Positions 1-64,000 of a DNA stretch of 64,000 nucleotides are shown one piece after another. Under the pieces are notes generated by a model. That model had not been told where the DNA came from, did not search any database, and saw only the letters and a program-made list of their open reading frames with translations. Location of the stretch: contig MQRK01234575.1 in NCBI GenBank assembly GCA_001938485.1, positions 1-64,000 on the forward strand, read 5' to 3'. The translations under genes and the position numbers were made by a program. Every line of letters begins with the position of its first letter. The first letter of the stretch is position 1. Source of the DNA: Girardia tigrina. Taxonomy: Eukaryota.

Positions 1-1084
1 AAAAGATTCACGATAGGAGTTATAGGGTAGAAGACATATACAGGAAACAGATGGTGAGAAACGTAGAGAAGTTCAAAAATTTTAAAGAAAAGGGGGAATG
101 TTAGGGATTAAATTAGAAGGTAAAATTTTTGATAGATAATTAATTTAATTTAAATTAATTTAGTTGATTCCGCGTGGAATTTAAATTAAATTAATTAAAT
201 TAATTTTAATGAATAATAATGTAAAATTCTTTAAGAAAATTTCATCATAATAATTAAGTTAAATAATTAAACTATTTTTATTTATATAAATATCNGTACT
301 ATATATGGTTGGTAATTTAAATAAATTGGTTCCTCCAAAAATAACTGAATCATATTAAAATAAATTGTTTTAATATTCAGAGTTTGGTGAAAATTCAAAA
401 AGTAGAAAATTGTTGATTTAAATAAATTTTCGAAACCGCTTTATTTATTTTGAAATTTCGGGTTTATTTTCACTGTATTCGGCCGTTCCAAAAGAAGATA
501 ACACTATATAAATAAATAAATAAATGTATATATATATATATATCCATGGAATTTAGCAACCTGTTTTTGAAGACCTACTCAATCGATTTTCTTCAAACTT
601 TGCACACTTACTCATTCTCGATGACAATAAATGATTATGTAAAAATTTGATTGAAAGAATCTTTTTAAGATCCCAAAATGAGAAAAACGGAAAATTTGGA
701 GTTCCCGAACAATATTAATTGCAAGATATCTATTTATAAAGTATAAGTACTTGATATTAATTTTTAATGTGCTTTTGTAAGTTAAAATTTTTTAAATCTT
801 AAATTTTTAAATTTTAAAAACTTTGTTGGCAAAGTAGAGTTTTGTCTGCATAAAGAATGGGTATAAAAATTTTAATTTTTTCATTTACTATTTTCATCTA
901 ATTATATATTTGAGAATTAATTTTTAAAAAGTTTGAAGTTTTTGAACTGATATTGATTTAAAATATAAAAATATTTTTTGTAATAGTTTTTAAAAAACTT
1001 TACATAAATTTTATCATATTAAATAAATGTAAACGAAATAAATTTTGTTTTAATAATATCATTTTTTAATTTGAATTTTTTTAA

Positions 1085-4000
1085 ATGGTGTTCTTGAAAG
1101 TACCATAATATCATTTATTGAGAGAGGTGTTGTCCTGATGGTACGATCAGTTGATTCGAAGGGAGTGGAATTTGTAGCTGTCAGCGGAAGAAAATTCCTG
1201 GGCCATATACTCCCAAAGGTCACTATCATTGGTAGGGGTATTTGCACCTACGGACAGTGGATATTCAAGTGAGGAGAAAGATGAGTTCTTCGTATCGTTA
1301 CAAGAACAAGTGGAGAATGCGACTGCTGAAGCTCAGCGCAGAAAATACGAACAGTTAGTTGGAGGTGACTTCAACTGCAGACTTAATCGAACGGAGGAGA
1401 ACAGAGGAAGTACCGGGTGGTACATTAGTTCAACAGCAACATCGGAGAATGGTAATCATGTCATTGATCCAACAGATGCATGTAATTTGCTTGTAGAGAA
1501 CACCTTCTACAAGCAAAAACTGGTGCAGAGAACTAATTGGACACACCCAGCAACGAAGCAACGCTTATTACTGGAACAAAGACACAATCAGTAGAGACAT
1601 TGGACAGGCTTGTCCGAATGTTAAGTGTTGGGACGACATAGAAAGAGTAGCTGTTTCTACAGCTAGCAAATACTGAAAGAAGAAAATCCCGCTCAATCAA
1701 AGGGGGCTTCAAAACGACCTAGATGAACTGAAGACGTTGTTACAGGAGAAAGGGAAACGAAGGAAGGAGTTCATCCAGAATAGAAGCAAACAAACATATG
1801 CCAAATGGAAAGCTGTGTGACTGAATACATTACGGCAGCTGAGAAGATGGAAGAGAGAAACGATAGAGATCATCAGACAGGAGATTGAAGGCGTGCTGAA
1901 CAGAGAGTGCATAGGGAAAAAATCTGGACTATATCCGGAACTCAGAGCCATATGCAATAGCGAAACAAAAGAATCAACTCTCTGCACAGTACAGAGTAGT
2001 TTGACAGATGAAGTGTTAACAGAGTACTTCTCGAATCTATTCAGGAAGAATGAAAGAGATTATGTCGTGATTGAAGATCAGAGACAGATCTTGGATATTT
2101 ACAACTTACCGAACGTGGAAGAAGTGGGTGCCGCAATAAATCAACTCAAGAACGACACAGCTGCTAGGAACAATGGTATCATCCCAGAGTTATACGAGTT
2201 AACTCTTATTATTATTATTAAGTTAACAAGTTATACAGTTAACTCTCAAGATCCAGCAATGTTTTGAGTAAATCTTGGAGGGAAGATCAGACTTACAAGA
2301 GGCATGGAAAACAGTGAAAGTTGTAATCCAATATAAAGTGAAAGGTTTAAAGAGGATTTGAACAATTACAAAGGAATCTTTCTACGCAATATGGTAGGTA
2401 AGATAATTGCAAAAAAAATTATGGCAAAAAATTAATGCCACGCTTGGAGAGAATACTGGACGACTGACAATTTGAGTTCAGGCCCAAAAGAGGAACAGCA
2501 TATTCGATTGGCATCATCAGAAAGGTGCAAGTACAGGCAAGATACCGCAATATCAACGTGTATGCAATATTTATCGACCTGGAAAAGGCATTCGACAGCG
2601 TGCCCAGGAAAGTTCTCTGGGACTGCCTTCAAAGAATGGGAGTACATGGTCGCATATTAAGCATGATAATGGACTTTCATGAAGGATTTACAGGAAGTGT
2701 TGGTAAGAGCATTTTCACATGGAGAAAGGAGTCCGACAAAGTTGCGTACTCGGTCCCTTACCTAGAATTCGACTGCGCAATCAAAACTGATATCCAAGAA
2801 GGACTAAGTGGAGGCGTGAAGGTAAAATGTAAAGACGGAGAAACATTAACTGTAAACAGGCTGATATATGCTGACGATCTGAGTTTACTGGACGAGGATT
2901 ACGGAATCATAGAGAAAAACCTAACCTGCCTAAATACTGTGTTTATGAGAATGGGGCTGAAGATCAACATTGGGAAGACGAAGATCTTTAATGTTAATGG
3001 AGCCAGATATGTAACGGCAGAAAACAAACTGAGTGCCGGTGTAGAATGGGTGCACGAGTTCTGCTACCTTGGTTCGATCATCGAGAAGGGAGGAGGATCA
3101 AGAGTAGACATCAAAGCTAGAATTAAGAAAGAAGTGATAAAGCTGAGAACGATCAAACCAGTATTGAAGAACAAGTTGTCCCTCCAAAACAAAAAGAACA
3201 TCATCACAAGTTGTGTATTCCCTGTGGTATACTGCAGCTGTGGAAACTTGAGGACGAATTAGAGGGAAGGACGACAGAAGAAACATCTGGATGAATGTCT
3301 CAAGGTAGACATACACTGGCTCTTCGGAGACAAGTATAGCATTAATGAATTTTGTAGAGACATTCAGCAGAAGAGCCTATTAACATCAGTGGCAAGAATA
3401 GAGAAAGTCATTAAGCTAAAGAAAGTGGAGAGAAGAGAAGATGAGAACACGATGCGATTAATTCTCCAACGACTCAAAGAACACAGCTGCCCGATGGAAG
3501 ACTGCTATCGTCAATTCGCGGAAATCAAAGAATTGAACACATATCTCCGGTAGGATTATATCGGAGCAAATCCAATACCGAGAAAACAGAGACAGAAGAC
3601 AGCCCAGCCACGACAAAAGAAAGGAGTATACAAGTGCCTTCACTTCCCAAAAGAATACAAGTGCACAGGATGGCTGAAGATCAACTTACAGAAGAAGCAC
3701 CGAGAAGAACCAGAGCAATCCAACACCAAAAGAAACGACAACTTGGTAAGAGAGGAAGAGCGGACAATAATCCAATCGAACCCTCGGTTTCTGGACGCAA
3801 CTGTGGGTATGCCGGGGACCCAGAACGAACAAGACGCTGTAGAAACACACAGAGACTACCGATTACCCGACATGAAGGCAAAATGAAATTTTCAGTGTCC
3901 ATTTCGCGGCTGTGACGTGTCCACCGTAACAGTTAAAGGCAAGTATGGCCATGGAACCAAGTTCCATAGTTGGTCATTCGTCACTGGAAAGCCGACTGCT

Positions 4001-4190
4001 CAGAGGCCGAAAGCCACTGACCTCGTAGTATGCCTATCGGGGGCCCTGAAGGACTTTAGTTTGTGTGGACCTTCTAAGGAGCCTCAGGTTCAATACTATT
4101 GAAAGAGATGGGAGGCCCACCGTAATATCATTGATATATGTGGAACTTTCCTATGAACTAATAAACTGGTGGCACGATGAGTTTTTATTA
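1085..4190 (+). mobile_element. 5'-truncated, frameshifted RTE-like non-LTR retrotransposon (APE endonuclease, RT, GC-rich 3' UTR)
   Basis: VFAPT..EEKDEFF..GDFN (APE, ORF 1229-1594); IDLEKAFDSVPR, YADD, FCYLGS (RT, ORF 2525-3262); many stops and frameshifts. Confidence 0.9.
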
Positions 4191-5605
4191 ATTTAAATTA
4201 ATAATATATTTTTTATATTAAAATCAATTTTTTAATAACTTAAATTATGAATATAATTATTATTAGTTAAATTAATTACTTATGTTTTCGATAAGTTCTA
4301 AAAATTAATCATTTTTTTCAATATTCATATAAATTAAAGTTTGCAAAAACTTCCATAAGGCCGAGAAAATAGTGACTCGACGACAACACTGCTGAGCACA
4401 ATGGCGACTACTTTTTGCACTTGCACGACGTGGACGATTGATAAAATATTTTATTGCATTTTGGTGTTTTTTGGCGACAAAAGTTATGAGGCAACCTTAT
4501 GTCATACAAATAGTTTTTCAAATTTAAAATAACTGCTTTTAATGTGGATTAAATTTGTTTAAATAGTGTTAGTGCATTTTTTGGATTAATAAAAACTTGC
4601 AAATTGATTTCGTCTTATAATATCGATGTGGGAGATGTTCCAACTTAATCCAAAGGTCACATGAACATGTCTTGTTGATAAAGTGAGTCTCGCTCAAATA
4701 TTTTTTGCACGATCTTCATAAACCAATTCAAGAATCAAAAGAATAACATTTACTCACACTGTCTCTCTCCATAAAAACTTTTGCAATAAGTTAATCGATT
4801 TAAATAAAAGCTATTTAATTTTATAAACTGGATTCACTACTGAGTGAACTCTAATCATCCTTGTCACCACAGTACTGCAGGGGTGAAATCGCCGGGTATA
4901 TAAATTCTAAGCGCCCGGACGATTCAGAAATCCAATTTCTTACTGACCACAGTGAACAAAATAACAACCGAACTCTCATGCGCCTCTGACATTTATATTT
5001 ACATCGAAGATTCTCACACAGAATCCGGCACACAAAACAATTTAGAGACGCATAACGAAATATGAAAATCAATAATTATGATTAACAACCACAAATCCCC
5101 AAAATCGACAATGACTGGCATGACCTCAATCGACTGGACATTGACCTTCGATTCAAACAAAAGCAATAATAAATCTAAGACAAGATCCAGATCTGTTATC
5201 AAACAAGCATCTGAATCCAGATCAGAGAGAAATGAGAACAGGAATCAATCGATTGTGATCACTGGGATCGTCCGATGGACTATATTGTTCCCGAAATTCA
5301 GCTGTTTCCATGACAATCAGAACCGTTCAGTAGAAATTTGCTTCACTGGGTTAATTGTCCATTGGTATCCATTGAAAATAAATAAAAGCGATATATAAAA
5401 TCAATAAAAATAAAATTGCACATTTAACTACACGAAAAAAAGAAAGCAAATTTTGCCGATGACATAATGAGATTGGATACACACAGTTCGCGCGTGTTTG
5501 TGTCTGCGTGTGACGACAGGTGTATGTGAGAATTTACGGTAGAAATAAAACGGATGAAGGTGTGTTCGCAACACACGTGTGAGGAAAAAGACTCAGACTC
5601 GCCGC

Positions 5606-6109
5606 TCACGAGGCTATGCTCGATTCTGTCATTCTGGAAGCCGAGTTGTTTTTCTCAATGTACAGCCGCAGCAGTCGAGTCTGTGCATTGACACGCTTGA
5701 ATAACAAATTGACAGCAAATACAAAATCAACCTTGCTACTACTGAGGCTTGAAAGATGTGTCCAGATTAAATCACCAATCCTTTTGTTTATTTCCACCAA
5801 GCAGAATATACTCGCCTTTCTAATGTGACTCTCATCATGCTCTGATGTCTGTAAAGAAAATATTCCAATCTTTCATGAGCAAAAACAATCTCATCTGATT
5901 ACTCGTATGAGACCAGGAATCATGATTTGTAAGGATGATATTAATAGGTCCTCTGGAACACTTTTTAATACTTCCAATAGCATTTTTAATGCTCCGAGAT
6001 TTACTCTACAGTCATTGTCGTTCAGCACTTCAGACAACACCTTGATACATAGATTCTGTGACAGACAACGCGCCATGACTTGGCTGCACTCTTCAGCTGC
6101 CCTCACGAC
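5606..6109 (-). CDS. CLASP: CLASP exons 25-27 (5903-6109, 5732-5848, 5606-5680), C-terminal CLIP-interacting domain
   Basis: VVRAAEEC...IMIPGLIR / HDESHIRKASIFCLV...LSSSK / TRLLRLYIEK..stop. Confidence 0.95.
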
Positions 6110-9100
6110 CTGGTTAACAATTAAAGGATCAAATACAATTACTTTATATCGATACACCCATGAAATACTGTGTTAGCCAGTTATGTCAAAACATATATTA
6201 TGATGACACTTAAAAAAATTATCAAAATATTTATTTCTCACCCTTTAAATCTGTTTTATTTAATATAAAAACGGTCCTACCAAAATATTATGCAAATATT
6301 TTAAAATTTAAAGGTAGCCCAACGATCACAAAAGTTAGCGTTTTGTAACTGAAAACCATAAGAATATGTATGCATCATGAAGATTAAATTTATTCATAAT
6401 GTGTCAAAATAATTTTTATTAAATTTCATTAGGTTAATAAAACAAGTAGTAACTTTTACATAATTTGAAAATATTAAGTATTTTGTTTTAGTCACTTAAA
6501 TATCGTCTTAGTGATTTTAATATTTTAATATAACATGTATTTATTAATTCTTTTTTAAATTATGCAAACTAAACAAATAGAATGTATATTTTGGTTTTGT
6601 TGATATATTTATGCTTAGATGCTGACTCCTTCTCTAAAAAAAGTGTGCTTATTTGGTTCAACAGTGACTGAACTAGTAGGAGCTAAGCTATCTTCAAATA
6701 GGCAAGTATTTGGATTTTTTCTTCATCTTCATTCAACTGAAAAGCTCTCTATTTACAATGCTGCTAAATAGGTTATCATGGATGTTTTATCATTTTTGGA
6801 AAAGGCCAAGCTTCCAGTCAGACAAGTACATTATTGTATTAAGAAATTAGAATATCTGTTTAGTCATTGGAAAGTTTTAAAGAAACATAAAAACCGTCAA
6901 ACAGAACTGCACAAGCAACAAGAGAATGAATTTATTCAAAATTTAGAAAATTGGTTCGATGTGGCTGATGCAAATGCATTAAACATAATAAAGATTCCGG
7001 AAGACAAACTGTTTCTTCTAACCCAACGAGAGAATGGTAGTCCCAGGCAAAATACTTCATAAATCGTTTATAAACGATTGATACTTTTCTTGATCTACAC
7101 TGTAATTGTGTAATTTGAATATCAGGGGACCCTTTCTTCATTTTGCAAATTTTTGGCCATAATTGTGGGAATGACAATGTTCACCGGAATTTATTAGTTT
7201 GAACGTCAGAATTGGCGGGTAGTCTAGATATTGAATCTGATTTCATTGATGAAAATACATTGCCTCATATTATTGAATGTTCAAAGACATTGAGATGATT
7301 AAGGCGGATCAATATTACATCAATAATAATAACAATATCTGTTTAATATATAATTCATGGATTTACCCTTAGATCTGTTATTTTACTACGATTTATGTAT
7401 TACAATGCAAATGGTATTTTATGTTGTAAAAAGTATATATTTTTGAGGTCGATTTAAAAAATCCGTAAATTAAAAAAATCAGTTAATTTTAATCTCATCA
7501 AATCAATAAATTCAATATCGAATTCTAATTCAATTTTTTTCAATCTTTTTTGATAATTGTTGAAATATGCAATCACGAACGACAAAAACTAATTAATCAG
7601 AACATTTCGATGTAGAATGATTTAGAAGTTAAAAACGAATAAATGTGTTTCTTGAAAATCGCAGATTTGATAGAAGAAATAAAAAAAACAGATTTTCTCT
7701 TAAGAAAACAATTAAAAGATTTTGTACAACGGTTAAAAAAGCAAAAATAGTTTAAGAGGAGTGGTAAACTGTTTTACAAATATTGGCATGTCTAGCATTT
7801 TCCAGCAGGGCATAAAATTCCCTGCTTTGATCCATTGAAAGCACGATATTCTGCCGCAAGAGAACACAAAATCCCACACTACCAGACAATTGCAGAAAAG
7901 ATAATATATCTTAACACCATTGAATTTCTTCAGCACCAAGCTTATAGTTCAGACCTTAAGCCACCCGACTATCACCTCTTCGATTGCATGGCAAACTGTT
8001 TTCACAAGTTAAACAATCTGGCTGAGGTTGAAAACAGATGCTGGGAGTTTTTTATCTCTAAAAACAAAGAATGGTACCACAGCGGGATTGACGAACTTAC
8101 TAATCAACGGATCCAAGTCATTAATTCAAATGTTCTTTACTTTTAATGTTGATTGTTGTTTAGTTGTCGTAAAATTATGTTTTTTTAAATTATTTATTTT
8201 TTTAAATCGAAAAAGAACTTTAAGTTCACACTAAAATTTCACGTATTGAATACATCTAATTAATATATATATCATGAAGATAACCGACTCACCGTTTTAT
8301 CCGAGTCCTTATGACAATGTAAGATTTTCAAAACGGTCAAATGAGTGAAATCATCGAATCTTTGAGGCATAATTTTGGTTAATTCTTGAAGAACTCTTAA
8401 AGACAGAGTTCGAATTTCACACTAAAGAAGAGAATAAAGGAATAAATAGTAAAAAAAATAGTTTACATCAGCATCCTTCACGGTATCAAGCAATCTCATC
8501 AGGGTTGTTTTGAATACATCATTCCAGTTTTCAACACAATTTTCGCGCACCAAATTTATTAGTTTCATCAAACAGGCTTTTCTTTGTTCCGTCCTAAAAC
8601 AGACACTTAATCAAAAGAATAATAAAAATGTATTGTAAGATTCACAAATCTTAAATGTAAATAGCAAAAGGACCCTGTTACTTTAATAATGTAATACTTT
8701 CAATTAAATAAAATTATAACGAAATCCAACCTTTGATTGAGATAACACAATTCTGCTAATATTGTCATTATCATATCGTTAGGAGGCAGATCGGATATTT
8801 TTCTCAACATTTGGAAGCCCATAGGAGACTGTGAATGTAAATAAGATTCTAAACAATTTATAAAATAAATATTCAAACCGAGAGAGATAATTTACCTGAT
8901 GCATTTATTCGAAGCATTTGATCAGATAGTGTTGATCCAGCCTAAATATTTTTTTTGTAAAAAAATATAAAATGCAGTCAATTCATTATTATTAAAAAAA
9001 TCCTTTTAAACTTTTTATTATTCGAAAGAAACATGATAAGTGAATCATTCAGCTTGGAACTTCATCAGCCAGTATATATATAACCTTATTCAAGCAAGTA

Positions 9101-12100
9101 CTAATATAATCTGCATTTATAGATTACTTGATAAAACATATCAACAACCTAAAAAGATACTTCTGAAAGTAATAATTATAAAATCGAATCTTTATTACTA
9201 TTATGTAAATATTTTATAAATATTTTCGAGTGTTGCTGGAAATTTTATTTTAAAGTTGAGTGACCTAATTAATAACACTTCCCACACTATTCTCTCATAA
9301 AGCAATTTCCAAAATCGGAACAGAACTTTTAAATTTTTGATTTAAAAATACATTTACATTTCTGTCTATGTGCAAACTAAAGCTTACTTAATACTAGGTT
9401 TTGGTCAAAATTTTAAAATATAGTGTACTTCATCAGATAAAGTGACATTATTTGACACATTGAATATCGCATGGGCCCTTGTGAGCACGCGTTCCACGAG
9501 AGTAAATTTATATGTTGGGACCGAATAATCACCGGTGTGCACTTTAAAATAAATCTAGTGGTCAAATAGTGTATGTCTTGAATTATTAGTTTGGTGACAT
9601 TTAAACTCTGTGGTAATTAATACCACAACATTTAATATCCGCGACAGTTAATCCCAAGACATTTGATCCCGCCACATTTAATATTAAAAATATTTAATCC
9701 TATAGAAAAAAATCGAAGTAATTAAATTTATTATAAAAAATTTAAATGATTATTAAATTAAAATAATTATTTTTTTATTAAAATATCTATTATTAAGATC
9801 GATAGCATCGAGGATATTTGCATGTTTTGCTTCAACTATTTTATGAGATAACCACTGGGTGTCATCTATCAGACTGTATCAGAAAATACAAAACCTAACT
9901 TTACAAGACTTGGCAATGAAATGGAATGCCATGCACCAATATCTTAAAAATTAATAACAATTACATTGTAATAATAATGAAATTTTATAATAAAATTAAT
10001 AAACATGTGTTATGTCTTCTCATTTCTGAAAGAATCAGTCGAAGTTAAGTATTAAAAATTTTAGTCAATCATACAACTTATAAATGTGCCTACCCCTGCA
10101 ATAGAGAAAATTATCATAATTCGATTATCACCGGGACCTCAATCAAAAAGAATCATACTTTATATTCATCTGGAATAAAAAAACAGATCCACAGGTATTG
10201 CAGATAGATTTATTTCATTAGAAAACATTACATTAATACAGGTAGAATTAATTCCTTACTTATATTTAATCTTATACAGAGAATTCTGACAAAAATATTT
10301 AAAAATTTTTAAACTAAAACATATTTAAATTATTTAAAATAAAATAACAAAAAAAATTTGAATTCAATATTAATTTCAATTAATAATAAAAAGTTCAAAT
10401 AAAAATAATTCATATAAATATTTAAAAAATAACAACAAATTATTTTTAAAAGTCCAAAAACGTTCGTTAAATATATTGTAATCATTTTCGACGGATCAAC
10501 CGTCATCATCAGACTAAATTAACAATGATATATTCGCGTTTATATCAAAGCAATGTTTATGCAATCATTATGTAATTTATTAATCATGTAAATACATTCA
10601 ATAAAATTGAAGAGGATGGTGTTTGCACATTGATGTTAGGATCAAAGGATTTGATCAACACATAACCCTCTCCCAGTAATTATCAAATTGTGAACACAAT
10701 ATTTTAAAATTACTTAGATCAACTTTACTATTCAAACAGTTCTTCCTTTGTTGATCAATATTATCACTTAGCTCTGTAAACAGATTCAGGAACATAATTG
10801 CAGGGAAAGTGATAGCAATAGTGCTCAACCTAGAAGAACAGTTTGAATAGAATTTAGATATAAACACGTGTATGTGAAAATTATGATATAATGTAAATAA
10901 GTACAAAAATTATTTTATTTTTATTTCTTTTTCAAAGTTTATTAAATTAATTAACACTTATATTTATTGTAAAAATTAATTTAAAAAATAAAGGAATTCG
11001 AACTAATGAAAGTTATAACAAATTAATTAATTATAACGATTATAAATAACATACATCATTGCCATAGTAATTGTATGATCCAGCATCATAATTTTGATAA
11101 CAGCTGTACGTTAAAGAATTTTCTACACCGGGCATTAGATTTCTGTGATTTGATGTGAATGAATCCTGACAAGGGCCTAGCATGTCTGAACTGTTACTGA
11201 TAACCGATGACGGATACTCGGGATTGCGTAAAGAAGATTGAAATCTGTTGATCATATAACTGGCAGCCGAATTAGAGAGCATGCTCTGATCAATGTGATT
11301 TCCGTTAGTGTTACCATCATTATATGGAGGATCACTCAGCTGTGTTCTTAACTGCTTTTAATAAAAATTAATTAATGATAAAAGAAAGATGACTAAGAGT
11401 ATAAAAATGAATGAGCAATAAAATAAGATATAGATAATACCAACAATCTAATAAAATCACAAAATACTTTATAACAGTCAATGTTATAAAGATAATGTTA
11501 CTAATGTCACAAGTATATATGAAATTATAAATTAATTTATTAAGGAAAATGATAAAAAAGTAATAAGAATTTCAAATTTGGTGTGGTCTATGACCACTGA
11601 CCACATCTCGTTAGGAACATTACATAACAATAATAAAATATGCCTACATTATAAGGTCTAGATCTGGAATAAGAACGGTTTCCATCAGTCCCATCATAAC
11701 AATCGTACGTCATTGCTTGCATATCCTCAGTTGTTCGACGAATATAATTATCGATATCTTCTTGGATCATAACATTTTTATTCCCCATAGGTTTCATTTG
11801 AAATTTATTTCGATCAGTGTAAAATTCTCTAAACAAAATTTTTAAATAATAATATTGAAAAAATATGTTAAAATATATCTGTAACTTTTATCAATGGATT
11901 TTTGTAATAAAACTCACAATAACAACACGAGAGGATTTTATCAAATTTTAATAATATTAAAGAATTATTTTCTAAAATTGACGACTGTCAAATGACAATT
12001 AATAATTAATCAACATAAATATTTTAATATATTCACATTTGTTTTTAATAAGTTTCAAAATGAAAAACCTATCCAATAACTTTATGAAAACCAAAAGTCA

Positions 12101-15100
12101 TTTTTACATAAATGGGAAATATCCGACACAATTAAACACGATGCAACCTCTACCAAAGTTTTAAATGCAAAAAAACACTTAACAAAATCATATAACCGTA
12201 AACACAACAGCCATCTTACCGTTGCTTTACGGAATGTCCATAATATCCGTATTGTTCGAGACTCTTAGTAGAGGTTACTTTGTCGGTATTCTTATCGTGG
12301 AAAGAATTCGATCGGGAAATTTTGCTTCTGTACATGAAGATTGAAAATCAAACTAATCAGATATCATCATGATCTTTCTATCAATTTTATAATTCTTGTC
12401 TTTACTAATTTACATTACAAAGCTTATCTTAATTTTGAATACCTTGAAATATGTTTACATTCTCACTTTAAAAGCTTGAAAGTTTACTGTTTCAAGACTA
12501 TGTAGTATCTCTACGCCAAATGTGTATTAGAAAACAATAAATAAATAAAATATTTTTTGTAAATACAAAATGACGATTTATCCTAAAAATTTTGTTATTT
12601 TTGTTAAAAATTGGCACTTTTCTGGATTAATTCTTAAATCTGCTTCCTTTATTTTTTCCAATATGCTCTTTCGTTGCATATGCTCTTCTTTATTTTTTGC
12701 CAAAATCCAATTATCGTCCAAATATACTACTGCCTCTTTCCAGTTTAAATCTCCTATGACTTTGACCATTAGCTCTTCGAAAGTTGCTGGGGCTGCTTCT
12801 ATTCCGAAAGGCATTCTTTTGAAACAATACTGTCTGTTCTTTGTTGAGAATGCTTTTTTAATCTTTGATTCTTCTTCCAACTCGACTTGGTAGTAAGCTT
12901 TTCCAAGATCAATTGAACTGAAGTATCGCGCACCATTCAGTGTGTTGAGCATGTCATCTACATTCGGCATAGGAAACGCTGGTCTGATGGTAATTCTATT
13001 CAACTGGCGGAAGTCTACACACACTCGAATATCTTGTTTTTCCTTCTTCCATACGCATACTAATGGGAAATTCCATGGTGAGCTACACTTTTCGATTATG
13101 TCATTTTCTTCGAAATTTTTAATAACATCATCCAATTTTTCCTCAAAGTGTTTTGGNTGCCGATAAGGTTTTACTAGTATTGGATCCCCGTGTGGTTCTA
13201 TTCAGTGTTTTGTCAATGATGTTTGCCGATATCCCACTTATCAACTATGAATACTGATTTATAATTTCTTAGAATCTTCAATGTGTTTGTTAAATATTTC
13301 CATTTTTCTTTTTAGTCTGTCCTCATCTGATGGGTTGTCTCTAATCACTAATATTTCTCCACCTCGAGGTATCTATCTTTTCAGTTTTATTCCGAATTTA
13401 TCCAAGAATTCTATACCTGCGATCATTTCGGGGTCCAGTTCTTTGACCACATAAAACTCTATTAACTTTTGTGTTCCCTCAATAGCTACATTTAATTGAA
13501 CGAGTCCATAATTTATCAGTTCTGAATCATTTACACAATGGATACGCTTTTTTGTTACTTTAATTTAATATCTTTCATATTTTTAATCATCTCCGCTTTA
13601 ATTACATTTACTCTGGCTCCGGTGTCCAAAAGGCAATGACATTTTCTATCCTTCGAGTAAAAATCCACACTTGGACGTCCTTTCAATGCTTTATAATTTA
13701 TCTTAAACTTTGATATCTTCAATATTTCCGTATTACCATTTAGTTTCTCAACATATTTAGTTTTCATACTATTATACTGTTCTCGATTTCCAATATCTTT
13801 ACATTCAAGTTCGCAAATTGAATTATTTAATCAAGAAATACTTTGTTTACTGATCAAGAGCTATTTTTACTGAGTTATAATTAAAAATACCGTGCATTTT
13901 AATACTGATCATTAACTAAAAATATTAAGAGAATAATTAAAATAATGATAAATTAATTTAAAAAATACTGAGCAGTAAATTACACGCCTTTTTAAGTAAA
14001 ACTTGAATTTAGTGATTTTAGTGACACCCCATACATATTAAGGAAATTTATTTAGATCGTTTTAATAATCTGTTACAATGTCTTAGGATGTATAAAATAA
14101 TTAATAATTTAGATTTTATTATTTAAATAATTAGATATATTTATACATTTTTTTAAAAAAGTTATATTATAATTTAAGTACTAATTTCTGTGATTTAATC
14201 GTTCCCTTAAAATCCTCTAAAGTTCAGAATAACTTTTAAAGAACCAGTAATCCTATGAAATTATAAAATATTCGGAAGAGAATATGGAATATCAATATTA
14301 TTAAGTTAAATGAAAGTATCAGAAACACTTAAGTTTGCACTTTTTTCCGAACTCTATCTTTAGAAATATAACTTTTACCATGTCTCAGCATTTGGTTTTT
14401 AAACACTCACTGACGGAAATAACAAGACGTCTCTCCAATTTCATCTACATCCATTTACGACATCATGATACAAATCTATTGAAGTCGTTATTTTCTGCCA
14501 TGTGTTCGCAGTGAGTTACCTGAGTGTTAAAATTAGCCAGATAAGCACCCTTAACGTATATAAGCACGTGAAGCAAAAGTGTTTCTCCGGTGCGTTGGAT
14601 GCACATATACGTTGGGCGAAACTAATTTCCATTTATAGATCTAAGAGTTATCTACTGGTATTCCTATACATATATGTTGATTCATTTTACTGTTTTTGAC
14701 GGATGTACACGTCATTATTAATTTTAATTACGCATTCAAAAATAATATTTGAAAATCTTATTTGTTAAAGAATATCACTTTTACAGAGCAATAATTATTT
14801 CTCTACAACGAGAATAATAATTTAAGTAGCCATATTAAAATTGAAAATTTTGAGATGTTTACAACTTTTTGTAAATAATTTCGTGTTACTTATCAAAAGA
14901 TTTGGAGGATCTTCATTAGCTGAGTAAAATATAATTATTTGCACATCAAAAGAAAACAATTGACAAATTATTTTTCTTTGTTTGGATAAGCATATTTTTG
15001 ACATAGAAAATATACATAAATATTTTATTTCACAATTAAAATCCATTTGAGAATAAAAGATATTTATTATTAACAAATACATTATTTTGGCGGCTGTTTT

Positions 15101-18100
15101 GTATTACAAAGACTTATTCCTTATATTCTATACTTTTCCTCGACATACAATGAACTAAAATAAAAAAAGACACGAAAGAAATGTAGATATGAAGAAGTTA
15201 TTAAAAGAGAATCTTTTTGGTAAAGTAAATTGATTGAATGCAATTTAATGTATTAATTTCTGTTTCTATTCAATTATTACCTGGGTTTTATTCGACTATT
15301 TGTGTCGACATCTGTGGAATTTTTGGTGAGATTAATAATTTTCTGCTGCGTGATTGGTGGCAGGCAACTGGATATGGCACCGAGAATCTGTGGATGCAAA
15401 CTATGCAGTTTCAGCAACAATCCATTCGATATCTGAAAGTACATTGACGATTCTTTCGTAAATTATTTTCATAAAAACATTTTGTAGATGTGTTTGTATT
15501 TTTATAAAAAATGATTGTACATATAAATTTCTTTAAAATCTTTTTCAATTTTAAATTATTAATAATTCGAGTCGATATATTCCTCATTTTAAGTTTTGAC
15601 AAAGAAAAATTATCCGAAGTCGATAAAAAATAATTTATAATCAGTTACAAATTGAATCAATAATTATAAATAATTACCATAAATAATGAGTAAACAATTT
15701 ACATTAACATATATCGTCCGAGATTTACAAATCTATGGAAAGCCAATTTTCTAAACTTTCTGTGTTTTATATTGAGTGAATACAACGGTACAAAGTGTAC
15801 CAAGTTCTATTCTCGAGTTTCCGAATGTTTCAAGAGTCAAATTAATCATCATATCAACAAATTTTTTAAAGTCCTTCCCAAATTTTTTTAATGCATTAAA
15901 AATATCCACTTTCTATTTTTTGAATTCAGACAGATACGTTTTTACCTTTACAGTACAATGTTCCAACAATGTTCTTCAAGTTCCAATCAAAATAATTTAT
16001 GCACAACATTCATCAGTTCAAACAAACAAATTTTTATTTAATTTTAATTTTTTTATTTAATTTTTCAAAATTACGAAAATAAAATTTTTTTCTTTATAAT
16101 TTTTTGACCTTATTTTATCTTAAAGGATTAATAACACCTAAGAGTGATTATAAAACAATAATTACAACCGATATTGATAGTAATAATAATAAATAACAAT
16201 CGATAATGTACCAGAATGTCTTTGACTGCGCGATCAATAAACATCCACCCTCATCTATCAGCTATGTCATCATTACTCATTCGATATCTCTCAAAACAGT
16301 CTCTTCTCGTATGAATGAAGATTAAGAACACCGCCCTACTCCTACACTAGGGGGTTGACTTTTTTTACTTTTTCTCCTTAAAATTAATGGGTATATTTTT
16401 AAAAGCTGACATTGTTGCATATATTTATAAAAATGCATATCTTGAGACATTTTATTGCAAAAATATTGCAAAAAAACATGTATTTGTTTTCTGTAATAAT
16501 TTTTATAATTAAGATAAAAATTAAAGCGTTTTATAATTGCTTTTTTAACATTTTTTAATGTGTGGCATGACACAAATTAACGTAAAAAATAATTTTAAGT
16601 ATGCATCGTTTGAATCCATCAAATGTTAGTTATTTCTACAAGCGTAAGATTTAATTATTGTTGTTAACAGTGAAATTAAACGAGCTCCAATGAAGGTGTT
16701 TTTGTGTTAACTGGATATTATCTGAATTTCCCATGTCACTTAAAAGTTTATCAATTTGCTTTATATTTTAGAATGTCTAGAATAAGCTCCGAGAAAGCTA
16801 AAGTACCTGAAAATATCAATGCCTGGAAAAAAAATCTAGCCCACTTTGAGAAATCAAAATCAACAAAATCTCGCATATCCAAAGTTTTGCAGTCACTTCA
16901 TAATGTGAATAAAATTACAAAAGCTTATTCTGTTATTGGTCGGTTTAATTACTTATCAAATTTAGATAAATCAGTTTATTCAAAATGTAAGACACAGAAT
17001 TATTTGATTAATTGCTTAAACTGAGTTTACAAAAATTTATAAAATACCTATAACAAAAAAGTAGAAAATCTTATTAAGAAATATCATTCTGTTCAAAAAA
17101 CTAAATAATGTTTTAAAGAAAAGTTGAATTATTTATTTGACATAACCAAAGTGAATGCTAACTGGCTGAGCAATAAAGACAAGAAATTTTATTTCTTACA
17201 GTTGAAAACTGATTGTAAAGCTGGTTATTGCACTTCAAAACTGTTAAAGTACATTCTTCTAAGGCTGGCAGGAAGAGACCTATCATACCTGAAACAGATA
17301 CAGTAGAGGTCACTGATGACAATAAAGAAGACTTTAACAAGATGATGGGCAAGATCATGATTATATTCCACCAGACAAAAAAAAAGAAAGTATGAGAACA
17401 GCACTGTGGCTGTTAACTTAGTTAAGAAGTCAGAACTAACTATTAAAAGGTCAGCAGAGGTTTACAAAAGTTTATCTGAATGGGGTGCTAATGTGCAAAC
17501 GCAATTTGAATCTGGGGTTTATAGAGCTACAGTGTCAGAAGGTAAAAATGGAAAAGCACTTGATTAATCATCTAAAAATGATGATTGGATGTTGCACTTT
17601 GACAGTAAAAGAATTTTCGGAAATGAGTATCAAGTCTTGATTTTAAAAATGCAGAAAAGGAGGTAAAGCTAACCATTTTAAAATTGGTCAATGCAAATAT
17701 GGAGTAGCATTAAAGTTATGATATCTGAAACTACACGTGTTAATACTAGGAGTAAAAATAGAGTTGTAATCCAACTTCAAAGAGAATTTAAAAGAAAAAA
17801 TCTTGAAACAATTCAATTTATTGCTTGTCAGCATCATTTGCTAGATTAAAATTTGAAGCATACAATGAATAAAAATTAAGACTAAGGAAAAAGCTCATCG
17901 ACAGAAATATATTACAAATTTAATGAAAACTTGAAAAAAACTATGAAAATTTAAAATCATGTTTTAAGCAAGGTGAAAAAAATTGTAAAGTGAGGACTAA
18001 TAAATGGAGAGATGATATGGACTTTTTGTTTGACTTGGTACAAAGTTACCGATACATGAAAGTGGATAGCAGCTATCCAGCTGTAAAATTCAAGTCTGCC

Positions 18101-21100
18101 ATCATTGCACAATGCCCGATTGAATTCAAGAACAATCTATGCTCTTCTGGCATGTATTTTAAATGATGCGAATAATAATCAATTGCGTTTGATTTGTGAC
18201 TTCATAGTATCAACCTGATCTGACAAATGGTTTACTGACATGCAGTACTCTGAACATGATTTTAAAAATTTAGAACAAACAATAATTTCAATTTCCGATA
18301 TGAATTTTGATCTCAGGAGCCAAGCAGAATTCAGAGATTCAATATTTGTGCCGAAAGAGTCATAAAAATTATGCAAGAAATTAATGCCAAAGACATTGAC
18401 AAGATGAACTACAGATTTATTCTGCACAAAAACTTTTAAATTTCAATGAACTGAAAGCTTTGTAAAAATAAGTTGCTATTTCTATGTCAATTTGTCGATT
18501 TTTATGATTTTTAACAAAAATATTTTTTTAATTACGGGGGTCATTTTTGTATATTTAGTCAGTAAAACTTTTATAATTAGTAATCTCATGTAGAATGTCA
18601 TATTTTAGTACTATATCCAAGTATAGTTGTTAAAAAATCAACCCCCTATTGTGCCCTTTCTTTTCTCCAATCTTACTTCTTTACATATGTTCTCTTCTAA
18701 TTCATGTTCATTTCTTCTGTTTATTATCTTTTTATACACAAAAATATTTTTCAGTTGGATTATCCAGTAGCACTTTCAGTAGTACAATTTGTCGTCGGCA
18801 ACATATCTTTTTACATCATAGCCCTCATCCGTAAAAGTTGATCAAACACTTTGTACTAACTGACTTTATTTTTTAAAATTGTATGAATTTCTCATATTAG
18901 CAAGCGAAAAATATAAAATCAATTTAGAAATAAATATGATTAATTAAAATTATGAAAAGGAAGCTATTTTCCGTTATTCTCAGATAGACATATTATCCTA
19001 TTGATTAGAAAAAAATGAATTATACCCCGATTCAATTTTTTGCAATTCACAAAATATCTAGTTTCTCAACAATCTATATATAATGTTATATATCATTCGA
19101 TAGGGAATTTAAAACTGCATATTAAATATTCAACACATCTTTGTTTTAACGTATTACTTTAATTGTCTTTCCAATTTTGCATTTTTGAAAGTTGTAAATC
19201 GATTCAAAATTTTTGCATTAGTAAAAAAAAGTAAGCTGTTGTTTTTAATTTTAAAACTATATTAGTAATTTCATTTTTTACAAATCTTTAGATGACTTTA
19301 TCATCTGAATTACGAAATTTAATTTATGAAAAATTAAGGGAGAACATGACCAAAGTCGACATTGCTAAGGCATATAATGTAAATTTAAGGACCGTATATG
19401 GCATTCAAAGGCAAGGAGTAGAACCCAAACCTTCTGTTAAACGTTCGAAGAACGCTAGGAAATCAAAAGAAGTTGTTAGAAGGGCTGTTAATGCATTCAA
19501 AANNNNNNNNNNNNNNNNNNNNNNNNNNNNNNNNNNNNNNNNNNNNNNNNNNAAAATGAGCGCACATCTTGCACTAAAATAGCTAATAAAATTATTACAC
19601 CTTTCTCTAAAAGTACTGTGAGACGAAACTTAATCTCACTAGGTTATAAATATGTTCCTAGTGTATGTTCCCTAATTTTAAGTGATGCTCAAAAAAAACA
19701 GCGCGTGAAAATGGTTAGAAGCTACATAACGCAGCGCATTGATTTTCATAAAGTAGTATTTACTGATGAATCTCGTTTTTCTTTGGACGGTAATGATAAT
19801 TATCATACCTGGTAAAAAAAACTCACGACCTATTGTCAATAGGAGACCTTACAAATGAGGATCCATAATGGTATGGGGTGCTATGACTTATACAGGTCAA
19901 TTACTACTGCGTATAATCGAAGGAAACTTAAACAGCGAGAAATATTGTGATCTTCTCAGAGATGATATTTTCCCTGTCTTAAAATCATCAATGGAGTCAT
20001 TTATATTTCAACAAGACAACGCTCCGTGTCACACAAGTAAATATACGATCAGTACCATTGAGGAGGAAGGCCTTGAAATTTTAAAATGGAAGCTCATAGT
20101 CCAGATATCAGTCAAATTGAGAAAATTTGGTCCATATTAAAGAACAGTGTATGAAAATACTCAGTTTAAGGATAAACAGTCTCTTTGGTCCAAAATCGAA
20201 AGTGAGGGAGAAAAGTAGACCACAAACGAACGAGATCTTTTTCAAAGGTTATATGCAAGATTTTACGAAAATATGTGTGACATATTGTGCTCAAATGGTG
20301 AACTTATAAAATAAGTGTATTTTATAATAATAAATGTAATTTATTATTAAGTTGAGTGCCTTGAAGTATAGTGCAAAAATAATGAACCGTTTTTAATGTC
20401 CCAATTTTATAATAAAGATATTTCAAAGAAAAATATGTAAGTAAAGAAAATGGTGAATATAACGTCTAATAGACATTTAAATTAGCTATTGAATGACATA
20501 TAACATTCCATATATAGCGTGATGCAATTAGATAATTTATCAATTGCAAAAAAAAATTGAATCGGGGTATATTATATATCTTTATTATCATTTGAAAATC
20601 TACTACTACCATTTTAAATAAAAAAATAGTGAATAATTTATTGATCTAAAAAAATTAAATGGGAAATTTAAAAATTAATAACCTTTCTTATTTCTTGCCA
20701 CTTTGACTCAAAAATCCATTCTACAATGATATTGATGGTTGGAGTGAGACTCACTAGAGACTGCTCAAGGATATTGGTGGGAGCCACAATGATGACAGTT
20801 TTGAAAAACCCTATGATAGACAATTTGAATTTCATACTAGTATTTTGATAACTGTCAACAATCACTCGACAACATTCCCGAATTTGAAGATCCAAAGGGA
20901 AACTTGACCTAATTAATACACAAATATTAGTAGTGACCGTAACTGAGTGAAAAGCGATGTGAAAGAATTTTTAGTTTTTTTTAATTAAATTAAATTATAT
21001 TTCACTGGAGAAAGCTGAAATATACAATGATAACATTCCATTGCGGTAATACTATTCCTTTCATCTTAAATTAGTGTGGGAGTAAAGAAAAATGAAATAT

Positions 21101-24100
21101 TGTAGTAACATATAAAGATACATCTAGGCTACATTGTATAGAGACTTTATTTTTTCAGCACAAAAGCAACATTTTAATACTTTGCTTTTAAAATTAATGA
21201 AAATAAAAAAAGATTGAATTGTACTACTACATTAATATTTTTATAACTGCTGTAAATTACAGTTTTACAAAACATTTGGTATTGGATTGAATAATTAGAA
21301 AAATAAGAGAAAGTATTAAAAATGAGTCGAACAAAAATGAACTGAAAGTTATTTAAAGAGTTGCCCAGCAACACCATGATTCTGCTACCACCGGATCTCT
21401 GTGGCGACTTGGAGACTGTCTGAACAGTTACTAGCACAAATTCATTGTATATATATATAGCATAAAATTTGAAAGGGTTATGTCAAAAAAATAAGAAAAA
21501 TGTAAGACGAAATATATAATTTGATAAATAAATTGATATTCCTTTAATCGGTCACCTGCAAGAAGATTTAAGAAAATAAGAAACATTAAAAGATGAAACT
21601 GAAGGAGACATGATATTCACAAACAAAGAATTGAAAATATCAATAAATTATAACGAAAATAAATTGTATAGATCGGTAAATTAGTTATTGAATGCACTTA
21701 AAAGTAAAGATTACCGATAAATTTGAAGACTACTTATGAATATTGTAAATATAAATAATATCGGTATTAGGAAGCGCCTTTCAATAAACAAATTACATTA
21801 CATATAAAACTTTAGAACAAGACTTCACATAATACAGCAAATCAATGAATCTGGTTAGGTTCATATAATTACAAACATTATCTTATCTATGTATATTTTG
21901 TAATGAAAATCAAAACAGAACATTGTAACATTTAAAATAAATAAAAGATGTCTTAAATCTTGTACTAAAATAACTTTTACATAAATATTCGACATTCGAA
22001 ATAAACTAATTAGAGTGCTTGAAATTTAGTATGTCTCTTTAACATGTCAACATTTAAAAATATTTGATGTTTACAGGCAATTGTTGCCTTACAAGAAACC
22101 TTTTTTCAAAGCACGTTCCCACAGTACTATTTCTGGAGATAAACTAAATTGCCAGGAGTGGTATTTCTTAAATAAAGGCATGACTTATACAGTGGACAGT
22201 CATGCAAGGACATCTTAGTGAGACATATAAGTTGTACGCCATGGCACTTAACATGTTAACATATTATACCATATTTAACCGGTAAAGTGATGGAAGCTTG
22301 AATTTCAGTATTTTTCTTAAGTTATCTTTTTCTAATATATATATAAAGAATACTTACGAAAATGTTTTGTAAATTACAAATTGCAATGAAAAGTGAGCTG
22401 AAATTAGGTTATTGAAAGTTATAAATAAAACGATAATCTGGCAAATTTGTTTTGTCTTTTAATTTGTAATTTTAATTGAAATTTTTGATAATGCTAATGG
22501 ATGCTTATTACTTGACAAGTATATTGCAAATATAAATCTAATTAAGTACCTAATTGTACTGAGTGTTTCTTGTATCGGCTTCTGTCGGCTAGTTAATGTT
22601 TCTGAAGCTTGCTTAGAAATTAAATTTAAGAGAAGTGGATAAAGCCATTCATAGAGATATTGTTTATAATTCTCAATTAGCTGCTGAATACACACCAGGA
22701 AAAAGGGAAAAATCTAAATAGATATAAAATAATTATTTCTTAATATTAATTAGAACACAAAATGCTAAAAATATCTAATAATAATTGGCATCAATCGTTA
22801 TGTGGTTGTAGATAAAAAAAATATTCATATATTATTGTTGAAATATAATTTAATTACAATGTATTATGGTTGGGTATAGTTAGTTTTCGGTCCCCACTCG
22901 GAAAAAAATAAATCCCGGAATCATTAATTTTTTCATCCATCATCCCTAACCCCTAACTTAAACCATAACCCTAACCCTAACCCGGGTGGGGACCCAAAAC
23001 TAACTACCTCATATCACTGATCTGAATGTGGATGAATGGCTTATATGAAAAGTAAAAGGCATTATTATTAAAAGTACAAAATTTTTACAATATAAATGGA
23101 TTTAAATATTTAAATTAAATGATGCTGGATATGTTGATAAAAGCGATAAAATCGCAAGTCTGTTGAAAGAAACACGTATCGATGCACCACTTGCACTATA
23201 AATACTCGTCTGTGAATCGGGAAATCCCTGCTGGCGGCAATGAGATAGATATAATAGTCCTTTAGTTAGTAATTTAACAAATCTTTTGAAACTAATCTAA
23301 AAATTTCGTTGTTTTAAAATTCATTTCATTCTGGAAGACTCAGTGGAATAATCATAAAAAAAATAAAAAATATCATAATAATGAAAATTACATTATAGAA
23401 CATTGTTCTTTTTAATTATAGTCACTTTCAATGAGCGACATTTATTTGATGATAAATCATATCTGTTGGTTTGATATAACCACTAACATATAAAAACACG
23501 TAAAAATCTAAAATTTAATTAATCATGTTTTGACTTTAATTTTAATTTTTGTCCATAAAAAGCAGAGTTGATGTTAAAGAGATACTGGTCAAGGGTTATC
23601 AGAATGGCAGAGAGCACGTCAAATGATAACTTGAGTGTCTTGATTATCCATAATTTATGAGCCGATTTCAATAATTCCCAAGCAGACTAACAATACCAAT
23701 TACACATGGAATGGTTTATGTCACAGACATAATGATTGATAAGAATATTTTATTAATTATATTGCAAAAATAATGTCTAAGATCTTATCGATTGATGGCT
23801 GTAGTAAACATGAAATATTGGCTAAAATAGCAACACAAAATATACATAATTTAATATAATGAAACCTTATAATCTATGTGAAATTCACTGACAAATAAAT
23901 AAATATTAATAAAATTTGATTTCATGTTGGTAGAATGTTGGAAACTAGAATCCATTACAAAAGAATGACTAATCAAAGACGATTACTTGATATAATGATA
24001 ATATAGTACATAATGTATTTATAAAGTGATATTCGATGACGGAATAAATACAAGTAGTCGATAATATATATATTCTACCATTATTCTTTTAATATCACTA

Positions 24101-27100
24101 TACATCTCTATATTTAATGTCCATTATTACGAAAATCATTATTGTTTTCCAGATATTTATTTTAATTGTAGTTAAAATTGTCTTTGAGACAATTTTCAGT
24201 AAAGCTTTCGTAACTTGACATCTCGCTAAATTGTTAAGATAAGATAATTATTCGAACAAATTTTCACTTTAAATTATTTTCAGATTTGATTTTCAAAACT
24301 CTACTTTTAAAATTTTGTTAATAATTTTATTTAAAGATTAATTGAATTTAAAAATTATTTTATTTAAAGAAAAATAATTATTTAACCAATTTAAAATTAA
24401 GTTTAAAATTGTTTACTTTACTAAAATTTTTAATATTCAAATTTCACAAGATTTAATATTTTAAAAGTTGTTAAGTATCTTATGTTATAATTTAAAATGC
24501 AAACTATGCCAAAATAATTATTCTTCACGAAAATATAAAAAAACAATTTTCCATCTTGATAACAGAAACACATTTTCAAATATTAAACTTGATATACAAA
24601 ATTTAAAATATGCCTCATTACTCATTATATATATTATCAGGGGTTGAATGGATGATCTCAAATTCATTTAGGTTTTCTATAAATTAAAATATTCAAGATC
24701 TAATACCAATCTTTTTTTAATTTTTCATTCATTCTGAAGCAGTGTCTGAGCATGTTGTATGACTATTGTAAACTGACAAACGTCTGAAACTTTAAAAAAG
24801 TATACTTCCTTTGACTCTTTGACCTCTATTAAAACATTATTGACTTTCTATTTTCCAGTTTGGTGTGAGAATCTAAGTGTTTTGTATTAAGAATCATGAT
24901 TGACTTTAAACAATCCTCAACACTCCTTTTCAAAATTTGTATTGCTCAAATCCACAAATTCATTCAGTTAATAGAGTTACTCATACATGTTTACTCATGT
25001 AAATTTTATGAAGATCATTCCACGAATTGTTTCAACGGATTGCGAAACACCAAGCCCAATTGGCAAAACAAAATTGGAGTAAGGAATATAGACAACATTC
25101 AGAATGCTTTAAAATTATATGAACTTTCTAACATTTATTCAAATACAAAAATAGTTCACAATAAATTTAAAATCAATCATTGTTTCTTTTTTGTGTTTAG
25201 GATTCTTTAATACATTTTAACAATAAATATAAAGAGGTTATAATTGGAATTATTTACAATTATTATTGACAAATACTTAAAATAAATACTAAGAGAAAAT
25301 ATATTTTACCTTGCTTTTGGTATCATTGAAAATTGTATTGAGAACTTCTATAAATTTTCTTAGGTCTGATACACTATGTATTAAAAATATTGTTAATTAG
25401 GCCAAGTAATTCAGATCTCAAAAAGTAAAAGTAAATAAACGACTTTAATGAACACTGATATACCACCATTTATTTCTGATATACCAAGATATTTCTTTGG
25501 AACAAAGCACCTATAAAAATATCGATAATGGGAGTATAGTTTTTTCAACAACCTCTTAAGACGAAGACTTCTTTAAAGACTTGAATAACCAATAAAAATA
25601 TTATTAAAATATAACTCCTGAAAATTTGTTAATATAGCTAAGGACGTATTTTAATTAACATTGATCATTAACAATTTCATGCAAAGTAGTTTACAATTAT
25701 TGGGAGATTGAACTGTTACTAACGCTCCAAATCCTTTTACATTACTAATAGCGCGGTGTAATTTATACACCATTGTTAAATTGTAATTTCAGTGAGACGG
25801 TAATTTAAAATATTGAATGTGAAAACTATTTTTAATTTCATAACTTCATTATTATTAAATTTCACAAACGAAATGTATTTTTTTACACATTATCTTCATA
25901 CAAGCTCTGTTTAAATTTACCGAAAAATTTAAATTTTATCGGTATAACACAAAGATACATAAATTTGGTGTAAAAAAATGCAACAGCGCGAGTCATTAAA
26001 ATTAATTCCATTGCCATAAATTGAAAATTGGATTAATAGAAAAGAGACTTTATTACCGACAAAATTCAAACAAGTAATCATGCTTCTTTTCAGACTTTAT
26101 TATTTATTTCGCAGTATGAGGGGTTAATTTAATTTTTCATCTCGCCAGAATAATTTATTATTTTTTAATTTAAAAGGTAAAATATTTTTATGTTAATATG
26201 CTTTTTAAATATTTTAAAAAAAGAAAATTATTTTATAAAAGAAAATCATAAAAAATTAAATATCTATTGAAAAATAAAAAATATCTTTTTAATGTATCTA
26301 TTAAATATCTTAAAATTAAAAATGATAAGAAAACCATTAAATATTCAATTATTTATCTTAAAAATCATATATATAATGTTAATTTACCATTTGATTTAAA
26401 GAAATTAAAAATATAATGTTAATTTATTTTAATTTTATATTCTCAAAAATAATTTATTCAAAATAAAACTCTGTAATTTGCGAATTTCCGGGATTTGAAA
26501 AAAAGTGGTAAATTTGGGAGGGAGGTAAATTATATAGGTATTATTGGTTATGTAATATACATAGAATCGTTTGATAAAAGTATAATTTTTTATATATTTT
26601 GCTATATATGCAAGTTTGTGAAATGGACAATTATCAAAAAAACGAAGAAATTCAAATAATCTTTATTTAAAATCCAAATAAGATTTATTTAAAATAATCA
26701 GTTATTTTTTTGAATTTTTTCAATAAAAAATAAAAAAAATAAAAACGTTGCAATATTTTTTGTATTCTAAAATTAATATAAATTGTACTTCTTCTCTGTG
26801 AAAAGCTATAAAAATAATATCTAAACAATTTGATGAAAAATAAAAACAAATTAAATTTTAGTAGTCAAATTTAATATAAAAAGTTACTATACCAGAAAAG
26901 ATTTTATTAAATAATGGTAAAGAGGTTTGTGAATAATAGAGGTATTTTGCGGAAAAAGCCTGAAATGCAAAAAATATGGTAAATTTGGGAGGGTGGTAAA
27001 TAAAGACAGTTGTAAATAAATAAGTTTGACTGTATTTAAATAACTGAAATATCATATTTTTAATTTAAACCTCTTTGATATTCTTTTTTAACCCTTTCCA

Positions 27101-30100
27101 ACCCATTGTTGCCATATGACAACATATTTGAAAAATTAAATTACAGTTATCTCTTTTATCCAATTTAAACTTTACACATAGTAATAGTTTCTAAAAAGAC
27201 TAATAGTTGACACTACATATATTAGAATGCAAAAAGTGCGATTCTCACTTGTTTTTTAGCAATTTAAATCAACATTGTATTTCAAAAATAATAATTTGGA
27301 CTGGAAAGGGTTAAATTTTAATTTTTAAAAACGTTTTGGATGTTAAATATTTATTGAACATTAATTTTAGATAACATTTTTAAAAATAAATTTCAAAAAT
27401 TTTAATGTTTATCAAAATTTTATTTTAATAAAATATTATACATATTTCTACATCTATTTACACATCTATGTCAATTTTTAAATTATTAAAATCTCAATTT
27501 ATCAGTGAAATTAAAATGAACTAATCAAACGAATATTTTAGGAAGTTTCGTTGTTAAATACTCGAATCAAAAATCTATGTTCTTGTTGCGATTGTAAACC
27601 ATTTTCCTATCTGGTTTTATATATTTAAAACGTTTATGTCTTTGGGAATTGCTAGAAACTAATTTTTCGTAATATAAATCTCTACTCCTTTTGAATTCTT
27701 TCTAAAAAATCAATAAATTTACATAAAATTGGATGACAAACACCAATTTCAACACATATTTTTCTGTGTGCTGCTTCTGCATTCTTATTTGTCCTGTCAA
27801 ATTCCACATCCGAGGAGGAAAAAGAGGAGCATTTCTGTCATTTTTCTTCTAATTGGCCACCCAACATAATTGTCTTTAAAACAATAAAGGAAATAACAGA
27901 GTGCTGAAGTAGTTACTGATGTAGGATAAAAAATACAGTGAAATGACCATTTTAATTCGCAAAACAAAATCAGGGTTTGAATTATATACACTCATCAATA
28001 CAATCCGTTTACTTGTGACTGCACATTACGAGCTAAATAAAAAAAACAACCCTGAATTATAACACATGGAAGACTCTTCTATTACTAAAGGAATATTTTC
28101 GAATGGTATTTATTGTATGTTATGTTTTGTATTTTGTTTTTAGGAATGCTTCTCCAACCCAGATGGTAAATTTATATTTAAATGTTTTGAACTGTCAGAT
28201 TATTCGGGAAACTTAAAAATTCAAATAACAACTAAAAAATGAAATTAATATATTTTAATCAATAAATAGATAATAGTATTATATTCATAAAAAATATATA
28301 TTGAAAATAAAATTAAAATATTTTTGAAAATAATTTTAAATTACTTTGTAAGTTAAATTTGTTTGAATAATTAGAGGTTTAGAAATAGAATTAAAATTTG
28401 TCAATCAAGAACGATGTCTAACTACGAAAGTCTTGTGTAGAATTGTCGTCCTTTATATAGAGATTCCAGTATTTTCCAACGCTGATCAGTCGATTGATGA
28501 AAAACCATTTCTCTTTGGATAGCGACTTTCCCATTGTCATCACCTAAAGAATTCGATAAATGATGACACTTTTCCAGCACATCCGTCAGCTTTTCAACGA
28601 TAGTGAGTTCCTTCGGAGGTACTTTATCCCCAATGCTAATTTCATCCGTCTATAATTATAATATTCACTTCCAGACAGACTAATGCTTTCTGAAGAGCTT
28701 TACGTATCAATAAAAATCGGTGCAGCATGGCATACAAGTAGTTCCATCGCGTTTTAACATCAATCACAATATACGCCTCTTTCCTGTGTTCATATCGAAC
28801 AAACTTTTTGAAGCTGTCATTCTTCAAAGGACTTCGGTGAAAGGCTTTCGCTACCTTCCTTACTTTCGATATGACATTTTCAAATTTTTTGATAAAGTAA
28901 CTTTTTCTATTTTTCTTATATATACAATAAAATTTGTATTTTCAATGTAGTTCTTTGTCATTGACAGAAATTTTTAATTTTCGACATAAAGAAAACTCTT
29001 TACGAAAAAAACACATAAAATACGAAAAACAAATTAAATCCTCAGAACTTCTCAATCTAATAAAAGTTACAACAGGAATATTAAAAAAACCTTAGTTTCC
29101 CTTCGCTATTTTTATAATTTTTATTATTTTAGACTAGCTAATAGTTTGAAGATCAAATTATTTTATAACAAATCGACTAATCTTACTTAATTTTTTTATT
29201 TTGAAGAAGATTTTGAAAATTTATTAACCCATCTTTCTTTTCTGACCAGTGAGATGAAGAGAGTTGACGCAAAATTTCTTGGACATTCTGAATACAAAGA
29301 TTAATTTAGTACTTTATTGGGTGCAAATCAACTTCAGTTGGTTTTATAGCTCGCAAACTCGATTTTGATACTTCAGACGACTCAATGGAAGATGTCTCAC
29401 TGCCATTATCATCGGAGCTATCGAGCCTTCTTCTACTGATCAAACCCTGGAAGTGAATTAAAAAAGATCTAATTACATTTAATTAATACTAACACTATTA
29501 GGTGGCTCAATTCCATTTTCAAATCCCGTGTACAGACCTATTAACATAACGAAATTAGTATTTTTATTTTTCTCCTGAGGTTAATTTAACTTTTTTCTCA
29601 AAAATTACATTTAAACTGCAATTAGATAGGAAAATATTATTGTAAAGATATTAATTTTATTTACTTTGCATTAATATTTAACTAATTGAAAAGATAAAAA
29701 ATTAATAGTTAAAATAATTTTTTGTTAAAACGGGATCAAAAAAGATAACTTAAAGAAATGTTATAATTCCTTAAAGATACGGCTACTGTTACTCTTATTT
29801 TTCTACGAAATACCGATATCTTGCCATGTTATAAACAGTTATTTCGTGTTTAAAATATATATGAAAATAATTAATACACATTGCTTGACAAGCGTCTCAA
29901 AGAAAGTGCCACAATAAATTGCCAGTGTTAATCAGATTACTTATTTTATACAGCGTGTATCACAATTTTCAACTAATGTGAATGTCTGTTTCACAAACAA
30001 ATCGCTTTTTATCAGTGTTTTATTCATTGTTTAATGATGAGTGAATGTCTGTAGACTGGTATCCTGAAGAGATTGTCGAATACATGCACACAGATTGCAC

Positions 30101-33100
30101 CATTATTATTAATTTAAGTAATTTTAGAAATTCTATTAATGTAAAATGAAATATAATTTATAAATACTTGCAATGAGAATAATTTTATATTTGTGAGCAG
30201 TATTTGTAACGTCAATATCAGAAGTCATTTTACTCAAATAATATCTTTATAAAACAACATTCAAAAAATTTTCCATCCATCAAATCAAAAATAACATTCA
30301 ACTTTTAAATTTTTAAATGAAACTATTTATCAAAATGATTATATATATTTAATGTTTTAAAAATACTTAATGTTAAAATTTGTTTTTTTACTTTAATTCT
30401 TTTAAAATGTTTTTTTTATAATTTTGTTTTTCAACGAAATCTTAAATATTGTTTTTTTAATTTTTTCGTTGTTTTTATAAAAAACCATTTTTTAATATTT
30501 TATTATTTTAGAAAGTTTAGAAATAAGTTATATTTAAAAAATACGTCATTTTTTTATTTTTTTAAATATTTATTTTTTTAATCATATCAATAAATTAATT
30601 TAAAATTTGAAAATACATTTTTGCAAATATTAATATTTTTTAATTGGATTTAAATTATTTTAAAAATACTGTTTTATTTGTTATCTGTTTTGATCACTCA
30701 TTTTTTCTATTAAAATACTATTTTAATTCAAAATAAATTTATAATGTCCTTAAATTCAAATTTAAAATACTTAATTAATTTTTGAAATTTACAATTTGAT
30801 TTTAATTCAAAATAATCTTTTTTAAAAATATTTAAATTTTGATCAACGAACCAAAATTAATCACCTCCTCATAATATTAATAACTGGTGGATATTGTAAA
30901 AACTATATACCACAAAACCCCTTGGATATGAATGTAAAATTAAAATATACATTACATTTCTACAATGGGTTATTTTATAAAGAAAACATGTCACAGTTTT
31001 TGACAATTAGTGATGTATATCTCTCAAAGATTCCAAATCATATTTCATTCTGCAGATGCAATTGTAGTTATACTAATAAATGTGTCATCATTCATATTTA
31101 TCACTTCGATTATAATAAATTAATGACACAGAAATAAAGCTTAAACAACGAATATTATTGAAAAAAGATTAAGAGTTACAAATGTCTCCAGAAAATATTC
31201 ATAATTATGATTTGGACGAGAATGGCATTGAAAATAAGTTAATAAACAAAATATAAAAATAATAATTCTTTATCGATTAAGATATTTTTCTTTCTGTGTT
31301 CTGGCCGACCCTCAGGTTACCCCGAGGATCGGATGGTAACATATGAGACGCAGCAATTGAAATCTTTGATGTTGGGCCCATTGAAATAAAAATTTTCATT
31401 GAATTTTAAATTTAACGCTTGAAAACCGGACAGTGTCACCATGAATCGACAAATTGGACATCTAATTGAATCACATTCAAATAAATCATCGTCATATTCA
31501 CCATCGACACCGCCATCGCGACCTCATAAGGCCGAATCGATTCCAAAATCCATTAAATAGTGATTTCGGTGCCAAGATCGAGTAAATGTAGCCTTATCAT
31601 GAATAAAATCATCTGTTTGGGGAGAATTCACCTGATTCACTTCCTCATTCATCACTCAAAAATCGCACTTCGAATCTCCAAAATCAATTTCAAAAATATT
31701 TCATTTTGTCATATGTACAAATATCTCCTCCGGAAAGGAATTCATTCAAATTACAATATCGAATTTTTCTAAAACAAAGCTCCACCTCGAGAATACAAAA
31801 TAAGAAAATTCGTCGTAATCTTTTTTATTCAACAAAATCATAAATCATCCACAACTTTTAAATCCCAAATAATCGATGATCATAATTTCGAATGTTACCA
31901 CATTTAAACCAAAATCGATTTGACCAAAAAAAGAAAATTTATGAACAAATTCGATCGATTTTAATTTCGCCAAATTAAATTACAAACTAATCGATTATAA
32001 CAATTTCCAAACTTTTCTGCAATTTATTTTTTTTTAATTTATGAACAAGAATTCATCAATATTTTTAAACCTTTTTTTGTTGTTTAATTAATTTTTCTTT
32101 AACTTATTATTTAATTTAGCAGCATTTATACATATCAATAACAACAAAAATAAAGAACAAATAAATTATCAGAAATTGTCATTCATATTCTTTTTAATTT
32201 GAAAAGAAAATGTTTTCGAAACGTAAGAAGAGAGAATTATCGGCGATATAAATAAGGATACAATTTCAATTAAAACTAAAACTATAATCATAATTAAACT
32301 GCATCCTGAAAACTAGGTAATGAAATGAAACTTAATACTTTATTAGTTGTAAACATTAGATTGACAGAGAATAATCTTTACCACTAATAAAGTATCAAGT
32401 TTCTTTTCAAATAAATCTAAAACTCATTTGAGTTGGAAAGCAAAACTAGTGTATCGATTTAAATGTCTCATCTTCCACATATGAACTTTTTGTATTCTCG
32501 TCTAATATGACCTTCATTCCCATATTTATAACATAATTTTCATCTCTCTTCTACATTCATAACTTTTATGTTCAAATTCATTGAATTTCAATCACGTTAT
32601 TTTATTTTCCATCATTGAGCGCCTTTAGAGAGTTTCTCATTTTTCTACAGTATATTTTAATATTTCTCCTTTCCTGAGAACATTTCCATATGTTGTTTTC
32701 ACTGAATACATTAGTTTTTCGGACTTCATTACTTTTTCTATTTGATTTATGATATTCTTCATGTCCTTTGTCTCCTCAATTTCTCTAAACTTCATCTCTT
32801 CCTTTACATCGTTGTCTTTTGAACTGTATCTTAATATACATCTTTCCGATTCGTCCGCGGTCTACTAGCGTCTTGCCAATATCATTGATACTTTATTGGC
32901 CTTGGAAAAGTATTGATTTGTTTGTTTTTTCAAGGCCTCTTCTAGATCTTGCACTATTTAACTTTTCTTTTGAAAAACTTCTCAAAGACGGACACCATGC
33001 AGGCCCTTACGCAGGAGGGATTAGGGGTATACATCCCATCCTGAAAATTTTTTTATTATGATTTTAATTACCTCTAAGTTTTTTAATTGAATATAAGTTT

Positions 33101-36100
33101 TGAAGATCAAAGAAATTTTTCTTCCTCAAAACATTAAACATGCTGCAGATAATGAAATCCTCTTATCTATAGAAGCCAGTAAGGAACAATGGCCTAGTGA
33201 TATTAGTTGCACTAATGGAGTATTTTTGGCGAAGTGACGATGTGGAGACATCATTACTGTATTTTCACGCATATAATCCGCATAATATTTTCCTGGCCAG
33301 GGGCATTTTGGGTAGGTAAAATCACATACTACCCGTTGGTTATCATCGTGAAATGTTAGCTGATATCGTCTAAAGTATTTTTAGCATGCGCAACCAACTT
33401 TTAGACCTTGGAAGTAGTGTGCGTCATAGATAAAATCGCATATTATCCGCGGGTTATATGTGTGAAAATACGGTATATTAATCAAAATATCTTTCAATAG
33501 ATTATTTATTCATTTTATAATTAATTGTAACTTTTATTTACATCCTACAATTCACAATATGTTGAAGTTGTTTGCAACTTTAATATTTATGTAATTCTTG
33601 TATAAATGTATGTAATTATGTTTCTCATAAAAGTTATTAAATGTGGTATTTCGATAGAATTATAAAATTTATTATTTTAATAATAATTAATTGAAATTTT
33701 TTAACTTTGAAAATAAAACCTCGAATAATAAAACAAATATTATGTAATAGTATATCGCCCCAGAAATATTTTTCTGCTTACGCACCCAGCTTCATACCTT
33801 TTTATTTCAACTGAAACGTTTTCGTATATTGGTACTAGTTCATGCGATAAGCAAAACCCAAATGTGACGGATAAATGTATTTTACCAATATTACTCAGCA
33901 TTGGCGCACAGGGTAGTGAATCATACATAGACTTTGTATCGGGTAAAACCATTTGACAAATACAAAGTTTTCTGATCCTCTCACACGGCTTCAGATGCAA
34001 GAGTGCAAGCTTTCAATGCACTGGCATGCTTCGGCCTCCCTCTGAGAAATGACGAAATGTTCCTTCGTTCCGTGATTCTGGAAACCTTTGGCTGTATAAA
34101 CGCACTTAGGGCAACGAAGAAATGGACAATGAACACTCCCTTATCCGTTATATTATCCAGCCGAAAACTGAGAACCACACAAGAGATTATTCTTTGACAG
34201 TTCTCATCAGTCACACCGGCAGACACTGGCATATCATGTTCTGCGATCAATTTCAAATGTCCAGTACGTCTTTCTGTTTCTGCTCTTTGTACTACTTGGA
34301 TTTCCGTAGTACCAAAACTTTGGATTCGATGATCAATTAATAAATGTCGTTGTAGCTATAATTATTTTTATAACTTTTGGGACATATGAATGAACCACCA
34401 CATCTTGTATCGTCAGCGACGTGACCAGATGTACAGTCTTAATGTGTTTTGTGAGTTCCTTCTACTCAGCAAATTCTTTAAAGCAAGAATGGAATGTGCT
34501 AGATTGTTAATAGTTTGTTAATATTAATGCTAATAGTTTGATACGTGGCCGAAACATTTTTGGATATTCTTTCTCGTGCTCGACTACCTCTTTCAGTTGC
34601 TCAGATACGGTTCCTTTGATCAGGTGTTTAAATTGCTTATCATTGTCGATAAGCCCTCTTTCGTTTAGACTGTATTCTGTAAAATCTGACTTATTGTTGA
34701 ATATCCAGAGCACATCGCGAGCAATGTGCTGTCTCATCAGTTGCTTATTACGGGAAATGATTCTGTTATTTTCTGAGGTGATCTCAGAGTTTAGAACTCT
34801 TCGAACCTCAATCACACCCTTCCGTGAATTGTATTCATTGAATACTATGCACCTTTTTGCCAGAATCACTCTTGCCCAGTCAGTCCAATCGTCATGCCAT
34901 TGTTGGGGATCCCATCGAGTTTGGTATTCCTGAGAGCCGTCATCGTGCAGCAATTATGGAAGGTTTGTAACCGTGCAAGTATTTCATTTATTAAATAATA
35001 TTTGAAAATGTTCATTTCATGTAACCGTGGAACATTATTTTCTATTCACAAATCTTTATAAATAAATATAGGGTAATATAAATATGGATACGTTATAATT
35101 TTAAAACCTCAATTTTTAAATTGACGATTTCTTAATTTTAGAGTTTAAAAAGTTGTTAAGGTTTACAATTTTAAATTATAACATCAAAATTTTCGTAAGC
35201 ACAAAATTCTAACAATTATTTTTTTAATTTTTGTTCTAAAAATTTTTGAATAAAGATGTTTTAATTTTTGTAATTTTTAATTGCCCTGTGACAACGAATA
35301 ACCAAATCTGCAAAATTTATTTTTAAACAAAACACTGCGACAGATTATTTAAACAAATTTACATCCATACTTTTTCATGCTAAATATTTCATTTATTAAA
35401 TAATATAATATTAATATTAAATATTTCCATTAAATGTTTTTCAATATATTGTAAAATATTTACCAATTTTATATGGTTTTGGCATTTTGAATTTAGTTTG
35501 TTTTTATAAATTTTGAAGTTATGCAGTGTTATTCGGAAATATAAAACTTTTGATTAAAAAATATTTAACTTTTTAATATAAATACCGGATACATATTACA
35601 TATAAAGATTTACATACAAAAATTTGTATTCATATAAATATTTTATCAGGTACTCGTATTTATAGCAAAAAAGTTAGATATTTTTTATATTTTGTAATCA
35701 AAAGTTTTATATTTAGGAATAACACTGTAATATGTAATTTGAATTTTGTAAATAAATTATTTGATGAGAGGAAATTTTAAATTACTTCTCATAAAACAAA
35801 ACAAAATTAAAATTTTTTGTTCAATAAAACATTTGTTTAATAAATATAATTTTAAGAAGATTTACCTGTTGAGACTAGATTTTTTCTTCTCGGCAATGAT
35901 GCAGAAACAGATCCTGTGGTTTTATATCGGTGTGATGAATAAGAATCGTTCCGGGTTTGACTGGATCCGTGATTACCTGCACTTCCATTTGATGATCCAC
36001 TGTTCTTTCTTGCTGTTTGAGGAGTTGTTCGTGTAGAACTCTTGTAAGCATAGCCAGTCAAACTAGAGTTACTACCCTTCATGTTGGACGATTCAGAAGC

Positions 36101-39100
36101 TTAAAATATTTGGAAAATAAAGATTTATATTTGCTATCACGTTAATTATTCCTAACTCCTTACTTCTTGTTACAGAAGATGTCATCAAATTTGTCGATCG
36201 ATCAGGTTGTGTTTTGATTCTCGATCGTGCTTAAAATGGAAATAAAATAATTATTAAAATAAAATCTAATTAAATAAAAGAAATTAAAAATGAAACTGAA
36301 TTTTGTATAATTTCCTCGCAAATTAATATTAGATGTGCCAAATATTTGATATGCGACTTTTCCAAATTAGCTGACACGGAAAAACATAAATAATGATAAG
36401 AATATATCATGTTGCCCATAAAATTGAATAAAACTATACAATTGGGCAAAACAAAGATAAGCAGTTCAATGCCGGACTCAAATATTAAAATCATAAAAAT
36501 TGAAACAGTTTTTAAATCCTTTTCTAATTAATAAAATATTCAGTCACTTTTCAGTAACTATTAATTAATCAATTATGAGAAACATGCTGAATTGCCATGG
36601 AAAGCATAGAATGGGACATGAAATTGATTTTTTAGAGTAGATATCAGTAACTAAGAATACAACTCTGAAAGAATAATAATTACTAATTACTAAAAAAATT
36701 ATAATATTAGTTTTATAAACCTTGTTTAAAAGGGCTTTATTGATTATTTCAATAAATCATTTTTATGTAAAATTTTTTTCCGTTGCGAACCCATTTAAGA
36801 TCCACAACTTTTTCGCGACCCAAAATATAAAAAATTAAAGTAATAATTTTGTGATGTCATTATTATTAATTATCATAAACCACAATTTATTATAAAACAA
36901 ACTTTTACAATATTTTAATACAAAAAATAAGTAGTAATTATTAATTAATCATCATAAAACAATTTATTGAATAAATTATATTCTAAAACAAACTATTACA
37001 ATATTTGACAACGAAAAAAAATCTTTAAATGAGATGAATGATCTTTCTTTTTGCTACATAACAAAACAAAACGGGGACTTCAAAATTTGGCGCCGCGACC
37101 CACAGTTTAAGATACGCTGATCTATATATTTAAAATTAAGAAATTAGCAAAAAAAGAAAGACTTGCATCATTATGTACAATAAAGAAATGATTTTATTTG
37201 GAAAAGAAAAACAATTTGTTGATTAATTTTGTACGAACGCCTTTTGTTTAAATGAATTCATAAGTGTTATTTGGCGGGAAAATTTGTGAGCAAAATTTGA
37301 TCTTGACGATATGAAAATTGTTGACGATGGTAAATCAAATGTAACAAGTTTCTAAATATTCTTTTAAACGAGGATTTTTGGACAATGAGAAAACATTTAA
37401 TGGTTATGAAATCGATAATTGATGTATCGAAAAAACAATCAATGAGCTTTTGTTTTGTCATTCCTTTTCACGACTTAGAGACACTACATCCACAGTGCCT
37501 TGCGATCGCGTTGCGCGTGCTCTACACTAGTTGCAATAGAGTGGGTAAACAATCTTGCAATTCTGCGTTAGATACTTAATGAACTTGGTTTAAAAATTTC
37601 TACATGGCCCGAAAAAAAATTATTTACCTCTTTTTAGTTCATTCATTAAGGGAGAAAAACGAGGTTTCTTAGACAACATTTTTATAATATAATTGAAATA
37701 TTTGAGAAAAGGAATATTCAATAGACTAAAAAAGTTAATATAGATTCTTGCAGCTTAAGTATATTTCCGATTTGATAGGCAGTTCATCTTCTTACAAATC
37801 AAAATTGATTCTTAATTATTTAAAATACATAGAATTCTTTAATTATCTTCATTGTCCGGTACCAACGTAAAAACTCTCTGTCCCTTTAATTAAACTCTTT
37901 CAAAAGAAATAACGATATTTCTAATGCATTGAGTGATAATAAGAATTAATTGTAATATTTACCTAAACTCGAATCCTTATACAATTCCTGCACAGCTACA
38001 AAGCATGTCTAAATTAAAAATATTGGAATAAACTTTCCACATACTTCTGAAAATTATACATGAGATTTATTTATATTCATATGATGGTCAAAGTAATTAC
38101 TGATTTAAACTAAACATTTCCTAAAGATTCATTTAATTGATGAGCATATTCCTGACTTGTGCCGAAACAATTATTACATTAATATGAAGATGTAAATAAA
38201 TGGAAAGTAAAGCACTAGTGCAAAATATATGGTCCTTTTTCAACAAGCGATGAATAAGAAGTACAAACATTATTATACCTCTACCGTTTTTAAATCACAA
38301 ATATTACTAAATAATTTGGCTCACTCAGTGAAGAATAATTGCTTCTTGATTTACCAGTAGTGCATTCATCTCCACTGTCTGACACTGAGCTCTTCTTTAG
38401 CGATTTGCTAGCATAACTACTTGTACCCAGTTTTAGAGTGGACGGAGGACAAATTGTTCTTTGCTTAGTTGAGTTGTTAAATTGTGCCAAAATTTCACCG
38501 GCTGGATGATAAGAAAGCTCTTTTTCAAGAAGACTCCTTCGACCAGAATCCATTAGCATAAGCATCTTGTTAGCTTCTTGAGGAAAGTTAAGAACAAAAC
38601 CGATAAATGCACTAGAAAAGAAAATAGATAGCGAACTAATTAATCATAAATAAACCTGCGAGACATGGCTCTAGCTTCTTGGTCTGCATCTGCCATACCT
38701 TTATCAAGTGCACTTTGAAGATTCAACAGTTGTTTTTCTACGACATTTGGATCCCATGATGTACAAATTATTTCAAGTAATTTTGAAGCATACCTACGAA
38801 AAATAATTAAAATAATCTGATTAGTAAGCTGTTGTTTAAAAAATAGGTTGTTGTATAAGTAATATATAAATATATAATAATCCGTTAAAAAATACTAAAA
38901 AAATAGGTTGATCCATAAGATTAAAGTCACAGAGTAACACAATGAATGAATCATATAGTTGAATCAAATGATGTTCAACTGGAATCCATTCATAATAATT
39001 TTATTATTGATTAATTACAAAGATTTTGTATTTAGAAATTAATAAATTCAAATGCTTTTTTTCTAGTATTGTGAACTAATATTCGAATAAATATTTCTTG

Positions 39101-42100
39101 AAGCACTTTTTAAAACATAGTTAAAAAACATATTAGGGATAAAAATAAGACGACGCATTTCGAGATAATAATAATCTCATAATCAGGTCACAAAATGTAC
39201 TAAGCAAGTACACTATATGGAAACTTGCCGAAAATAAATAAAATTTATCCACTAAATTATTTGATGAAAATAATTTTATTTAACTTTTCCTTAAAATTAA
39301 GAAAAATGCATTACATGCAATCAATTTTTGAATTTTTTTGATTATAAAATAAATAATGACAATTTATAACTTGAAAAGTAATAAAAATAAAATATGCATT
39401 TAATCATCTAAATGGTTAATGTAACACAAACATGCAGTGCAACAACAAAAAGCAGTATAGAAACAAGCGTTCACAAACTTTTGCACCTGACTTTATATAT
39501 ATATATATATATTGGTAAATAGTAACCGGGACGTAAATTATCTTTCAGTTTGACCTTGGACAAACTTTATTAAATATTTGATATTGAAACTGCTCTACTC
39601 TTCCTATTTTGTTTATTAATCAATGGTTTATGTCTGAGTGACACTTATTCACAATACAATTTCTCAAAACAGAAATCAAAGGTAGTTTGAAGAATAATAA
39701 TTTCATTCTTTGAAATGGATTAGGTTTTATAATTGCAAAAATTACAATGATCAAAAACTTCACTCAATGGACTTGGTTGTGAGAGTTCACAAATCAGTGT
39801 TTCTGGATGATTATTTCTTTCCAATTCACACGTTATAATACACGTGAGATTAAAATAGATATAAAATTAGCTTTAGTTTACAGTTAGTTCTCGCTTTAAC
39901 TGTAAGGAAGTCTCTCACTTTGAGTGTACCAATGACTATATCGTAACATTGTCAATATTTTATGAATAGTTTTTTTTTCAAATTTCTAAATCATACATAA
40001 AATGTTCTGCATGATTTTAGAAAGTACCATCTTATCAACTTTTTTGATCAGTTGAGTATTAATTATATCCAATCTTAGTCTAATATTGGTCTCTATTTTC
40101 CCTATTTGGGACCAAGTATTATTAAGTGGTCTTCTGAGGATATTCAGACTATAGTACTCGTACTTATAATAAGAGATAAGAGTCAAAATTGTCAGAAAAA
40201 AATCCTTTAGTCATGCTTTCTTTATATTTCTCTTCATAGATACTTTTTAATATTGTATAAAGTCCTGTGTTTGTTTGTTGATTTTTAATGAAATATTTAA
40301 GATATTCTTTTATTAATTGTTTTATAGATTGGATAATAATTTTTTATTCTAATTATATACATACAATTTATACAGGTAAAATCTCAAAATTTGTAATAAT
40401 TAATAATAAAATAATGGACGAAATTAATTATTGATTTGTTATTATATTTATACAATACATAGATTGTGTCGTTATTCTAATTGAAGGATCACAAACTTCC
40501 TGTATAAGTATGACAGGTAACACAGGAATGGTTCATAGATGGTTCGGAAAACATTTCTTTACCATTGCTAATTTATTTTTTCGAAATAACATAACAAACT
40601 GAGTTTTTTTACAAAAAATATACGAATAATTTTATTTTCTGATTCATCACTTTATATATCTTTTTTTAGATAAAATAAATTTTTCATTAATTTATTTGAT
40701 ATTTGTAAAATAAATGCCGAAAACTAGCAGAATAGATTAATCATTGTAAAACATTAATTTGAATATAATTGTTTCAATTGGCAGAGAATCTGAGATGCTG
40801 GGAAATAATTCTGGATTTCCGAATTACTAACAAATATTTGATATACAGCGGAACTTCTAATAGGCGGACCCCTTCGGGATGTATAATAATGTCCGGTTTA
40901 TAAAGGTATACGGATTTAGGAATTTCATGCCTACTTTTAAAAAAATGTATGCACATATGTTATAAAATATAAAAGTGATCTATAATATAGAGTGACACTT
41001 CTACAAACATGCAAATGAATTTTCAGTCTTTGCTTTGGTTTTCCTCATATGCGACCAAAACCTCAGTTTTACGCTTTAAAATGTAACGTGCTTGCATTTT
41101 TCCTATTTTGAATTCTTTAGCCACTTAACGACAACTTGTCCCACTTGTTTCAAAACATTTTATCAATTTAATTTTTTCGGCTAAAGTTAATTCTTTTCTA
41201 TAGTTTTTTGGAAACTTGAAGTTTGACTTAGATGCATTATTATTATTATTGTTTGATGCTGAGATCATTATGAGAAAATATGTAACATTAAAAATAAATT
41301 ACCAGAAGATTGTTTCCCATTTATTAATCTAATTCGTATCAAATTTATTTCCCAATTTTGGCATTTAATGTGGAATCGGTAAGTCATCCAATATAGAACA
41401 GTATTAAATTCAAAATTCATGCAATATGTTTTGTGTGCAACCCTATGCGCAATTTATGTCAAATATCAACAATTATACTGTCCGCTGTTGGAGGTAAATT
41501 TGCGTGTAGTGTAATAAACTTTGAAAACTGTTTTGTCTCTTGTCCGGAGTGGAGAGTGTCTGTATCTAAGAGCTGATTCAATACACATTAAATCACAGGC
41601 GTGAATGGTGCCTGTAACTTTGTTCGTTCTCGAGGTGTCCGGATAAGGAGGTTCCACTGTATTACCTGTTGTATCCTTGATAGACATCTTTGACTTACAA
41701 ATCATGTTTTTTAAGGTAAGAAAGTACTAGACTAAGTTGTGAAAGTCATAAAATAGATTAGGTGTTTTAGAAGATATGTCTAGGACTATTTCAATTGAAG
41801 TATACTAAAAAGCCCTCCGAATGCTACAAATAATGTCATAAAAACATAATTAAAAATTACTTATAATTTGATATATAATTAACTTTATTTATTAAAAGAA
41901 GCTTAATTATAAAATGATGATAGGATTTTTTCTCCCGCCAAAAAATCCTTTTTTACTGTACTTTGAATAACTTATGGTTTACCAATCAATAAAAAATACA
42001 TCTAATTGAAATAAAAAAATATATAAAAAGAAATTAAAAGTCGGTCCATGTTAAAACCTACCGTCTTGTACCGTTGGATTTAGAGACCATTGCTGAAGAT

Positions 42101-45100
42101 ACGTGAATTAATATTTTTGGAGAAGGAATATTCTGTAAATTACACATAAACCAATGATTAATTTAATTATTTCTACCAACCGTTACAATTATAGAAAGAC
42201 AGACCATACCACTGGTAGACATTATTCGAGCACTGTTTGGTATTAACCCAATTAAGTAAGGCATCATAGCGTCGGCCATTGATTCTGATCGAATTTTGAA
42301 AACATGTGTCAAATAACTGAGTAAATTTCAAAAGAATAATTATATTTTTAATATTAATTCATACGCAACAGTCAGACAGGCTTCTCTGACAACTTGAGAC
42401 CGTAAATCTGATAAACAGGACTGTAATGGCACCTGTAAATTTCTAAGACATGAAATAAATTCTTCATTATTTGACAACGATGACGATATTGACTGAAGAG
42501 TTTTTAACTAAAAAAATAAAATACAGTAGCATTAATTCAAATTTATCTAAACAAATCATTTATTTTAATAAAGATTCTATCAACATCAATTATAACTTAT
42601 TTATATATTGTTCTTTTATATTTCTGAGAAAAAAATTAGGATGTTGTGTTTTGTGGCGTTGTATGCCGTTGAAGAGTGGAGCATCTTCAACCCTAATTCA
42701 TGATTAATATTTTTAATATTTTTTTATTTAAAATTAACGACTGAAATTTAAATATCTAAGAATTATCATTTTGGATAATTCTTAGATTCAATCAAAACAA
42801 AAACATCATACCAATTAAAATGTTATGTTAATTAATCTGTTGTCAATATAAATAATAATCTCAGAGAATTTTCGTTCGAGAAGTTATAGAAGAATATTCT
42901 GTAGATTGCTCGTAAACCCATAATTAAATTAATTAGTCACACACCGGAGAGAGTATATAAAATATATCTTATCTACCGTTATAAAAAGTGATAAATAACA
43001 TCATTTTTTCTTATAAAACTGATTTTCAGTTTTCCGAAGTGAAATAAAATTTGGATAAAATAATTTTTCAAAAAGAAGGAATAATATAGATATTTATAAT
43101 TATTTTCTATAAAAGTCCAAATTCTGGGTAACATTTACTATAATTCAAAAATTAAATAGTGTGAGTAATTCTTTTTTTGAGGCGATTTATTTAAACCATG
43201 TCAGGAGTTTTGTATGGTTAAAATCCGTTAAACTTGATGTTGAAAGAGCAACAAACAGTCATTTTGATGCGCCATCAGCACTCTTCAATGATCCACAATA
43301 CATAGAAAAGCGCGTGATATGATGCGTAAGGTAAAATAATAGAGCAGAAACACACTTAGAATTAACTAGAACATCCCAGTATTGTTATCCGGGCTGATCC
43401 TAAACCTTTAGCACATGCAATGCGACTGAAAGACCCGAGTCATAAGCAACTGCACTTTATATACTACTTATCATAATTCCAATGTAGCATTCATTATACC
43501 CAAAGTAATTCTAATATAAAGGCTGATTAATTCTCTCGTCCCATCCTAAATAACATTACTTAATTAGATTTTTTGACATCGAAGCATGGCGAGAAAAACA
43601 AGATAAAGTACGAAGTAGTGGCAATTTTACATCCATAAAGCTTAAGAAGATAAATAATATCTGGTATAACATTCTTATTTAAGGATATAACAGATCATTC
43701 ATTCCAAAAGAATTCCGAGAAAGCTTACTAACACGAAACAGGTCACAAAGGATACAAGACAACGGATCAACTTTTGATATTACAAGTCCTATTGAAGAAC
43801 ACAAGTAATGACATACGTGGTGCGTTAAATAAGTAATCGGCTGAAGGTAAAAAAAATGTAATAGCAAATTGTATTTTTTTTGTGTGATTAAATAAATTAA
43901 CCCTTTCCAGCCCATTGTTGCCATATGGCAACATATTTGAAAAAAATTAAATTACAGTTATATCTTTTACCTAATTTAAATTTTACACATAATAATAGTT
44001 TCTAAAAAGTCTAATAGATGAAACTACATATATTAGAATGCAAAAAAGCGCGATTCTCACTTGTTTCTAGAAACAAAACAACAATAAAAATTTTTTTTTC
44101 AAAAATAATAATTTGGGCTGGAAAGGGTTAATACAGGTTTTAATTTCAATAATTGTTTTATTTTATCAAACATTAAAATTTTTATTGCAAAATTTTGAAT
44201 TTTCGTCACTGCGATGATTTCAGATTTCAAATATCGCAGCGTTATCAAGTTCTTTGTGTTGTAGAAGATATGCAGTGAAATTAAAGATCTTTAGAAGTCA
44301 ACTTACCTCTACAACTACCCATCTCTGGCAACTGTTAAATATTGAATCAGAGAGTTTAAATGTCGTCAAACTTCCGTTTGTTGGCCAAGAAAAATCAGAT
44401 CGGCCACAAGAAATTTTTGGCACAGTTGAGGAAAATTTTGAGAAGATGGTCTATGAAAAGTGTCGAATTACCATGAAAATGTGGTCAACGAAGCTCAATA
44501 TCAGTGTTGGTACAGTCCTCGCCAAATCTGTGCTCCAGATTCTTAGCCCTCTTCTTGACTCGTGAAATGATGCAAAACCACTTAGAGTGCAGTCAGAAAA
44601 ACATGAACATGTGAAAGCAGCGTGGTGAGACTTTTCTGCAAATTTAATTACGGAGGATGAAACCCCACTCAATATGTATTTGTCGGAAACAAAGCGTGAA
44701 TCAGTAGAATGGAAAATACCTAGAGAGAAGCAACTTTTGAAGATGCGATCGGGGACAAGTCACAGGCGAGTGATGATACCTTCCGACCCCATATTGAGTC
44801 GCTAGATTTTAAATTAAAATATTTTAATAAAGGAATTTGAAAAACATTTCACGTCATTTTATAATCTTTAACCTTCTATATTTGAAATATATTTCAAAAA
44901 TTGTAAAGCTTCTATGTATGATGTTACTTAATGAAAAAAAATCGGCACAACCGAAATTGGAGCATCTGTGGAGATAACTGATCTTTAGTGATCTCATTCA
45001 ATACTTAAGCAGCATACAATTGGACAACACAAAGAGAAACTTGAGTAATTTAATGTTTATTTCTATAAAGAAGCTAATTGACAAATAGAAACTTAATAAC

Positions 45101-48100
45101 ATAACCCTGACCGAGAATCTGGCAATGATTTTTATTTTTAAAACAGATCGAAATTTGGATGAATTCATTTCTCGCACTTATTATTGCTTCATCTCCAATT
45201 TCTTTTGTAGGTATAAAATCATAATTTTGTCTTTTTATAATACATCCATCATAATTATTTTAGAAAAAAAGCAATTAAATCAATACTGATATGTTAGAAA
45301 CATGAATGCAACGCCATCTTCAAAACAGAGTAAATAATAATCATGAGAATAGAAAGAAAACTATTTTTAGGCAGAGAAACCATAGACTGATATTTATAAA
45401 GGAATTAAATTTGATAAAATATTGGTTTAATTATTAGTAAAAAATAAATATTTAATATTTCTTCATAATGAAACAGTCAAGATGAGAGGAAGCAAAAAAT
45501 AGAATTTGAGAAAAAAAACTTTTTCGACGATGTAAAATATGAAGAATTTATTATTAGAATAGGATGTAGCTGGAATAGGAAAGAATATATTCATCAATGA
45601 TACAACGAAGATTATTGAGTATTCTCAAAAGAAATTTTTCGATTTGGTTCAGAAAATTAGGAATAAATGAATATTTTATTTCAACAAAAATAACCACTGT
45701 ATCACATTTCAAACCAGAAGTATTATTGAGCATTTTTATTGCATTAACCCAGATGATTTCAGGATACAGAATCAAACAGTAAAGGTAAGATTGATAAAAC
45801 TCAAGTAAAAAATCTGAGCAATGACAATTTAAAAGTGACATCGAAATCATTAGAATAAATAAGAGATTCAATAAAAAGTATCAAACATTGTAATGTACTA
45901 TATTAACATGAATATACAGTGTCGCTCAAATTAATCCGTCAGTACATTTTTTTTCATATTATTTAAATTTGTACAAAATTTACCAAACCAACCATTCTTG
46001 AAATTTTACATGTAACTAACTTAAACATTGAGTTAATTTATCACTAAAAATATCTCATAAAAAATAAAAATTGAAATATTTATGTAAGATTTTCAAAAAA
46101 ATTGGTTGCTCAATTTAATCCGTCATTGCGTCATATCAATAAAATATTATCATTTCTGTAAAAATTTATTAAATTATAATTACATTATTGTTTAAGAAAC
46201 CAAGACAATGAAAATCCTAATAAAATTTTATTAGAAAAAGACAGATCGAATAAGGGTTATTAATATTTTATGGGTCCTCCTTTTGCATCAATACAAGCTT
46301 GAATTCGTCGAGGCATACCCTCAATGAGACCATGACAAGCAGCCTTAATGTCCGGATCATTGCTCCATATATCTTTTATTGTATTTATGAGTTCTTCTTT
46401 GGTATTTATATGCACAATGTGAACTTTTCTTTTGACAAAAGCCAATAAATTCTCTATTGGAGAGAGATCTAGGCTATATGGAGGCCATTTTAAGACAACA
46501 ATGTTCTGGCTTTCTAAAAATGAAGTCACAGACTTGGACTTATGACACGGAGCATTATCCTGCTGAAAAATATCAATCCCAACTGAATGGCGTTCATTCA
46601 TTAGGGGTAACAGGTTCTTTTTAAGGATATTTATGTACTTTTCTGAATTCATGGTTCCTTCAACTATTTCTAAGGCTCCTGTTCCATCTTTTGAAATGCA
46701 GCCCCAAACCATAATTCGTTTAAGAAATGGTCGATGTTGCCTTGTGTGTTCATTTTGAATTAGTTGGCCTTTTCTTTTTCTTATATATTGTGCTCGTGGA
46801 GGATATATATCAAAAGTAGATTCATCTGAAAAAAGAACCTAAAATTTAATGAAAAAAATTATTATGTAATATAACCATTATTTATTCTCCCTTCTTCCAA
46901 AGAAAAACAACCCACTTTTCGTACAATTTACACCATTTATATCGTACATCTTTTTGGCGCTTAGACAGTGAAGGTGATATTAGAGGTCGATATGAAGATA
47001 AACCACTTCTTATTAATGATCGTTTGATGGTATTAAGACTCACATTCATGGCATTCAAACCAACAGCAGTTTTTATTGTCCTTGAGGTTGCTTTAGGATT
47101 TATCAAAGCTTGCTTCGCGAGTGCCCTGTCAATTCGATCAGATAGTTTTCTTTTTCTACCACATTTTCCATTTCATTGCGCTCCAATTTGATCGGTTTCT
47201 TTGTATCTTTTTATGATACCCGATATCGTTGATCGATGGATATCAGTATCCAATGAAATTTGAATCTGTGTCTTCTTCTCATGATATTTTTTAATAATTA
47301 TTTCACGGATAGATAGTGGTGTATCCATAAGGGCAGAATCTTATTAAATAATATAAATGATCAGTATCATGTATAATAAAAAAACAAAATTTTATTGATA
47401 TGACGTAATGACGGATTAAATTGAGCGACACTGTAAATCGGTTTTATAATTACTTTTCGAAAATCTGATATTTTGATATTATAAACCATCAAAATCTATT
47501 AAAACTATTTTCTAGTCAGGATAGGGGTTATTTAAGTTTAATGCAGCTAACATGGACCCCTTGTCTAAAATTTACAAAAACTTCGATATGGTCCCTTATT
47601 CATCCCTGTAAATTTACATCACTAATCTAAAATGTGTAGTACGATTGACATTTTCCTTTTGAAGATTTTCATCTTTTGTGATTAAAATATAAATTCTTAA
47701 ATACAATATCAAATTAAAATGACTCAGTATAAAAAAATCAGAGTCAAATTATCAAAAAAAGTTACAAGTAAATTTTTAAATAAAATAAATATTTGATCGT
47801 TTTAAATTAATGTATTGAAACAAAATAATGAATGCACCAGAACTTTAAATGTTTAATTAAAAATTAAGATAATTAAAATTATTTCCGTAGTTTTTTAGAT
47901 AAAATAAAACATCGAAATATTTGACATGAACATAAGCGGTGTTCAATCAGTGACAGGTCCGCTGCCCTGGGATGATGGGGCGACAGGTGGAAAACACAGT
48001 GACAAGCGATTGTAACTACGGCCGTTAACATCACTAATCAGCCATGGTACCTTATACCGCCACACATCACCCACATTAACTGCATTTCACCAATCAATAA

Positions 48101-51100
48101 ATCGATAATCAGTCGATTATTATTATCATTGATTATATAAGTATTACTTTGGTATTTTTTTATTTATTTATCATTTTACATGTTCAAAAAAAATTTTTTT
48201 TCCGAATTTAGATAAGATGTATTTTACAAACCGTAATCTTACCGATTTAATTCTCTTTTCCCAATCTTCACTGTTTCCTTTGAGCCCAGAGATTATTTCT
48301 CCAATTGTTTCTTGGAGTTCTCTATTGCTGGAGAGCTTGAGGAAAAATTACGTCATTTCATGTAACGAATTATAATTCAATAGATTACGCTTAAAAATCA
48401 GAATTGTTTATTTATTATATATTATTTTGGATTCATTTATTTACTATATTTATTGTAAATTATGTAACAAAAATAAATAATTATTTCCAACTATATTTAT
48501 TATTTATTTAGATCGATTGAATAACAGAATCAAATTTGTATTATTTTTGTGTTGACAGATGTAAATCTGAAATTGTGCAGTCTAAATAAAATGAAACTAA
48601 ATTCTGAATATGTTAAAAAAATTAAATAAAAAAAGTAATTAATTTATGAGTCATTTTAATCATTTGTAATTAATAAAAGTAATTAGTCTTCTTTAAAGCG
48701 CTATAGGAACTCGGTTACTTTAAATCGCAGGCTGCAATTCGCGTAACTTACTCATTCCACAACGCAACCGCTGACCGATATCCAGACTGCAGCTACCACA
48801 TGTGGTCAATTCTGCCGAGGTGACAGAACTCGCTCACCCATTCTATGACTTTGTCACCACACATCACTTGCGATATTCCACTCCCCGAGACATCAGTTAG
48901 GCACATGACTTTCGTCTTAGATGCACTAATAGTCAACCCGAATTCTGAAATTGTGCTTCGAAGTATATCAAGGTTATTACATGCACGATCAATATCAGAG
49001 TCGATGATACATAGATCATCCGCATAAGCAAATCTATTGACTTGTAATTCGTCACCGTACTCGTCGATTAAGATAATTCCTCCCCCGAATCATTTCAGTA
49101 TCGCTGTTTTGATAACTTCATCGAAGACTAAATTAAAAAAAAACAAGGTCCCAACACACATCCCTGTCTGACACATCTTTCCATGAGAAACTCACGATCT
49201 CCCACAGAGGCAATAAAGCTCTCATGGAATTTCTTGATCAGGTAGAGAACCTTGTCGGTCAAGCCGAATCTTTTCAGGCAGGTCCACAGAACTTCACGTG
49301 GGTTACTATCAGCAACGTGTTTACATAGCCAAAGCTCTACAGAATCACGGTACGAGGGATCATGACTGGAGCGTGGCCGTGCACTGAAAGCTCGCATTCT
49401 TGCATCTAAAGCCGTGCAAGAAAGTCAGTAGGCTCTTTATTGTCTATTTTTGGTTTCTACCCGATACAGAGTCTATGACTCACTACCCTGTACGCCAATG
49501 TTGGTACTATAGTCTCTACAATACTCACTTATCCGTTCAGTTGGGGGAGGCTTATTTAAATAAAAAAGTAATTATTGGAGAAGTGTCATTAAACCATTTG
49601 ATTTGAAACGCAAGCACAATACTAACTATATCCTTATAAATGTGGAAAGAAATGGGAAAATTTTCATCGAAATAACAGTTATTAACTTTTTTATTATGGG
49701 TTATTATGTTACAAAAATGTTTAATATATTCATTTATACCAATTAATTATAAATTTTTGTAGAACTGTATCAAATTATAAAACATGTTTTAGAAAACTAA
49801 ATAAAGTATTATAGATATTAAAAAATAAATGAAAGAAGTAAACAGAATATATAGTAATAAATATTATAGTGATAAATTTTAGTAAAGAAGAGTACAAACA
49901 GTACTTCTTAGAACATTTTATTACAATAATTCAGTAAATATTTTACCTCAACAGTGATAAATTTTTAGTAAAGAGTGTATACAGTACTTCTTAGAACATT
50001 CATTAATACATTATATAAATGAACTGTTAGTGGTATTCATTAAAGTTTTAATTATTACAAAATTAACGGTCATTGAGAAGTAGCTCAGTGTTAAATTAAA
50101 AGACATCTGCACTTTTAGCATAAGACTATCTGTAATTGTCGTTCAAATACAATAGAATAATGTATCATGGGACATCCCAATCCTACTTTAGCACCATCTC
50201 CTCATATTCCAATAGAATAATTTAATATGAAATCACAAAGAAAATATGAAAACACAAGAGGATACTTGAATTAGTTAAACAAAATGTGTTTCAAGAAGGA
50301 AAATTTGTAAATAATGTTTTTTGACAGGGATGCGTTTGCCTAGATCACAAATGTTTCATTTTACCGTTTTTATGGGACAAGAACAAGTTTAATTCACTAT
50401 TAGTAGTGTGATTGGAGAAAAAGTACCTTATTTTCCAAATAACTTTGAACGATTAATGGATTTGAATTCTTTCTAATCATTATGAATCATTCCTTTAGTA
50501 TTCAAATCTTATTGAATGAATGGCACGGAAAATTTTGATAATCTTAATGATCCACTTTTACGGATTTTAAGTCTTGGTGAAATTCCCTTTTTAGAATAAA
50601 AATGCCGTCATTCGTGTAAACAATTATATCTCATCCTGGTTATGTAAACAAAGTGTTTAAGATTTTGCCTAACCATAAAATCTTATTTTGAGTATCCATC
50701 ATTATCTGTATCAAGTCATTAATAGAAATAGGAACTTGATTGATTATCTGAATTTGTTTAGATGATCTGTTTCTGTTTAAGTTTTTTGATTTTTCCGAAA
50801 TGAGATATAAACATGACATAATAGAAAATAAAAATCCAGATAAAATGGAAATAGTTTTTAATTATTTCTGTTTAATTTTGATACTTGAAAATATATAAAA
50901 ATCCCACGTATTTTAAATGAATTAGGCTCTACGTCAAAACCCCCCAGACATATACCCCGAAACAAAGAACCTCCCTTACATAAATCTTACCGGTCAAAAA
51001 CGTTCAATAAAAAAAACTCCCTGATAATATATCCCCCTTGTTAGGAATTTTTTATGAAAGGTTTTTTTAAATTTTTGAAATAATAATTGATATCAAAGTG

Positions 51101-54100
51101 TCATTTTAAAATCAAAAAAAATCAAGAACTAAATAAAAGTTATATTAACTATGATAAAATTTCGTAAATTTAAACTTTAAAAAATGAAATTAGTTAATTG
51201 TCAGAAAGTAAAAAGAAGTCAAATGGATTATTAATACTATATTTATTTTTATTATACCGGTTTGAGATTTATTGAGTAAATAGTTCCTCAAAAGTAAAAA
51301 AAATAAATGAATTTAATTTCGATTAAATTTGTTTAAATAAAATGTTTTAGACATTTTTTGCAGAGAAATAAAATTTGAAAAGTGATGTTGGCTTCTAATA
51401 TCGATAGCGTGGAAGATGTTCCAAAAACATCTAACACCCCTTATTCAATAAAGTTTCAAAATAATCATTTTATAATATTATAATATTTTTAACACAATAA
51501 AAATAACCTTTACCAAAAATTTATTTGAATAAACAAATTTATATCATATTTATTTGATCTCTATTCAGTAAAAGATAGGTTATATGCAATCCCACGTAGG
51601 TAGCCCATAATCATATGATCACTGTAATTGCGAACAATATTGATAATACCTGAATTTGAATCTGTGTTAATAATAGTTTTCTCGGATTTTGTAACGGATG
51701 AACGGCTAACATTTGAATACATTATACTTGCTGCAATGCTTGTTCTCTTTGGAGAAACCCAATGAACTTCCAAAATGTGGGGACAGAACTTCCGACATTG
51801 GACTGGAAACTTCTGTACCAACCTTCTACCGAATTATTCGTTCTTAGTAATTGATCTCCACATCGTTGATACATAATCCACACATTAATGGGATAAATTG
51901 GCTGTCGTCATCCATGGGATTGAGGTCTTCAGATATAACAATCATTAAAATAATCTACGACTGATATGCTTTCCTGGTGGTAAAATTCATATAATTCTTC
52001 AAAAGCATTGACAACTTCATATGTCGGAACGAATGTAAGAGCCGGAACCATTCTTAATTTCAGTGCAAAATCGGAATATTTTATTAACGTTGTTGCAAAC
52101 CATTCACTTGAATTTTGCAGTAAATGTTCTGATTTAGATGAAAGAAGCATCATTTTGTTTCACTGTCACGGAAAATTCTTTCTAAACTGTTTATAACTGA
52201 AAATTCACGATCAACCATTATGGTCATTAGCTTCTAATTGAGATTCAGCATATTTAAGGTCTGAAACATTTTAATGTATGTTTCTTTTGTTTTATTTAGC
52301 AGTAATGCATAAATACGTGGAATGGTTTGCCCATTAACTAGTACATTAATCGTGTACAATCTGAAAAAAAAGATCAAGAGCCGTTTTAAAAGTTCCATCT
52401 TTAAATCAGAGATATGATATTTCCAAAATTTTCCCAAGATTGTCGGATGTTCCAAGGATTAATATTCTGTTTTTATCATCTGTACCGAAATCAAACAAAA
52501 GAAAATGCTGGCCATCACGAGTTACTTTGAAACGATCTAGAATTTCGATTTCATTAACATTTGAAGGAATATGTAATGGGTTTTTGACAGCTTGACGGTG
52601 ATGTCTGACATTGCGACGCAAATGATTAACAGTCAGCCATTTGGTTTTTATATCTACACTGACTTATAATTTGCTGCACCGCTCATTCATTTAATTCTGC
52701 AAGTCTTAATTTGTTCAACAACTTTAACTAGCCTAGTTGAGCTGCATGTGAACCATGAGAATGATCGTTGAATCTTCCCACAACTTCTTCGCCACGAAGT
52801 TTAATCTTAGCTTTACATTCGGCATTAATACGTCTTCCCTCACATTCAAATGATATAACAACATTTCTTAAATGTTTATGTTTGACATAAATATAACCTT
52901 CTAATATCACTTTAACTTGTCCTTTTTTAGAATATACAATTCCCATTTACATAATAAATCTTTTACTGTTATCTATATTGTTATAAAAAGATTTATATTT
53001 TCATACTTTTTATTACAGAACTAATAAACTTTATTACTTAATTAACAAATTGGGTCTCTATTGTTGGTGTAGTGACCCAGTCAATTCTTATATATAAATT
53101 ATGTATAATAAATTACATATATAAATTTACTAAAAAATAAATCGATTATAAAAATCGACGAATAAAAATTTGATAATTTAAAGTTATCTGTCCTGGACTG
53201 AATTTTGATCCTATCATTAGTGGTGTTGTTTGGACCGTTCTATAATTTATCAACTTAGCTGAGCGAAGTATGATCGAATCGAGACTCAGTCATCTAATTG
53301 TCGAATCGTATCCTATTGCCGGATAATATCTTATCAATTTGCCGAAAATTAAAATTGTAATCATCAAACATAGAACATCCGTCATCTTTCAATTACCAAA
53401 ATAAATATTAGAAGAAACGAGACAAAGAATAACTCAAGTTGTGTTGTCAAGGAATAATAGAATCATCGATTTGGCATGTTACGTCTTCGCCAATTACTGT
53501 GGTATTAAAAATCTTATATACAACTTGGATTCAAGCATGTTTTTATTATTTAATATAGTTTAATTAAAATTATTTTTTTTATTTCTATTTATATAAATAT
53601 TTTGATAAAAGAGTTAATCGAAACATACGTCTCAATTAGCTCTTTTACAGTTGGATCTCTATTACTGCTTTTTGCAAGGAAGGATTGATGTTAGGGGGTT
53701 TTGTCCAGGGGTTTTTTGACCTATTCCAATGAATTGATATTCCACGTCGAGAATCGATAGTTACATATTATTTAATTATATTTCCAGTCTATTGAAGTAA
53801 CCACTATTACCAAAAGCATAGAAAAACTTTTAGTAGTATTACTTTAAAATGTTAGGTACATTTTAAAAAGGTATTTGTTTATGAAACAAGATATAAAATA
53901 AACATTACTAATATATTGTACTCCCCAATTAATAATGAAAAGTCTAAACATGTTGAGTATATGTTTAATGATAGAGAAAAACTCAAAAACATTAGAATAC
54001 AATATTACATCTAGAAGAAGATATTTTTTTCGCATCCTTTTTGAAATATTAAGTGAATGCATCTGAAACTCATTAAGCAGGAGACATCATTTGTGATCTT

Positions 54101-56015
54101 TCTTTTATTAAATACAATAGATTTCATCAAGTGGCATATCCTAACTGGGTCAATGACACTAAGTGCAAGTTCACATAAATGCCAAAGAGACATTGATTAC
54201 TAATGATTAACAAAAATTAGAGCAAATAGAACTCATGATTTACATAGAAAAATAAAACAGTGTATTAATAGGTTGGTTAATGATCGTTTTTTATACTTCA
54301 AAAGATGTAATTTTACTAACAAACTGAATTGATTAATAATATAATTTTCATTATTAATTATGACGTTCAATGAGCTTTTCAATGCTTTGGTGGAAGAAAT
54401 CTGGTTTCGGTTCTAAACATTCGTTCAACCAAGCAATTAATGTTACATCAGTTTTGAACGAAACGCTATACATATCATTTTTAAGTTATCGAAAGAGATA
54501 TTAATCGGAGGATTTAAGTCAGGAGATTACGGTCGGTACGGCATAACTTTCCAGCCAAGTCTGTCAATAGATTTCTTTGTTAAATTGACTATGTGAGGAC
54601 GGGCATAGTCGGGTTGCAGAAGAACGTCATGATACCGATAATTTCATTTGTGATGAATATTGGTGTTGAATCGTTAATTTGTAGGACCTAAAGTTTCGCA
54701 CATAGTTCCGTTTAATTTGTAGTAGTAGTGGATTATGCTTTCCTAATACCAAACAATGCAAAACATAATTTTATGTGGGTGGAAGTGTTGTTTTACTTGC
54801 AGTGTTCTGAGTAAATACATTACTTGTATTACTTCATATTGCCATATAAGCTCCCTTTTTCTTGGCAAATAACAATTTGATAAAGGAATCTTTCCGAGTG
54901 TCCATGTTTTAAGCAAACTGTTAAATATTGTGAATCGTTTATTATTGTTATTTTTGTTCAAACATATGAATATTTTCTATCGAGTGAATGTGATTTTCAC
55001 CTTGTCATTTTGCAAGAACCTTAAATTAATAAAAAATAGAAAGAAGTCAAGTGCAAACTGCTCATTTGAAGCCGAAATTACTATTATTGATATTCGAGAA
55101 CCAATTTCTATTCGTTCTTTCATGGATATCCACTCCGTACACCTTATAATATTTTAGTGCAGCTTTCGCAACTAAAAAAATCTTTATTAAACGCAAAATA
55201 AAAGGCTATCGAAAATTCTCATTTTTGTTTATTTAATAGCTCATTTCAGTAACCTAAAATAATAATAAATCTTAAATAAACGAAAAAAAACAAGAAATGG
55301 TATCTTGTAGATGAGAAAATTCTTTCAAAATCAAATCAATGTGACAAAAAAAATTCAAAACGTTATTTTAAATATAAAAATGATCATGGCAAACAAGTAA
55401 ACTTAATAACGAATTTCAAAAATTTATCTTATAAAAGCCCAAGTCACTCACTGCCTGCCTCACTGCCTCACTAACGCTGTAAGGTAAATTTTTGAAATGA
55501 TTTTATAATCAATAAAGAAATGATTGTATATATCAGTCTAATTGTTTTATAATATAATTTTTTAAGATCAAAATAAATAATTTTTTTTTGACTTGGGCTT
55601 TTATAAGATAAGATAAATAAATATTAGACTGATATTAGAATGAATGCGATTTTTGTAACCGTAATTTCTTNNNNNNNNNNNNNNNNNNNNNNNNNNNNNN
55701 NNNNNNNNNNNNNNNNNNNNNNNNNNNNNNNNNNNNNNNNNNNNNTCGAAACACTGAAATTTTCAATAAAAATGCTTTCAGAAAAAAGTCGCGTGATCTA
55801 ATAACATTGAACCCCCGGCAAGAGAGGGCCGCGAAGCGGGCCGAGCGCGCTAGTATTTAATAAAAATGCATTCATATTTATAATAGGATATTTTTAAAAC
55901 AATAATTTACCTCTTTTGTTTCAATACTCGCAAAATAATTGTAAAAAAAGTCTTCATCGACTGCCCCAACATTTCCTATAATACTATAAATTAAAACTAA
56001 TTGTACATATAAACA

Positions 56016-56063
<48 letters not shown>

Positions 56064-56113
56064 NNNNNNNNNNNNNNNNNNNNNNNNNNNNNNNNNNNNN
56101 NNNNNNNNNNNNN

Positions 56114-56152
<39 letters not shown>

Positions 56153-59100
56153 CATTATGATTCATAAACGGTTCTAGGAAAAAACTTCACAAGACAAAAC
56201 ATCCCATGACAAAACATCACACGGACAAAACATAACAGGACAATATATCACAATTGCCAAGCATTAAAAATGAAATTATTACAATATATTTTAAAAATTT
56301 AAATGTTAACACATTGTGATCGGGCAGTTTTCGGCCGCGTACTAGTGTTGGTAACGGGTGAAAGGTTTTTACCTGCATGGCTACAACCCTACAGACGCTG
56401 TATAGCGAAAACTCAAGTATATTGGAACCCGTATTTTAACGTAACCCGCGTTCCACTAACAATCTATCAAAATAAAAAGAAAATCAAGACCGAAAAAAAT
56501 TGAAGCTTAAAATACTTTTAGTTACAAAGGAAATGACTTTTTGAGTTCAGTACATAATTTTATGGACTCAGAAATCATTAGAAATTTAATATTGAACATG
56601 AACCATTGTTTTCTCAACTATTATAAGAAAGACAGTTTTACAGTAGATAAAAATGCCTATTCGTCAGTCATTATTTAATAATTTTCTTAGAAAATTCAAC
56701 TATTTACATTTTAACGACAAAAATCTCTAAAACAAATGCATTTTAATACATATGTAGGAGAATATGAAGCTCTTGTTTGTGCGACCTCCCACGTGTCTCG
56801 GTGACTTTCACCAGTGATTCATTAATCACAGAACTATTACAGCATGTTTCCTAGTCAACACGGATGGTGCCTCATTAAATAAGTAAAATGTTTTGAAATT
56901 TGATTAAAGAAATATTTGAAATAGTATAATATAAGAATATATTATTTAAAATTATCTTTAAGATTCCAAATATTTTAATAAATATTAAATAAAGCTAATT
57001 TTAGAGAGTTCCTATAGGACAGGAGTGGGCACACTTAAACTTTGTACGATCGACTAAAATTTTTATTACTTAACTGCGATTGACTAAAATTTTTAATATT
57101 TAGCTGCGATCGACTCTTTAAGAAATGAGAAAAAATAACACAGTATATTTATTAATGTTATTATAATGTAAATGTAATAAATGTTGTGAAAATGTCTTCT
57201 CGCGTCGTACCTTTCATCGGAAGAATTGATAAAAATTCATCTTTTGTCGAAATATCGGAGAATATCATTCTTATAAACATAATTAATAGTACAGAATCAA
57301 TGTCCTCAGGTGATTAGTCAAACTGTAATGAAAAGAAGCAGCAGTTTTTTATGTGATCTTCCAATTACTGAGTTACATTACCACTCATATCTTCATTACG
57401 TCGGCAAGAAAGTTGCAAATCTTTATTTGCATTAAGTATTTTGTTTTTATTTTTAAAGTTGTTAAATAATTTTTCACTGCTCTCAAGGAAAGCTTCCATC
57501 ACGAAAACTTCAACATCACGATAATACTTTTTATGTTTTCCTAAAACATAGTAGATCGCATAAAATGCTTCAGTGGCTAACTTAGATTGTCTCTAAGACT
57601 TTTGAAGTATAAGATGCTGTGCGGTTAATTTTAATACATGAATCAACACCAAATTTTTGAATATTCAAACAAGATCCAATATCATTTTAATTGCCATGAA
57701 TTTAAACTTTAAATATATTTTAATTTTAAACGTTGAATTTTGAGTCTTAATTTGAAATCTTAATGAAAATTTGTGTATTTCTATGTCATTTTTACGATTC
57801 TTTTTACTCAGATAAATCTATTGTTAAATATTTAAAATTTATCTGAAAAAACATCTGCGATCTACTATCAAACAGCTCGCGATCGACCGTTTGCCCACCC
57901 CTGTTATAGGTGTTGTTCGGGATAATACTTTTGTAAATGAAAATTAAGAAATTAACTATAGAAATGAGGAAAAGATAGTTTGAAATTTCAATTAATTTTA
58001 TGGATTAATAGCGATAGTTTAATATTGAAGCTGCTAGTTTATGATCAATAATCATTCAAATGATACTTGAATAAAGTTACATAAAATTGAAATTTCGAAA
58101 TTAATATTTGATGGATTAATATAAAAGATAGATTTACTGATATTTGAAATTAAAAAATGTTAGTGTACTTAGACAGAATAAATGTGCATGTAAATCAGAT
58201 CTACCGCTATTCTGCTGACTTTATACTATCCATTTGATGAATAAATAATGATTGGTTCCCAGGAGCGGTGGAGTATAGAATGAAATTAAAACGCAATATT
58301 ATATGCGAGGATTAGCACCTACGAAATATCTTTTGATTATCGAATATATATAGAAGATTCGGTAAAATTTATAATAATGCTTTAATAGACTGAGGTTATT
58401 TCTAAGGTAATTTTAGTTCTTTAAATCAAAGAGTACTGAATAGATTGGGATATTTTCTACAGTGGCTTTTATTTACTGAAGTAAACAGATGGATTAATCA
58501 ATGAATTATTTTTACTGTCTGTTAATACTTTACGGTAAGTAATAATTTTTTGATATCGTATTACGTTGTTACTCCTATTTGTCATCATTTTAAATGTTTT
58601 TTATTTTTATTCTTTTATAAATCTAACATAAAATTCTAAAAGGATAATATAGATTGTTATATTGAATCCGATCAGGATCAATATGAAAATACCTTAATAT
58701 TAGTAAGATTAAACTTATAACAGAAATCAAATTTTCAGTGTTTTTAAAGTAATTTTGCATCAGTTTAGAATCTTATGGAATTTCTAATTTCGATTTTATA
58801 CGATAGTGAAATAAGTTCCAATAATTCATCAAACTTCTAAAACACCAACCGATAATTTCACAATTCCGTAGGAACAATTTGAATAAACTCACATCATTCT
58901 TTTTGAATTGATAACATAAAAAACTGTAGCTTTTGCAAAAATACTAATTCATTATAATAATAAGAAAAAATGTATTAACAGTATCCACTAAATGTCCTGT
59001 ATATTTTTAAAGAACTGAACATTAATATATTGAACTTTGTGACCCTGAACACATTATATCAACTTTATTATTATATTTTCTTCATAATCAACAAGTTTTA

Positions 59101-61675
59101 TCTTCCTAGAAAATTATCTGCTGATGAAACTGGTGTTGAAAAAATATATCTAAATAAGTACAATAAATCTAAAATCTCGAAATAAATGTAAAATTTATTA
59201 CGATTTTTATTCATAAATTCTATTAAGAAAAATATTTAAAATTAGCATCAAAATGTTTAAAATTCATTTAATAATTATTAACATTATATTTAGGAAAAAT
59301 GTTTGATAAAATCAGTTGTCATTAAATGAAATAAATAAAAATATTTTTGACATTACATTCTAATAAAAAAATAAAGCTCAACAATTAAACTTCCAAATAC
59401 ACTTCGATTCAGCTAGAGTCTTCAGTCTCCAGGAAAATAGTTCTGAATTTATTGGATATTTTTGAAAAATAATTTTGTTAAAGCTTTTTTAAGAAATTGA
59501 TTATTGTACGTTTCGGAACTTATTTTCCATCGTTAGCAATTATCATATAATGTGTAGGATAATAAAATGTTAATTATTAAATGGATTTTAAACATTTTAA
59601 TATTATTTTTCAATAATTTTCTTAATAGAATTTATGAATACCAATAATAATCAATTGTAAATTTATTTAGAGATTTTAAATTTACATATATATGATTTAC
59701 AAATTTTAAATATTTAAAAAATCTCCAAAAATTTATCACCATAAAAATTGTTCCTGTTAAAATTGCTCCCTGGTGAATTTCTCGGAATAGGGTGAATTTT
59801 AATAGCAAAAATATCTGCAAGTATAATATCGATGTATAAAATATAGTACAGTTTTTTATGATAGGGTTAACCTTAACCTCTAATCTCCTAACACTAACCC
59901 TAACCCAGTATATCATTGAACAATTTTTGTATGGATAGCAGTTTTATAGGGAGCAATAATTAATGAAGCATTTTTGGGCTGTTGGGGTTCCTTTTGGTGA
60001 ACTTTAAATTTTTAATATTTTTAAATTTTTGATATTTTTAAAAATCATATTTATATTTTAAATAAATTAAAAATAATGTTCGATTAATTAAAATGAAACA
60101 ATTCTTTAAAATAAAAACCTTTTAAATTCTCTAAAAAAAGAACAGGCTCAATCTTTAAATTTTTGGAAATAATTAATTGTTATAAATAATCTCTAAAATA
60201 AAAAAAAATATTTAAAATCAAAAGTTTTAAACAGTTATTAGTAAAAAATATTTTAATTAATTTTAAATAGTTAATTTCATAAATAATTGAATTTTAATTG
60301 TTTTGCATTTATTTTAAGAGTTATTTGGAAGAATTTTTTGTTAAAATTTTTGTTGTCAGAGATTTAATAAAAAAAGATAATTTAAAGTTAAAAGGCAGTT
60401 GGAAATTCTGCAAATTAAAATTCGATAAATAATAGATAATATATATATATATATATANNNNNNNNNNNNNNNNNNNNNNNNNNNNNNNNNNNNNNNNNNN
60501 NNNNNNNTATATATATATATATATATATTCAAAATTTTATAATTAATGAATCTCTATTAAATAATAATAAATTTAAATATTGCAAAATATTTTTGTATTT
60601 TAAATTTGTAAATTATTTTTGGAATTTTTATTAAAAACAAATAAAAGGTTTTTATTAAAAAGAAATAATTTATAATTGAATGATTTAAAACCAAAGAAAG
60701 ATATTTAGGACTTGAATTTTTAAAATATTTTTAAAGATCTAAATTTATGCAAAATTGAATAAAATAACATATTTATATATTTATCAATATTATTATTTAT
60801 ATTTAGAATTTTGAGATCTGGATTATGTAATTAAAATATTGTTCCTCATAAATTTGTTTCAATAATGTAAATTGTAGTAGAAATAAAGTTTACAAAATTA
60901 TGACTTCCAATTTTAATCACGAACCTAATATGGGCCTTGTCTTTTTTTCCCTTATAGGTGAAAAAAACTGTTTTTTTAACGAAAAATTCGGTTAAAAAAT
61001 TAATATAGGGGAAAAGAACTGTTTAAGTTTAGGGTTTGAGTGTGTGAATGAGAGAATAATTCCCACCAACACGCACGTGAACTGATATATATATATATAT
61101 ATATATACAGAGAGGGAGAGAGAGTTAGGTGTTAAGAACTATTTGTGCAAACCTTAATCCAAAGTGCCTTTTTGTTATTTCGGTGAGACCCAGAACCACA
61201 TTTACCTCTATCGCAAACCTGGTGTGCCTTTATGAATACCCTATGGAAGTATTATGGGGGTGAAATATGGTGTGAATCAAAATTGGAGTATTGAGTAATT
61301 GGGAAGAAATCCGACCGTCATTAGGGTCACAATTTATGGTTGTCTCGTTTTAATTGTCTGGTGATGATTGTGAGCCTTTGATTCACTCTAACGAATATCT
61401 AAGTTAATTGAATGCAGTGTGAATGGGAGAATAATTCCCACCAACACACGTGCACTGATGCAACCTCATTAACAGTAATACTCAAAAATCCACGTCAATC
61501 ACAACACTCTACAATCAGTAGTAATCAACGCTATCTCACATAATCGATTAATTCAATGAACATCAAACCAGAAGATAAATAAAAACTAAAATAAAAATTA
61601 AACTAACTAACCTTGATTGGATTTAGCGATGATTTTTCTGGTAAAATTTGGTGTCTGTGATGCTGATCGAGACAT
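5606..61675 (-). CDS. CLASP: CLIP-associating protein (CLASP/orbit/mast family microtubule plus-end regulator), 27 coding exons, about 1174 aa
   Basis: Manual spliced model in transcript order: 61612-61675, 55911-55975, 48243-48335, 42365-42507, 42181-42316, 42062-42132, 38656-38793, 38355-38611, 36164-36229, 35866-36099, 29494-29537, 29333-29446, 29187-29287, 25310-25373, 22550-22713, 20683-20908, 15281-15432, 12220-12327, 11648-11828, 11055-11339, 8896-8941, 8731-8848, 8467-8593, 8293-8421, 5903-6109, 5732-5848, 5606-5680. All introns are GT-AG, phases agree, total 3525 nt including stop. CLASP motifs: GAVDEDFF, DWEKR, DLRSQVVREAC, LIPNSARIM, DADQEAR, SSHWSERKDGL, VVRAAEEC, ESHIRKASIFCLV, LLRLYI. 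Confidence 0.93.
6620..7062 (+). mobile_element. hATm-like DNA transposase N-terminal relic
   Basis: GAKLSSNRQVF...FDVADANALNIIKIPEDKLFLLTQRENG; similar to the N-terminal part of the 16.3-18.6 kb element. Confidence 0.6.
7750..8150 (+). mobile_element. mariner transposase C-terminal relic
   Basis: HQAYSSDLKPPDYHLF is a degenerate YSPDLAPSDYHLF motif. Confidence 0.85.
8293..8941 (-). CDS. CLASP: CLASP exons 21-24 (8896-8941, 8731-8848, 8467-8593, 8293-8421), start of CLIP-interacting domain
   Basis: ILAELCYLNQR / WNDVFKTTLMRLLDT / IRTLSLRVLQEL..RFDDFTHLTVLKILHCHKD. Confidence 0.92.
9030..9360 (-). mobile_element. Penelope-like element 3' relic with degenerate hammerhead motif
   Basis: Frameshifted NLKVL..DFGNC..ERIVWEVLLI resembles the GIY-YIG C-terminus of the 10.4-10.8 kb copy; followed by CTGATGA-AGTT-CCA-AGCT-GAAT. 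Confidence 0.55.
10440..10790 (-). mobile_element. Penelope-like element 3' relic (GIY-YIG C-terminus and pLTR)
   Basis: CLNSKVDLSNFKILCSQFDNYWERVMC (end of ORF 10655-10906) followed by a hammerhead core. Confidence 0.7.
10466..10523 (-). ncRNA. Minimal type-I hammerhead ribozyme motif (PLE-associated)
   Basis: Minus strand reads GUUAAUUUAGU-CUGAUGA-U-GACGG-UUGAU-CCGUC-GAAA-AUGAUU-ACAAUAUAUUUAAC; core and 5-bp stem II intact, stems I and III imperfect. Confidence 0.7.
11055..11339 (-). CDS. CLASP: CLASP exon 20 (linker; alternative acceptor would start it at 11351)
   Basis: 95 open codons, phase 0/0, |gtatgt donor; overlaps ORF 11040-11282. Confidence 0.75.
11648..11828 (-). CDS. CLASP: CLASP exon 19 (linker)
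   Basis: QEDIDNYIRRTTEDMQAMTY resembles CLASP 'EDIYSSLRGVTEAIQ'; overlaps ORF 11588-11836. Confidence 0.82.
12220..12327 (-). CDS. CLASP: CLASP exon 18 (linker)
   Basis: SKISRSNSFHDK...; phase 2/2; cag|...|gtaaga. Confidence 0.75.
12570..13800 (-). mobile_element. Ty3/Gypsy pol relic (aspartic protease and RT)
   Basis: LLDTGA (13555-13767); SPWNFP, RVCVDFRQLN, DLGKAYYQ, MPFG, YLDD (12578-13135). Confidence 0.93.
15281..15432 (-). CDS. CLASP: CLASP exon 17 (end of TOG3)
   Basis: ISNGLLLKLHSLHPQILGAISSCLPPITQ; cag|...|gtaata. Confidence 0.85.
16348..18648 (+). mobile_element. Decayed hATm-like DNA transposon with TIRs
   Basis: TIRs TAGGGGGTTGACTTTTTT / AAAAAATCAACCCCCTA; broken transposase with LHFDSK, ETTRVNT, IACQHHLL, ARLNSR (family motifs LHWDGK, DTT..NTG, CRHH, ARWM); TSD not preserved. 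Confidence 0.7.
19023..20569 (+). mobile_element. Tc1-family (DD34E) transposon, defective
   Basis: TIRs TACCCCGATTCAATTTTTTGCAATT at both ends with TA TSD; inner repeats near 19200 and 20370; FTDESRF, MVWGA, QQDNAPCH, SPDISQIE; frameshifts and an N gap. Confidence 0.93.
20683..20908 (-). CDS. CLASP: CLASP exon 16 (TOG3)
   Basis: SSFPLDLQ...WIFESKWQEIRK; overlaps ORF 20668-20895. Confidence 0.9.
22550..22713 (-). CDS. CLASP: CLASP exon 15 (TOG3)
   Basis: LYEWLYPLLLNLISKQASETL; overlaps ORF 22459-22695. Confidence 0.9.
22872..23010. mobile_element. About 140-bp MITE-like element with internal telomeric (CCCTAA)n
   Basis: Approx. 28-bp imperfect TIRs (TAGTTAGTTTTCGGTCCCCACTCGG / CCGGGTGGGGACCCAAAACTAACTA) around about six degenerate CCCTAA units. 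Confidence 0.75.
25310..25373 (-). CDS. CLASP: CLASP exon 14: VSDLRKFIEVLNTIFNDTKSK
   Basis: Matches the TOG3 'ELKRLCEIFTRMFAD' region; phases fit. Confidence 0.88.
27092..27310. mobile_element. piggyBac-type MITE, copy 1
   Basis: TTAA|CCCTTTCCA...TGGAAAGGG|TTAA; near-identical to 43901-44127. Confidence 0.9.
27700..28090 (-). mobile_element. MULE transposase relic
   Basis: Broken frames GCFF..ARNV, FKDNYVG, PLFPPRMWN, RTNKNAEAAHR. Confidence 0.65.
28400..28900 (-). mobile_element. hAT transposase relic
   Basis: IDVKTRWNYLYAMLHRFL (hAT TRWNS motif). Confidence 0.85.
29187..29537 (-). CDS. CLASP: CLASP exons 11-13 (29494-29537, 29333-29446, 29187-29287), start of TOG3
   Basis: SDDNGSETSS and SSSHWSERKDGLINFQNLL; 47- and 45-nt introns; the 44-nt exon 11 restores phase. 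Confidence 0.9.
32440..32995 (-). mobile_element. LTR-retrotransposon gag relic
   Basis: K/E-rich purine-biased broken frame ending in decayed zinc knuckles (CYKYGNEGHIRRE). Confidence 0.55.
33257..33473. mobile_element. pogo/Tigger-type MITE
   Basis: TA|CTGTATTTTCACGCATATAATCCGC ... GCGGGTTATATGTGTGAAAATACGG|TA. Confidence 0.8.
33740..34965 (-). mobile_element. 3' fragment of a LINE (ORF C-terminus with C2H2-like finger, plus 3' UTR)
   Basis: ORF 34507-34953, then decayed TFHSCFKEFAE*KELTKHIKTVH; 33845-34110 is homologous (inverted) to 49315-49555, which adjoins RT sequence. Confidence 0.65.
35866..36229 (-). CDS. CLASP: CLASP exons 9-10 (36164-36229, 35866-36099), Ser/Arg-rich linker
   Basis: Phase-1 symmetric exons, S/T/R/K-rich; overlaps ORF 35852-36082. 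Confidence 0.8.
38355..38793 (-). CDS. CLASP: CLASP exons 7-8 (38656-38793, 38355-38611), end of TOG2
   Basis: KGMADADQEARAMSRSAFIGFVLNFPQEA; 44-nt intron; overlaps ORF 38290-38565. Confidence 0.92.
39540..40340 (-). mobile_element. Penelope-like element relic (linker and GIY-YIG)
   Basis: SEVFDHCNFC...IILQTTFDFCFEKLYCE..RHKPLINKQ, typical of the PLE endonuclease C-terminus. Confidence 0.6.
40846..41659 (-). mobile_element. Internally deleted pogo/Tigger element
   Basis: TA|CAGCGGAACTTCTAATAGGCGGAC ... GTCCGGATAAGGAGGTTCCACTG|TA; HTH relic RKELTLAEKIKLI...VAKEFKIGKMQARYILKRK. Confidence 0.85.
42062..42507 (-). CDS. CLASP: CLASP exons 4-6 (42365-42507, 42181-42316, 42062-42132), TOG2
   Basis: DLRSQVVREACLTVA / LIGLIPNSARIMSTSG / SKSNGTRR; two 48-nt GT-AG introns. 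Confidence 0.95.
43901..44127. mobile_element. piggyBac-type MITE, copy 2
   Basis: TTAA|CCCTTTCCAGCCCA...TGGGCTGGAAAGGG|TTAA. Confidence 0.9.
44200..44790 (+). mobile_element. mariner transposase N-terminal relic
   Basis: YRSVIKFF, LNISVGTV, ITEDET..Y..ETKRESVEW. Confidence 0.75.
45917..47433 (-). mobile_element. Near-complete Tc1/Minos-like transposon with a 52-nt intron in the transposase (exon 1 47328-46891, exon 2 46838-46260)
   Basis: TIR CAGTGTCGCTCAA(A/T)TTAATCCGTCA with TA TSD; FSDES, QQDNAPCH, DLSPIEN; one nonsense TGA at 47173-47175; intron donor reads GG. Confidence 0.93.
48243..48335 (-). CDS. CLASP: CLASP exon 3: LSSNRELQETIGEIISGLKGNSEDWEKRIKS (TOG2 start)
   Basis: DW..R TOG motif; aag|...|gtaaga. 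Confidence 0.9.
48686..49558. mobile_element. Rearranged LINE: antisense RT fragment (about 48690-49312) joined to a sense 3' UTR (about 49315-49555)
   Basis: Minus strand DSNPREVLW...VRQGCVLGP..FAYADDL; plus-strand part matches the 33.8-34.1 kb UTR; candidate TSD AATAAAA(AA)GTAATTA. Confidence 0.75.
50925..53727 (-). mobile_element. Full-length but decayed MULE (FLYWCH-type zinc finger and MULE transposase)
   Basis: GG...CC termini with GTCAAAA-CCCC subrepeats; 9-bp TSD AATGAATTA / AATGAATTG; ORF 52728-52946 is FLYWCH-like; YALLLNKTKETY, ALTFVP, RTNNS motifs. Confidence 0.88.
54266..55260 (-). mobile_element. mariner relic
   Basis: LLQPDYARPH, PYRP*SPDLNP motifs; TAGGTT-type ends. Confidence 0.75.
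55424..55853 (+). mobile_element. Non-autonomous Helitron-like sequence (5' end with microsatellite; 3' GC hairpin and CTAG|T)
   Basis: A|TCTTATAAAAGCCCAAGTCACTCACTGCC...; GGCCGCGAAGCGGGCC-GAGCGCG-CTAG|T at 55827-55854; an N gap separates the two ends. Confidence 0.6.
55911..55975 (-). CDS. CLASP: CLASP exon 2: NVGAVDEDFFYNYFASIETKE
   Basis: Conserved GAVDED motif before TOG2; tag|...|gtaaat. Confidence 0.9.
56019..56150. repeat. (TA)n microsatellite with assembly gap; a similar one lies at 60439-60527
   Basis: Seen directly in the sequence. Confidence 0.95.
57020..57903. mobile_element. hAT (Charlie/Buster-type) non-autonomous element
   Basis: CAGGAGTGGGCA...TGCCCACCCCTG; subterminal GCGATCGAC repeats; 8-bp TSD CTATAGGA / TTATAGGT. 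Confidence 0.8.
57950..59200 (+). mobile_element. Highly decayed Penelope-like element
   Basis: RT-like YLRQNKCA..SDLPL; endonuclease tail HHSF*IDNIKTVAFAK; terminal hammerhead motif. Confidence 0.55.
59114..59157 (+). ncRNA. Minimal type-I hammerhead ribozyme motif (degenerate)
   Basis: UUAUCUG-CUGAUGA-AAC-UGGU-GUU-GAAA-AAAUAUAUC-UAAAUAA; stem I pairs 6/7; palindromic AUAUAU in stem III. Confidence 0.6.
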
Positions 61676-62443
61676 TCTAAAACAAATCAATTTTCCGTTT
61701 TCAAATAATCCGTAAAACTAAACTTCAAAAACGATTTTTATTGAATTCGCTTTGAAAACAATTTTTTAATGATCCAATATTTGTAAATGGAAAATCAATT
61801 TTTCGTTTTTATTTACTTTATTTGAAATAAAAATACTAATAAACGTCAATTAAATGAATTTCAAGTTGAAATAAAAATAAATTAATTTTCAACTGAAAAA
61901 CACTTTTAATTGTTTTAAAATAAAAGAACATTAAATGAGATTAGTAAAACAAGCCGTTCAAATGTGATTAGTAAAGAATAGAATTTTAATTATTAACGTT
62001 CGAAAATGATTCTTTAGTATCGTCGGTTGAAATTAGAAAATTAAATTGAAAAAATATAAGTTCTAAAATTTTAATTTAGTTATATTTTAATAATCACTGA
62101 ATTTTTTTATTCAAATTATAATAATTAATTATTTAAATTTTTATTGAACCATTTTTTTGTTACATTAAAATTATTTTTGAGGTTAAGTTAAGTTTTTTTA
62201 AATTTTATAAAATTTAATATTCGGCCAGTTATTTAAGAAATTTAACTCATTAATATTCTTAAGTAGAGTTAGGCAAAAATGTTTGATAAAATCAGTTGTC
62301 ATTAAATGAAATAAATAAAAATATTTTTGACATCACATTCTAATAAAAAAAAATAAAGCTCAACAATTAAACTTCCAAATACACTTCAATTCAGCTAGAG
62401 TCTTCAGTCTCCAGGAAAATAGTTCTGAATGTATTAGATATTT
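59290..62443 (+). repeat. Pair of about 170-bp near-identical direct repeats (59290-59461 and 62269-62443)
   Basis: Alignment by eye shows only a few substitutions and poly-A length differences. Confidence 0.9.
61612..61675 (-). CDS. CLASP: CLASP exon 1 (first visible): MSRSASQTPNFTRKIIAKSNQG
   Basis: ttgttttag|A-ATG ... CAAG|gttagt; phase-1 end fits exon 2. Confidence 0.7.
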
Positions 62444-62744
62444 CTGTCTCTATGAGTTTACATTAAAAGTATTGAATATCTTGTCTTTCCAAAGTTATAT
62501 TTGAACAAATAATATATTCTTTTATCTAATGGTATACTAAATTTGATGAGTGAAAGAAATGTTTGAAAGAAAGTTGAATCGAAAATATTTGAAAATCAAA
62601 TTGAAAAAGTCGATTGTTTGCTTTAATTATTAATGAAATATTTGTTTGAATATTCAGGTTTTTGTTGTAACAAAAAATTTTTTGTTAAAAGCGTGATCTG
62701 TTTTTTTGTTTTTGTCTCAATTTGTTCAAACTTAAAGCTACTCC

Positions 62745-64000
62745 CCCAGATGAAGACATTGATTAAAACTGTTAAACAGCACGATGGAGAAGAGGATATT
62801 GGGAAGTGGCTCAATCGCGCTAAAGTCATAGCTGAATAAGCTAATGAAGATTTGGCTTAAGCCACGCCAATGTTGCTGGAAGGTAAGGCATGTGATGTCT
62901 GGGTTAATTTAGATAAATCGTGGAAATGTGATATCGATGAAATCGAATCGACATTGAAAGATATGTTTCAAAAAAATGATATGGAAGTTTTTGATGAATT
63001 GAAGCAAAAATATGGAACGGCGATGAAAATGCCCAGAGTTTATTGAGTGATATAAAGCTCTTATGTTCAGAGTGTCGCATTACCGACAAAAATACAGTAA
63101 GCTTATTTTTTATAAGCTCTTTTCCGTCGAATGTGAAGGAAAAAATACAAACTTAGATCGAATATTCATAGATAAGTTTAGATTGTATTGCCAGTAACGC
63201 CGATGTATTTTTAAGGGAAAATCGAGAAAAAATTGTTTTAGTCGTCAGGAATAGCAAGGACAATAAATTAATTCAAGATGATGTCCGACAGCCACCAGGA
63301 TGGGATTGGAAACGTTCGCGACAGAACGCTCCCCAAGAAATGTCACAAAAGTCCAATGACGGTGTCGATGCGCCTATATAAAACCTATTTTGCTAAATGC
63401 TATACTTACGGTCAACCGGGCCATTTTGCAAGGAATTGCAATAATGTAAACTACAATGGAGAGCAGTAGGCGTCGCTGGCTCTCCTATTCAGACGCTACC
63501 AATTGTGAGTGCTTGAATAAATGGTATAAAGGTTCAGTCACTGATAGATACCGGCAGCACGATGAGTATGATCGAGAGAAAAGTATACTGTGAAGAGATA
63601 AACGAAAAAGTAGGATGGATCACTGGAGTGGGTGGAATAAAAGTAGAGTATAAAATGCAAGTTAGTGTTGAAGTAACCGTAGAAAGAAGAAGAGTAAATA
63701 TTGATATGTTAGTTATGAATAAATTAGTATCTGGTGTTGATGTGATTTTCGGAATGGATTTGATAAAGAAAATAAGAGGTATTGAAATTGATGTAGATGG
63801 TAATGTGTCGTAGAATTCGAACAGACAAGAAGAGAAGATAAATCTTCATGTCAGAGATTATGCAAGTAGAAAAAAAATATGGTAGAGTACACAGTGATCG
63901 ATGATGTTGACTTCACAGCAAGGTTTGATGGTAGTCGATGGGTGGTAAGATGGAAATTGAAAGAAATAAAACCAATTCTATGGAACACTGTGACTCAATA
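62745..64000 (+). mobile_element. Gypsy-like gag-protease relic (runs off the window)
   Basis: HDGEEDIGKWLNRA; zinc knuckle CYTYGQPGHFARNC; LIDTGS and IFGMD protease motifs. Confidence 0.85.

What the first reader, a model, noticed from the sequence alone, without database searches (positions are those of the whole stretch)
10466..10523. Intronic hammerhead ribozyme with intact core, sense to the CLASP pre-mRNA
Seen: the minus strand has CUGAUGA-(U)-GACGG/UUGAU/CCGUC-GAAA about 60 nt past the eroded end of a GIY-YIG C-terminal fragment, inside CLASP intron 20. Established: Penelope-like retroelements carry minimal type-I hammerheads in their pLTRs, and these often cleave as dimers. Inference: the core and GC-rich stem II are perfect while the surrounding ORF is eroded, and the motif is transcribed with the host gene, so it could cut the intron co-transcriptionally. 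Stems I and III are imperfect, so it may be inactive.
Basis: partly seen in the sequence, partly recalled or inferred. Interest (0 to 1): 0.72.

Follow-up and report, generated by a model that had tools for sequence, protein, structure and literature searches.

The report
Damaged Penelope-element hammerhead in CLASP intron
This is a real but ordinary leftover: the self-cutting RNA motif at the end of a broken Penelope-type jumping gene, one of more than a thousand copies in this genome, sitting in a CLASP intron with a mutation that likely stops it from cutting.

Summary
The core is real: CUGAUGA-U-GACGG/UUGAU/CCGUC-GAAA at 10512-10486 (-), inside a 2,113-nt CLASP intron (11054-8942), sense to the gene. 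It is the end-repeat (pLTR) hammerhead of a ~440-nt, 5'-truncated, 5'-inverted Penelope-like insertion. The same 27-mer occurs 1,270 times in the genome. Related elements carry RT plus GIY-YIG, and helices I-III covary across 11 representatives, so the family motif is a genuine minimal hammerhead of a described kind. The 'perfect core amid eroded ORF' argument fails. 34 of 75 copies fetched without using the core have the identical 27-mer, and catalytic positions change about as often as flanks (1.1% vs 1.4%, p=0.54). This copy also has a rare U15.2A change (U in 107 of 110 copies) that breaks the palindromic helix III needed for dimer cleavage. Helix I is 2 bp, the cleavage-site base is U, and no compatible partner lies in the window. 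Contigs from 4 of 4 public runs splice across this intron. Cleavage was not testable here. The scan has reported the same kind of relic before, in this genome and in others. Verdict: ordinary, most likely inert.

The parts
10486..10512 (-). Hammerhead core and helix II: C3-A9 (10512-10506), unpaired U (10505), helix II 10504-10500 / 10494-10490 with 5-nt loop, G12-A15.1 (10489-10486)
   Evidence: helix II closing pair probability 0.98-1.00 in three context lengths
10480..10486 (-). Loop-less helix III hexamer (10486-10481) and cleavage-site base H17=U (10480). Family hexamer is self-complementary; this copy has A at 15.2 (10485), giving A.A mismatches
   Evidence: U at this column in 107 of 110 aligned copies; 12 copies genome-wide with intact helix II have a non-U there and this is the only one with its hexamer
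10478..10514 (-). Outer limits of the motif: 2-bp helix I (G-U at 10514-10513 with A-C at 10479-10478)
   Evidence: both pairs are kept in 11 of 11 representatives, each with 4 two-sided changes; pair probability <=0.03 in this copy as a monomer
10504..10509 (-). Two in-frame ATGs inside the core; the element's own ORF starts here (in L130 the frame runs on, after a stop and short break, into the N-terminal region)
   Evidence: (L130); same arrangement reported for Anolis PAc (PMC11167929)
10513..10544 (-). TATA-like box (10544-10539) and initiator-like TTAGT (10517-10513): predicted pLTR core promoter; 2 nt of the family TATA run are missing in this copy
   Evidence: inference from spacing, no shuffle control; TATA plus Inr in pLTRs described in PMC3846280
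10408..10769 (-). Direct segment of the Penelope-like insertion: GIY-YIG C-terminal coding remnant (to stop at 10586-10584), 3' UTR/pLTR, hammerhead, and about 70 nt of tail that is the start of the ORF
10772..10850 (+). Inverted 79-nt 5' segment of the same element, overlapping the direct segment by about 45 nt of element sequence (head-to-head inversion)
8942..11054 (-). Host CLASP intron, 2,113 nt, GT..AG
   Evidence: joint in contigs of 4 of 4 runs; flanking exons splice into a frame open for 432 codons

Best explanation
This is the pLTR hammerhead of a 5'-truncated, 5'-inverted Penelope-like retrotransposon copy in a CLASP intron, and it is likely an inert passenger that decays neutrally and is removed with the intron. 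Shown: identity of the element, high copy number, family-level covariation, the rare helix III mismatch, neutral-looking decay, and splicing across the intron. Inferred: in the source element two RNA copies would pair through the palindromic hexamer to form helix III and cut after H17, probably only with help from the element's protein. The core doubles as the ORF start and lies directly behind a predicted TATA-initiator promoter, which would constrain it in active elements but not after insertion. This copy is predicted not to fold into the active form: no helix III as a monomer, two A.A mismatches as a homodimer, a 2-bp helix I, and no partner in cis.
For: 1,270 exact copies of the 27-mer and 1,569 flank-anchored copies. 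RT and GIY-YIG in related copies. Inversion and tail as described for EN+ PLE insertions (PMC8557442). 34 of 75 core-independent copies identical over the 27-mer, and rare changes at 1.08% in 11 catalytic positions vs 1.40% in flanks (Fisher p=0.54). This copy differs from the family at 16 of 362 columns, so an untouched 27-mer has P about 0.30, and 2 of the 16 fall in the motif (10485, 10480) against 1.6 expected. Modelled active dimer -1.8 kcal/mol against -11.4 for an intact family copy. The only other model hit in the window (39144-39194) has G8U and a different hexamer. Spliced contigs cross the intron in 4 of 4 runs. Literature: single min-HHR showed no cleavage and dimers low activity (PMC4209133); Anolis PAc HHR cleaved only with protein and no RNA-seq ends were found at its site (PMC11167929).
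Against: No cleavage assay and no raw reads: contigs cannot show RNA ends. All 11 catalytic positions and helix II of this copy match the family. In the core-biased set of 127 copies the catalytic positions looked less variable (1.3%) than flanks (2.7-3.2%); the difference was not significant when only rare changes in core-independent loci were counted, and that test has modest power (9 events). Spliced mRNA does not exclude occasional intron cutting (recalled: exon tethering can keep splicing intact), and I did not show that the sequenced animals carry this insertion. Folding energies ignore tertiary contacts and protein, and even intact family copies do not fold into the active form in these models.
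Confidence: 0.88

Rival explanations
1. The copy is cut in trans. Its substrate strand (A16.2-U16.1-U17 followed by A-C) is unchanged from its subfamily, so an intact hammerhead on RNA from another family copy, helped by the element's protein, could pair with it and cleave the CLASP intron when the family is expressed.
For: A heterodimer with an intact copy has one helix III mismatch instead of two and it lies away from the partner's core (modelled -7.5 kcal/mol). Family sequence is abundant in the RNA-type contigs. Protein-assisted cleavage is reported for PAc (PMC11167929).
Against: Only about 5 weak pairs in helix III plus 2 in helix I would hold two separate RNAs together; hexamer duplex energy is positive (+0.9). 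U at position 17 is the minority state (9 of 110 copies) and is recalled as the slowest allowed base. No in vivo ends were seen even for intact PAc.
Confidence: 0.05
2. One reading: the motif has been kept by selection as an intronic ribozyme that cuts CLASP pre-mRNA co-transcriptionally, like the conserved intronic hammerheads of amniotes.
For: Core and helix II intact, sense orientation, host gene transcribed. Precedent for domesticated intronic hammerheads (PMC6155905).
Against: An intact 27-mer is the state of 45 of the first 100 flank-anchored copies listed (hand count) and 34 of 75. Rare mismatch in helix III. No long helix I or Rfam match of the canonical type. The insertion is only about 4% diverged from its family, too young for conservation to be visible. 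The intron is spliced in 4 of 4 runs.
Confidence: 0.03
3. Any effect on the host comes from the pLTR's other signals rather than catalysis: the TATA/initiator-like sequence could start a short sense transcript inside the intron, or the AG at 10515-10514 could act as a cryptic 3' splice site.
For: TATA-like box 29 nt before an initiator-like TTAGT in this copy; the same pairing at 27-31 nt in 4 of 10 other representatives. In D. virilis Penelope an intron ends at the 5' end of helix I (PMC4209133).
Against: No GT..AG joint ending at that AG among the 10 joints listed for family copy L130, nor among the 15 listed of 42 for the window. TATA-like words are common at 26% GC and no shuffle control was run.
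Confidence: 0.04

Closest known systems
Minimal hammerheads (min-HHR) of metazoan Penelope-like element pLTRs, especially the Drosophila virilis Penelope variant (Cervera and De la Pena 2014, PMC4209133)
   Same: Type I topology, extra unpaired base before helix II, G10.1-C11.1 pair, small palindromic helix III (in the family), 2-bp helix I as in the D. virilis variant, position in the pLTR after the GIY-YIG ORF, thousands of dispersed solo copies.
   Different: This copy has lost the palindrome at 15.2/16.2. Helix II is 5 bp without the D. virilis bulge. No splice junction at the start of helix I was seen in RNA contigs. The paper's supplementary alignments were not seen and may already hold this or a sister family.
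Anolis carolinensis PAc (Poseidon) hammerhead (PMC11167929)
   Same: ORF start codon at the start of helix II; predicted cut about 26 nt downstream of that start codon; insertions end in a tail made of the first ORF codons.
   Different: PAc was shown to cleave with protein help; nothing was assayed here. The tail here ends about 70 nt after the hammerhead rather than 111-118 nt into the ORF.
EN+ PLE insertion units with inverted 5'-truncated copy, pLTR TATA plus Inr and tail (Adineta vaga Pen families, PMC3846280; overview in PMC8557442)
   Same: Head-to-head inverted segment, 5' truncation, TATA-like and initiator-like motifs in the pLTR, pLTR includes the first ORF codons.
   Different: Very high copy number here (over 1,200) versus very low in A. 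vaga; no clear target-site duplication found.
Conserved intronic type I hammerheads of amniotes (RECK and others; reviewed in PMC6155905)
   Same: Hammerhead core in an intron of a host gene.
   Different: Those are canonical type I motifs with tertiary contacts, conserved across species; this is a minimal, recently inserted, mutated repeat copy.

Membership tests
PLE minimal hammerhead (Cervera and De la Pena 2014) | Catalytic boxes CUGAnGA ... GAAA ... UH | tested here: met
   10512-10506, 10489-10486, 10481-10480
PLE minimal hammerhead (Cervera and De la Pena 2014) | [quoted passage not shown] | tested here: met
   U at 10505; G-C in this copy and in 11 of 11 representatives
PLE minimal hammerhead (Cervera and De la Pena 2014) | Palindromic positions 15.2-16.2 (and loop 3) allowing a dimer helix III | tested here: not met
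   Met in the family (33 of 33 cells paired in 11 representatives) but not in this copy (A.A). The copy is therefore filed as a mutated descendant, not as a competent member.
PLE minimal hammerhead (Cervera and De la Pena 2014) | Short helix I closing a type I fold | tested here: met
   2 bp, covarying across representatives; weak in folding models
PLE minimal hammerhead (Cervera and De la Pena 2014) | Located in the pLTR of a PLE | tested here: met
   71 nt after the GIY-YIG stop codon; L130 shows pLTR followed by ORF N-terminus
PLE minimal hammerhead (Cervera and De la Pena 2014) | Self-cleavage as a dimer | not testable with these tools
   No assay; only contigs, no raw reads
EN+ Penelope-like element | RT followed by C-terminal GIY-YIG endonuclease | tested here: met
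   In related copies: RVT_1 E=9e-7 (29.3 bits, just under the 29.6 cut-off) and GIY-YIG E=4e-6 (over cut-off); the window fragment itself gave no GIY-YIG Pfam hit but matches those copies
EN+ Penelope-like element | pLTR, inverted 5'-truncated segment and tail | tested here: met
EN+ Penelope-like element | Target-site duplication | tested here: inconclusive
   Longest shared words at the two ends are 7 nt of AT-rich sequence
EN+ Penelope-like element | Clade assignment (Penelope/Poseidon, Neptune, Nematis, Hydra) by RT phylogeny | not tested
   No tree was built
Domesticated intronic hammerhead (amniote RECK type) | Canonical type I fold with long helix I and loop-loop tertiary contacts | tested here: not met
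   No Rfam hammerhead match at E<=10; helix I is 2 bp
Domesticated intronic hammerhead (amniote RECK type) | Conservation at the orthologous intron across species, above the flanks | not testable with these tools
   No related genomes are held for G000; within the genome the core is no better conserved than flanks
Non-LTR retrozyme | Tandem non-coding units each with a hammerhead | tested here: not met
   Single copy with coding remnant; one family match in the window; definition from 10.64898/2026.07.22.740005

The most novel reading that the evidence does not exclude
Solo intronic copies such as this one are trans-cleavable targets: when the Penelope family is expressed, its RNA and protein pair with the retained substrate strand and cut host pre-mRNAs, CLASP included, turning more than a thousand transposon relics into a transposon-controlled RNA-cleavage network.
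Probability: 0.04. Interest if true: 0.75.

Novelty: new member of a known kind. Interest (0 to 1): 0.12.

Why it matters
As found, it matters little: it is one more mutated copy of a described motif. It is a clean worked example of why a perfect hammerhead core in a young repeat is not evidence of function. The family itself is a convenient test bed for an open question, what PLE hammerheads do: over 1,200 copies, several sister families with covarying helices, and a core that overlaps the start codon and sits behind a predicted TATA-initiator promoter. If solo intronic copies could be cut in trans, transposon activity would reach directly into host RNA processing, but nothing here shows that.

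Tried and rejected
Rfam scan of 9500-11500 at E<=10: two snoRNA chance matches, no hammerhead. Genome search with Pfam CLASP_N: no match, uninformative because exons are short; single exons were used instead. Type III reading (upstream AUCAUU pairing with the strand after GAA): would put G at position 17 and leaves no helix I; rejected on inspection and because the type I pairs covary. Alternative register cutting after 10479: first helix I pair would be C.U; rejected on inspection. Searches used a structure string shifted by one column; their results (40% paired, model R1) were discarded and redone. Idea that the AG before the core is a used 3' splice site: no such joint. Idea that RNA contigs beginning at L130:619-622 mark a transcription start (lead from e1-9223300): the 28 genomic copies with a different upstream are mostly sister subfamilies or internal deletions that share the core, so the loose ends are no evidence. 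Target-site duplication: none clear. No run is on record as RNA and no raw reads were offered, so cleavage ends could not be sought. Lunse et al. [quoted passage not shown] Sense versus antisense bias of copies in introns could not be tested without an annotation.

Full report
Observation. The minus strand at 10512-10486 reads CUGAUGA-U-GACGG-UUGAU-CCGUC-GAAA as stated. In hammerhead numbering C3 is 10512, A15.1 is 10486, U16.1 is 10481 and H17 is the U at 10480, so the bond that would be cut lies between 10480 and 10479. The loose core pattern is at chance level in the window (4 found, 4.92 expected) and Rfam has no hammerhead match at E<=10. The exact 27-mer, though, occurs 1,270 times in the 1.43-Gb genome, with 0 for the reversed control.

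Host gene. Three upstream exon frames match successive parts of Pfam CLASP_N weakly (E 0.075-0.12; 3 of 10 fragments scanned), one matches human CLASP2 and CLASP1 structures (E 3e-4, 2e-3), and a downstream exon has CLASP/TOG look-alikes. Contigs from 4 of 4 public runs (kind guessed as RNA) join 11054/11055 to 8940. With cuts set to GT..AG, the nine exons from 11830 to 5400 give a frame open for 432 codons. The motif therefore lies sense in a 2,113-nt intron (11054-8942). The intron's ordinal number was not checked, and I did not show that the sequenced animals carry the insertion.

The element. A search with 10400-10840 gave 2,713 candidates, of which 40 were scored, the 39 other than the window at 84-89% identity. 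The insertion has a direct part (10769 to about 10408) and a 79-nt inverted part (10850-10772) that overlaps it in element coordinates. Related copies encode RT and GIY-YIG domains (the RT score is just under Pfam's cut-off). The window remnant matches the last 65 residues of such a copy at 74-80% and carries a 10-nt deletion; its stop is 71 nt before C3. In L130 the same end repeat is followed, after a stop and short break, by the N-terminal ORF region, and the frame starts at ATGs inside the core. This is the published anatomy of EN+ Penelope-like elements: partial tandems forming pLTRs, an inverted 5'-truncated copy and a tail (PMC8557442, passages; PMC3846280, passages), with the ORF starting at helix II as in Anolis PAc (PMC11167929, passages and second half of the main text). 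No clear target-site duplication was found.

Is the family motif a real hammerhead? Eleven hand-picked representatives of distinct families and subfamilies from fetched loci (window copy excluded; picked partly for having the expected helices) pair in 90.9% of 132 cells, with two-sided changes in 9 of 12 pairs; 0 of 500 shuffles reach this and slid controls give 20-55%. The helix III hexamer is self-complementary in all 11 and the two inner helix I pairs are kept in all 11. This matches the min-HHR description (unpaired base before helix II, G10.1-C11.1, palindromic 15.2-16.2) and the D. virilis variant with a 2-bp helix I (PMC4209133, parts 1-2 of 4 read; supplements not seen). A model from this alignment scores intact copies 69-70 bits and the window copy 60.2 (12 sources searched).

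Is this copy's core specially conserved? No. Among the first 100 of 1,569 copies found by flanks alone, 45 have the identical 27-mer (hand count). In 91 distinct copies from 96 loci fetched without using the core (alignments under 85% identity dropped; 30 loci were anchored on flank motifs, which lowers the flank rate slightly), 34 of 75 covering the 27-mer are identical, and changes seen in at most two copies occur at 9/832 catalytic cells (1.08%), 35/2037 core cells (1.72%) and 196/14029 flank cells (1.40%); Fisher p=0.54 and 0.27. A broader, partly core-selected set of 127 copies gave 1.3% for catalytic positions against 2.7-3.2% for flanks and 3.0% for the 27-mer (similar); that contrast includes subfamily differences and selection bias. 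The window copy carries a rare letter at 16 of 362 columns (4.4%), so 27 untouched positions has P about 0.30.

Is this copy competent? Probably not. Position 15.2 (10485) is U in 107 of 110 aligned copies but A here. Genome-wide only 12 copies with an intact helix II have a non-U there, and this is the only one with its hexamer. The change puts A opposite A next to the essential A15.1-U16.1 pair. H17 is U, found in 9 of 110 copies against C in 72 and A in 29; that U is the slowest allowed base is recalled, not from a call. Folding keeps helix II (P 0.98-1.00) but gives helix I pairs P<=0.03, and a minimal active dimer evaluates to -1.8 kcal/mol for the homodimer, -7.5 for a heterodimer with an intact copy and -11.4 for an intact homodimer. 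These energies ignore tertiary contacts and protein, and intact copies also misfold in the model, so only the ranking is used. No partner lies in cis: the only other model hit in the 64 kb (39144-39194, minus, 20 bits) has G8U and a different hexamer. In the literature a single min-HHR did not cleave and dimers cleaved poorly (review PMC6765202, passages), and PAc cleaved only with its protein, with no RNA-seq ends at the site.

Mechanism. Shown: element identity, copy number, family covariation, the rare mismatch, neutral-looking decay, splicing across the intron. Inferred: in source elements the motif works, if at all, as a protein-assisted dimer, and it is held constant partly because it also encodes the start codon and lies behind a TATA-like box and initiator-like TCAGT/TTAGT (both present at 27-31 nt spacing in 4 of 10 other representatives; no chance control). 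After reverse transcription and insertion into the CLASP intron these constraints lapsed. Best reading: inert passenger, 0.88. Rivals: cutting in trans by RNA from intact copies (0.05), cryptic promoter or splice site (0.04), domesticated co-transcriptional ribozyme (0.03).

Comparison and novelty. It works like, and descends from, the PLE min-HHR class. It fails one defining feature of that class (the palindrome), so it is filed as a damaged descendant. It does not meet the structural features of the conserved amniote intronic hammerheads (PMC6155905, passages) or the tandem layout of retrozymes (10.64898/2026.07.22.740005, part 1 of 5 and passages; about 42-44% of Xenopus retrozyme copies overlap introns, so an intronic position is not unusual). 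Four literature searches were run; I make no claim that this family is absent from print. Earlier notes of this scan describe the same kind of relic in this genome and in others. Score: interest 0.12, new member of a known kind.

Noticed in passing
window 39144-39194 (-): A second hammerhead relic from a different family, also sense to CLASP: intact helix II, 3-bp helix I and near-palindromic hexamer, but G8 changed to U.
   Followed up: partly
window 9206-9374 (-): A fragment about 74% like a sister Penelope-like subfamily (L135) in the same intron and orientation; no hammerhead was detected after it.
   Followed up: partly
L003, L104, L105, L161 (35 nt upstream of each core): TATA-like box 27-31 nt before an initiator-like TCAGT/TTAGT whose A lies 3-6 nt before hammerhead C3; if used, the element RNA would begin at helix I and the cut would remove its start codon.
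   Followed up: partly
L130:457-1400: Short pLTR followed by the N-terminal ORF region of the family, with the frame starting inside the hammerhead core.
   Followed up: partly
family copies, e.g. L003 and L134, 10-30 nt either side of the motif: A possible distal extension of helix I, separated from the 2-bp proximal part by a 7-10 nt bulge on the 5' strand, appears in several families' folds; covariation was not tested.
   Followed up: no
L134-L161: Several diverged subfamilies (70-78% identical in flanks) share the identical 27-nt core, which also encodes the first ORF codons.
   Followed up: partly
window 12578-13830 (-), 1178-3262 (+), 46260-47340 (-), 7796-8146 (+), 51564-52946 (-): Reading frames that look like an LTR-retrotransposon RT, a LINE, Tc1/mariner transposases and a Mutator-like transposase (names from recalled motifs, not scanned).
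   Followed up: no
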